A program made the position numbers and the translations under genes. A DNA stretch of 64,000 nt. It comes from Macrostomum lignano. Taxonomy: Eukaryota. Numbering within the stretch: the first letter of the stretch is position 1; the number at the start of each line of letters is the position of its first letter. Location of the stretch: positions 372,001 to 436,000 of the forward strand of contig NIVC01000303.1 in the NCBI GenBank assembly GCA_002269645.1. Direction: 5' to 3'. Shown here in pieces: positions 1 through 64,000 of this stretch. The notes beneath the pieces are model-generated. The model had not been told where the DNA came from, made no database searches, and saw nothing but the letters and a program-made list of their open reading frames with translations.

Positions 1-436
1 AGTTATAACAATATGCTTCTACTCTACTTTGGTTAGTAGCTCGATGTGGGCTTTGGTAATACTTTTTTCGAAGACAGTGAAATGATTTATGTTTATGGTA
101 GTTGATCTGGCTTACTTATTAAATTATTATATTAGGCCAATCGTAATGGTTTATTTTATTCATATAAAAGGTAATAAAATCATTTTGCTTTTTGTGTTGC
201 ATATTGATTGTTTGTATTTTTGTTTGTATTCGACTATTATAATATTTGCTTAGCATTTTTCTGTTTCTGCTTCAAAAAACACGAAAATTGGGTGGCGCTT
301 ACACTTTCACGTTGAAAATACACCACCTTGGTGAAGATTTTTATTTAGCTTTAATTCAAAATCATTAACGAAGCTTCTTTGACATAGCTCTACGAAAACG
401 AAGTTTTCACTGGGTCCGTGTGTGTTATTCTGGGGG

Positions 437-444
437 TATAAATA
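437..444 (+). promoter_or_regulatory. TATA box of Pol III type-3-like promoter of RNase P RNA
   Basis: TATAAATA about 28 bp upstream of the predicted RNA 5' end. Confidence 0.7.
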
Positions 445-464
445 GCTACAAGAGCTGCTACTTA

Positions 465-779
465 GTTGGTCTGGAGCTCCGCTGGCATCAAGGGGTCACT
501 CTACGGGCGCACACATCGCCCTTTAACAAATCACCCTTGGGAAGGTCTGAGTTCGAGCCCCCGTATCCCCTAGCAGGGGAGCCGCCTCTAATCGAGGGCG
601 CCGGCTGACAGAAACGCTTGGGCCATTGGGCTTTGCAAGGAAGCTGGCGACCCAGTTACAGTTGGTTGCCAGCTGAGCATTCCGATGGAGACTCAATTGA
701 GACTGGGCTGGTGGCTGGCCTGTGCAGTGCAATATGCCTTGACAACTCAATTCAGACTACGTAGCGCCAGACCCCAATT
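465..779 (+). ncRNA. RPPH1: Nuclear RNase P RNA (H1/RPR)
   Basis: CR-I CCCTTGGGAAGGTCTGAG (534-551) and CR-V AACTCAATTCAGACTAC (744-760) match the eukaryotic RNase P RNA consensus as recalled from human H1 RNA. P4 pairing GGTCTGA(544-550)/TCAGACT(752-758); P1 pairing 5' TTGGTCTGGAGCT with 3' AGCGCCAGACCCCAA; CR-II-like CAGAAAC; several internal hairpins; ~315 nt GC-rich island. Confidence 0.9.
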
Positions 780-782
780 TTT
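778..782 (+). terminator. Pol III T5 terminator
   Basis: TTTTT directly after the 3' strand of P1. Confidence 0.7.
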
Positions 783-934
783 ATTGCCTTTGCTTCTTGA
801 TTTCTGCTTCAAGTGATTTGCTCCCTTGGCCTTGTGTTTCTGCCAGGCTGTTTACAACGTCTTTTTCTAAATGTAAACTTTTGTTTGTGAGTAATCGGTA
901 ATAACATTAATAATAATATAACAAATCATTCCAG

Positions 935-940
935 GCGGTG
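935..940 (+). CDS. Candidate 6-nt calpain microexon (GCGGTG)
   Basis: tcattccAG|GCGGTG|GTAAGT: acceptor and perfect donor 6 nt apart. Phase 1-1, joins in frame to exon 4441 (..G-E-F-K-F-D-G-F). Confidence 0.55.
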
Positions 941-1302
941 GTAAGTCAGATTTCATTTGCTACATATGCACGAATAGTCCATTCTGTACTTTTATTACAA
1001 GCATATGCCGAATATAACTCGCAGAATTGCCTGCTCTTTCGGATTGCCTGTTCGTTTCTTGCACTTGGTTTTTTATTGTCTACAAGTCACTAAGTGTTTT
1101 GTATAAATTGTTATCCTTTTGCTTTTCTACTGTCTTATTGTTAAAAACTTGTTTATACTACTGATCACTAAAAACATATTTTGTTATTCGGTGTGTTCAA
1201 GAATTGTAGAACTGTACTGTATGTACACTTGTTTTGCTCTGAAATGCTATGAATTTCAGGGACAGGAGCTTAAAGGAGATAGCGGTACTCATTGAAGATT
1301 AA

Positions 1303-1770
1303 ATGAGGGGTAGAGGCTTCTACTGAAGGCCACATGGGGGGTAGAGGCTACTACTGAAGGTTGAATAGGGGTAGAGGCTCCCACTGAAGGTCACATGGGC
1401 GGTAGAGGCTACCACGGAAGGTCACATGGGCGGTAGAGGCTACCACGGAAGGTCACATGGGCGGTAGAGGCTACCACGGAAGGTCACATGGGGGGTAGAG
1501 GCTACCACTGAAGGTCACATGGGCGGTAGAGGCTCCCACTGAAGGTCACATGGGTGGGTAGAGGCTACCACTGAAGGTTACATGGGGGGTAGAGGCTCCC
1601 ACTGAAGGTCACATGGGGGGGGGGGGTAGAGGCTCCCACTGAAGGTCACATGGGGGGGTAGAGGCTCCCACTGAAGGTCACATGGGGGTAGAGAGAGGCT
1701 ACCACTGAAGGTCACATGGGGGTAGAGGCTACCACTGAAGGTTGCATAGGGGTAGAGGCTCCCACTGAAG
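1303..1770. repeat. Minisatellite, ~30-31 bp unit (GGTAGAGGCTACCACTGAAGGTCACATGGGG)
   Basis: About 15 tandem copies with variable G-run length. Confidence 0.95.
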
Positions 1771-2276
1771 TTTGATTCCTGAAGCCCAAGATGTGGGGGC
1801 ATTATGCGGATCTGAAGCGCTGGAAGGTGTTGACATTTGACCTTTGCACGCATTTGTCTGTCACATTCATTTCGGCGCCCCTGCCCCCTTTCTGTGCTGA
1901 ATTGTTGGTTATAATCATGATATTAACAGGTACTAAACACAGTCATTGTTGCCATATAGACATCATAGTACTCCTTTACCATAGACTCTATCTATGATGT
2001 GTTGTTGTGTCTTATTGTAGAAATTCTAGTGGTCACTTTAGAGTTACCATTAAAACAGTTAATTAAAAGTTAATCATATTAACTGTTTACGAATGCTTTT
2101 GTTGGTACTGGGGTTGCTTGTCTAAAGCAATAGTGCTTAACTACTTGAAGTAGTTAGATCTTCACAGTACGCTCTGTCTGAATTTTTGAATATACAAGCA
2201 GACATGTATTTCTTAAAATCTTGTATTTTAAAGTATTGATGTCAGACTTGATGATAATTATATCAGTATTGATGAT

Positions 2277-4392
2277 GACACAATTTTGTGTATGATGCAC
2301 ACTGGTGACCGATGTCAAAGTGACACAACTCTGTGTATGATGCAACACTGGTGACCGATGTCAAAGTGACACAACTCTGTGTATGATGCAACACTGGTGA
2401 CCGATGTCAAAGTGACACAACTCTGTGTATGATGCAACACTGGTGACCGATGTCAAAGTGACACAACTCTGTGTATGATGCAACACTGGTGACCGATGTC
2501 AAAGTGACACAACTCTGTGTATGATGCAACACTGGTGACCGATGTCAAAGTGACACAACTCTGTGTATGATGCAACACTGGTGACCGATGTCAAAGTGAC
2601 ACAACTCTGTGTATGATGCACACTGGTGACCGATGTCAAAGTGACACAACTCTGTGTATGATGCACACTGGTGACCGATGTCAGAGTGACACAACTCTGT
2701 GTATGATGCACACTGGTGACCGATGTCAGAGTGACAATTCTGTGTATGATGCACACTGGTGACCGATGTCAAAGTGACAATTCTGTGTATGATGCACACT
2801 GGTGACCGATGTCAAAGTGACACAACTCTGTGTATGATGCAACACTGGTGACCGATGTCAAAGTGACACAACTCTGTGTATGATGCAACACTGGTGACCG
2901 ATGTCAAAGTGACACAACTCTGTGTATGATGCACACTGGTGACCGATGTCAAAGTGACACAACTCTGTGTATGATGCAACACTGGTGACCGATGTCAAAG
3001 TGACACAACTCTGTGTATGATGCAACACTGGTGACCGATGTCAAAGTGACACAACTCTGTGTATGATGCAACACTGGTGACCGATGTCAAAGTGACACAA
3101 CTCTGTGTATGATGCACACTGGTGACCGATGTCAAAGTGACACAACTCTGTGTATGATGCAACACTGGTGACCGATGTCAAAGTGACACAACTCTGTGTA
3201 TGATGCAACACTGGTGACCGATGTCAAAGTGACACAACTCTGTGTATGATGCAACACTGGTGACCGATGTCAAAGTGACACAACTCTGTGTATGATGCAA
3301 CACTGGTGACCGATGTCAAAGTGACACAACTCTGTGTATGATGCAACACTGGTGACCGATGTCAAAGTGACACAACTCTGTGTATGATGCACACTGGTGA
3401 CCGATGTCAAAGTGACACAACTCTGTGTATGATGCACACTGGTGACCGATGTCAGAGTGACACAACTCTGTGTATGATGCACACTGGTGACCGATGTCAG
3501 AGTGACAACTCTGTGTATGATGCACACTGGTGACCGATGTCAGAGTGACAACTCTGTGTATGATGCACACTGGTGACCGATGTCAGAGTGACACAATTCT
3601 GTGTATGATGCACACTGGTGACCGATGTCAGAGTGACAATTATGTGTATGATGCACACTGGTGACCGATGTCAGAGTGACAACTCTGTGTATGATGCACG
3701 CTGGTGACCGATGTCAGAGTGACACAACTCTGTGTATGATGCACACTGGTGACCGATGTCAGAGTGACAACTCTGTGTATGATGCACACTGGTGACCGAT
3801 GTCAGAGTGACACAATTCTGTGTATGATGCACACTGGTGACCGATGTCAGAGTGACAATTATGTGTATGATGCACACTGGTGACCGATGTCAGAGTGACA
3901 CAACTCTGTGTAAGATGCACACTGGTGACCGATGTCAGAGTGACACAACTCTGTGTATGATGCAACACTGGTGACCGATGTCAGAGTGACAACTCTGTGT
4001 ATGATGCACACTGGTGACCGATGTCAGAGTGACACAATTCTGTGTATGATGCACACTGGTGACCGATGTCAGAGTGACAATTATGTGTATGATGCACACT
4101 GGTGACCGATGTCAGAGTGACAACTCTGTGTATGATGCACGCTGGTGACCGATGTCAGAGTGACACAACTCTGTGTATGATGCACACTGGTGACCGATGT
4201 CAGAGTGACAACTCTGTGTATGATGCACACTGGTGACCGATGTCAGAGTGACACAATTCTGTGTATGATGCACACTGGTGACCGATGTCAGAGTGACAAT
4301 TATGTGTATGATGCACACTGGTGACCGATGTCAGAGTGACACAACTCTGTGTAAGATGCACACTGGTGACCGATGTCAGAGTGACAACTCTG
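2277..4392. repeat. Minisatellite, 41-44 bp unit (GTGTATGATGCACACTGGTGACCGATGTCARAGTGACACAACTCT)
   Basis: About 49 tandem copies in a calpain intron; 441-bp higher-order duplication in the right part. Confidence 0.97.
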
Positions 4393-4440
4393 TAACTGCT
4401 AATAGCCCATGCCCCAATGCCGCTCCTACTAAATCATCAG

Positions 4441-4647
4441 AGTTCAAGTTCGATGGCTTCAGCGTTGAGACGTGTCGCTCAATGGTGGCCCTCATGGACG
4501 TCGACCAGTCCGGCAAGCTGGGCTTCGACGAATTCAAGACTCTGTGGAACGACCTGCGACTGTGGAAGACCGTGTTCAAGAAATACGACAGCGACAAGTC
4601 TGGCAATTTCAACAGCTACGAACTGCGACAGGCGCTTAACGCTGTTG
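4441..4647 (+). CDS. CAPN: Classical calpain, penta-EF-hand domain exon
   Basis: (E)FKFDGFSVETCRSMVALMDVDQSGKLGFDEFKTLWNDLRLWKTVFKKYDSDKSGNFNSYELRQALNAV = calpain domain IV EF-hands; cag acceptor at 4440, GTTAGT donor at 4648. Confidence 0.95.
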
Positions 4648-4784
4648 GTTAGTTTATTTTATTTTTTTAAAAATGATACAACTACTGCATTATACTACTG
4701 GCAATCGGTAGCGCTATTTGCGTTTTTTGAAACTTGTGCGAAATATAGAATAAAATAATATAAACATGAAAAACTGCTCGTCAG

Positions 4785-4960
4785 GTTTCCGCGTGAACAA
4801 CAAGATCTTCAGCTGTTTGGTTATGCGCTACGCTACTCGCGAGGGAATTATCGAGTTTGACGACTATGTCCTGTGCTGCGTCCGGCTTAAGACCGTCTTC
4901 GAGACGTTCAAGGCCCAGCCGAAGGACGGCCAGGGCAAAGCTACGTTCTCGCAGGAGGAG
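4785..4960 (+). CDS. CAPN: Calpain PEF domain exon
   Basis: (G)FRVNNKIFSCLVMRYATREGIIEFDDYVLCCVRLKTVFETFK...TFSQEE; tcag acceptor, GTGGGC donor; phase consistent with previous exon. Confidence 0.93.
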
Positions 4961-5017
4961 GTGGGCAGCTGATTCACTTCGAAATTCAGACTTCCTTATC
5001 TCCCTGTTGTCCATCTT

Positions 5018-5385
5018 TACCTACCTACCCACCCATCTACCTACCCACTTATTTACCTACCCACCTATCTACCTATCCACTTATTTACCTACCCACCTAT
5101 CTACCTACCCACCTATTTACCTACCCACTTATCTACCAATCTACCTAGCCACCTATTTACTAAATACCTGACCACTCACCTAGTTACCTACCCATCCATC
5201 TACCTACCTATCTACCTACTTACCTGCGGACCTGCCTATCCACCTACCCACCTAACTACCTGTCTATCCACTACCTACTCACCTACCTACCTACCTAGCT
5301 ACCTACCTATCTGCCCATCTGTGTACCTATCTGCCTACCTATCTACCCATCTACTTATCTATCCAACAATCCACCTACCTATCCA
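5018..5385. repeat. Degenerate (ACCT/ACCC)n low-complexity tract
   Basis: ACCTACCCACCTATCT-type repeats filling the last calpain intron. Confidence 0.9.
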
Positions 5386-5460
5386 TCAGTTATTCAACTA
5401 GCATTTTTAATGCCGCGGTCATTAAGCTCTCCCATCAAACCGCAACCATTCTCATTGCAG

Positions 5461-5487
5461 TTCCTGCAGACCATTATTTACGTGTAG
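5461..5487 (+). CDS. CAPN: Calpain terminal coding exon FLQTIIYV*
   Basis: ttgcag acceptor at 5460, phase 0, calpain-like C-terminus, TAG at 5485-5487. Confidence 0.85.
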   Translation, partial: FLQTIIYV

Positions 5488-6831
5488 AAGCCTCAAGAGC
5501 TGGTGGGCTGTGTGCAGCCGGCACCACTCATAACCATGGAATTTCAAAATCAACATTAAGGACCGATCTTTAAAAATGTTGATTCTGTTTGACTGTCCCG
5601 CGGCGTCAATAAACAAGCTCGATTACACATCAATATTAACACGCTAGCTCACAGTGTCTAACCAATGAATAATCTTAATAATTGTTGTTGCTGTCTCCAT
5701 TTTTTTCAAAACAACAGAACTGATAAAGCTTGGATTTTATTAGCAAATTTAGACTAGAATAATATCCCTATGCTAGTTAAGCTACTGTTCAGTAGAACAG
5801 TACAGAAAGTAAAAAATCGCTTTTTGAGTTTATTTAATAATTTGCCGTGTGAACTTTTTTATGTTTTATTTTTTGCTCTGTTGCTAGCCATACACATATT
5901 TAATTTTTTCAAGTATTTATAAGTATTTATATTTATATTTTAATCCCTTAACCAATGCTACATGTTATTGGCCACTTGTGTGTGTGTGTGACCTGCTTGT
6001 AATCAACCCATATGTTTTATACCTATTAATTAATATATACTGTTCTCATACTATTTATACTACTAATATTTGGGACTTAACAACTAACCATCAACCCCCT
6101 GTGCAATTGATCTCTGTTAAACACAGCCAAACATTAATGGCCTGTTTTAATTAATGTAAATTTCATTTTATTTCAATCAATATTTTGCCAGGTACAATTT
6201 TTCATTGAAATACGCCACCAAAGTGTTTAAGTTAACATTTTCAATGTCTACCAGATTAATAGACTCTTTACCAATTATTAACCAATTTTTAAGACCAAAA
6301 AATCCTACAGAATGGTGTTGTCAAATATCCTGTTTCCTCTGCTGCTTTTGCTGGCTTGGTGAAAGTGCTTACAGTCTCACCCTAAGAATCGTTTTTACCT
6401 TAAATAATAGTACCCACCCAGCCGCCTTGAGCTCCAATATGAGAGTTTTTTAATTAGCAGGCCTGAGCAGTAGACGGTGTGATCAACAGTTTTATGGCTC
6501 TTTGTTTTGGTAAACTTTTTATTGCCAGGAAGATCAAGTGTCAGCTTCTGCTATAACCAACACTACTTATAGTAATAGATAGATACATATTTATTTATAA
6601 CTAGTTTCATGAAAAATATAAGCGGAATTCGCCGTGCATGAGTGCGTCAGCTTTTTTCAACAACTTTATTGGCTGCTTATGTAGGCTTGCTGAAGTTTAT
6701 TCATAAATGTTTGCTGTCGTCTCGGTCTTTGTCTTGGAATTTTTTTAATGAAATGTATGCAGTGGTAACTGTATGTTACCTTAACTTTCTTCTCGGGTCG
6801 TAGTTCCATTCTCAACGTGAACAAAGTGAAC

Positions 6832-7787
6832 TCACGGGTCACGGCCGGCTCCGTTCACACAGCGTATTAACGGGTCACAGTTCGATTCACACAGTGTATT
6901 CACGGGTCACAGTTCGATCCACACAGTATATTCACAGGTCACAGTTCGATTCACACAGTGTATTCACGGGTCACAGTTCGATTCACAGTGTATTCACGGG
7001 TCACATTTCGATTCACACAGTGTATTCACGGGTCACAGTTCGATCCACACAGTATATTCACAGGTCACAGTTCGATTCACACAGTATATTCACGGGTCAC
7101 AGTTCGATCCACACAGTATATTCACGGGTCACAGCAGTCACATTCACACAGTGTATTCACGGGTCACAGTTCGATCCACACAGTATATTCACAGGTCACA
7201 GTTCGATTCACACAGTATATTCACGGGTCACAGCAGTCACATTCACACAGTGTATTCACGGGTCACAGCAGTCAGTCACATTCACACAGTGTATTCACGG
7301 GTCACAGCAGTCATATTCACACAGTGTATTCACGCGTCACAGCAGTCACATTCACACAGTGTATTCACGGGTCACAGCAGTCACATTCACACAGTGTATT
7401 CACGGGTCACAGCAGTCACATTCACACAGTGTATTCACGGGTCACAGCAGTAACATTCACAGTGTATTCACGGGTCACAGCAGTCACATTCACACAGTGT
7501 ATTCACGGGTCACAGCAGTCACATTCACACAGTGTATTCACGGGTCACAGCAGTCACATTCACACAGTGTATTCACGGGTCACAGCAGTAACATTCACAG
7601 TGTATTCACGGGTCACAGCAGTCACATTCACACAGTGTATTCACGGGTCACAGCAGTAACATTCACAGTGTATTCACGGGTCACAGCAGTCACATTCACA
7701 CAGTGTATTCACGGGTCACAGCAGTCACATTCACACAGTGTATTCACGGGTCACAGCAGTCACATTCACACAGTGTATTCACGGGTC
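6832..7787. repeat. Minisatellite, 32/35 bp unit (CACAGTGTATTCACGGGTCACAG...)
   Basis: The left portion carries the TTCGATTCA variant (32 bp) and the right portion the CAGTCACATTCA variant (35 bp). Confidence 0.95.
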
Positions 7788-8501
7788 CTGTTCGATTTCA
7801 AAAAGTGAAAGTTGTATTCACAGCTCCTGCATAAACCGTGACACCCATTAGTTAACGTAATAAAGACCAGCAGAAAGCAGGGTTCAGGAAATATACTTAC
7901 AGCACAGGGTACAGTACTGTACATGCATATGATTGCACAGTTAAGAAAAATATCTCTATAACTTGGCAGCAGAACTTTATATATATTTGAAATATTGCTT
8001 CACAAACATGCGCACTAAAGCAGTCAGCCAAGAGTTTTGAGGGAAAAATTGTAAATCAATAATGCAAATTTTTTATTGACTACGCAAATTAATTAATGAA
8101 TTAATAATTAATAAAACAAGCGAATTAAAAGGCAAACAACATTTACACTGCCGGGCAATGTACAGAGGGACATTGCAGTTGCAAACAGGGCCAAGCAAAG
8201 CAAAAATGCCAAGGGTTATAAAATACAGCAAGCAAACAGTTCACAAGGAGATCGGGCAGTCATATTTTTATTTCGGACAGAAAATCTTTAAAACAGTTTA
8301 TCGGAAAAGAAAATTGAGAGAAAATTTGTTTATTTTTGCTTGAATAATTTTTATGTCCATCCAAGCAACCGCATGCATGAGAACTGAAGATGCAGATTTT
8401 CAAATATATATTGAGCCATTTTCATATTCAAATTGAGAGTTGGAAATAAACAATTGCCTGTTGTTGACGAATTTTACATCGTAACGATTGCTCTAAAATA
8501 C

Positions 8502-11500
8502 TACCAAACTACTGTAATCTACTAACCAAACTAATCTACTAACCAAACTACTGTAATCTACTAACCAAACTACTGTAATCTACTAACCAAACTACTGTAA
8601 TTCACTAACCAAACTACTGTAATCTACTAACCAAACTACTGTAATCTACTAACCAAACTACTGTAATCTACTAACCAAACTAATCTACTAACCAAACTAC
8701 TGTAATCTACTAACCAAACTACTGTAATCTACTAACCAAACTACTGTAATTCACTAACCAAACTACTGTAATCTACTAACCAAACTACTGTAATCTACTA
8801 ACCAAACTACTGTAATCTACTAACCAAACTACTGTAATCTACTAACCAAACTACTGTAATCTACTAACCAAACTATTGTAATTCACTAACCAAACTACTG
8901 TAATCTACCACACCAAACTACTGTAATCTACTAACCAAACTATTGTAATTCACTAACCAAACTACTGTAATCTACTAACCAAACTACTGTAATCTACTAA
9001 CCAAACTACTGTAATCTACTAACCAAACTACTGTAATCTACTAACCAAACTACTGTAATCTACTAACCAAACTACTGTAATCTACTAACCAAACTACTGT
9101 AATCTACTAACCAAACTATTGTAATTCACTAACCAAACTACTGTAATCTACTAACCAAACTACTGTAATTCACTAACCAAACTACTGTAATCTACTAACC
9201 AAACTACTGTAATCTACTAACCAAACTACTGTAATCTACTAACCAAACTACTGTAATCTACTAACCAAACTATTGTAATCTACCACACCAAACTACTGTA
9301 ATCTAATAACCAAACTACTGTAATCTACTAACCAAACTACTGTAATCTACTAACCAAACTACTGTAATCTACTAACCAAACTACTGTAATCTACTAACCA
9401 AACTACTGTAATCTACTAACCAAACTACTGTAATCTACTAACCAAACTACTGTAATCTACTAACCAAACTACTGTAATCTACCACACCAAACTACTGTAA
9501 TCTACTAACCAAACTACTGTAATCTACTAACCAAACTACTGTAATCTACTAACCAAACTACTGTAATTCACTAACCAAACTACTGTAATCTACTAACCAA
9601 ACTACTGTAATCTACTAACCAAACTACTGTAATCTACTAACCAAACTACTGTAATCTACTAACCAAACTACTGTAATCTACTAACCAAACTACTGTAATC
9701 TACTAACCAAACTATTGTAATTCACTAACCAAACTACTGTAATCTACTAACCAAACTACTGTAATCTACTAACCAAACTACTGTAATCTACTAACCAAAC
9801 TATTGTAATTCACTAACCAAACTACTGTAATCTACTAACCAAACTACTGTAATTCACTAACCAAACTACTGTAATCTACTAACCAAACTACTGTAATCTA
9901 CTAACCAAACTACTGTAATCTACTAACCAAACTACTGTAATCTACTAACCAAACTACTGTAATCTACTAACCAAACTACTGTAATCTACTAACCAAACTA
10001 CTGTAATCTACTAACCAAACTACTGTAATCTACTAACCAAACTACTGTAATCTACTAACCAAACTACTGTAATCTACTAACCAAACTACTGTAATCTACT
10101 AACCAAACTACTGTAATTCACTAACCAAACTACTGTAATCTACCACACCAAACTACTGTAATCTACTAACCAAACTACTGTAATCTACTAACCAAACTAC
10201 TGTAATTTACTAACCAAACTACTGTAATCTACCACATCATACTACTGTAATCTACTAACCAAACTACTGTAATCTACTAACCAAACTACTGTAATTTACT
10301 AACCAAACTACTGTAATTCACTAACCAAACTACTGTAATCTACCACACCAAACTACGGTAATCTACTAACCAAACTATTGTAATTCACTAACCAAACTAC
10401 TGTAATTTACTAACCAAACTACTGTAATTCACTAACCAAACTACTGTAATCTACTAACCAAACTACTGTAATCTACTAACCAAACTACTGTAATCTACTA
10501 ACCAAACTACTGTAATCTACTAACCAAACTACTGTAATCTACTAACCAAACTACTGTAATCTACTAACCAAACTATTGTAATTCACTAACCAAACTACTG
10601 TAATCTACTAACCAAACTACTGTAATTCACTAACCAAACTACTGTAATCTACTAACCAAACTACTGTAATCTACTAACCAAACTACTGTAATCTACTAAC
10701 CAAACTATTGTAATTCACTAACCAAACTACTGTAATCTACTAACCAAACTACTGTAATCTACTAACCAAACTACTGTAATCTACTAACCAAACTACTGTA
10801 ATCTACTAACCAAACTATTGTAATTCACTAACCAAACTACTGTAATCTACCACACCAAACTACTGTAATGTACTAACCAAACTACTGTAATCTACTAACC
10901 AAACTACTGTAATCTACTAACCAAACTACTGTAATCTACTAACCAAACTACTGTAATCTACCACACCAAACTACTGTAATCTACTAACCAAACTACTGTA
11001 ATCTACTAACCAAACTACTGTAATCTACCACACCAAACTACTGTAATCTACTAACCAAACTACTGTAATCTACTAACCAAACTACTGTAATCTACTAACC
11101 AAACTACTGTAATCTACTAACCAAACTACTGTAATCTACTAACCAAACTACTGTAATCTACTAACCAAACTACTGTAATCTACTAACCAAACTACTGTAA
11201 TCTACTAACCAAACTACTGTAATCTACTAACCAAACTACTGTAATCTACCACACCAAACTACTGTAATCTAGTTTGTCTAGTAACCAACTAGTAATCTAG
11301 TAACCAACTACTGTATTATACTAACCAAACTACTGTAATTCACTAACCAAACTACTGTAATTCACTAACCAAACTACTGTAATCTACTAACCAAACTACT
11401 GTAATCTACTAACCAAACTACTGTAATCTACTAACCAAACTACTGTAATCTACTAACCAAACTACTGTAATCTACTAACCAAACTACTGTAATCTACTAA

Positions 11501-11990
11501 CCAAACTACTGTAATCTACTAACCAAACTACTGTAATCTACTAACCAAACTACTGTAATCTACTAACCAAACTACTGTAATCTACTAACCAAACTACTGT
11601 AATCTACTAACCAAACTACTGTAATCTACTAACCAAACTACTGTAATCTACTAACCAAACTACTGTAATCTACTAACCAAACTACTGTAATTCACTAACC
11701 AAACTACTGTAATCTACCACACCAAACTACTGTAATCTACTAACCAAACTACTGTAATCTACTAACCAAACTACTGTAATTTACTAACCAAACTACTGTA
11801 ATCTACCACATCATACTACTGTAATCTACTAACCAAACTACTGTAATCTACTAACCAAACTACTGTAATTTACTAACCAAACTACTGTAATTCACTAACC
11901 AAACTACTGTAATCTACCACACCAAACTACGGTAATCTAATAATTAAACTACTGTAATCTACTAACCAAACTACTGTAATCTACCATTCC
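8502..11990. repeat. Satellite array, 22 bp unit (AACCAAACTACTGTAATCTACT)
   Basis: About 158 tandem copies over 3.5 kb. Confidence 0.98.
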
Positions 11991-12504
11991 AAACACCAAT
12001 CCATTATATTCTGCTACAATACCAAACTACCATACTATACCTACTACAGACAATGACACACAGCTTAAATATTGCACAAAGAACTATCAAAAACAGTCCT
12101 TATTACAAGAAATACTTGGCATTTCAAAATAGCAACAAATATTAACTCAAAAGCTAAAACATTGGCCCATAAAATATAAAAACATGCAATTCAATAACAG
12201 AAATGTTATTGTCAATAAACTAGGCTTGAGAAGATTGGAGAATCTTTAAACAAGTACAACAGATACTATTTATCATAGCGATGCCCGTAGCCAACTAAAA
12301 ATGAAAGGCGTAGGTAGTCAAAGCGATACCGACTTATAAACTGCAAATACTAATGCAAAAATAATAATATAAGCAGTATACTTAGTAGTATAAGCGAATA
12401 ATTTACAAGGTGCAAATTTAGGGCAAGGAAAAAGCTCAAAAAGCATAACGCAAAAGCGACTGTGACCGCGCGCTCGTCATAATATTAAGAGATTTATACT
12501 GACT

Positions 12505-13190
12505 TCCATGCCGACATGTATAGAAAAACAGCTTTTACAAGTAGAGAATTGCTCTCTATTAGCAATTCGCAAAAGTGCATGCGGCAAAGCATATTTATTA
12601 AATTATTTCATCAAAATATTTTATTATCCTTCCCAACTACACGCATATGCTGGTACTAAACTTGGTTCAGATTCTCTTTATAAATATATTTTTCTATACA
12701 TATCGGTAGAGTGGTAAAATATTGGTGCGAATCGTATTTAGATAGTTTAATAGGTCTTCTAAATTTAGAATTTTAACAGAAAACTAAACCTTAAAAGAAC
12801 CGATTGGCTGCAATATTACACCATCCTGCCGATATGTATCGAAAAAAACATAAGAGGGAATCGCAAAGAATTAGATGCCTAAAACAATACCCGAGTCGAA
12901 TTTGCTTAAGTAATTATAATTTTTATCGTATGACACCTAAAATTCCAAAGAAACAATTCGGACACAGTATTCTCTGAACCTCCCGATATGCATCGAAAAG
13001 TAACCTTACAAGTGAAAATAGTTCTTGAATTGTTTGTCACAAGGTTTATGCGACAAAGCATATTCGATTAAATAATTTCCCAAGAATTTACAAAAACCAA
13101 CCTTTTAAACTAGTAAAAACAGATCACTGCAATATTTTATCACCCTCCCGATATGTATCGAAAAAACTTTACAAATAGTGAATCTTTACA
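12505..13190. repeat. Degenerate ~155-165 bp repeat (CCGATATGTATCGAAAAA core)
   Basis: The core recurs near 12512, 12829, 12984 and 13148. Confidence 0.55.
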
Positions 13191-13214
13191 AGTTGTCTAA
13201 ACACAATATGAGCA

Positions 13215-13670
13215 TCATCGCAGGCCGCTGTTACCCAGCACGGCAACTCCATCCCCAGCATCCTCATCTGTGACGCCCGCCGTTGTTGCAGCCGCATTCT
13301 CCATCATGCTGAAATTCTCGCAGAACTCTTCCTCATCATACTCGAACTCGTCGTTCACAACCGGGTCGTTAAGACGTCTGTGACGACGACGACGACGACG
13401 ACCGACGCCATTGTTTAGCAGCTGCATCCGTCGGCGCCTCAGCCTCCGATTGAAGCAATGCTGCTTCAAGGATACAAAAGAGGCAGTCAGGAGCAACAGA
13501 AGCAGCAGCACTCCAATGCCGAGACCCAATTCAACGCTGAATGGCAGCCGGCTGCTGCTACTGCCGCCTCCAGGCACTGGTGGATGGCTGTGACTCCTAA
13601 TGCTGGGAGCTGTTGTGATACGAGGCTGAGGCAGCATTGTAGGGACAGCAGTGATATTCGGCAATGCCAT
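13215..13670 (-). CDS. Small single-pass membrane protein, unknown function (151 aa)
   Basis: N-terminal N-glycosylation sequon (NIT) and Pro/Thr/Ser stalk, hydrophobic LGLGIGVLLLLLLLTASFVSL, basic juxtamembrane RRLRRRR, acidic tail; GC-rich island in AT-rich DNA; acceptor-like tctgccag just upstream of the ATG. Confidence 0.55.
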   Translation of the reverse strand: MALPNITAVPTMLPQPRITTAPSIRSHSHPPVPGGGSSSSRLPFSVELGLGIGVLLLLLLLTASFVSLKQHCFNRRLRRRRMQLLNNGVGRRRRRRHRRLNDPVVNDEFEYDEEEFCENFSMMENAAATTAGVTDEDAGDGVAVLGNSGLR

Positions 13671-14033
13671 GTGCAGTTGAATACTCTGGCAGAATTTTAC
13701 AACTGCACAAAACTCAATGATGGTTTATCGGCTGACAGAAAAAATAATGTTAGATGTGACATTTTTATCAAACTAAATTAAGTAAAGTACAAAAAATTAA
13801 TTGCATAATTTTTGTATTGCAAATAGAAATATAAAAAGATGAACACTTTAGGAAAAAAGCCTTCCAATTAAAAGTACAATTTTTTAGTTTCCATGGAGAC
13901 AATAATTAATAATTAATTTTTGATTACACCTGCCTGTGCAGATGTGCAACTGACAGCTCAGCCACAGGCATGGCGCATCTGAAGGCTGCATATGGCTGTT
14001 CAGTCCAAGGACTGCTGGGGGTCGCCACACACA

Positions 14034-14199
14034 CCCTCAATTACCCCAGCTAATGCTGGCACCCATTTTATAACTGGGTGAACTGAAGCACTGCAGAGTT
14101 GAGTGTCTTGCTCAAGGACAAATTGTTCCAAGTGAGTCAAGAATCGAACCCCCGACCTTCAAGTCATGAGTCCGATGCTCTGGCCACTAGGCTGCAACC
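14034..14199 (-). mobile_element. tRNA-derived SINE (family A, CORE-like body)
   Basis: Minus strand has a tRNA-like head (GCAGCCTAGTGG...GGTTCGATTC) followed by TTTGTCCTTGAGCAAGACACT; a second copy lies at 38912-40344. Confidence 0.75.
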
Positions 14200-17100
14200 C
14201 TATAGAACCCTATCCCTATAGATTGAGACAAGCAAATATGCCCAAGCTTTGGAAGTTAGATGCTAAGGTTTTTATATGCTAGAATCATAATGTTAGTTGG
14301 CATCAGTAAAAAAAATTCAAAGTCAAATAAAACCCATCATCTCTGCCCATTCTTTACACTGATGAACATTTAGCCTACACCTATTATACAATGTACATGA
14401 GACAATACACTAAGATGATGAAGCATAGAAATTGCCAATAAAAATAAGAAAACTCCAAAAGACTTAAATTCAATCAACTCTTTTAATTCATGATATATTA
14501 GATAGTATAAGAAAGACTAAATTTTAATATCTAAATTCAAAATGAAAAATGGTCAACACTTCAGTCATAAAGCTCTGTATCAGCTCTGCAACATGTTACA
14601 TACTAAAGCTTTCACTGTAGAACTAATGGCCAAATTTTCTTAGATTTTAGCCCCATGTGACACAATTTCTACTATGCATATTGATCTTATCAGAATTTTA
14701 ATTGATACAGTTTGCTAAAGTTCTAAATTTTCTAATATCTATATTCATGTCAATATCTATAGCTAATTAATTTCCCAAAAATTCATATAACTTCTCAAGG
14801 TCTAATTTAATTTTATATAAGAAAAATGGCTGAAACAATATTTATCTTAACTTAACAACCACTAGCTCAAGTATACAACCAGTATGTGGCTTTGAAAATA
14901 TTTGTTGCTTAAACTTGCAACCCTAAAAACTTAAGGACTGGACTCTCTTTGTATTGAAAATAAAACTCAACTCCAAGTACTCTAACTTAGCAATATACAA
15001 ATGGCATTGAAAACCTTTATTAATTGAGTCTTCAACCCTAGAGACTTAAGGGTTTTCTTTATATAAGCTTTGAAACTTGCAAAATCAATTTATTACTGCC
15101 TTTATCTATGAAATCAAGGGCTTCAATAATTTTTTGAAGTCTCAATACCATTAATATATCCTAAAATTTAAATAAAATTCTATAACTTATATTAGTATTT
15201 AGTATAGAAAGAGCAGATAGATATGGCCAAGTTAGATTAAAGCTTCTTATTATTTTAAGTCTTATTATTTAAAGTATTTTAAGATTCAAACTTTGTGAAC
15301 TCCTGCAACTTTATCAATATATAAAAAAATACTTACCATACATTTATATATCAAAAAAAAGAAAAAAATATCATAACAAAACAATTTTAATGATAGCAAT
15401 TTTTAAAAGAAATTTCCTTAGGCCTACCATATAAAATATTGCTATTTAAGTTTGTTTTAAACTTTCTAATATTACTACATTAAAAAATGTTTATATGTTT
15501 GAATGTGAGTTAAATAACATTATATATATATGTAGATAGAATATTGAAGGCATAATTTTTAGTATGCACATTTTTAGCTTGCAATTTTTTTAGATTCTAT
15601 GTATATTAAATCTTTTCTAGAGCCACAATGTAGGCCAAACTGTACACACTAACATTTTTTGCACACTGAAAATTCTGGCATATGGATGTCTTCAAGACAA
15701 TGGCTTGTTTTTTTAAAATCTAAACAAAGTAAAATTGTATTTTTATACAATTAAAAGTTAGTATCAGTTTGTAAAATCAAATTTCTTGTTTAACCAAAAT
15801 TATAAAAGCTCTGATTTAGACAATAATGTAGAAAAAGTTAACTTTTTTATTTGAAAATAAAAATACTACATTAATATTACTACTGATTTTGACAATTCTG
15901 ACATCTCTTCAAAATATACCAAACTTCTTGATACATTTAATGTAATAAATGTAATACAGAGATGCACGTATGTGCATATGAGTGCAAGGTACATGTACAT
16001 GTACACGTTTTCCAATCTATCTGTGACGTTTTTTCTAGCCTATCAGGAATTATCAATAGCAGTCAAATTTTTGCAGCTGAAATCACATTCAGCGTTATGC
16101 AAAAAGGAAATATTTGCGAAATCAAAAAGCCGTTTTTAAAGCACTGCAAACTGTGGTCTGAGCCTTGCCGCTCGCAAATAAGTATTGCGGTGTGATGCGC
16201 TCCGTTTATATTTCGGGAGTCCATGCGGTGGAGATGCTTGAATTAGGTGAAAAATATGCAAACTTGAAGATATCAGTGGATAGGGCAGATCGAAGGGAGA
16301 TTTGCGAACAAATTGTTAGAAAACAATGGTTGCATACTTTTGCAAAATGCTTGCATTCATCTGTTAGAACAGTTGTAGCTAGTATCGGACATGCGAAATA
16401 TGCAAAATACCATAAGATCGGACCAATGGCACAATCATTTTTTATTTTAGATAGACTTCTTTTAGTCCCATCAAAGTTTGCATGTACTTCTGAGGTCATG
16501 ACCTCATGCTCATGCTGTACTTGGCAGATCCAGGTTTTCGCTCCGGGGGCCTCGCTTGGTTGCACTATTACACATGGGAACACCAACTGCAATATAGATG
16601 CCACGCCCACATACGCTCGTACGTTGCTCAGAATTTAATTGAATTCAATCTGATCACACTATATTGAATACCCGCAGCTATTTTGAAATATTCGATAGCT
16701 ATATCTCTAACGCCGGCCCCTCGTAAAAAATCCGTTACTATCCAAATCTTTTTTGTGCCCTCCTTTTGAACTCAGTACATTAATTGGAACTCACAGTTAT
16801 ATATACAAACAGTTTTTTTAAGCTCGACTCGAGTCCATGCAGTTCAGGGGTTGCACCCAGAGGGGGAGGGGTCAAGGGAGGAAAATTCCGGGGTCTGCCC
16901 CCATTTGCCAGTGCCACCTCTCTCCGTAACACCCCCCCCCCTAAAATTTTTTGAGTGCGCCCCTCGTTCCGTTTAAGATTTATGGCTTAGTATTTTAAAA
17001 ATGCACGGCCGTTGCATGTAGCCTATAAGCGATGAATTTCAGAACCTATAAGAGATAACAAGTTAAGTACAGCTGTTTTTGTTACTATACGATCTATTCG

Positions 17101-17930
17101 TGGTAACTGGGTGGAGAGTATTTGCTTCCTGTCTTGATTTAATAAAAACCCTGAGACAGTTGGCTAACCAAGCAAGCTGTCAATGCATTCATTCTAAAAA
17201 AGTGATAAATTTTTGTTACCTTGCCTGACAATATGCTATTGCTGGAGTAGCTAATTTATGATAGTGTTATGCAAAGCTGGAAAAGAAGTCGCTTTGATTT
17301 AAACTATCAGAAGGAGAGACAAAGATGTAGTAGAGAGGGATCACAAACAGAGATGGGGTCGTGTATTGAAATTAAATTTGAACTTTTTTGCGCAAGCTAT
17401 TCTGTGCGCAGTTTAAACAGTGATTATGCAATCTAGTAGTTCTACCTCATTAGTACATGCAGATATAGTAATTTTAGCATATTATTAGAGATTTAGTATA
17501 TTTAGACTAGAGCGCTATGGACAAGCAAACATACAAATCTTAGAGATTTAGTATATTTAGATTATGGACAAACATACAAATATTAGAGATTTAGTATATT
17601 AGGATTTTAAGAAAATCGGTCAAGGACAGTGAGCTCTAGAGCTTTATGGACAAGCAAGCAAGCAAGCAAACAAACCTTAGAGATTTAGCATATTTGGATT
17701 AGAGATTAAGTATAAATAAGTGCCACATGGAGTTCGGGCTCGAGATGACCTATGGAGCTGGCAGCACATTTCGCTTTAAGCACGGTGTAAAAGTTTAAGA
17801 TCTTGTTATTCGCGCTCACAAGCCAAATGTGCCCCCGCCTCCACAATCCAGCAGGGGGTGCAGTGAAATAAAACTGGAGGGGCAGTAGATAAGATGCAAG
17901 CAAATTTAGCGAATACGCAGATTTTTTCTT

Positions 17931-18275
17931 TTACCTGTGGGCCGCATATGGACTGAAATAAAAGTGCAGAATGTAATGGCATGCGAAAAATGATGGCAAT
18001 TAGAAGGTAATAATTAATAGCTTTACCTGTGCGCCGCATATGGACTGAAATAAAAGTGCAGAATGTAATGGCATGCGAAAAATGATGGCATTTAGAAGGT
18101 AATAATTAATAGCTTTACCTGTGCGCCGCATATGGACTGAAATAGAAGTGCAGAATGTAATGGCATGCGAAAAATGATGGCATTTAGAAGGTAATAATTA
18201 ATAGCTTTACCTGTGCGCCGCATATGGACTGAAATAGAAGTGCAGAATATAATGGTGTGCGAAAAATGATAATGA
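17931..18275. repeat. Tandem repeat, 92 bp unit, ~3.7 copies
   Basis: TTACCTGT starts at 17931, 18023, 18115 and 18207. Confidence 0.92.
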
Positions 18276-18361
18276 GGGAGCTATTTGCTAAGCAAGCAAT
18301 GATCTGAGATTTATAACTCGATTTAAGTAAAATGGTTAATTATTAAAAGTTTCCACTTGAA

Positions 18362-19090
18362 TCAGGCAAAACTGGCTGGCTCCGCGGGGCAGCTTTTTTT
18401 ACGAGAATAATTAGCATTGCGACTTAAGGAATCTATATTAATCACTGCCTGCACTTCTAGGGGGAGCTCTCTTACTTTCTCCTCAGCGATGATGCGAGCA
18501 GATTTGAATGGCGCTCGCTTTGCTTCCGCTTTTACCTGAGCTGCAATACGTCGTTTTTTAACTGGCTGATCGACTGGATCGCAGGTGTGCTCTTTCAAGG
18601 CTTCAATGGTTCCGTCTTGTCGCTTGACGGCTGAGCCCAGGCATTTCGGTGCAGTTTTGTTGCAATGGTAGTAAGTGTTGCCGTTTCGCCGGCTCTTGAC
18701 ATGCATCAAGCGGCCAAGATCACGCCTGACGTACTGCACCAGCAAGTCTTTGCCGTGGCTGAATCCAGCACCTGGAAAATGCTCAAAAGCCTGCAGAGGT
18801 GGGCTACGAGGCGGCGCCAACTCTGCTGGAGGCTCGTGAATTGATTCTTCGAGCACAGGTTCAGCGTCAGCGAAATCGGGATACTGAAATAAAAACCTCT
18901 CTTCCACTTCTACATGAGGGACTGGAAGCAATGGCTCCTCTTGGTCAATAGGCTCACCACCTGGTCCTGATCCTGGAAAGGTTGGCGGCACAGTAGCTGC
19001 TGGGGCAGCTGAGGGTGCAGATGAAGGCACACCTGTAGTTGGCCTAAGGCATCGGTTGCACAGCCAGAAAAACTCGCGTACACGTTTCAT
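18362..19090 (-). CDS. FLYWCH zinc-finger ORF, N-terminal part of a Mutator/MULE-type transposase (truncated)
   Basis: NGNTYYHCNKTAPKCLGSA...KEHTC fits the FLYWCH pattern; the following SLSRNANYSRKKSCPAEP segment resembles the pre-DDE linker of MULE transposases; no DDE domain follows. Confidence 0.65.
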   Translation of the reverse strand: MKRVREFFWLCNRCLRPTTGVPSSAPSAAPAATVPPTFPGSGPGGEPIDQEEPLLPVPHVEVEERFLFQYPDFADAEPVLEESIHEPPAELAPPRSPPLQAFEHFPGAGFSHGKDLLVQYVRRDLGRLMHVKSRRNGNTYYHCNKTAPKCLGSAVKRQDGTIEALKEHTCDPVDQPVKKRRIAAQVKAEAKRAPFKSARIIAEEKVRELPLEVQAVINIDSLSRNANYSRKKSCPAEPASFA

Positions 19091-19423
19091 CGCAGCGTAC
19101 TGCTCCGGTGTAACGCGACTGTTACACGCACGATGCTGCTATTCGCTACACTGCGAGCACTCAATAGCTTCTTCTCCATTGACAACAGGCTGTACACACA
19201 CTACACATGGGTATGCACCTGCCATTTTAATTATATTTCTTGATCAAAAACTATTTAAGCTCCGATATCAGATAATCAGTTTTTATTGTATAGATATGCT
19301 ATTCCAATACAATTATAGATAAACAGAAAATTCAAATTCGGGGCCGTATCAGTGGAGGATAACTGCTATTTGATGAGCGCCCAGCCAATGAGAGTTCTGG
19401 CATTTTTGGAAGAGCGTTTCTTA

Positions 19424-19945
19424 CCCACTGTTTCACCCACTGTTTCACCCACTGTTTCACCCACTGTTTCTCACCCATTGTTTCTCGGAGAGTGGATAGA
19501 GAGTGAGAGTGGAGAGAGGGTGAGAGTTGAAAGAGAGGCTGAAAGTGGAGAGAGGGTGAGAGTTGAAAGAGACTGAGAGTAGAGGCTGAGAGTAAAGAGA
19601 GGCTGAAAGTGGAGAGAGGGTGAGAGTAGAGGGAGGGTGAGAGTGGAGAGAGGGTGAGAGTGGAGAGAGGGTGAGAGTTGAAAGAGAGGCTGAAAGTGGA
19701 GAGAGGGTGAGAGTTGAAAGAGACTGAGAGTAGAGGCTGAGAGTAAAGAGAGGCTGAAAGTGGAGAGAGGGTGAGAGTAGAGGGATGGTGAGAGTGGACA
19801 GAGGGTGAGAGTGGAGAGAGGGTGAGAGTGGAGAGAGGGTGAGAGTGGAGAGAGGGTGAGAGTGAAGGGAGGGTGAGAGTGGAGAGAGGGTGAGAGTGGA
19901 GAGAGGGTGAGAGTGGAGAGAGGGTGAGAGTGGAGAGAGTGTGAG
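19424..19945. repeat. (CCACTGTTTCAC)n plus GA-rich (GAGAGTGGAGAGAGGGT)n low-complexity array
   Basis: Visible tandem units. Confidence 0.9.
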
Positions 19946-20092
19946 AGAATTAAAGAGAGACCTCGAGCAGCAGTGTCGGAAAATATTTCAAAGTGGGGGG
20001 GGGCTATTGTTGGGAGGGCACATTGCACATAATTTCTTTTAATCTAAGGGCACCCAAACTCCTGATGTAAGCTATATCAGTTTGTGAAATTG

Positions 20093-20580
20093 TCCTCTCC
20101 TCTCCTCTCCTCTCCTCTCCTCTCCTCTCCTCTCCTCTCCTCTCCTCTCCTCTCCTCTCCTCTCCTCTCCTCTCCTCACCTATCTCCTCTCCTCTCCTCT
20201 CCTCTCCTCTCCTCTCCTCACCTATCTCCTCTCCTCTCCTCTCCTCTCCTCTCCTCTCCTCTCCTCTCCTCTCCTCTCCTCTCCTCTCCTCTCCTCTCCT
20301 CTCCACTCTTCTCTGTTCTCTCCTCTCATCTCTCCTCTCTTATCATCTCCTCTCCTCTCTTAGCTCGTATCAGCTCTCATCTCCCTTTTCCTCTCCATTC
20401 TCTTCTCCCTTCCCTCGTTCTCTCCTCTCTCTTATATCTCGACTCTCCTCATTCATCTCCCCTCTCCTATTTTATCTCTTTTCTCGTCTACTCTCTTCTC
20501 CTTTATTCCTTAGCCTCTCCTTTCTCCTACGATCGTACTCGTATAGTTCTCTTCTCTATTCCCTATCCTCTCCCTTCTCT
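20093..20580. repeat. (TCTCC)n microsatellite with degenerate pyrimidine tail
   Basis: Near-perfect pentamer run to ~20305, then decays. Confidence 0.95.
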
Positions 20581-20839
20581 TGCCTGCAATCATCAGGGAC
20601 TCCTGGGCACGTTTCGCTTAGGGGGCCCACGGAAGCAGACCCAGAAGGGCAGTCATTGCGCCACGCTAGGTTCTTAATCTGGCCCTTGAGGTAAAAAGTT
20701 TGCTGACCCCTGCACTAAAAGCACTAGGCTTAGGCACATTAGATAAAACTGTAGTGAATGGGATTGAGAACAACATTAACTATTATATCAGCCCTTAGCT
20801 TCCAAGACTCAGAAAAGCCAAAGCCGAAAACCGGCCGAC

Positions 20840-22289
20840 TTGACTTACTTGACTTAGCTGCAGGGCTGTCCCGAAGGGGACACAGCGGGAAGGCGCGGGC
20901 GCCCATTCCGCTAGTCCCTGAACGGCCGACGCGTCGCTATGGACGGAGGGTTGGCGCCGCCCAGGGAGGTCCCCCAGTGTCGCCAGCAGCTATGGTGCTC
21001 TCTGGAAAGGAGAGTTCAGCCCTGCGGGTGGCCCGAAGGTAGCGCATGAGCTGATTAAAGTTTTCGGGTTTGCACGCTTCAGTAATAGATGTGTGTGGCC
21101 CGAGGTAAGTGAGTCTGGCCCGCGTGAAGGCGGGACAGATGCTGACGAAATGCTCAGCGGTTTCGTCACCTGAGTTGCAGAAGCTACAGGTGGCGTTGGT
21201 GGCGTTGCCCTGCAGGTACTGGTGCCTGGAGAAGCAGCCGTGACCAGAGAGGGTCATGGTGGCAGCCCGGATGTCTCTGCGCGAGAGGCGCAAGAGGAGC
21301 TTCCGGAGCTGGTGAGAGGGCTGAGGGACAGCGCCTCTGGATTGCCTGCAGTTCGTGCGGTTCGCCCAAGTCGAGCGGTGCTGAGTCCTGATCCACGCTT
21401 TGATGCGCGAGTCGATGACACAGCCAGGAATCGGGACAAGAGGTTCGGGGCCGAGAGAGGAGCCGGAGGCACCAACTTTTGCAAGGGTGTCAGCCAACTC
21501 ATTTCCTCGGATCCCCACATGCCCCGGAACCCACTTAAGGGTAATTTTGTTGGCGGAACCCAACATGTTGAGGAGTTTGATACAGTCGAGGACTGTAGCA
21601 GAGTTGGTGCTGCAGCCACTGATGGCGTGCAAGGCAGCTTGGCTGTCCGAATGGAAAATGATGTTCTTACCAGTAACGCCAGTGGCGAGAAGCTCTGCAG
21701 TGCAGGAGCTGATGGCCAGAACTTCATTTTGGAAAACACTGGAGTTGACCCCAGTGTATTGAGCGTGGGTAGCGATGACCCTCCCGTTCAGAGAGATTCC
21801 AACGCCAAACCACCCGGCCGCTCCACCTGACCGGGCAGTAGGCCAATAGCACCCTCAAGGCTGGCCCGACACCAGGAGGGGGACCGCTTGCGACCGGACT
21901 ACTCCCCGGCCTTCCAGCCCATCGGCACGGTCAACACCTTAGGCATTAGAGAGTACGTTGAGCAGTACCACGGCCTGCAGGTTGGCGAGCCAGACCCGCA
22001 TACCCAAATTCGGCCGAAGCCACTGGATAGGGTCGCCAGCGCCGGAGCCCAGTCTGTCCAGCAGCCCTAGGGACTGCCTTGAACACACGCTGGGACGAGT
22101 ACCCTGGGTCGACTTGCGAGACAGCGTGGGGGGGGGGGGTCTGCGGCTGCCAGAGGCAAATAGAGGGTGCAGACCTCCCACCAGCCTTGACCTGCTGAAG
22201 ATAGGGGCAGGCGTGAAGCATCGCAGACCTTAGCCCATGGGCCTAGTCTGTCTCATACTTCACTGGCATGCTGAATACGCCTTCGCGTG
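20840..22289 (-). mobile_element. 5'-truncated non-LTR retrotransposon with RNase H (I/LOA-like)
   Basis: 15-bp TSD CGAAAACCGGCCGAC (20825-20839, 22290-22304); 3' tail AAGTCAAGTAAGTCAA. The frame extends upstream of the listed ORF 20937-21632: VFQNEVLAI..IIFHSDSQAAL..LKWVPGHVGIRGNELADTLAK (RNase H), then the CCHC knuckle CSFCNSGDETAEHFVSIC. The first catalytic motif reads TARS instead of TDGS. Confidence 0.9.
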
Positions 22290-23054
22290 CGAAAACCGGC
22301 CGACACTTGCTTAAAATTCAAAAAGGGCACTTGATGGATCATGCTAAAAAGTGGGGGGGGCTCCAGCCCCCCGTGACCCCTGGTTCCGACCACCCCTGAC
22401 CTCGAGAGATGATTTCCTGATCCAATTTAGCTGTACAGAGCATGGATATACATGTATCTATCACACAATGCGCATACTGTGTACCAGGTCGATCATTGCC
22501 AATTGATTGCATGGTAAATTAAAATCAAGTGTAGCGATATGACTGTCCGTCTGTTGTATGGTAGGGATCAGAACTGCATGTTACATGCACGAGTATACAC
22601 TGGTAGCCAATGTGATGTACAGTACAAATGTACAATTGTAGCTAATATTCGTTCAAATAGTTTTAGAACGTATTTTTTAATAAACAGGGAGAACATCCGA
22701 AATCAAAGTAAACGATTACTGTACATGTGATGTGCATGCATTTTCGTGCCATACATTTTGATTGTATTAAGAGCGATTAGAGTAACTTTTGAGTGAGTGA
22801 TCAGTGTGCAAGTGAGTGAGTGAGCGAGTAAGATACATGTAGAGGGTGAGAGAGTGAGTGAGTTAGTGATTGAGTGATTTAAAGTGAGCATGAAAGCTGC
22901 TTATAACAGGCCTCGTACAACTCGATCGAGGCCCAGCTCGTACAAATCACGGACTACTTTAGTGTCGTTTTTATAGGAAGCCTGTACATGTACACGCAAT
23001 AAAAACGGTATGGCTGCACGACTCACCATCCCGTAACCTCTAAATACAAGTGCA

Positions 23055-25266
23055 CAAGCTGTTGAAACCCGCGGATTTTGAACCTGGGGAATTCAAATCC
23101 CCGGAACCATTTTTGCATGTATTTTAAAATCCAAAGTCATACTCAAAACTTGTTAATAGTTGGATAGAGGTGTGAACGAAACTTGGTATAAATGTGTATT
23201 AAAAAGTATATTTCTTTTTATATTCCTGGTTAACTGGTTGCTTCGCAGTTCCAAAACAATGTCTCGCTTTTCAAATTGTTGACCAACAATTTGAATGGCA
23301 ACGTCGTCAACAACAGGTGCATTGAATCTTCTTTCGTGTTGGCCAGCAGGCGTCTTTGTTGCGTGAATGACAACTCGAAGTTCCTCTACATTTGGAGGTA
23401 GCCGCTCCATAGCAGTTTTGAAATCGCGCACGTACTTGTTATGCGCATGCATAATTTCCTGTAGCTCAAAAACAATGTTAGGTCTCACACCTGGAGCAAT
23501 CCTACATCGGCGCTCAACTTCCTCGTGGCTGTCTCCCATGAAGTAGATCTGCAGGAACTTTGGCTCCTCTCCTTGCAGCGGCATCAACGATCCCACCAGA
23601 TGGTACACCTGCCCTTGGACTTTAAAAGTAGGCATGAAGCCTGGCTCTTCAACTATTCTTTCAGCTCCAAAAGAAGTGAACTGAAAACAGCTATTGTATC
23701 GTCGAATGTTGGACAGAAAATGATCCGATTCCTCAGAGTTACCCAGCAACAAATGGCGAAGATAGTCTGGTAGATTCTCATTCAGAGGAGTGAGTCTGAC
23801 TTTTCCATTGCTACAACACATGCCAGGTGTCTCATTTGCCCACCTCAACGCATTGCAATGCTGACATTTCTTCGACATTCTTTCGATAGCAAGCTTTGGG
23901 TGGCTGCTATAAACAAAAGTAGGATCATAATTTAGAGCAAAGCTTAGGGCCCAAGGAGGTGGTCCAATTGCTTGCTCAGATTCGTCATGGGCAACGTCTT
24001 GCTCAATAAATCGATAGGCCGCAGCGCGTTCTATGTGGCGTCTTCGATCGTCTTCACGGCGCACTCCAGCTTCACCCGTCGTTTCATTGCGTCGTGCCTC
24101 TGCGGTCTGATCTCTGTCCCGCTCCTGTCGTTGCCGAGTCTGGACAGTCGTTTCATTGCGTCGTGCCTCTGCGGTCTGATCTCTGTCCCGCTCCTGTCGT
24201 TGCTGAGTCTGGACAGTCGTTTCATTGCGTCGTGCCTCTGCGGTCTGATCTCTGTCCCGTTCCCGTCGTTGCTGAGTCTGGACAGTCGTTTCATTGCGTC
24301 GTGCCTCTGCGGTCTGATCTCTGTCCCGTTCCTGTCGTTGCTGAGTCTGAACAGTCGTTTCATTGCGTCGTGCCTCGGCTGTTTGCTGTCTTTTTTGTTC
24401 ACGTCGTCTTTCTTCCCAATTTGCAGCACTGAGAGGAACCTGTGTACTTCCAGTTCCATCGGAAGTGCTGGCGCCGGCTGCTGATGTCGATGATCTTGTC
24501 GGTGGTCGAAGGCTTCTTTTCTGGGCTTGTTCTCCTAAGGCACTTGCACTCGATCTGGCCTGGGCAGAGCTACCTGTGTTGTCTGCTTCCTCTGTGCTAT
24601 GTGATGTTCCTGCTTCAGCCGCATTGCTTTGCCTTGTAGATCTCCATCGTCTAGCTGCAGCAGTGAAACGACCCAATGCGCTTTTCTTTGGGGGCATTTG
24701 AATTTTAAAGTGCCTTTAAATAGGACTTAGTGTTACAAATTCTATTTTGTGTGACTAATTCAGGAATCAGGATTGCATCGTATCGCTTTTTGTACCACAG
24801 ACAACTATGCTAGTCTTATCGATTGCCATCTTCCTCATCCAAGAAAGAAAGAAAGGCAGGCGGGCGGAGGTTGGGGTGGCTGTCTCGCTGAAAAAAACAG
24901 CCAAACTTTAAAAGTGCACAGCGCCGTTCAGGATTAACTTTGAGACTCGAAATTTTACATGATTGTGCCAAAATAGTTAAAGATTATCTGTGTCAAATTT
25001 GAAGAGGATCAGTAGAAGTGGAGCGGCGCTATGGAGGATTAAGTGAAAAAATCGCGCATTTTGAGCAGTTTTTTGTACTTTTAGGTAGGAAGACTCAAAT
25101 TTAGGAAATTTTAAGGTAGCCTAAGACATTCTCCGTAGTAAGTTTAGGGTGGGTGTAAAGTTTGGTGTAATTTGGTTGAGCGGTTTGGGAGTCCATAGCG
25201 AAGTAATTTGTCCACAGACAGACAGACAGACAGACAGAGTTTTGATTTTTATATGTAGAGAAGAGA
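23055..25266 (-). mobile_element. Helitron internal-deletion derivative with both termini
   Basis: 5' end A|TCTCTTCTCTACATATAAAAATC followed by (GTCT)n. 3' end has the hairpin GGGGATTTGAATTCCCC and ...CCGCGGGTTTCAACAGCTTG|T. Inserted between A and T; contains the RepHel N-terminal ORF. Confidence 0.8.
23153..24697 (-). CDS. Helitron RepHel N-terminal fragment (514 aa)
   Basis: CQHCNALRWANETPGMCCSNGKV zinc motif, FLSNIRRYNSCFQFTSFG, FKVQGQVYHLVGSL, PKFLQIYF, RRFNAP..VAI, RDIVL = conserved Helitron N-region; 23-aa tandem repeats near the N-terminus; homology ends at NQLTR, before Rep and helicase. Confidence 0.9.
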   Translation of the reverse strand: MPPKKSALGRFTAAARRWRSTRQSNAAEAGTSHSTEEADNTGSSAQARSSASALGEQAQKRSLRPPTRSSTSAAGASTSDGTGSTQVPLSAANWEERRREQKRQQTAEARRNETTVQTQQRQERDRDQTAEARRNETTVQTQQRRERDRDQTAEARRNETTVQTQQRQERDRDQTAEARRNETTVQTRQRQERDRDQTAEARRNETTGEAGVRREDDRRRHIERAAAYRFIEQDVAHDESEQAIGPPPWALSFALNYDPTFVYSSHPKLAIERMSKKCQHCNALRWANETPGMCCSNGKVRLTPLNENLPDYLRHLLLGNSEESDHFLSNIRRYNSCFQFTSFGAERIVEEPGFMPTFKVQGQVYHLVGSLMPLQGEEPKFLQIYFMGDSHEEVERRCRIAPGVRPNIVFELQEIMHAHNKYVRDFKTAMERLPPNVEELRVVIHATKTPAGQHERRFNAPVVDDVAIQIVGQQFEKRDIVLELRSNQLTRNIKRNILFNTHLYQVSFTPLSNY

Positions 25267-26100
25267 TGTTAGCCTGCCTGCCTGCGATCGAATTGGCAAA
25301 TTTGCATTGGCAATCGGACATGCTCGAATCACACATGAAAACTCACATTATAACAAATTATAACAATGATAACCAACTCAAGGACCACATTCGAAACTGC
25401 GAATTAAGAATGCAGTTAAGTCAAGAGCCTTTTTTCACAGCTTTCTACTAATAGTAGCTGTTTATTTTGGATTGATAGTTCCTTTACAATTCAAATTGAA
25501 TGAAAAAACGAGGAAGGCTCACTCAGGTCCGCCCGGCCCGCTCACCGGTTCCTCTCTCGCGGCCTTGTCGTCCCCATCTCACCCCTCCCCCAGCACCATC
25601 CAATAACATGGCGAGCCAAATTCCTCCCCCTAGCTCCCCCAAGTGTGGCGGTCTTGGTGTGTGGCGGTCTTGGTCCTACACCAACTAAAATTGTTAAAAG
25701 AAAAACATTTTATTCACTATTAAAGTTGATACCTTTCTATTGTTCCTTTCAATTTTTTCCATCTTGTATATAGCTCACAGGACTTGCTAATAATAACAAA
25801 TTGCATCACAAAAAATGTGAAAAATGAAAGATGCTAAATGTTTCTTTTATTTTTTAATACCTAATAATTCAATTTTCAAAGGTAAAGTTTTTTATTTAGA
25901 CTAATAAATAAGATTTGTCACTTAAAAAGGAAAATATTATAAACATCTTTAAAAATTCTCCCTGGAATAACTACCCTATCACCCTACCTGCCTACCAAAG
26001 CAGAGGAGAGTTGCACTTGCACCTACCCTAAATAAGCAGTAAGCCTAGGTCTAGGAGGGTAGGGTTAAGCCATGAAATCTAATATGCAATAGAAATAGAA

Positions 26101-28141
26101 ATGTATATAACTTTTGCCGATCGGTTTTTACCGACGCTAAACCGACGTTAAAATGTACATAGAGGGAGTGGGGTGGCTGCACACTGGACGACAAACGGAA
26201 TGGGGTGGCGGACAGGGAATCCCCAAGGCCACTCTGTAACGGTTTCGTAATTTCCATTATCAACTATTCCAAATGTATGTAATTTATTTATTAACTGTTT
26301 TCTTCTGTTTATAAATCAAAGTTAAAATGCATAGATTTTGTTTTATCGGAGTCTTCTTGGCACAAATTTAAATGCTGTTATCTATTAAGTTATACCTTGG
26401 TGAGACGTAGGTGTGATGTGTGGCTAAGTTGTTGTCGTCCAATTCCTAATATACTGGTGCAATCGTTAAATATACTAATCATCGGATATTTCGTTACAAT
26501 AAGTTTCTATTTCTCCTCCATCAAATTGAAATTCGGCAACACTGTTTTATCATTCTAATATATGACTCTGAGCTCCGCTAGCCAACAATAGCAGCCCAGC
26601 TCGTCTACGCGAACTCGCTCCGTCAGAACGCCACAACTCAAAGCGCCTACCAATGATCAAGCAAGGCAAACTGATGACTCACTCGACACTCCCCAGTAGA
26701 TCTGTCTCTGTCCAACATACTGTTCCTATTTAAATACATTGCCGACGTAAACTTTTGCCGAAGCTAACTTAATTTTCCCATTTAAATACATTGCCGACGT
26801 AAACTTTTGCCGAAGCTAACTTAATTTTCCCATTTAAATACATTGCCGACGTAAACTTTTGAGACTCTCATGCACTAACGAGAAGGGACTCCATCAGTCT
26901 GCAGACGAATTAAGGATTTTTTATTAACTGTACTAGAAATGGCCGATTTAGGGACTACATGTATATGCGAGGCATGCAAGTACGTACACACAGTCATAGT
27001 CAGTTCTGGAAACGAGGACTTTGCACAGGACTTTGTTGTCAGGCTGCGGTTGTCCAGGAAGAGTGGGAAGTGGATTACTGGCACCCTGCTACTTGACGAC
27101 AATGCCCCCAGCTCAACCACTATGTTAATCCTGTATCCTCTTCCGTCATCCAGACAATTCTCACCAGACCTGGCACCCTCCAATTTTTATAATTACATGC
27201 AGCACATGCTGCTCTGTCAACTTAAATTACATACACTGTATGTGCAGTATAGAAGCGAACTCTTCGTTAGACTCGAAATGGGGTCATGCGCGGCCGCTTC
27301 TATACTGCACATACAGTGTATGTAATTTAAGTTGACAGAGCAGCATGTAATTATAAAAATTGGAGGGTGCCAGGTCTGGTGAGAATTGGCTGGATGACGG
27401 AAGAGGATACAGGATTAACATAGTGGTTGAGCTGGGGGCATTGTCGTCAAGTAGCAGGGTGCCAGTAATCCACTTCCCACTCTTCCTGGACAACCGCAGC
27501 CTGACAACAAAGTCCTGTGCAAAGTCCTCGTTTCCAGAACTGACTATGACTGTGTGTACGTACTTGCATGCCTCGCATATACATGTAGTCCCTAAATCGG
27601 CCATTTCTAGTACAGTTAATAAAAAATCCTTAATTCGTCTGCAGACTGATGGAGTCCCTTCTCGTTAGTGCATGAGAGTCTCAAAAGTTTACGTCGGCAA
27701 TGTATTTAAATGGGAAAATTAAGTTAGCTTCGGCAAAAGTTTACGTCGGCAATGTATTTAAATGGGAAAATTAAGTTAGCTTCGGCAAAAGTTTACGTCG
27801 GCAATGTATTTAAATGGGAAAATTAAGTTAGCGTCGGCAAAAGTTTACGTCGGCAATGTATTTAAATGGGAAAATTAAGTTAGCGTCGGCAAAAGTTTAC
27901 GTCGGCAATGTATTTAAATAGGAACAGTATGTTGGACAGAGACAGATCTACTGGGGAGTGTCGAGTGAGTCATCAGTTTGCCTTGCTTGATCATTGGTAG
28001 GCGCTTTGAGTGGCCTTGGGGATTCCCTGTCCGCCACCCCATTCCGTTTGTCGTCCAGTGTGCAGCCACCCCACTCCCTCTATGTACATTTTAACGTCGG
28101 TTTAGCGTCGGTAAAAACCGATCGGCAAAAGTTATATACAT
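26101..28141. mobile_element. Foldback-type palindromic element (~2 kb)
   Basis: Left arm (26101-26234 plus 26640-27257) is the reverse complement of right arm 27295-28141; 37-bp central spacer; internal 52-bp tandem repeats in both arms; candidate 8-bp TSD AAATAGAA/CAATAGAA (1 mismatch). Confidence 0.9.
26235..26635. mobile_element. Solo LTR (Gypsy-like) inserted in the foldback left arm
   Basis: TGTAAC...CCACA termini, 4-bp TSD ACTC (26231-26234, 26636-26639); absent from the mirror arm. Confidence 0.8.
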
Positions 28142-28452
28142 CAATAGAATAGATTCCATTTAGATATAGGCCTAGTAATTGGCTTGGCAATGTATAAAAA
28201 TCATAATAGTCAGTACATATATTTTTAATATAGTAAAAAATTGCAATTGTAAAGAAGCGCATGTTTAATTAGGCCAGGCTATTTTTCAACTTAAATGAAC
28301 AGCAAAGAATATTTATTGCGATGGGAAACTGTCGCAGTCCAGTCCTTCACAACCATCATTGATGCCCTTTCGGCAAACAGGGCATTTCGGAGCTCGCCGA
28401 CGCCCATGAGGTTGAGGAATTGCTCAGCTGCACGATGCAACTCCAAGGCGCG

Positions 28453-31025
28453 ACACCATTGAGGTGGGGCGGAGGAAGAAAAATTTTGGTGTTGTAAATT
28501 AAACTTGGCGGTTGTGGGTTTTGAACTCGGGGTTTCTTTGAAACCAGACGTCGTTGTGTTCGCACGAATCGAAACCGGAAGATCGCGCAGATGAATCACA
28601 ACGGAAGTTTGCCTCCTGTTTTACTCCGACTGCCGGGGTCCTCAAATTCCGGGGGGAGGGTAGTCTCAGTCGTAGGCGAGCGGTCTTCGTTAGGCGCGAG
28701 CGTTCAGTGTGGGTCCTCAGACACCGTGAATTAATGTACCTCGTATGCTTATTTCGTTACTAATAGAGAGTAGCGCTGCCACCACCGTAATTTGCGTAAT
28801 ACGGAACGTTGGAGTCTCAGAGCTTGCTTCGAGATGAGACTGGGTTATTTTACGCCCCACGGGCAAATGACTCAAGATAAACTACATGACTTTAATTAAT
28901 TGAACAACGAAATTAAGTTGGTTCGCCTAGTTTATTAAAAGGCCGATTAAATTAAAGTTAGCTAATATTATTATTATGATGAAACGAGTACAACGAGGGA
29001 TGAGACGGTGGTGCCACGAGGGCGACTACAAACTAGCAACTATTAAAAATAAATGAACTTCCCTAGTAGTACGTGTAGTACGCACAGGAGAGAGAAGAGA
29101 CGAAGAGACAAAGTCGAGAGGCGAAGAGGCGACGAAAACAAAGAGAGAGAGAGAGAGACAGAGAGAGAGAGCGAGCCGCGAGACGCATTAATTTAGCAGA
29201 CCTCACATCATATTATTTATAAAATTAAACAGAACATTTTGTGGCACCAAACAAACAGAAAAAGGAGGAAATAATAATTAAAATGGACCTTAAAGTCATA
29301 GTTATGGGCATACGAAAATTAACACTGGGGAGATGGGCAAAACTAACAACGAACAGTAAAGGGGCACAATGGCCAGAACCTGGAGCAGAGGGTCAGAACC
29401 AGGGAGCGGGAGATGATGGAAGGGTGACGTCAGGGCAGCACCTTAAGGTGGACGGAGGAGGGCCAAACCCGGGACAACGGCAAAAAAATAACGACCAGAA
29501 AACGGGATCCAAAATAAATTTTTCAAAACAGTTAGTGGGAGGCTCAACCTACCACACCATTGAGGTGAGGTGAAGAAAATTTTCTTGGAAATTGGTTGTT
29601 TGAAATTAGTTGCTGACACCGGTTAGTAGTAGTAGTAGTAGTAAATTTGGCTCAGGCAAGGAGCATGTTTTGCCAGTATTATACGATGTATTTAGTATTT
29701 GTTCACAAGGTTAAATTTTTACACGATCGCTGAAAACGAGTTACGATATTTGTATAAGTAAGGTATTTGAAAGAGCGTCTGGAATTTTTACGGTTTTTTT
29801 TTCAGCCTACTAACGGCTAACGACAGAACGACAAGATTCTAAGCAGGGAAAAATAAAAAATCGATGTCGTTTATCTATGACCTTAATGCAAAACGATTCT
29901 TCTAAAATGCGATTTAGGAAAGTTAGTTTAATTTTGTCAAAATAGCAAACATCGAGTATAATTAAGGATTGCTCTCAATAATAGGCGATTTTTGTAAAAA
30001 GATATACTGGGGCGGATTCCACAGTTGTTGAATTGCCGCCTTCGTTGAGTTCGCACGAATGAATCCGGAGAAATCGCGCAGACGAATCACAACGAAAAAT
30101 TTCTTTCTCCTGCTTTAATCCGACAGCCGGGTTCTCAAGTCCAGGGGTAGTCGTAATCGTAGCGGAGCGATCGTTAACGGCGCGGTCGTTCAGACGTGTA
30201 ACAACGGAGATTCTGACTCCAAAATTATGGAGTCGAGTTGCTGAGCTTGTTACTTTCAGTAGGGTAGAGCTGCCACCACCGTAATTTACGTATTCCGGAA
30301 CGATTAAGTTTCTGGGCTTCCTTAAGCTGAGAAAACTTAGTTATTTTACACCCGCGGGCAAATGACTTAAGAAAAGGCTATGGCTTAACGTCAACGAAAA
30401 ATTAAAGAATATGGCACTTATTAATCATTATTATTATTGCGGATCAGTTTAATATTAGCAGGCTGAAACTGAATAAAAATTAAATTTCCGACAAGTAATA
30501 TGAGACGCTGGCGGCACCGGGATGCTGAATTAAAGGTAGTTTAACTAGTAAAGTTAAGCGCTTAGTAAAAACTGATTAATTAATTAATACGCAAATTACT
30601 AAAACAGGCAGAAGGCAAGGGAAAATAAACAAGAGTGGAAAAGGGGGAAGGCAGGTTAGGGAGTTGTTGAGGAAAAACAGGGCTCGAAACAACTACTAAA
30701 TACATCAAAAAACGCGGACAAACGGTGGAGACAGGGGTTGGACAGGGCCGGGCGGTGGGCAGAAAATAACACGGGTTGGGCCAGGCTCAAATACGAATTA
30801 TGACATCTCGCGGAATAACAAAATTCACGAGAGGGACTACGAAAAATCAAAGAAGGGACGAATCCAGTCCAAGCGAAGAAACGGGGGTTGAACAGTTGAT
30901 GGACGGGGGAGGCGAAAAATCAGCGGATGGGAACTGTTAGAAATTATTTCGCATGCAACTAAATGTTATTAAAATAATAATTTTTTTCAGTCAATCGTGG
31001 CATCTCGACTGCAACACTATTGAGG
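28453..31025 (-). repeat. Diverged ~1.1-1.5 kb tandem modules with PBS-like sites (LTR-retroelement-derived?)
   Basis: Homologous blocks at 28557-28880 and 30048-30372; ACAC(C/T)ATTGAGG at 28453, 29554 and 31014; minus-strand TGGTGGCAGC at 28775-28784 and 30269-30278. Confidence 0.5.
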
Positions 31026-31144
31026 ACCGAACGTTTCTACGAAAATTTACTTCCGAGAAGTGTACACGTCTTAAACAAATTTGACATCGCATTACCACTT
31101 CTTACATTCTCTGGCTATAATAATCAGCTACAATTTGCTGAGTT

Positions 31145-31210
31145 GCCGTAACTTTGAGTTGACAAAATACCAGGTGACGAAATGTCGGTTGACGAAATGT
31201 CCCGGAACCC
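31145..31210. mobile_element. Orphan MULE-like TIR end
   Basis: GACGAAATGTC duplicated, ending in CCCGGAACCC; no partner TIR found. Confidence 0.5.
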
Positions 31211-31385
31211 CGCATTTATGCTTGCCCACCGACCGACCGATGTTTTCCAGCCGGTGTTTGCTTGCCGACCGCACACTTGCCCGCCACTAAGACATAATGT
31301 ACATATACGTAGATCGATTTCAGCCTACTACCTGAGTCTACATGTACGAGCGTAGCTTCTTAGATATTCTATAATACGGGAATGT

Positions 31386-31390
<5 letters not shown>

Positions 31391-31424
<34 letters not shown>
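31391..31424. repeat. (TA)n microsatellite
   Basis: 17 TA units. Confidence 0.95.
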
Positions 31425-31429
<5 letters not shown>

Positions 31430-31784
31430 TTTAATCCACTGAAGGGGAACCTTACATGTAAATATATGTACATGTACGTAAATAATAATATATATGGCTA
31501 TAGTTAATTCAACACTATCAGCCTATATAGCTGGCTTCGATAAAATTGACGAGCGGTAATACGTATATAGTTGGAACAATTAAATGTAAGCGTCGACCTT
31601 TGAATACACCGACTGACATCGCATCTCCAATTACTGAATCAGATTGAAAAAATGGAGTAGCCCTGCATGCAGAGAGACGTACATGTATTTCAAGGTGGGC
31701 ATGATCACGCCGGCCCTCTTGTAGTTATTTGGGCCCCTCACGCAGGTTTAGACTCGATCGATCCTATCCGGACTGCCACTTAAG

Positions 31785-31930
31785 CAGGCCCAACCAATCC
31801 CTCAAACAACCAGCTAACAGGCCCAACCAATCCTTCCAACAACCAGCTAACAGGCCCAACCAATCCTTCCAACAACCAACCAACAGGCCCAACCAATCCT
31901 TCAAAACAACCAACCAACAGGCCCAACCCA
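31785..31930. repeat. 33-bp minisatellite (AACAGGCCCAACCAATCCTTCCAACAACCAGCT)
   Basis: About 4 copies. Confidence 0.9.
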
Positions 31931-32042
31931 TCACTGCGCCTCAGGCTGTACGTCGTCCACCGAATTAACCAGCACGTATAGTAGGTGTACTGGCTCGTTA
32001 ACAGCGGCTTCACCGACGGCCTAAGCTTGATTTACCTGTCCT

Positions 32043-32335
32043 GAGACCGTCCTGTTGTACAACGCCGAGACCAGGCTGGACGCTGACGGACTCGTTCGCA
32101 AATCAAGTCGATGCGGGGCGCGCACGCTGGCCTGCTACTCGCTGCCTTCAAGATCGGCTACGAGTGAGTCACCAATGCGGCACTGGCACTCTATCGCCGC
32201 ACCAGCCTGTCGCGTTCCAGCGAACTGTTGCGCCATCGGCGATTGGCGACTCCAGCTGTATGGCTGCAGGCCATATCATCTGAGCCGAGTCCGACTGTCT
32301 GCAGTCGGTGCAGGAGATGCTGTTTCTGACGCTGT
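32043..32335 (+). pseudogene. Degenerate RTE-clade LINE fragment (post-RT C-terminal region)
   Basis: Frameshifted translation ETVLLYNAET / TLTDS / HAGLL.AAFKIGYE / VTNAAL.LYRR...SELLRHRRL / AGHII matches the RTE C-terminal pattern. Confidence 0.7.
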
Positions 32336-32867
32336 TGTTGTTGTTGATTTGCTGCTCGACGGTCAGCATGCTTGTCTCTGACCGCGGCCAATTGAAAACG
32401 AGTATTTATCGTCTTCAACTAAGATCACCAGCCTACGTCGATTCGTTGAATGCTCTTCCTAACCGCCGATTACAATGGACAAGTAATCGCTTAAAACGTC
32501 GTTCGCCTTAAAGGACGTCGTTTAAAACGGAAACTGCATGACGGTGCCTGACCGACAGTTCAGATCAGGCTTGTCGGACTGTTGATGCCTCCGAGTTGTT
32601 CGAATTGCGACCTGGACAACTCGAAAAATTTAGGTGTTTCGACTCTGAATAGTCGCGATCTATGGGGATGTTTTACTTTCTCACATGCAATAACGAACTA
32701 AAGCAAATTACCTGAGTTTTGAAGGTTGCAGCTGTATTCTGATGCAATAATTATGTTGCAACTTCAGTATATTCAATATTATAATAAAAAAAACTGGTGA
32801 TTAGTTTCTGTAGACATGGCAAATGATCGAAAATTACACTTGGTTGTCATACCGTGCCCCTAGAACG

Positions 32868-33865
32868 TCTCTTTAATTGTCTCTAGAACGTCTCTGCATT
32901 GTCTCTAGAACGTCTCTACACTGTCTCTAGAACGTCTCTGCATTGTCTCTAGAACGGCTCTGCATTGTCTCTAGAACATCTCTGCATTGTCTCTATAGAA
33001 CGTCTCTGCACTGTCTCTAGAACGTGTCTACACTGTCTCTAGAACGTGTCTACACTGTCTCTAGAACGTGTCTACACTGTCTCTAGAACGTCTCTACATT
33101 GTCTCAAAAACGTCTCTGCATTGTCTCTAGAACATCTCTGCATTGTCTCTATAGAACGTATATGCATTGTCTCTAGAACGTCTCTGCATTGTCTCTAGAA
33201 CATCTCTGCATTGTCTCTATAGAACGTCTATGCATTGTCTCTAGAACGTCTCTACATTGTCTCTAAAACGTCTCTGCATTGTCTAGAACGTCTCTACACT
33301 GTCTCTAGAACATCTCTGCATTGTCTCAATAGAACGTCTCTGCATTGTCTCTAGAACGTCTCTACACTGTCTCTAGAACGTGTCTACACTGTCTCTAGAA
33401 CGTGTCTACACTGTCTCTAGAACGTCTCTACATTGTCTCAAAAACGTCTCTGCATTGTCTCTAGAACATCTCTGCATTGTCTCTATAGAACGTATATGCA
33501 TTGTCTCTAGAACGTCTCTGCATTGTCTCTAGAACATCTCTGCATTGTCTCTATAGAACGTCTATGCATTGTCTCTAGAACGTCTCTACATTGTCTCTAA
33601 AACGTCTCTGCATTGTCTAGAACGTCTCTACACTGTCTCTAGAACATCTCTGCATTGTCTCAATAGAACGTCTCTGCATTGTCTCTAGAACGTCTCTACA
33701 CTGTCTCTAGAACGTCTCTACACTGTCTCTAGAACGTCTCTACATTGTCTCTAAAACGTCTCTGCATTGTCTCTAGAACATCTCTGCATTGTCTCTATAG
33801 AACGTCTCTACACTGTCTCTAGAACGTCTCTGCATTGTCTCTAGAACGTCTCTGCATTGTCTCTA
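32868..33865. repeat. 22-bp minisatellite (CTCTAGAACGTCTCTGCATTGT) with ~334-bp higher-order repeat
   Basis: About 45 copies; the variant TCTCAAAAACG recurs at 33106 and 33440. Confidence 0.96.
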
Positions 33866-33924
33866 TTATCACTTTTGAACTCCTTTAGAAATTTTTCGAG
33901 AATATCTTCAAGTTCGCAATCAGA

Positions 33925-34182
33925 TCAGTCCTGCTCCGAATTCAATTCGATGTCGTTAGGCGAATCAAGTTCAACTGTGGGCTCAGCGGCCGTCTCTGAA
34001 GAGGTTTTCCGTCGACTGTTGTACATGCTGATGAATCGCTCGCCAGAAGGTTTCTTGGCGCTGAGCCACAGTCTGCCAGCCATCAAAGCATTTCGTCGTT
34101 CTGAAGCTGACAGAGCTGACTGCTGCGGCTGTTGCGGCTGCTGCTCATGATGCTCATAATGGTCTTGATGAGGAGTCTCTTC
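33925..34182 (-). CDS. CNBD-like gene terminal coding exon
   Basis: ctctgcag acceptor, phase 0, EETPHQDHYEHHEQQPQQ...NSEQD*, TGA at 33925-33927. Confidence 0.65.
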   Translation of the reverse strand, partial: EETPHQDHYEHHEQQPQQPQQSALSASERRNALMAGRLWLSAKKPSGERFISMYNSRRKTSSETAAEPTVELDSPNDIELNSEQD

Positions 34183-34493
34183 CTGCAGAGGCTAAAAGTC
34201 ATTTATGAGAGATTTTCGTTAGGCATTGAGGCTGATCGTACAGACCCATTGGGTCAGCTATTTTTAAACTGAATGGAGTACAAGCATTTTACCTCACTGG
34301 TGTCGACAAATTTGGCTGCATTGCGACGTTTCTGAGACTTCTGGAATTTAGTTAAAGTGTAGAATACATGTAGGTTTTAAACGGGCTTGCTGTGATTTGA
34401 TTAGAAAGCTAGAAATACATTTAGTTGTTAAAGTGCTACATGGATAACTATTTTTGGTATGTGTTCTATGTTCTAAAGGAATGTATGGGTGAT

Positions 34494-37400
34494 TCCTGAG
34501 GAGTGTTGGCGCGATTCCTAAGGGGTGTTGGGGGCGACTCCTGAGGAGTGTTGGCGCGATTCCTAAGGGGTGTTGGGGGCGACTCCTGAGGAGTGTTGGC
34601 GCGATTCCTGAGGAGTGTTGGGGGTGATTCCTGAGGAGTGTAGGGGGTGATTCCTGAGGAGTGTTGGGGGTGATTAATGAGGAGTGTTTGGGGTGATTCC
34701 TGAGGAGTGTAGGGGGCGATTCCTGAGGAGTGTAGGGGGCGATTCCTGAGGAGTGTTGGGGCGATTCCTGAGGAGTGTTGGGGGTGATTCCTGAGGAGTG
34801 TTGGGGGCGATTCTTGAGAAGTGTAGGGGGCGATTCCTGAGGAGTGTTGGGGGTGATTCCTGAGGAGTGTAGGGGGTGATTCCTGAGGAGTGTTGGGGGT
34901 GATTAATGAGGAGTTTTTGGGGCGATTCCTGAGGAGTGTTGGGGGCGATTCCTGAGGAGTGTTGGGGTGATTCCTGAGGAGTGTTGGGGGTGATTCCTGA
35001 GGAGTGTTGGGGCGATTCCTAAGGAGTGTTGGGGGTGATTAATGAGGAGTGTTTGGGGTGATTCCTGAGGAGTGTAGGGGGCGATTCCTGAGGAGTGTAG
35101 GGGGCGATTCCTGAGGAGTGTTGGGGGTGATTCCTGAGGAGTGTAGGGGGTGATTCCTGAGGAGTGTTGGGGGTGATTAATGAGGAGTTTTTGGGGCGAT
35201 TCCTGAGGAGTGTTGGGGGCGATTCCTGAGGAGTGTTGGGGGCGATTCCTGAGGAGTGTTGGGGGTGATTCCTGAGGAGTGTTGGGGTGATTAATGAGGA
35301 GTGTTTGGGGTGATTCCTGAGAAGTGTTGGGGGCGATTCCTGAGGAGTGTTGGGGGCGATTCCTGAGGAGTGTTGGGGGTGATTTCTGAGGAGTGTTGGG
35401 GCGATTCCTGAGGAGTGTTGGGGGCGATTCCTGAGGAGTGTTGAGGGTGATTCCTGAGGAGTGTTGGGGTGATTCCTGAGGAGTGTTGGGGAGATTCCTG
35501 AGGAGTGTTGGGGTGATTAATGAGGAGTGTTTGGGGTGATTCCTGAGGAGTGTAGGGGGCGATTCCTGAGGAGTGTAGGGGGCGATTCCTGAGGAGTGTT
35601 GGGGCGATTCCTGAGGAGTGTTGGGGGTGATTCCTGAGGAGTGTTGGGGGCGATTCTTGAGGAGTGTAGGGGGCGATTCCTGAGGAGTGTTGGGGGTGAT
35701 TCCTGAGGAGTGTAGGGGGTGATTCCTGAGGAGTGTTGGGGGTGATTAATGAGGAGTGTTTGGGGTGATTCCTGAGGAGTGTTGGGGCGATTCCTGAGGA
35801 GTGTTGGGGGCGATTCCTGAGGAGTGTTGGGGGCGATTTCTGAGGAGTGTTGGGGGTGATTAATGAGGAGTGTTTGGGGTGATTCCTGAGGAGTGTTGGG
35901 GGTGATTCCTGAGGAGTGTTGGGGTGATTCCTGAGGAGTGTTGGGGCGATTCCTGAGGAGTGTTGGGGGTGATTAATGAGGAGTGTTTGGGGTGATTCCT
36001 GAGGAGTGTTGGGGGCGATTCCTGAGGAGTGTTGGGGGCGATTCCTGAGGAGTGTTGGGGTGATTCCTGAGGAGTGTTGGGGCGATTCCTGAGGAGTGTT
36101 GGGGTGATTAATGAGGAGTGTTTGGGGTGATTCCTGAGGAGTGTTGGGGGCGATTCCTGAGGAGTGTAGGGGGCGATTCCTGAGGAGTGTTTGGGTGATT
36201 CCTGAGGAGTGTTGGGGGTGATTCCTGAGGAGTGTTGGGGGTGATTCCTGAGGAGTGTTGGGGCGATTCCTGAGGAGTGTTGGGGGTGATTAATGAGGAG
36301 TGTTTGGGGTGATTCCTGAGGAGTGTTGAGGCGATTCCTGAGGAGTGTTGGGGGCGATTCCTGAGGAGTGTTGGGGGTGATTCCTGAGGAGTGTTGGGGG
36401 TGATTCCTGAGGAGTGTTGGGGCGATTCCTGAGGAGTGTTGGGGGCGATTCCTGAGGAGTGTTGGGGGATTCCTGAGGAGTGTTGGGGTGATTCCTGAGG
36501 AGTGTTGGGGCGATTCCTGAGGAGTGTTGGGGTGATTAATGAGGAGTGTTTGGGGTGATTCCTGAGGAGTGTTGGGGGCGATTCCTGAGGAGTGTAGGGG
36601 GCGATTCCTGAGGAGTGTTTGGGTGATTCCTGAGGAGTGTTGGGGTGATTCCTGAGGAGTGTTGGGGCGATTCCTGAGGAGTGTTGGGGGTGATTAATGA
36701 GGAGTATTTGGGGTGATTCCTGAGGAGTGTTGGGGGCGATTCCTGAGGAGTGTTGGGGGCGATTCCTGAGGAGTGTTGGGGTGATTCCTGAGGAGTGTTG
36801 GGGCGATTCCTGAGGAGTGTTTGGGTGATTCCTGAGGAGTGTTGGGGGTGATTAATGAGGAGTGTTTGGGGTGATTCCTGAGGAGTGTTGGGGGCGATTC
36901 CTGAGGAGTGTTGGGGGCGATTCCTGAGGAGTGTTGGGGTGATTCCTGAGGAGTGTTGGGGCGATTCCTGAGGAGTGTTGGGGTGATTAATGAGGAGTGT
37001 TTGGGGTGATTCCTGAGGAGTGTTGGGGGCGATTCCTGAGGAGTGTAGGGGGCGATTCCTGAGGAGTGTTTGGGTGATTCCTGAGGAGTGTTGGGGGTGA
37101 TTCCTGAGGAGTGTTGGGGGTGATTCCTGAGGAGTGTTGGGGCGATTCCTGAGGAGTGTTGGGGGTGATTAATGAGGAGTATTTGGGGTGATTCCTGAGG
37201 AGTGTTGGGGGCGATTCCTGAGGAGTGTTGGGGGCGATTCCTGAGGAGTGTTGGGGTGATTCCTGAGGAGTGTTGGGGCGATTCCTGAGGAGTGTTGGGG
37301 GCGATTCCTGAGGAGTGTTGGGGGTGATTCCTGAGGAGTGTTGGGGGTGATTCCTGAGGAGTGTTGGGGCGATTCCTGAGGAGTGTTGGGGTGATTAATG

Positions 37401-37792
37401 AGGAGTGTTTGGGGTGATTCCTGAGGAGTGTTGGGGGCGATTCCTGAGGAGTGTAGGGGGCGATTCCTGAGGAGTGTTTGGGTGATTCCTGAGGAGTGTT
37501 GGGGGTGATTCCTGAGGAGTGTTGGGGCGATTCCTGAGGAGTGTTGGGGGTGATTAATGAGGAGTATTTGGGGTGATTCCTGAGGAGTGTTGGGGGCGAT
37601 TCCTGAGGAGTGTTGGGGGCGATTCCTGAGGAGTGTTGGGGGCGATTCCTGAGGAGTGTTGGGGGTGATTAATGAGGAGTGTTTGGGGTGATTCCTGAGG
37701 AGTGTTGGGGGCGATTCCTGAGGAGTGTTGGGGGCGATTCCTGAGGAGTGTTGGGGTGATTCCTGAGGAGTGTTGGGGTGATTCCTGAGGAG
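34494..37792. repeat. G-rich satellite, 22-23 bp unit (GATTCCTGAGGAGTGTTGGGGGC/T)
   Basis: About 145 copies filling the last CNBD intron. Confidence 0.98.
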
Positions 37793-37830
37793 TTCAGGGC
37801 CGATTTCTGAGTCGCCCAATCAGCACCAAC

Positions 37831-38065
37831 CTGCCCGATTTCCTCGAGCTCCTTATCGCTTAGTTTCACTCCTCCGTTGAGGCCTCTGCGATTCGCTTCA
37901 TCCGCAGCTGCAGCCGCCGCTGCTGCTTCCGCTGCCGCCGCGGCTTCGTCGCCTTCAGTCCGTCCGTCCAGCCGGTTCAGTCGACGTCGGAGCAGGTGCA
38001 GCCTCAGGCGATGGAAGGCGAGGCCGGTGGCCGCCACGCGACGGTCCTGCTCGAGGCCGCTTTCG
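37831..38065 (-). CDS. CNBD-like gene exon (Ala-rich)
   Basis: ccctgacag/GTTGGT; 235 nt, phase 2 to 0, ESGLEQDRRV...KELEEIGQ. Confidence 0.72.
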
Positions 38066-38109
38066 CTGTCAGGGCAGACAGAAGGGAATGAAATTTGGCG
38101 TTTTGTCAA

Positions 38110-38568
38110 AATGTAAACTACCCCGTATCCAATGTAAACTACCCCGCATCCAATGTAAACTACCCCGTATCCAATGTAAACTACCCCGCATCCAATGTAA
38201 ACTACCCCGTATCCAATGTAAACTACCCCGTATCCAATGTAAACTACCCCGTATCCAATGTAAACTACCCCGTATCCAATGTAAACTACCCCGTATCCAA
38301 TGTAAAATACCCCGTATCCAATGTAAACTACCCCGCATCCAATGTAAACTACCCCGCATCCAATGTAAACTACCCCGTATCCAATGTAAAATACCCCGTA
38401 TCCAATGTAAACTACCCCGTATCCAATGTAAACTACCCCGTATCCAATGTAAACTACCCCGTATCCAATGTAAACTACCCCGTATCCAATGTAAACTACC
38501 CCGTATCCAATGTAAACTACCCCGTATCCAATGTAAACTACCCCGTATCCAATGTAAACTACCCCGTA
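38110..38568. repeat. 21-bp minisatellite (AATGTAAACTACCCCGTATCC)
   Basis: About 22 copies, intronic. Confidence 0.97.
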
Positions 38569-38709
38569 TAACAATGGAACTCGATGCATTGCTAATAGGG
38601 CATCTATCTGCTATTTTTAGACGATTAAATCTCGCTGACATTCGCTGATGCATGTAAGTGGATTTAAGCTAAATCAAAATAGCTACAACAGAGCCATAGG
38701 CTTCTCAAC

Positions 38710-38852
38710 CTGTGGTTTCCTGCGGCACCCAGAGCGGCGGCTGCAGCGCTGCCAATCCGCAGACTCCGGACTCGGTCAGCCTGCTGACTGGCTGCCGACT
38801 TCGCTCTGGCAATGAACTCGCCCGTGTCTGTCGGCGAGTAGTGATCGTTCGC
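38710..38852 (-). CDS. CNBD-like gene exon
   Basis: caccgcag/GTTGAG; 143 nt, phase 0 to 2, ANDHYSPTDTGEFIARAK... Confidence 0.7.
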
Positions 38853-38942
38853 CTGCGGTGGGCGGTGAATGCGGACTACTGTGGTACTGCGCTGTGAATA
38901 CTGTGGGGCTTCCCTCAATTACCCCAGCTAATGCTGGCACCC

Positions 38943-40193
38943 AAGGGGGCCGTAGCCCAGCGGTAGCGCAGCTGCTCTGGGGTGCCAGCGACCCAGGCTC
39001 GATTCCAAGTGCAGTCACATTAATTTGGGCAGTGTTAGGCACCGTTAATGAAAATCTTAACTTCCGTTAATAGCAAAAGCGTTAGCGTTAAAACAAAAAA
39101 ATCTTAACTTTTTAACTCCTAATTTCGTTAAGTTAACTGAAAGTTAACTGATAATCGTTAATAAGCGTTAATCCGTTAAAGTTAGCAGAGAAAATACGGA
39201 AATCTTGCACGTTTTTTCCAAAACACACTTCGTAATGCACGTCTCTGCTATTCCATCTTTTTAGCGAAACACAGAGGTCATCTAAGCGATTTGAAAGCTA
39301 AAAAAGTAATAAATAATCATTTTAAAAACTTGCATGCATAATACTACTAAAAGTAAAGCATATGGTAAAAAAAGTAACTTATTTTATTTGAAACTTAAAA
39401 GCTAAGAACGAGAAATTCATAATTAAATACGCATAGGAAGGTTGTTTCAGTACTATTAGCAGGCGCAGCAGAAAGTTGCGAAAGATTGGGACAGAAGTGA
39501 ATCAAAGCGATCGATGCTCACGCGCAAGAAATAAAGTTTCACACTATTTTAATTCATTATTTTAAAGTTTATTTGTAAGAAGTTGTTAATTACATGTACG
39601 TCTGTATGATTATCGTCATAAATAAAGAGATTATATCTAGGCATATAGGTAAGCTCAAATACGTTCGTAATGTTTAAACTTCTTGTAAGACTTCTATTTT
39701 TCGTTCTTTCTTTGCGTCTTTGGTCATTGACATAGACACTACCGTTAACGATGAATTTATCGTTAATTCACAAAATTTTTAACGCAAATTCGTTAATCCG
39801 TTAGTTCAAAAAAATCTTAACGACAGTCGGTTAACGTTAATGAAAAATCTTAACGCTTATTAACGCTTATTAACGGATCAACGCTTATTAACGGACTGGT
39901 GCCCAACACTGAATTTGGGGCTGAATTGGAATCTCGGCTTGGCTCTGCTCGTGCAATTAACGGCCTTGAGAGCCAACCCCCCAAGGCGCAGTGAAGTGTA
40001 CATGCCTAACGATAATATAAAGTTAGGGCCGTTGTACACTCCTGTGTGAGTGTGTGCCTGCGTACGTATCCGCGCGCTTGTATGCCTGCTCAGGGGAGTC
40101 GGCGGAATGGGCAGTAATGCCTCTCGCCGGTTGTGTGTTGATGTCGCTTAAAGTGCGCCAGGGTGCACACAACCCCCGTGCCTCTAATAAAAA
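38943..40193 (+). mobile_element. tRNA-derived SINE family B (~360 bp net), inserted in SINE A
   Basis: 13-bp TSD AATGCTGGCACCC (38930-38942, 40194-40206); head GGGGGCCGTAGCCCAGCGG..GGCTCGATTCC (A/B boxes); A-rich 3' end. Confidence 0.78.
39030..39911. mobile_element. hAT-family non-autonomous element (882 bp), inserted in SINE B
   Basis: TIRs CAGTGTTAGGCACC / GGTGCCCAACACTG; 8-bp TSD AATTTGGG (39022-39029, 39912-39919); subterminal TTAACG/CGTTAA repeats. Confidence 0.88.
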
Positions 40194-40426
40194 AATGCTG
40201 GCACCCGTTTTACAGCTGAATGAACTGAAGCAATGCAAAGTTAAGTGTCTTGCTCAAAGACACAAATTGTTCTGAGTAGGGTTGAGAATCGAACCCCCGA
40301 TCTTTAAGTGGTGAGTCCGATGCTGTAACCACTAGGCTACAACCCTCTGGAATACACTGTGAATACCCACATATGAAAAAGTGAGACAAAAATGGCCCTT
40401 TTAACTTTCTGACGGAGACAACTCAC

Positions 40427-40558
40427 CAGATCCTCATTGTGGGTCTCGGCTGCAAAGATCCAGCCCTGCTTCAACTTGTTTTCATAGTCTTTGTTTGCAA
40501 AGCGATGGTGAATCTCTCTCGAATCGATGGACGAAGTGCTGCTTTTCTGTTTTGCTGT
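40427..40558 (-). CDS. CNBD-like gene exon
   Basis: ctgacag/GTGAGT; 132 nt, phase 0 to 0, TAKQKSSTSSIDSREIHHRFANKDYENKLKQGWIFAAETHNEDL. Confidence 0.75.
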
Positions 40559-40614
40559 CTGTCAGTGAGTCGGATGAGCGATTGTTGGATTAGGTCTTGA
40601 TATTTAAGAGTTCA

Positions 40615-40900
40615 TAAGGCTATGAGTTCATGAGTGAGTTCATGAGAGATTTCATGAGTAAGTTCATGAGAGAGTTCATGAGTGATCTCATGAGGAACTT
40701 CATGAGTGAGTTCATAAGTGAGTTCATGAGGTTATGAGTTAGTGAGAGACCTCATAATTGAATTCTTAGTGATTTTACGAGGTATGAGAAAGTTCATTAG
40801 AGAGTTTATGAGTGAGTTCATGAGTAAGCTCATGAGTAAGATCATGAGTAGGATTATGAGTGAGTTCATGAGTAGGATCATGAGTGAATTCATGAGTGAG
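40615..40900. repeat. Degenerate 12-bp repeat (ATGAGTGAGTTC)
   Basis: Intronic tandem array. Confidence 0.88.
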
Positions 40901-40924
40901 TTGCCAATATCAACAGAGCCCTAC

Positions 40925-41079
40925 CAATAGGAATTGCGTCACAGTGCCTGACAGCACTTTCCGCTTCTGTCCATCGCCGGTGATTTTGGCAGTCCCCATC
41001 GCTGCAGACAGCGGCTTTGTCTCAGCCGTCCTGAGTACGCCAGATCCAGCTGGCGATGCAGTCTGTTGGACAGGACATC
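40925..41079 (-). CDS. CNBD-like gene exon
   Basis: ccgccag/GTAGGG; 155 nt, phase 1 to 0; this is the only open frame and it matches the predicted phase. Confidence 0.7.
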
Positions 41080-41170
41080 CTGGCGGTTTTGTATTGTAAT
41101 ATTTTCCCCATTAAAAAGTTTCTATTTGATAAGGGAGCAATCTACCTACAGCAAATGATAAATTTCTTAC

Positions 41171-41259
41171 TTTTTTGTTTGCCGCTGTTGATTTTGGCTT
41201 GAATTTCGCCTTCAATGAATTCCATATGGCGCTTCTTGAAGGTCACGTTTAGCGACGAG
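41171..41259 (-). CDS. CNBD-like gene exon
   Basis: tttcag/GTAAGA boundaries; 89 nt, phase 2 to 1, SSLNVTFKKRHMEFIEGEIQAKINSGKQK. Confidence 0.75.
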
Positions 41260-41394
41260 CTGAAATACGGGTAGTGAGAATTAAATATGCCGCTTTTGTA
41301 CGAGCGTTCATGGAATTTTTTAAGCTGCTGTCACTTCAAGGTTGACAAACTTATCAGTAACTCACTGAAGAGCAGGGCTTACAGGAACTACTTA

Positions 41395-41870
41395 ATCCCA
41401 GCAACTACCCAATCCCAGCAACTACCCAATCCCAGCAACTACCCAATTTCAGCAACTACCCAATCTCAGCAACTACCGAATCTCAGCAACAACCCAATTT
41501 CAGCAACTACCCAATCTCAGCAACTACCCAATCTCAGCAACTACCCAATCTCAGCAACTACCCAATCTCAGCAACTACCCAATCCCAGCAACTACCCAAT
41601 TTCAGCAACTACCCAATTACAGCAACTACCCAATCTCAGTAACTACCCAATCTCAGCAACTACCGAATCTCAGCAACAACCGAATCTCAGCAACAACTCA
41701 ATTTCAGCAACTACCCAATCTCAGCAACTACCCAATCTCAGCAACTACCCAATCTCAGCAACTACCCAATTTCAGCAACTACCCAATCTCAGCAACTACC
41801 GAATCTCAGCAACAACCCAATTTCAGCAACTACCCAATCTCAGAAACAACCCGATCTCAGCAACCACCCG
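41395..41870. repeat. 17-bp minisatellite (CAGCAACTACCCAATCT)
   Basis: About 27 copies, intronic. Confidence 0.94.
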
Positions 41871-42071
41871 CTAAGCTATAACACACAACTACGCAACAGC
41901 CTACTCAACAAAAACCCTCTTAAAAACAACCCACTCTGAAGCGAACCCCTTAGCAACAAACCACTCACCACCTACGAGCGTAGCAACAACCCTACGAGAA
42001 ACAGCATCACACAGCCTATTTCATTTAGCACTGAGCCGCCAACAGCCGCAGTCCCATCCCAAAGCACTCAC

Positions 42072-42366
42072 GGAGCCGACTGAATCCTCTTGATCCGGCT
42101 GAGTTTCTCTCGCCTACCCTCGACCAGCGAAGCCGCAGTCTCGCACCTGTACGCCTCCCAGGTGCGCACAGCCGATCGACGTTGGCGTAGTTGAGCATCA
42201 GTTGGCACGGTGCCAGCGTGTTCTCGTACGAGTCTGCTCAGATTCTGGCGACCCAGAACGGTGAGCTGGTTGCGGTGCAGCCGGTAGACGGTGACGTGAG
42301 ATTTTGTGCACACAGACAGGCTCGACTCGCAGCCTTGCAGAGGGCTTTCCTCTCCGAACATGTCGC
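42072..42366 (-). CDS. CNBD-like gene exon (completes second cNMP domain)
   Basis: Splices to give FDKG|DMFGEESPLQG...VYRLHRNQL; donor GTGAGT at 42071, phase 2. Confidence 0.85.
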
Positions 42367-42689
42367 CTGAAGTTTCAGGTAATGCAGAAATTTAAAAGCA
42401 AACTCCAAAGCAGGGGGGACGGCAAATTCCGTCCAAGGAAGACTCTCTATCCGACCCTCAGGTCCTTTGGAACTTCACAATAGCAATCTGGCCCACTTGA
42501 TGTATACATGTGTATCTCTTCTCAGCGCCCTCCCTCTCAATTCTCTCTAATCTCCTCTCATGATTCACATAGGATGTACACGAGTCCTATTTGAGTCATG
42601 CACCCTATGTTGCATCCTATGTGGACTGCCACTTTGATTAGCAAGCTAACAAACAAACAAACGAATAGTTCTTCAGAACCCAGTCTCAC

Positions 42690-43606
42690 CTTTGTCAAAA
42701 GTACTCAGAGCAAACGCTTCGGTCTTCTCTTGGCCGTCCTCCTGAAAGCTCAACATCCGGTACGCTTGACACCTGCCGGAGGTGAGAAAGTACAACCAGT
42801 CGTTACGCTCGCCCTGTTTCAGCACCAGCGAGTCGGGACGCAGGTTCTCCTTCACCAGATGGGGCACCAGGGCCTCTTTCTCCGACACTGGCAACTGACT
42901 GAGGAAGTTCCACTCGGCGTTGAGGAAATCGATTGTTTCGTTACGCAGTTGCGCCTCGATGTTGCGCATCAGGGCGTGGAACTTGGCCCGATCGACGCGC
43001 AGCAGCTCGCAATCGGTCTTACAGTACAGCGTCGCCGGCGGTGCCAAATCGCCTTGGTCCTCGTCGCCGTGGCTGAGCAGGCCGAGGTACTCGCCCATGC
43101 CGTGAGTGTACACGATGTTGGGCTGGAACATCTGCTGCGACACCGTCACTCTGTCGTCGTCGTCAGCAGGTGCCGCTGGCTCGTACGTGGCCTCGAGGCT
43201 GCCGTGCAGGATGTAGTAACAGGAGAACTGCTCCTCGTGCGTTCGCTTCTGCAAGTAGTCGAACGCTTTGTACACCTCATGCGTCAGACTGTTGGCGATG
43301 GCCAGTTTCACGTGACTCCTGCCCCGGTGAATCAGGCGCAAGCTGTCAATAATATTTTTCAATACTAGACGTTCGGAGTCGCTCAAGTGGAATTTGTGCT
43401 CCCGTTCCAGCTGCTCGTTTCGCTTCATCACTCGCGCGGCTGTGGCCGTGATAGCAATGCTGCCGACGCCGAAGATTCGTCGGTTGAAGATCGGCGGCCC
43501 CTGACTGTCGCGACCGCCGCTGCGCTGTTTCTCCTCTTCGCGCGCTTTCGCCGTGGCCTCAATGAACGACTTGCGCTCGTTGAGGCGCTGGAGCAGGCCG
43601 AGCATG
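42690..43606 (-). CDS. CNBD1/2-like cyclic nucleotide-binding domain protein, main exon
   Basis: Two cNMP-binding-like domains: FSCYYILHGSL..GMGEYLGLL..LYCKTDCELLRVDRAKF and LVLKQGERNDWLYFLTSGRC. Acceptor ctctataag at 43607, donor GTGAGA at 42689. An upstream exon is unresolved. Confidence 0.85.
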
Positions 43607-46600
43607 CTTATAGAGAGAGACGCTACCTCAGTGACATGACAGTCGCAGCGACAGGCATGTTAGCGATAGCGATCTTTACAGTCAGTGAATGGGGAAGAGA
43701 ACAGGTGCTATAAAGGGGAGCAGGTGGGGTTAGGGCTTCCCTAGCTACTTCAGACTACCTGTTCCCCAAGCTGCTAACTCTTTTTCCCTATCATCGATTT
43801 CAACAAGCAACGCGATAGGCCCGCCATTGGTGGTTCATTCTTGCAGGCGGGCAGGCAATGCGTTGTATAATCCCTCCGCGTGCCATTCAGCATTTCCGTG
43901 TTTCCTTCATCTCGCTCCCACAACCATCTCTTGCCTAAAGCTCTGCCTCCCGCCCCCGTCTTCAGCTCCTCTGCTCCCATTCCCCTCATTACCAGTATAG
44001 ACTTGCAACAGAAGCCGGGAGAAACAGAGAGAGACAGAGAGACAGAGAAAAAAGATCCTGCATTTTGGGTCGCGGGCACGCGTGCTCAGGGGGAGTTGGC
44101 TGTGGGTCCCTGCAGCAACTCCAAAATAGCCTCTCATACCGGACAGCGACCGCGCGTGGAGTGAGGGGGGGAATTGTGCGCGACTGCAGAGTGCGGCAAT
44201 AATCTTGAGCACTTGTTGTCATTAGCGACCGTATTGAATTGTTTTTGTGTTTCCTTCTGCGAGGAGGCAAAAACAGACAGGGGAAAGAGAGCTAGGAGAA
44301 AAAACTGTCTGTACCAATACTGACTGACTAGTAGCTGTCCAATTCACAATGCCCTGCATGCATTTTTCACTTCTAATTTCCTGCAGCTCAAAATTTGACA
44401 ATCCCCACGAAACTTGCTGCATGCTACTTAAGTAAAAACGTTTTTGTTGGTTTTGACGTCTACGAGTACATGTAATTAAATTTCGCGTCTATGAATACAA
44501 AGAAATACCAGTTAGTATACGAGTGAAATTGTGACAGCAGTGCCTCAGATGACTTATTCTGATTTTTATCAATGACAAATCTATAGGCTTGCATTCACGC
44601 AGGATGCGGACAGCCAAAAACTGAAAAGCAAACTATAGATCACAATCTCAACGCAATCCTCAAGTCGACAGCTGGCGTCTCGATCAGCAATTGCAGGCAG
44701 TCGACGAAAAGTCCTCGCCGATAGTCATCAGCAGCATCTGAAGTGACCGCGATGGTGCAACAGATGGTGACAGATTGCTTGGATTGATAGAGTCCTTACA
44801 TGTCCTCTGCAGCAAGTTACAAACCCATGAATTTGTGCGCAAGAGCCAAAATGAATTGCGCTTCGATCGTGATTACATATTTCTAAACGCAATACCGATC
44901 AGACATTGCGCCTGCGTCATCAGCACTAAAAATGTTAAAAGTACATTCATACTGTTATACATACCCCTACCCTACACAGGCGCCATGTTCTAGTGCATGT
45001 ATAACCTTAGTCATCATCTGTATATCCTGCATCTTCAAATAATCTTCAAAAGTCCCCAAAAATTAGGGAAAATTGTGTCTTATACCTATGTATCTTAGAG
45101 GGAAACCTTTCCGAATCTGCTCAAACGATTACGTCATCCGTTTTTGTAGTGGGTTTTGCACCATCGTTGGAAGCTCAACTGATGTGATTGCGTGTTTCCC
45201 TCAGATTTTGTAATACTGCGAGGGCACCCCTTGCACAACGCCTTCGGTAAGACATGTACACTCTCTGTGCCTTGGGGGGGGGGGGTGGCCCTCATGGCTT
45301 TGAATTCCACGACAAATCCCCGAATAATATAAAATTACGCTCGTAAATGCTGACAAATTTCTGACAAAGTTATCCGGCCAGTTGTGTAACATACTTGCAT
45401 CCATTTTTTTATTTTGGCCGAAAGTACGAGACAAGCTCAGCAAGTCGTGCGGCACCCGCTGCCCGCTCAGTTACTACTGTTTATTTCTTATCCTTGTTCT
45501 GAGGTTCTAAAATCACTACACAGATTATATCAGTCAATCAAAAAAGACAGATCAGATTTGAAAAAAAATACAACTATCAAGAAAAAAGTTCATTGAAATA
45601 GGTCGCAGATAGCGCTACCAGACGCGTGTAAAAAACTGTGGAGAAACTGACATCCGAATGCAGAGATGTATTTACAGATTAACAATCAGTAAAAAAAAAT
45701 CATAATAGTTTATATAATTAAACAATAAAATTATAAACTCGATTACTAATCAATCAAAATTCAACAAGAAAAAGTTGATTGATTAGTAATTATAGTAAAG
45801 TTATACGGCCAAAAATATTAGAAATAATGCTACTGCAGTACTGCCTAATAAAATAGACCCTAATAAAGTAGACTTGTTCATTCATACGCGGGCAGTAGGT
45901 ACAAAATGAACGGACAATAAACCATACTGCAAACTACTGATATAATTCTCAAGGACCTACTCAAGTAGTAGGACGGGAGACAACGTTTTTGGAAAGTTTT
46001 AGAAGGCAGATTTTAATGCTTCGCCATACCTATCGCTCGATTGATATTCGTAGAGCTTTTTGTATAGAAAATTAGGATGCTATTGTATACGTCAATTCTA
46101 TTCACTACGTACAATCGCACATGTGAATTTCTATGCCTAAAAATCGTAAAAAAGGCACAACACAAGTCGACTCATAGGTTTTATGAACCGATGTTATGTG
46201 ACACAGTCAATAAGCTTATAATGATAAAATAGGTTCATGAAAACCCGTGTCGAGCTCCGCTATTTTTTAAAGGTTTCTAGGTACAGGACATGAACGTCTG
46301 ATGCAATAATAAAATTGTAGAATCCTAATTTTCTTAAACAAAAAGCTCTATGAATATCAATAGAGCTATAAGAAAGTTTTTTTGTTATTTTCTAGCTTAA
46401 GAATGTGACTTTTTGACGATGTGAAATTTCGAGCTTGTGAAGTTTTTTCATTGTTTATATGACGCGACCAGTTTTTTGCCTTAATCTAACAAGAAACAGT
46501 TAATTTGCACGAGTTATTTTGATAGAAAAAGAAACAAAGGTGGCACAACGATTGTACTATAATTGCATCAGTAAATTTTCATAACTTGATTTCGCATTAA

Positions 46601-47299
46601 GCACAGTTATTAATTCAGGGCCTAAATCTTGGCCAGAATAAAATTTGTAAAAGCGTACACCAAGTACTTCGAATGCGTACTTTGACACTTGATGATAAAA
46701 AGTGTTTAAAAAAACTTGGCAGCTACAAATTAAATGTCTACTCCAAATAACAACGCAGCGTCTTGTACTCTAAAAAAGTAATATTATCGGATAATAACGC
46801 AAAACGCAAACGAATATCAGAGCTTTTAGCAAACGAATTAATACATTTTTGTAAGTATCTGTGACAATGCAAATAATGCAACAGTTTTCAAAAAGAACAA
46901 CATACATAATTAAAACTACTTATTTTAGACAACTAGGAAAATTTTTTAAAAAGCAGACATGATTAAAATTAAATCAATTACAATTATTGCTAAAAATTTG
47001 TTGGCTTACCAAAGAGTTCAACACCTGCTTGACGAATTTGAGAAAAGCTTACACATTTGTTAGTTATTTAGAGATTGCATAATAAGTACACAACATAAAG
47101 TTTCTCGCAAGCGAAGCAAAAATTTTATGCATTGATTTTAAGTAACATGGAATGCATTCGATCCTGCTCACTGATTCAACTCCTACCAGGTAGATATTTA
47201 GCTTGTCTGTCGCAATGGATCTGCAAATCAAGTCAGGATTGGTATTTGCATCTAATTGTATATACAGCTAATAAACAGCAACTAAAGTGACTCATCAAC

Positions 47300-47720
47300 A
47301 GCATCCGGGTCAATCAAAAATGCAACATCCGGGTCAATCAACAATCCTGTAACATCCTGTAACATCATGCAACATCCGGGTCAATCAACAATGCAACATC
47401 CGGGTCAATCAACAATGCAACATCCGGGTCAATCAACAATGCAACATCCGGGTCAATCAACAATGCAACATCCGGGTCAATCAACAATGCAACATCCGGG
47501 TCAATCAACAATGCAACATCCAGGTCAATCAACAATGCAACACCCGGGTCCTTCAACAATCCTGTAACATCATGCAACATCTGGGTCAATCAACAAGGCA
47601 ACACCCGGGTCCTTCAACAATCCTGTAACATCCTGTAACATCATGCAACATCTGGGTCAATCAACAAGGCAACACCCGGGTCCTTCAACAATCCTGTAAC
47701 ACAATGCAACATCCGGGTCA
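47300..47720. repeat. 24-bp minisatellite (ATGCAACATCCGGGTCAATCAACA)
   Basis: Tandem copies that degrade toward the right. Confidence 0.93.
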
Positions 47721-47820
47721 CTCAAAAGACTCAGAAACAATCTAGGCCAATAAAATCTCTAATCAACAATCCAACACCCGGTCACTTACCGTGTGCCATT
47801 CTCAATCCCACAGATTCATC

Positions 47821-48151
47821 TCAACAATCGGCATCGTCAATGACTGGTCCCAATCCTTCAATAGCTAGACTCAATTGGCTACCGAATTCGTCAGTTTGCG
47901 CTCGAACAGCGACTAGCTGGAGCAATATCCTGTTCAGGGCGGCGCTGCGCTGGGTCTGAACGCCAATGCAACAGCTAGCCGGCGGCGGCGGCGGTGGCTT
48001 CGACAGCCTGTCAACTTCGCTTTGCAAAGCAGCGGCTTCAACCAACAGTTGATCGTAGCGTTGAACTGCGGTCAGCTTGGCAGATTCTGAGGCGGCTGCG
48101 CGACCATCCGCCTCCGATAGTCGCGAGTTCGACTCCGCTAGTTTTGTTTCC
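47821..48151 (-). CDS. RRM-domain protein, terminal coding exon (coiled coil)
   Basis: ctccgcag acceptor, LADR|ETKLAESNSRL...DDADC*; phase consistent. Confidence 0.75.
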
Positions 48152-48231
48152 CTGCGGAGATATTGTCAAAAGAATTTAAGATTATCGAATCAATCGAAAA
48201 AAAGAGATTTCTAAACTGACTACGAAGGATT

Positions 48232-49282
48232 CAGCTGACATCTCCAAAGCTACTCAAACTGCAGCTGACATTACCAAAGCTACTCAAACTGCAGCTGACA
48301 TTACCAAAGCTACTCAAACTGTAGCTGACATTTTCAAAGCTACTCAAACTGTAGCTGAAATTTCCAAAGCTACTCAAACTGTAGCTGAAATTTCCAAAGC
48401 TACTCAAACTGAAGCTGACATTTCCAAAGCTACTCAAACTGTAGCTCTGAGATTTCCAAAGCTACTCAAACTGTAGCTGACATTTCCAAAGCTACTCAAA
48501 CTGTAGCTGACATTTCCAAAGCTACTCAAGCTGCAGCTGACATTTCCAAAGCTACTCAAACTGCAGCTGACATTTCCAAAGCTACTCAAGCTGCAGCTGA
48601 CATTTCCAAAGCTACTCAAACTGCAGCTGAAATTTCCAAAGCTACTCAAACTGTAGCTGAAATTTCCAAAGCTACTCAAACTGAAGCTGACATTTCCAAA
48701 GCTACTCAAACTGTAGCTCTGAGATTTCCAAAGCTACTCAAACTGTAGCTGACATTTCCAAAGCTACTCAAACTGTAGCTGACATTTCCAAAGCTACTCA
48801 AGCTGCAGCTGACATTTCCAAAGCTACTCAAACTGCAGCTGACATTTCCAAAGCTACTCAAGCTGCAGCTGACATTTCCAAAGCTACTCAAACTGCAGCT
48901 GAAATTTCCAAAGCTACTCAAACTGTAGCTGAAATTTCCAAAGCTACTCAAACTGAAGCTGACATTTCCAAAGCTACTCAAACTGTAGCTCTGAGATTTC
49001 CAAAGCTACTCAAACTGTAGCTGACATTTCCAAAGCTACTCAAACTGTAGCTGACATTTCCAAAGCTACTCAAGCTGCAGCTGACATTTCCAAAGCTACT
49101 CAAACTGCAGCTGACATTTCCAAAGCTACTCAAGCTGCAGCTGACATTTCCAAAGCTACTCAAACTGCAGCTGACATTTCCAAAGCTACTCAAGCTGCAG
49201 CTGACATTTCCAAAGGTACTTAAACTGCAGCTGACATTTCCAAAGCTACTCAAACTGCAGCTGACATTTCCAAAGCTACTCA
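48232..49282. repeat. 30-bp minisatellite (AGCTGACATTTCCAAAGCTACTCAAACTGC) with 272-bp higher-order repeat
   Basis: Identical ORF-track blocks 48434-48709 and 48706-48981; intronic. Confidence 0.96.
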
Positions 49283-49341
49283 ATTTAAAGAGACGTTTTT
49301 TAAAACCCTTCCCAAGCCAGACAGTCGCACAGGAGACCAAC

Positions 49342-50615
49342 CTATCAGCCAGTTCACAATCTCGCATACGACAAGCGGTCTCCAACTCGTTAATCCTAGT
49401 CTCGGCAGCAATCCTAGCTAATTGCTGATTGTCCCTATCCGCTTGCAGCTCAGCGAGGCGCTTTCTGATTTCGGCAGCTTCAGCCTCGGCTGACTCCAAC
49501 GCAACAGTTTTTGCTTCGAGTTCCGCAGCGGCCGCGGCTGCCGCAGACTTGGCGGCTGCAAGAGCAGCGGCAGCAGCAGCAGCTGAAGCCTCAGCTTCGG
49601 GATCCTCAATAGCGACCTGAGAGGCCTGTTCAAATAGCACCGGTGCCATAGTCTCAGTTGCCGAGCAAGAGGTAGTGACGGTAGCCTGACTGGCGATCTC
49701 AATTCTTTCAGCTGCAACAATGGGCAACTGCACAGTATTAGTAGAGCCGCCTGCTGCTTCGGCAGCTTCAACTCGACGACGCTTCGAGCTGCTGCCGCTT
49801 CCGCCGCCGCCTCGACGTCGACTTTTATTATTACTATTCTTTCTATTCTGATTACTGCTACCAGAGTCTGCATTGCCTCCATCAGTCGACTTCGAATTGG
49901 AAGATTTTGGCGACTTCTTTGGCGATTTAACTTTCATCTGTTTCGTGGGCAACTCAGTAGTAACTACTGCTGATGGCGGCGTCAACGGTTGAGCATCCGT
50001 CGAGTCCGTAGCCGGTTGAGTCTCGGAGTTACCCTGCTGATCTACAGACTCCACCTCGGCAATGGTTTGCTGCTGCTGCTGCTCTGAGCTGGCACATTCT
50101 TCAACAGGCGGAGGCGAGATCGACATGGACGAGTCAGCATCGGCGCCGTCCTCATCAGCCGGTGGTTGAGACGGCTGCTGCTCAGAGAGCGGCTGTCGGC
50201 TGTCCTCAGACTGAGCATCGTCAGCTTGAGCGTCGGTCTGGTTTGGCGGCGGTTGAATTCGTTTTAGACGTACGGTAACAGGGCCCAAGGTTAGATTGTT
50301 GGTGGCAATGAGAGCGGCTGATCTGCGAATCCGGTTCTGCTGCTGTTGTAGCAGAAGCTGCTGCTGAGGATTTTCTTCTGGCGTGTCCACCGACCAAGCC
50401 TGCTGCTCCGGCTCAGCGGTTGCCGGCTCCGGTGCAGCCGGGGATGACGAGGTGAACTCTGTGCCAGCAGCTGCGTTGGCGGACGTCTCAACAGGCTGGA
50501 TAGGCTTCTCATCAGACAGCTGCTGCTGCTGTTGTTGTTGTTGCTGTTGCTGCTGTTGAACCTCTTGCGTCCAGAGCGACTGCAACTGCAGCGTGTTAAT
50601 CAGCCTGTCTGGGCA
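49342..50615 (-). CDS. RRM-domain protein, exon 3 (Gln/Ser/Ala-rich, NLS-like, coiled coil)
   Basis: Non-repeat part of ORF 48978-50621; tttgcag acceptor, GTTGGT donor, phase 2; KSRRR and KRRR basic motifs; heptad-like C-terminal region. Confidence 0.8.
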
Positions 50616-50781
50616 CTGCAAATTTCAGCGAATTGTGCAAAAAATTTTAGAACTTGTTGATTTTTTACTCATTGACTGGCAGAGCTATCGGTAGTTGACA
50701 TTTGAGTACTTGAACAGTTAAGTTAAACTGCCAGTACTTTTATTAAGTTTACAAATCTGATAGGGTGACCGATTCCAAAGA

Positions 50782-50926
50782 AACTGAGGATCTGGGAGGC
50801 TGGCCCAGCAACTGAGGATCTGGGAGGCTGGCCCAGCAACTGAGGATCTGGGAGGCTGGCCCAGCAACTAAGGATCTGGGAGGCTGGCCCAGCAACTGAG
50901 GATCTGGGAGGCTGGCCCAGCAACTG
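50782..50926. repeat. 28-bp minisatellite (AACTGAGGATCTGGGAGGCTGGCCCAGC)
   Basis: About 5 copies in RRM gene intron 2. Confidence 0.94.
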
Positions 50927-50957
50927 AGCAGTATGGCAACAAAACATAAGGACTTAC

Positions 50958-51119
50958 GCAGACCACTTCTATTCGGCGATCAAGATAAATGGTTTTGTGC
51001 AAATCAGAGCGAGCCTTGGCAGCACTGGCGGCTTGTCTGAAAACCACAATGCCCAAGTAGGACTTGCTTGACGAGGATGCGCCACCTCTGCTATTGGCTA
51101 CCACCTGGATTCGCAGCAC
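50958..51119 (-). CDS. RRM-domain protein, exon 2 (RNP1 region)
   Basis: VLRIQVV...KSYLGIVVFRQAASAAKARSDLHKTIYLDRRIEVVC; caatcag/GTAAGT, phase 0 to 0. Confidence 0.82.
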
Positions 51120-51204
51120 CTGATTGGTTCGACAGAAGCAAGGTAATTAGCTTAATTAACTGATAAGTGATAATGGAAGAAAAAGACAAAAGGCCATAAC
51201 TCAC

Positions 51205-51297
51205 CTCGCCATATGGAGAAAATAACAGCCTTAGATGGTTAGCTGTTACCGAATGATTCAGATTCTTGATTAGCAAAATATTGCTACTATTTAGCAT
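51205..51297 (-). CDS. RRM-domain protein, exon 1 (RNP2 region)
   Basis: MLNSSNILLIKNLNHSVTANHLRLLFSPYGE fits the RRM N-half; donor GTGAGT. Confidence 0.8.
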
Positions 51298-52625
51298 TGT
51301 GCTAAAAATGAATTTTGAAAAATAATTGCTATTTATTTTGTTGTCACAAATTTAAAATATCAATTAAATCAATATTGAACAAAGTGATTACAGTATTATT
51401 TAACTAAATAACTAGTGACTTATAGCAACCAAGTGAAAATGTAGGAAAATATATATTGCCATAATTTGCCATTTATGTCTACCTATCTAGCATAATGACT
51501 TATCTATTATAGCATTAGATAATGTTTTAAAAGCAAAGTTCTCATATCTCTTATCTACTTTATTAATATTGTTAAAGTCATATACAAACAAATTTCATTA
51601 TAAACTTTAAAAGGCGTCAATTTTTAGGCTTTTTTCTAGCTTAACACATTTCATTATTTTTTTAAAATTAATGAAGCATTAAAAATGAAGAACACTATAA
51701 AGTATGATAAACTAAATGATAAATGGAGAGTTTCAGACTTTGTAGTAATGTGCCACCCAGAAAAGGATGTTGCCAAAGGATAAAGATATTGTACAATGGC
51801 AATGGTACCATAGAAAATTGTCAAAGTGGGTGTCAAATAGGGCCTTGGATAAACATTTGCAATAGGAATTATCAAAGTAGATAATAGGATACTATAGGAT
51901 ATCCAGTCTGGCCTTGATTGCTTAGAAGAAAAGTTGTTCAAGATTGACAAAAAATAAATCTTTTTGATTCCCAGTCCTTCTTGCCCTAGTCATTTTCAAA
52001 AAACAAGGAATGATGACAGGTTTAGCTATAGACATAGCAAATAGAAAATAGCCATCTCAAACTAGTAGACATAGACATAAAATTGATACATTGGCACACT
52101 TCAAATTTGTGTAACTTTAAATATTTTATCCTAGCAGTAATTAAGTCAATTTTTTGGAAAAAAATAAATGTCCAAAACTAGAAGACAGCCATTTTTATAT
52201 ACCTATATTTATGCTATATTCCCAAAGATTTTATACCAAACTTTTCTAGTATATATTTGTTTTGATATGCATTATGTCCTAATGTAAAAATTTAGTTCCA
52301 ATGTAAATTCTGGCATATACTCAACATGATTCCAATAATCTATATTAAATGTAGGAAGGGGCCTAGCCTGCAACTGCATGTCAGAATTTTCTAGCCTATA
52401 GGCCTAGCATACAAGCCATTTGGCATACAAAATCCATATAATGGCATATAAAACTAGGGGCCTATTTGAAAATTGATGCAAGCATGTTCCAGTTTTTGAA
52501 AAAAAATTATAATATTTCAGATTATAATACAATTAACAAGTTAAGTACTAACCAACATCTAGCTTAAAATTTAGCTATAGTATATTAGGTAAAGTGGCTT
52601 GCTTGATGAAGAGTAGATAAATAAA

Positions 52626-53425
52626 GGGCCATTCCATATAGTTATAGTCGTAACATGACAGACTATTTTTACTTATAAAATGAAATCTAATAATAGAATA
52701 CACAAAACCAATATTTTGAATGAAAGATTATTTTGTCAAGAATATGTTTATAAAGTTTCATATAGATATCATCATTAGTATAGATGCTATTAAACCTTGA
52801 ATGGCACTTATGGTCGTAACAACAGGATTTTTGACATATAGAAACTAAAAGGTAAAAGTCTTACAACATTTTTCATTTTTGATATTTTGCAATAATTTTT
52901 TTTTAAATTTGACTAAGAACATCTTTAGAAGTCATACTCTTTTATTAGAATATATAAACTCAAAAAGGCAACAAAGATACAAAAGAAAAGGCAGCCTTAT
53001 AGTCATAACATTATGGTCGTAACATATTTTTTTCTGTCAATTCAGTAACTCTGAGGTACTAATATATTAAAAATATAATAGATTATATGGTTGCTAATGT
53101 TTTTATCTGATGATGCAAGTACTATAATTTTATTTTTATATATAGTTTGTTTTAACCTTCTAAAGCTTTCTATTTGTTTTTGAAAGGTACATAAACTTAA
53201 TGATGTCTTTTGCTTAGAAAATGTCCAATTTTTACAAAAATAACTTTTTTTCCAATTGATAACATAACATACTAATCCAACATTTTATCATTTATTTATT
53301 CTTAGATTGTATACATTATATACAAAAAAGATTTGGTAAAAAAATTGGCTGATAAGGCAATGACAAGCAAAAATATTGACTTTTTTTCTATTTTCTAAAT
53401 ATGTCCATCTTATATGGAATGGGCC
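52626..53425. mobile_element. Non-autonomous TIR element, Kolobok/Sola-like (800 bp)
   Basis: TIRs GGGCCATTCCATATA / TATATGGAATGGGCC; 4-bp TSD TAAA; internal TTAT(A/G)GTCGTAAC repeats. Confidence 0.65.
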
Positions 53426-53548
53426 TAAAGGTAAATATCAACATGAAGTTAGTTATTTATTTATTTGAGTTGCCAATGCATTTCACCCAACAATTGGAAT
53501 CTTCAGGGCAAAGTTTATTTGAACAAAATTATTGAATGCAAACAGTAT

Positions 53549-53706
53549 ATATATAGTGAGTGAAAGTACATGTAATTTTGAAGGTTTAAAAACTTGTACA
53601 TATTAATCAAAAGTAGAAGCATTATTAGTATATATAGTGAGTGAAAGTACATGTAATTTTGATGGTTTAAAAACTTGTACATATTAATCAAAAGTAGAAG
53701 CATTAT
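53549..53706. repeat. 81-bp tandem duplication
   Basis: TAGTGAGTGAAAGTACATG at 53554 and 53635. Confidence 0.9.
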
Positions 53707-55564
53707 TGGAAGAAGTTTTTGGAAGAAATTAGAAGTTAAGAGAAGTTAAGAAGATAAGATGAAATTAATACTACCTAGTTTTAGGCTTTTGGTCATTGAA
53801 TCTAAAAATATAGGGCCTTGGCCAGGCCCTAGTTAAACTTACTTTAGACATTTAGTGTGTCTTATTAGGTTTACTCAATATACCTAACAAAAAATCAATA
53901 GACATTTTTTTAGGCTAAGGCATTTAAGTAAAATAATTGAATAATGTCTATAGTTTACAATTGTATATGAGAAAGCCAAAAATTCATTATCTTTAGGCCT
54001 ATTATTATGTATGTTTGCCTTACCTATCACGACTATTTTTTATTTATCAAAAGAACTTTTTACCTGAATAAATCTATGTTTTTAGTAGTGTTACTAGTAA
54101 AAGAATAGTGTATCTAGTAAGTTTTTGCTCAATTTAGTATTTTTATTAGTTTAAATGAGTATGCCATATTTGTTTCATATCCTATATAAGTGAGAAAATA
54201 AACTGAGAAAGAGGATAACTTGTCTGGTCTTGCCTTCGACCTCCTTCACCAGCCTAGCCATAATTGAGGCTTTGTAACCGAACATTGTTCTAAAAATAGA
54301 CTAGTCTTAGTCATTTAAAAGTGCTCCACCTTCCCTTTCCTACGAAGCCTTATACAATTAGAAGTGTTCAACACTTCCCTTTACCCTATTCCCTACTCCC
54401 CGGGACATTCAGTCCTACCCCCGAGTAACTGCCTTCCCCCCTTTTCCCAGTGGAACTGGCACCTACCTCTTCTGCCTTCCTCCCTTTTAGTGGACAGTCT
54501 GTCTGCTCAGGTGTATAGCCTTATTCCCTCAGATGTACAGTCTGCCTTAGCATCCCCGCTCCTAACCCTTCTTTGTAGAAATCTCCCATATTCATTAGGC
54601 AGATTGCCTTTTTACCTAATGCTATATTAGATAGTCAGTCTACTTATGCCAGCATTCCTTATTAGTATTTAGAAATTCCCCATTAGTGCACTTTCCCAGG
54701 CAACTCTGATCCAATGCAAAGCCCTTAATTCCCCTCTCCCATCTATATTCCCCAGACTGAGAAGAAAATTATGTCTTGCCACTTGGACACATCTACGCTC
54801 CAGGAATACTCCTTTCAGTAGGCTATTCCAAACATTTCCTCCAAATCCCCAAGTCCCAATTTTATTTCCCAACCCATAACACAATTTGGTGACAAACAAT
54901 AGGATTAAACTATAAATAAACACCCCTACAACAGTTTTGATAGCTAAGTGGTAGGATCAAGCCATAGTAAATAGAAAAACCCCTACAACATATATTATAA
55001 TTTGCTTTTAGTTTTAGATAAGACTTTCTTTTTAGTATTATAAATAATGAAGAATTATTAACTTATGATTTATAGACTAGGCCTAGTAAGTAAATAATAT
55101 AGGCCACATGTCAATAGCCATAGCCTAGCTATTTACATTTGCTTATAAAACATTTCTATGCCTAGAACTCTAGAACTCTAATTAAACTAAGACTCTAGAC
55201 TCTGGAATGTTACATGTATATTAGAAAATTTGGGTATGCAAATGACTTGTTTAAAGTTGGCATACAAATTTTGGTGTACAATTTATACATTTTTTGGTAC
55301 ACAAATTCATATCCATTTTTGGCCTATAACTTTTGGTGAATAAATTCATGTTGAGCATGAAAATTTCAATGTAAATTAATGTTTTATGTAAAATAAAGGA
55401 ATATTTGTATACTTAAGACAGTTAATAATAAACTTTCTGCTTCTTTAAAATTAAAAATTATTTAGATTAGGCCTAGTAAAATTATTATAAAAATGTAAAT
55501 GTTGCATCAATGTTTTTATAGAATATAGGTATAATTAAGTTTGTCTAAAATGAAAATATTGGTT

Positions 55565-55671
55565 ATCTTCAAGTTTCGTTCGTTTAATTCCAACACCCAC
55601 CCCCCACCACCACCCTTGAATAGAGGGCGAAAATAATTCCAGAAATAATTAAACGAACGAAACTTGAAGAT
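55565..55671. repeat. Short inverted repeat (25-bp perfect arms), MITE-like
   Basis: ATCTTCAAGTTTCGTTCGTTTAATT ... AATTAAACGAACGAAACTTGAAGAT. Confidence 0.8.
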
Positions 55672-56432
55672 TGCCAAAATATTTATAATAATAATATTTT
55701 AAAGAATACTTTTCATACAAAAACCTTTCTTAGGAAACTCAACTTGTGAAAACCAAATGACCTTCTTAGGAGGCTTTTTTAGTTTACATTTTAAGGATTT
55801 TTTTTGTTTTTGGCATACACTGGCATACATTTAGCTAAGATAAGATTCTTGTTCTGGCATACACACACAATACACTATAATTACACAATCCAGACCCTAG
55901 CTAAGACTTAGAATAATTTGGTCTTTTAATTTTGCCTTTAGAAATATTAAGATTTAGTATATTTAGATAAATAAAGAAGCAAAGGATCACGACCAGGGAG
56001 TGAACGAAAATTTAAAAGTCAGTAGTAGACCCCCATCTACCACTGTTATATTGTTTTTGGTTTGCATCAAAGCATCGAGTTAAATATTTGTTAGGACCTT
56101 ACTGAAAACTTTAGGAATTTGACTTTTTAGAAATAAAAATATTGCCACAAGTCAGCTTCAGGCCTGTGGGATCAGAACTTCAGAAGAGGTGAGACTTATA
56201 ATTCAATAGGTTGTTTCCAAGGGTCTCTCCCTACAGGGTCTCTCCCTAACACGCACTGGGTGATTAACACGCACCGCACCGGCACATTAAAACAAATTGG
56301 ACTATAACTGAAGACAGTTCAAAATGCGTTTTCTGTTAAGCTTCAAGTTTTTATTGCAGAATCTCTTTCGTTTAAGGTGTCGTAACTGGGTTGAGCTGTA
56401 TTGGTGACAATGCAGTCAACTCGTGGTATATC

Positions 56433-57671
56433 GGGTCTATGAAATTTGCTTGCGAGAAGTTTGCTTGCCGAAGTTTGCTTGCGGGACTTTTGCTTGCGGA
56501 AATTTGCTTGCCGAAGTCTGCTTGCCGAAGTTTGCTTGCGGGACTTTTGCTTGCGGAAATTTGCTTGCCGAAGTCTGCTTGCCGAACTTTGCTTGCGGAA
56601 TTTTGCCTGCCGAAGTTTGCTTGCCGAGCTTTGCTTGCCGAACTTTGCTTGCCGAATTTTGCTTGCAGGAAATTTGCTTGCTGCACATAAGCTTGCCGAA
56701 GTTTGCTTGCAGGAAATTTGCTTGCCGAACTTTGCTTGCAGGAAATTTTCTTGCGAGGTTTGCCAGCCATTTTTTTGCGGAACCTTAAAGAAACCTATTT
56801 TTGAGCTCTTGTATTTCTAATTTTCATTTTCTAAGATTCGTGGAAGTCGCCTATAGTGTTATGATTTTGTATGAGGATATGGCGGATTATTAACTAAATT
56901 TTATATACTAAAATATTATTAGTATATGCATATTACATTAGCATCACTGCAATTATCATACCTGCTCAATCGTGCTGAAATCAGGAACTACAAATATTTA
57001 TACTGTTACCGATCCCTATCTACCTATACTAAATCTCTAAGCATTCTATTCTATATACTACATTCTTAGAATGAAACTCTATAAGCCTAGTTTGAAAGCT
57101 TAGTGTCAAGTCAGTTTACGTCGACCCTGATAAGAATCCACTTGCAAAGCATGCATCTGTGGTAAGTAATAATTGACTGACCAACTTTACAAGCAATCAA
57201 AACAAGCAAGCAAACAAGAAAATAATTCTGCAAGTTAAAACCTTGCGATTGTGTGATTGCAAATTTCTAGAAAGCAGACATCAAAATTTCGCAAGCAAAG
57301 TTCGGCAAGCAAAATTCCTGCAAGCAAAGCTCGGCAAGCAAACTTCGGCAGGCAAAGTTCCTGCAAGCAAATTTCCTGCAAGCAATTAAAGTTCGGCAAG
57401 CAAAGTTCGGCAAGCAAACTTCAGCAAGCAAAATTCCGCAAGCAAAGTTCGGCAAGCAAAGTTCGGCAGGCAAAATTCCGCAAGCAAACTTCGGCAAGCA
57501 AAGTTCGGCAAGCAAAGTTCGGCAAGCAAAGTTCGGCAAGCAAAATTCCGCAAGCAAAGCTCGGCAAGCAAAGTTCGGCAAGCAAAATTCCTGCAAGCAA
57601 AGTTCGGCAAGCAAAATTCCTGCAAGCAAAGTTCGGCAAGCAAACTTCCCGCAAGCAAACGTCGTACTCCC
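56433..57671. mobile_element. MULE/Foldback-like non-autonomous element with repeat-built long TIRs
   Basis: 8-bp TSD GGTATATC (56425-56432, 57672-57679); GGG.../...CCC termini; left arm of TTTGCTTGCCGAA units mirrors right arm of GCAAGCAAA units. Confidence 0.82.
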
Positions 57672-60600
57672 GGTATATCCTCTGCAGCCTTGCTCTAGAA
57701 CACCAGAGAGAGACGCTTAGACCAGCGACGAATGGAGGCGTGCAGATCGACAGACATATATCCAGACAGATATTGCAGACAGACGACATTCGTAGCCACA
57801 ACAGGGATGACAAGGCGGACAATCGCTCTGCGTCTACTAGAGCAGGACTGATGATGAGACGCGCAAGAGGATAAAGACGAGAAGATATAAATTAGGAGGG
57901 GAATTGAAGACTTGCGAAAGGTAATTAATTAAGCGGCTGCATGTGGCGTGTTTAAGAGTGTTTTTCAATTCGGAGCAACATTTGATTAGCAATTTACATG
58001 TTAATTGTACTCGTGTGAGTTCAGTCGGTAACGGAATATAACTGCGTGGCGGCCAGACCGGTGTGTACGGCTGAGAGCGGGGCCCGCCTGTGCACTAGCT
58101 AGTGTTCGATTACCGGGAGTTGGCCACGATCGCCAGGCAGCAGAGAGAGAGACAGCGGGCGACGCCATGCGCGTCTTAAATAATAAAGGAAAAGGAGGGA
58201 GAAGGGCCGACAGGGATGACGGGCAGCCAGCGGGCAGCCAGCGCGGGGCAGCCAAGACAATCCACCCCACGACCAGCCAATCACGAGCCTCTGCTGGGGG
58301 AGGGGCTCAGGGCAGGAAGACAAATTATTGGACGAAGACAGCTAGAGCGTAGGCCAGCAGGATGAGGCGTAAGCACTAAAATTCGGCCTGATCCACCGGC
58401 CCAATCACAATCAGTGGGTGGGGGGGCAAGGACTACTCAAGTAGGACGGAAACCTCGATCGTTTCTTAGAAAATTTTAATTAGGATGCAGTTTTTTTCCG
58501 AAAAAATGCAATACGGAGATAGGAACTTTTCATTTTTTCAGCACAAAAATTGTTATTGCTTTCAATAGGAGGCAGACCCAATGTTCATCTTTTGATATGT
58601 TGTGCATTTCTATATTAGCTCTGTTGATATTTACGAGTATAAAGCTTTTCGTTCAGAAAATTAGGATTCTATGCTAAATTTTTTCTAGCACGACGTACGG
58701 TTTTTCTGCAAATTGACCACCAGACCGACAACTCGACATCGTCTGCAAAGTATGATAATGATGATTACGTTGGGTACGTCGTTCTACACACAGGTAACGG
58801 AATTTCCATGATTTCAGCAATTTGTCTGCTCTGGCAGTCTGACATAGCCAGCTGCCTTTCGTTCTGTGGGCCTGCTGGCGCCCCCTTGAAAATTCAAGAG
58901 CGAGTTACCAACGCGGTACTCTATCGCCACGCTGATTGACGGGTTCGTCTGAGAAAACTATATCCGACGTCGCCGAAAAACCTTTACTTTAACTTTACAT
59001 CGACAGATAACGACGTAATTCATGTGCGTCAGCTGAACGTTCGTGCAATGTAAAAGTACATATTTTTCAGCGACATCGATAGATGTCAGAAGCGTCGGCT
59101 GACGTCGAATTGATGTACGCGGTTTGCTCCAGCTGGTAGGCGGCCACAACTATCGACGCCAAGGCATCCAAAAGGCGTGCAAGACACGCGCACTTGGCGC
59201 TTTGTCGCCTGCCTACTGGCTGACGCAGGCGCCGCCGAAGCCCATATGGAGGCGCACCCCTGCTCCTGTTTAAAGAGACCTTGTATGGCTGCCTCCCCAT
59301 TTGAACTGCTCGTAATTTATTAATAAGCGCTATATATTAATAAGCGCTATATCTTCCATACAAGCACGTGGCTTGTATAATTCGGATAAACTCTTGAATC
59401 TCGTCAATCGTTTAGAGTAATGCATGTAGTCAAAACAGAAGAAATGTCAGACAAGTCGCTTTAAAGATGATTTTGGCACATCCTGGCCCCCCCCCCACTA
59501 ATTTTTGCGCACCCTCACTTCTTCTGTGATTCCTGCGTTCCCGTGAAGACTCATTTGGATAAGTCATCACGCGATGACTCATGCTCATCGCACAACCCAC
59601 TCCGGTCCCCCGCGCACCAACCCCAACTCCTGCCTGTTGTTCGAAAACCCTCTCCCCAAGCTTTTTCCTGTCTGTTACGTAATCGATCATAAATATCTTT
59701 TCTCCGCTGCACCCCCCAATTTCTCGCCCAATCACAGCGCGGCAGAGGGGTGACGCCATCAGGTTTGCTTGGTAACGGAGGTCAAGGACAAGTCACGACC
59801 TTCAATATCATGCATCACGATCACGTGATCATGTGACGCGTGATTTCAGGGCTATAAATAAGAGCTCGTTTTGAGCCCTGAGCTCCAACTTCCCTGAACT
59901 TCCTTCAACTTTCCATGGTTCCGCGTTACTTGGAACTTGGAACGAGAACGACCACCTGCCAAGTAGCCCTGCAGCTGCCAGTCGGCCGCATCTGTAATGT
60001 ATTTCTCTCTGTTGCGTTGCTCTTGGATATAGTCAGCCCACCAGCTCACCAGCTCACCAGCTAAAAGATCGCCCTATGCAAAGTCCGCGTTTCCAGCACT
60101 GACTAGACTGTCCTTTTATGCCTCACATCGGCCATTATAGTACAGTTGGGGTCCAAAACCTTCGTCTGTTTCAGACCGGGAGTACTGTCTCGTTAAATTA
60201 GTGGGAGTCTGTACTGGGTGTGCTCCTGCACAGGTGACTGGTTTGAGGCCACGCCTCTGGCGTGAAACCCGCAAGTAACAAACAAATGTTGATGGCAGCA
60301 TACGAGTAGCATATCACCTTCTAACAAATCATCAAGTCTGCAAGGAGAATTTCATTCTTGCGAGACTTTTAAAGCAGGGGGGACAGTGTGCCTTTCGGCT
60401 TCCCCTTCCAGTCAGGTCCACCCGGCCCTCTTTCAGCAACCTTTTCGCGCCGGAGCTAGAAATACAAAAGCTCCGTTCCTGCCGACATGGTCAGCTGGGC
60501 TGACCATAGACTGCAGCTAGAATCTTAATGCGCCGCTGTGCAAAGCCTTTCTAGCCGAGAAGGGAGCATTTTGGACTCGGCTTGGACAAATCTAGGGTCG

Positions 60601-60840
60601 AAAAAAGCAGTTTCAAAGTGCATTTCACTTAATGCTCTCTAAATCAGCAGTCTGCTCGCAGCAGTGTGTGCACTCGATACTAGCTATAGACACTACGGTT
60701 TACTTTAAAATCTGCAAGCAGGCCTTTTTGAAAGAGAAAGCACTGCAACTACTTAATAAGCACTTAATCCAAGTAGTGCATCATTTTATGTAACATTATA
60801 TTATATGAATACATATGGGATATCCCTCAGCTGCACCATT

Positions 60841-61011
60841 GCGTTACTAAATCCAAGCGTTACTAAATCCAAGCGTTACTAAATCCAAGCGTTACTAAAT
60901 CCAAGCGTTACTAAATCCAAGCGTTACTAAATCCAAGCGTTACTAAATCCAAGCGTTACTAAATCCAAGCGTTACTAAATCCAAGCGTTACTAAATCCAA
61001 GCGTTACTAAA
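60841..61011. repeat. 16-bp minisatellite (GCGTTACTAAATCCAA)
   Basis: About 10.5 perfect copies. Confidence 0.96.
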
Positions 61012-61908
61012 TTCACATACATGTAGACCCGTTTTCTACGAAACGAAGTTCTTCGACGATGGCAGGACAACGTTCCGCTTCGACAGTTAAAATTCTTTCG
61101 TTTTTGGTTCACTTCTCTTGAGGTTCGTTTCTAATAAGAAATCAAGCGTCTAATTTCAACCATTGATTCGATAAAATCTCTTTCAGCAGCCTTAGGAATT
61201 ATCGCTCGAAATCACCAGATTAGCACGCGGTTGAGCCGTTTGTGATACACGGAAATCACACTCACTTGAATGGTAGCTAAGGGTCGGAAACCCCTCAGTC
61301 AAACTAAGCTAGGCCCTTAGAAACAAAGCTCAACCGCGAAAAGGCTATAATAAAAGCAAAGGGACGAAGGGCGCGGTTCAATTCCTAAAATTATCAGAGA
61401 TTTTTTATCTTAATCTGGCCGAGCTGCTGAATTGTCAGCTGCTCATCCGTGACAAGCGGCCGGCTGCTAATCGATCAAAGGATCGCGTCTTTGAAAAGCA
61501 ACGAGATGCATCAGAAACAAAGACAATAAAAGGCTTCCATGACCTCACTTTGACACTGACGAACATTTCTTCTTTCATCGCCGAATCTATTTAAAGGACA
61601 AAATTTTCTAAATTCAGCGCTGATCTGTGCCCAAGTTTGCACAGCGCGTCCACCCAGCAAATACCGACATCATGGTGCAGTTTTTCTACGGAAACCGCAC
61701 TGGTAAGTCAGAATGCGACATTTGACATTTTCAAACTAAATTTTTCAGGCGTTAAATAATCAACATAGCCTCCGTATGTGTTTGGTTCACATAAAACCTG
61801 ACCCACAGCCAGGATTATTTCTGGTTTGGCGCTTGCTTGTGGGGCACCACTTCATTTAAGGCTGCGCCATTTTCTCGTATTAAGGAGCGCAGCCCTTAAT
61901 ACGAGAAA

Positions 61909-62310
61909 CGAAACGAGAAACGAAATTTAAATCTGGGGGTGCGCCCAGCCGCCAGTACTCGGCAAGTTCGCAGAGGAGGCATCGGCGACCCTCATCCGGT
62001 CGGTATCTCGGACGATGGCGTGGAGGTCAAGGATGTTGTCCGGGGTGGTCAGCTCGTCCATCCGCTGGGGATGGTCGAGGTACACTGTATTTGTGCCGCG
62101 CCGTACTGAAGTAAGGGCAGAAGGTGACGTGATGCTCCGCGGTCTCTTCTTCTATGTCACGGAAAGGACAGGTGGGAGGGCAACCGGTTTGCAACGAGAT
62201 ATGTCTCTGGAAGAATCCATGGCTGGTTAAGACCATGCACATCTCCATGAGGTCGGTTCTGTTAAGTGAGATCAGATATTCCGAGACTTTCCTGTTCTGC
62301 ATTTTAATCA
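61909..62310 (-). pseudogene. 3' fragment of a non-LTR retrotransposon (I/LOA-like C-terminal zinc knuckle)
   Basis: [39 protein letters not shown] parallels LSGHGCFSRH..CSFCNSGDETAEHFVSICPAFTRARLTY at 21.2 kb; short repeat tail. Confidence 0.75.
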
Positions 62311-63037
62311 AATACAGCAATCCGACCTCGGCCGACGTTCCCGACGTACATCAACGTCGCTGACAAATATGTAATTTACGTGACGTCGAAGGATATCGAC
62401 GTCATACATCGACTGAACGTCGGTGCAATGTGGTCGGATCGCTCTACGGGAATGAAACAGTAGAACCAAAGACAGGACCCACAATTCCTGGCTACGCTTA
62501 GAGTTATAATCATTAACAACGGAAGCAGAAAGAGGCTACACTTGCATCTCGGGCACTTTCGCAGCAGGAGCCCGGCTTTCGTTAACTGAATTGTCTATGG
62601 TCGAAATAGGAATTTCAGTTAACGACCAGCCATTAAGCAGTGGTCATTACTGTGAATTGGCATTTCGATCAATGCTCAAAATACAGTTGTATTATTTATT
62701 CAGATGATGTCGCAAAGATTCGTGTTCTGCATAGCAACCCTTGAAAAATGAGGTTTCGCCATAGATGACGAGCTAAATCGGGCCAACAAAATTTGCAATA
62801 GAAAACAGCTAGTAAGATAGGAAAACTTCACTGAAACTTTGCTTGCCTCGGTGAAATAGCTGGTTGCATTTAATGAGAAAAAACAGCTTGATAAACTTGT
62901 GAAGTTCACCTCGAACGAACATACTTTTAATTGAATTTGAAGTCCAAAAGATTAGATATTATGAACTTGCAGGATTTTCGAGTGCACCCGCCTTATACTT
63001 TAGTAGTCTAAGTGCTTAGAACATTTGATTACACGCA

Positions 63038-64000
63038 ATGACGTGGCTCTCCTACCCATTAAAACAATTACAGCGATTCTGCTGCACTTCTTCGGTACAG
63101 CCAACCTCAACTACTCCATTTACCCGCCCAACATCGTGGACCGTCTCGTCAGCTTTCGCATTCGCTTTGAGCTGGGACTTCTAATCAAGTTTTACATGGC
63201 CATCATCAAAAGTGCCGGATACCCAATTGGATTGCTGCTACAAATTCTAACTATTATTTACCTGGTGCGCGGCAACTCAGGCTATTCAAGGTCTGCTCGA
63301 AACTGGTTCCTCATCGTGCTGAGCGCTGACATTAGCAGCATCCTGTACCGGCTGTTCGATCTCATGACGGTCGATTATAACATAACCAACCCGTTTCTAG
63401 ACGTTGGCCTTAAAGGAAATTTTGGCCAGTTGTTCATGGCCCTCATGTGGGGCCTTAGGCGTGCTGAGGATGCACACTTGCAAGATGTATTTTGCAAAGT
63501 GTTCTTCATAATTTTGTACTTTCCAATTCACCTATCGCCAATTGCGCTCACTGTGAGCTCACTGATTCGTTGCTATTGCGTCAAGTTTCCTCTGAGAGCG
63601 AAAGCTGTGTTGACGACACGCGTGGACAGGTTGCTGATGCTCTTTACCGTGGTGCTGTCACTGGGCATCGCCATCATCATCGGCATGCTGGTTATCGAAG
63701 GCTGGTCCAACACTCGCACCACCGTCCTCACAACTTTGGGCGACAGATATTTCTACGGCGAGTGTATAATTCCTGTCTACAATGCTGTCAATACAGACAG
63801 GAACTTGCTTTTCATCGGCCTGAACTTTATGCTAGCTGTAGTCTTCCTGATCTGCGCGTTCAACATCCTATCAGCAGTTGCTATCATTATGGTTCTGTTC
63901 GAGGCCAAAAGGAATCGCAAGTCAATGAGCGCTAATGAGAGCACCGACTCAAAAGCCGAGGTTCGAGCCACTGCCATGCTTCTCGGCATGAATGTCACGC
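63038..64000 (+). CDS. Intronless rhodopsin-like (class A) GPCR, 3'-incomplete
   Basis: Open frame of 321 codons from ATG 63038 to the window end (not in the ORF track because there is no stop). N-terminal NYS sequon; TM1-TM5 hydrophobic helices; TM2 SAD; TM3 C(K) ... SSLIRCYCVKFPLRAK at the DRY position; ECL2 Cys. Confidence 0.85.

What the first reader, a model, noticed from the sequence alone, without database searches (positions are those of the whole stretch)
437..782. RNase P RNA gene nested on the sense strand of a calpain intron but with its own Pol III signals
Seen: all hallmark RNase P motifs, a TATA box ~28 bp upstream and a T5 terminator. The calpain exon at 4441 begins mid-domain, and the only upstream exon candidate in the window is the microexon at 935, so the RPR most likely lies in a calpain intron. 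Known: vertebrate RPR is a free-standing Pol III type-3 gene, while insects and crustaceans embed it in Pol II host introns without Pol III signals. An intronic location with intact Pol III signals would be a hybrid or intermediate arrangement. RPR genes are also often missed by annotation.
Basis: partly seen in the sequence, partly recalled or inferred. Interest (0 to 1): 0.7.

Follow-up and report, generated by a model that had tools for sequence, protein, structure and literature searches.

The report
Flatworm RNase P RNA gene, likely intronic
This is an ordinary nuclear RNase P RNA gene with its own RNA polymerase III start and stop signals, from the flatworm Macrostomum lignano or a very close relative; it probably sits inside a long intron of a calpain gene, which is a common place for such small RNA genes and not a sign of an evolutionary intermediate.

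Summary
Rfam's nuclear RNase P model (RF00009) matches window 470-771 (+) end to end at 97.8 bits (threshold 28, E 8e-27). A perfect TATAAATA lies at 437-444, and a T5 run at 778-782 follows the closing helix. Among 41 other complete RNase P RNA genes from environmental eukaryote contigs, TATA boxes cluster 33-37 nt upstream and T runs 3-11 nt downstream of the model match. The window has -33 and +7, so it is a typical stand-alone Pol III type-3 gene.

The organism is Macrostomum lignano or a very close relative: a neighbouring ORF is 99% identical to one of its proteins.

The intron claim is probable but not shown. The window holds only the last three exons of a calpain-type penta-EF-hand tail (about 4406/4441-4647, 4785-4960, 5461-5487). 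These have no usable start codon. The conserved EF-hand-1 exon is absent from the 4.4 kb upstream, so earlier exons should lie beyond the window start.

The "hybrid or intermediate" reading is not supported. Independently transcribed small RNA genes inside host introns are well known. Nothing suggests dependence on the host transcript. Five calpain loci from other animals carry no RNase P RNA gene. Interest is low.

The parts
404..424 (+). Candidate position of a proximal sequence element (PSE), 64 to 44 nt before the predicted start G468. Unverified.
   Evidence: Position only. Type-3 promoters carry a PSE about 20-35 nt upstream of the TATA box. The Schistosoma japonicum U6 gene has its PSE at -71..-51 and TATA at -36..-31 (PMC5460494). 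Several environmental RNase P RNA genes show a CCCA(C/T)AA-like block at that distance, but the window sequence does not clearly match it. No other M. lignano snRNA gene was available for comparison.
437..444 (+). TATA box (TATAAATA) of the Pol III type-3 promoter
   Evidence: It starts 33 nt before the Rfam model start and ends 23 nt before G468. This falls in the 21-27 nt range reported for Pol III RNase P RNA genes (PMC4287351) and in the modal class of the 41-gene yardstick.
468..777 (+). Predicted RNase P RNA, about 310 nt plus a few terminal U. The Rfam match covers 470-771.
   Evidence: RF00009, 97.8 bits, E 8e-27, full model. CR-I to CR-V located. P1 formed by 468-474 with 767-773; no internal T4 run.
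778..782 (+). Pol III terminator (T5)
   Evidence: It starts 7 nt after the model end. 23 of 41 yardstick genes have a T4+ run within 15 nt of the model end, most at 3-11 nt.
1303..4393 (.). Tandem repeats that fill most of the presumed intron between the RNA gene and the next exon: a 31-bp unit x15 at 1303-1770 and a 46-bp unit x47 at 2276-4393.
4406..4647 (+). Calpain-type penta-EF-hand exon (EF-hands 2-3). The acceptor is at 4405|4406 or, matching the conserved intron position, at 4440|4441. The exon starts inside a codon.
   Evidence: It is 80% identical to P0001 over 71 aa. The first in-frame ATG is not reached until the 'CRSM' codons.
4785..4960 (+). Calpain-type penta-EF-hand exon (EF-hands 4-5)
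5461..5487 (+). Last coding exon (FLQTIIYV, then stop). An AATAAA signal follows at 5608.
   Evidence: It matches the calpain C-terminus of homologues, for example FIQTTMYS.

Best explanation
Window 468-777 (+) is the gene for the RNA subunit of nuclear RNase P of Macrostomum lignano or a very close relative.

It is transcribed on its own by RNA polymerase III from an external (type-3) promoter. The TATA box is at 437-444, and a presumed but unverified upstream element lies near 404-424. Transcription starts about G468 and ends in the T5 run at 778-782. The result is a roughly 310-nt RNA with near-mature ends.

The gene most likely lies, in sense orientation, inside an intron of at least 4.4 kb in a calpain-type gene. 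That intron is rich in tandem repeats and precedes the EF-hand-2 exon. Pol II would simply read through the RNA gene, and the two genes would be expressed independently.

Shown: the identity and completeness of the RNA, and the placement of the TATA box and terminator. Inferred: Pol III use, the exact ends of the RNA, and the intronic position.
For: - RNA identity: full-length RF00009 hit at 97.8 bits, with all conserved regions and the P4 pairing present and P1 formed.
- Pol III geometry: in 41 complete RNase P RNA genes from environmental contigs, 16 have TATAWW starting at -40..-22, mostly -33..-37. 23 have a T4+ run within 15 nt after the model end. The window has -33 and +7. This agrees with published criteria: TATA 21-27 nt upstream and a T4-5 stretch at the 3' end (PMC4287351).
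- Chance is a poor explanation: TATAAATA occurs 6 times per 64 kb on this strand, and T5+ runs 2.6 per kb.
- The RNA has no internal T4 run. No flanking target-site duplication of 7 nt or more was found, which argues against a retrocopy.
- Organism: the ORF at 42673-43605(-) is 99% identical to an M. lignano protein.
- Host gene: three spliceable exons give an intact C-terminal penta-EF-hand tail followed by a poly(A) signal.
- The EF-hand-1 exon is absent from 1-4420 in all frames.
- In Lamellibrachia and in two unnamed animals, the protease and domain-III exons lie upstream of the EF-hand exons on the same strand. In Lamellibrachia the EF-hand-1 exon and the matching 4.6-kb intron were also placed by tblastn.
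Against: - No transcript data and no sequence upstream of window position 1 could be obtained, so the host gene's 5' exons are unseen.
- No M. lignano protein in the database contains these EF-hand exons. The deposited annotation excluded transcripts overlapping repeats and all non-coding RNAs, which may explain this (PMC5730564).
- The intron would be several times the species' average of 1.1-1.4 kb.
- A PSE could not be verified.
- The genome is partly duplicated, so this copy may be one of several and need not be the expressed one.
- The thermodynamic fold is only mildly better than shuffled sequence (z = -1.6), as is common for pseudoknotted RNAs.
Confidence: 0.75

Rival explanations
1. 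The RNA gene is intergenic. The three EF-hand exons are either a 3' fragment of a partly duplicated calpain gene, or a separate short transcription unit whose first exon or spliced-leader acceptor lies between 783 and 4440.
For: The 5' exons are not in the window. No M. lignano protein with this tail is in the database. The genome has extensive recent duplication, and 38.8% of its genes are trans-spliced (PMC5730564). Short gene models that begin at this exon exist elsewhere, such as P0004 and P0005.
Against: The exon begins inside a codon, and the first in-frame ATG lies within EF-hand 2, so a stand-alone product would lack EF-hand 1. The Lamellibrachia short model P0004 is an annotation split: its EF-hand-1 exon and protease exons lie just upstream. 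The three exons are intact, well conserved and followed by AATAAA.
Confidence: 0.2
2. Insect-like or dual biogenesis. The RNA is made wholly or partly by Pol II as part of the calpain pre-mRNA and trimmed out of the intron, so the locus would be a living intermediate between the two known modes.
For: Sense orientation within the presumed intron. A transitional state has been proposed in the literature (PMC6797745). Any host transcript would contain the RNA sequence.
Against: The gene carries a complete, correctly spaced Pol III signal set identical in geometry to free-standing genes. Insect and crustacean genes are defined by lacking these signals (PMC4287351). In C. elegans, intronic RNA loci with their own upstream motifs are expressed independently of the host (PMC2527325). 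No RNase P RNA gene lies near the calpain EF-hand exons in 5 other animal loci, so the linkage looks incidental.
Confidence: 0.05
3. This is a non-functional or redundant paralogous copy (pseudogene) of the RNase P RNA gene in a partly duplicated genome.
For: [quoted passage not shown] The bit score of 97.8 is in the lower half of the 74-203 range seen in the yardstick set.
Against: The model match is full length with all conserved regions, only four non-standard pairs, and intact promoter and terminator. There is no sign of retroposition. The score is typical for lineages distant from the Rfam seed.
Confidence: 0.1

Closest known systems
Free-standing Pol III type-3 RNase P RNA genes of most animals (for example human RPPH1/H1 RNA, and those of molluscs, annelids, chelicerates and sponge described in PMC4287351)
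   Same: Same RNA family. Both have an external promoter with a TATA box 21-27 nt upstream, a T4-5 terminator directly after P1, and an RNA made with near-mature ends.
   Different: Those genes were reported as intergenic. This one probably lies within a host-gene intron. The PSE is not verified here.
Strigamia maritima (centipede) RNase P RNA gene
   Same: An RNase P RNA gene with typical Pol III signals located inside an intron of a protein-coding gene (PMC4287351).
   Different: The centipede gene is antisense to its host. This one is in the same orientation as the calpain exons.
[quoted passage not shown]
   Same: Sense orientation within a Pol II host intron, if the inference here holds.
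   Different: Those genes lack a PSE, a TATA box and a positioned terminator. They depend on the host promoter, splicing and exonuclease trimming (PMC4287351, PMC6797745). This gene has the Pol III signals.
Independently transcribed intronic small RNA genes (C. elegans loci with upstream motifs)
   Same: A self-contained small-RNA transcription unit nested in a host intron and expressed independently of the host (PMC2527325).
   Different: A different RNA class and species. Independence is not tested here.

Membership tests
Nuclear RNase P RNA (Rfam RF00009) | Covariance-model score above the curated threshold over the full model | tested here: met
   97.8 bits against a gathering score of 28, E 8.3e-27, model 1-301 of 301.
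Nuclear RNase P RNA (Rfam RF00009) | Conserved regions CR-I to CR-V, with the P4 pseudoknot formed between CR-I and CR-V | tested here: met
   CR-I 539-551, CR-II 608-614, CR-III 694-702, CR-IV 726-733, CR-V 744-760. GUCUGA and UCAGAC are complementary. P4 brackets are aligned.
Nuclear RNase P RNA (Rfam RF00009) | Closing helix P1 and the eukaryote-type helix-loop-helix P3 | tested here: met
   P1 pairs 468-478 with 763-773. P3 is aligned with high posterior probability.
Nuclear RNase P RNA (Rfam RF00009) | Assembles into the holoenzyme and cleaves pre-tRNA 5' leaders | not testable with these tools
   Needs biochemistry.
Pol III type-3 (external promoter) genes | TATA box about 25-30 nt upstream of the start | tested here: met
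   TATAAATA at 437-444 is -31..-24 relative to G468. This is the modal position in 41 control genes.
Pol III type-3 (external promoter) genes | Proximal sequence element about 45-70 nt upstream, shared with the species' own U6, 7SK and MRP genes | tested here: inconclusive
   The window holds no other snRNA gene and no M. lignano snRNA loci were reachable. Comparison with environmental genes gave no clear match.
Pol III type-3 (external promoter) genes | A run of at least 4 T directly after the RNA and none inside it | tested here: met
   T5 at 778-782. Only TTT runs occur inside the RNA, at 522 and 632.
Pol III type-3 (external promoter) genes | Distal enhancer with an octamer motif about 200-250 nt upstream | tested here: inconclusive
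   The only candidate is a one-mismatch octamer, ATTTGCTT, at 244-251, about -224. This is weak evidence in AT-rich DNA.
Pol III type-3 (external promoter) genes | Pol III occupancy and a 5'-triphosphate transcript | not testable with these tools
   Needs ChIP and RNA end mapping.
Insect/crustacean-type intron-embedded, Pol II-dependent RNase P RNA gene | Lies in an intron of a Pol II gene in the same orientation | tested here: inconclusive
   Same strand as the calpain-type exons. The EF-hand-1 exon is absent from 1-4420, so upstream exons are inferred to lie beyond the window. No transcript evidence.
Insect/crustacean-type intron-embedded, Pol II-dependent RNase P RNA gene | Lacks a PSE, a positioned TATA box and a positioned terminator | tested here: not met
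   A TATA box and a T5 run are present at canonical distances.
Classical calpain (host gene) | C-terminal penta-EF-hand domain | tested here: met
   EF-hand Pfam families hit the joined exons. They are 57-67% identical to calpain tails. The C-terminus FLQTIIYV is present. EF-hand 1 is not in the window.
Classical calpain (host gene) | Peptidase C2 catalytic domain and calpain domain III upstream in the same gene | not testable with these tools
   These would lie upstream of window position 1. They are present upstream in Lamellibrachia and in two unnamed animals.

The most novel reading that the evidence does not exclude
The flatworm RNase P RNA gene sits in sense orientation in a calpain intron while keeping full Pol III signals, and a measurable share of the mature RNA is salvaged from the host's spliced intron. 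This would make it a living example of the transitional state proposed for the origin of the insect/crustacean intronic gene.
Probability: 0.05. Interest if true: 0.5.

Novelty: new member of a known kind. Interest (0 to 1): 0.2.

Why it matters
The finding gives a usable annotation for an essential non-coding RNA gene in a regeneration model flatworm. The deposited genome annotation for that species left out non-coding RNAs and transcripts overlapping repeats (PMC5730564).

The roughly 70 bp upstream of the RNA is a candidate endogenous Pol III promoter. It could be tried for guide-RNA or hairpin expression in Macrostomum.

If the intronic position is confirmed, this would be a sense-oriented counterpart to the centipede case. 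It would show that location in an intron and loss of Pol III signals are separable steps. That is a modest point, not a new mechanism.

Tried and rejected
- Microexon at 935 (GCGGTG between cag and gtaagt): nothing supports it beyond splice-like letters. It would not change the conclusion, because it lies downstream of the RNA gene.
- Upstream host exons in the window: tblastn with 11 homologues and a maximum-sensitivity HMM of the EF-hand-1 exon against six frames of 1-4420 found nothing.
- A splice-compatible ATG-containing stretch at 13-31 with donor G|GTTAGT would join in frame to an acceptor at 4440|4441. It is AT-rich and has no homology, so I treat it as chance. It would also leave the RNA gene intronic.
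- Fetching the source genome: exact-product look-ups for the window ORF at 42673-43605 and for the M. lignano protein P0012 found no record.
- Searching for a close relative of the RNA to footprint the promoter: 79 environmental loci were found, but none resembles the window outside the universal core; the best match is 21 nt.
- Synteny: no RNase P RNA gene within 10 kb of the calpain EF-hand exons in Lamellibrachia or in four unnamed animal contigs.
- Panel B of the published promoter alignment (PMC4287351, S2 Fig) is not in the stored text.
- Retrocopy origin was rejected: no flanking direct repeat of 7 nt or more, no A-tail, and the promoter is present.
- Spliced-leader start: the first in-frame ATG after either acceptor lies within EF-hand 2.

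Full report
**What is there**

A covariance-model scan of all 64 kb against Rfam gives a single hit, nuclear RNase P RNA (RF00009), at 470-771 on the + strand. It scores 97.8 bits against a curated threshold of 28, with E 8e-27, and covers the whole model.

The conserved regions are all in place:
- CR-I at 539-551
- CR-II at 608-614
- CR-III at 694-702
- CR-IV at 726-733
- CR-V at 744-760

The two strands of the P4 pseudoknot are complementary. The closing helix P1 can be extended by two G-C pairs to 468/773, and an energy-based fold forms the same helix. I therefore place the RNA at about 468-777 plus a few terminal U.

**Start and stop signals**

A perfect TATAAATA lies at 437-444 and ends 23 nt before G468. 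A T5 run at 778-782 begins 7 nt after the model end. No run of four T occurs inside the RNA.

These placements are unlikely by chance. TATAAATA occurs six times on this strand in 64 kb, and T5+ runs occur 2.6 times per kb.

As a yardstick I collected environmental eukaryote contigs that carry the CR-I...CR-V pattern, then located 41 complete RF00009 hits in 40 of them, scoring 74-203 bits. Results:
- 16 have a TATA-like hexamer starting at -40..-22, mostly at -33 to -37.
- 23 have a T4+ run within 15 nt of the model end, mostly at +3 to +11.
- The two signals usually occur together.
- The window scores -33 and +7, so it belongs to the modal class.

This matches the published description of Pol III-type RNase P RNA genes: TATA 21-27 nt upstream and a 4-5 T stretch at the 3' end (PMC4287351).

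The third promoter element, the PSE, could not be checked. It is lineage-specific, and no other small nuclear RNA gene of this species was available. Only its expected position, about 404-424, can be named.

**Organism**

An ORF with a cyclic-nucleotide-binding domain at 42673-43605 (-) is 99% identical to a UniRef protein of Macrostomum lignano. The many tandem repeats in the window fit that genome, in which simple and tandem repeats make up 15% (PMC5730564).

**The host gene**

Downstream on the same strand lie three exons that join in frame to give the C-terminal part of a calpain-type penta-EF-hand domain. It ends FLQTIIYV-stop, with AATAAA 120 nt further on:
- 4406-4647, with an alternative acceptor at 4440|4441
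- 4785-4960
- 5461-5487

The first of these exons starts inside a codon, at the intron position that is conserved in the annelid Lamellibrachia. No in-frame ATG occurs before the middle of EF-hand 2.

The preceding, well-conserved EF-hand-1 exon is not found in window 1-4420. tblastn with 11 homologues and a maximum-sensitivity HMM search of all six frames both came up empty.

In Lamellibrachia the so-called 'calpain small subunit' model is an annotation split. The EF-hand-1 exon lies 4.6 kb upstream of the matching exon, and a Peptidase_C2 plus Calpain_III gene call lies before that on the same strand. Two unnamed animal contigs show protease or domain-III exons upstream as well.

The simplest reading is that the 5' exons of the Macrostomum gene lie before window position 1. 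The RNase P RNA gene would then sit in an intron of at least 4.4 kb, most of it tandem repeat. This is an inference. I could not obtain the upstream sequence or any transcript, and no M. lignano protein in the database contains these exons. The deposited annotation dropped transcripts overlapping repeats, which may explain that gap. I put the intronic position at about 0.7-0.8.

**How it most likely works**

Pol III, recruited through the TATA box and a presumed PSE, starts near G468 and stops in the T5 run. This gives an RNA with near-mature ends that assembles with the protein subunits. Pol II transcribing the calpain gene would pass through the locus, and the intron would be spliced out and degraded.

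Nothing suggests that the RNA depends on the host:
- It has the full signal set of free-standing genes.
- In C. elegans, intronic RNA loci with their own upstream motifs are expressed independently of the host (PMC2527325).
- The linkage to calpain is absent in all five other animal loci examined.

**Comparison with what is known**

The gene belongs with the ordinary Pol III-type RNase P RNA genes of non-insect animals. It does not belong to the insect/crustacean intron-embedded type, whose defining feature is the absence of Pol III signals (PMC4287351, PMC6797745).

An intronic Pol III-type RNase P RNA gene is already on record in the centipede Strigamia, in antisense orientation. A sense-oriented one is a small variation in placement.

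The 'hybrid or intermediate' idea echoes a transition proposed in the literature. It would need evidence that the host transcript contributes to the mature RNA. There is none, and I give it about 5%.

**Verdict**

It is a new member of a known kind, useful mainly as an annotation and as a candidate endogenous Pol III promoter for a model flatworm.

Noticed in passing
L072:1-1424 and L065:241-940 (environmental contigs): Some environmental eukaryote contigs carry RNase P RNA genes in head-to-tail arrays. L072 has a full copy at 547-853 (203 bits) flanked by partial copies at both contig ends, with a period of about 729 nt. L065 has two full copies about 395 nt apart. L077 has two pattern matches in opposite orientation.
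   Followed up: no
window:8499-11984: A 22-bp satellite (TACTAACCAAACTACTGTAATC) in about 158 copies, 93% matching, with strong C-over-G skew. Further arrays: a 35-bp unit at 6984-7787 and a 16-bp unit at 5021-5312, directly after the calpain stop codon.
   Followed up: no
window:42673-43605 (-): A 310-aa ORF with a cyclic-nucleotide-binding domain. It is 99% identical to a 182-aa M. lignano UniRef protein over 36% of its length, so the public model is shorter than this ORF and may be incomplete.
   Followed up: partly
window:20937-21632 (-) and 23153-24697 (-): Likely remnants of mobile elements. One ORF has an RNase H domain tail (Pfam). A 514-aa ORF has a 24-residue internal repeat and no Pfam hit; it looked Helitron-like by eye only.
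   Followed up: no
L001:13890-16000: In the Lamellibrachia calpain locus, the short exon end encoding LRCVIRMKTMF is repeated about 45 times at 44-88-nt spacing inside the following intron. This is a tandem array seeded from an exon-intron boundary.
   Followed up: no
window:13-37 (+): ATG CTT CTA CTC TAC TTT G followed by GTTAGT, the same donor hexamer as the calpain exon at 4647. It would splice in frame to an acceptor at 4440|4441. It is AT-rich with no homology, so probably chance.
   Followed up: partly
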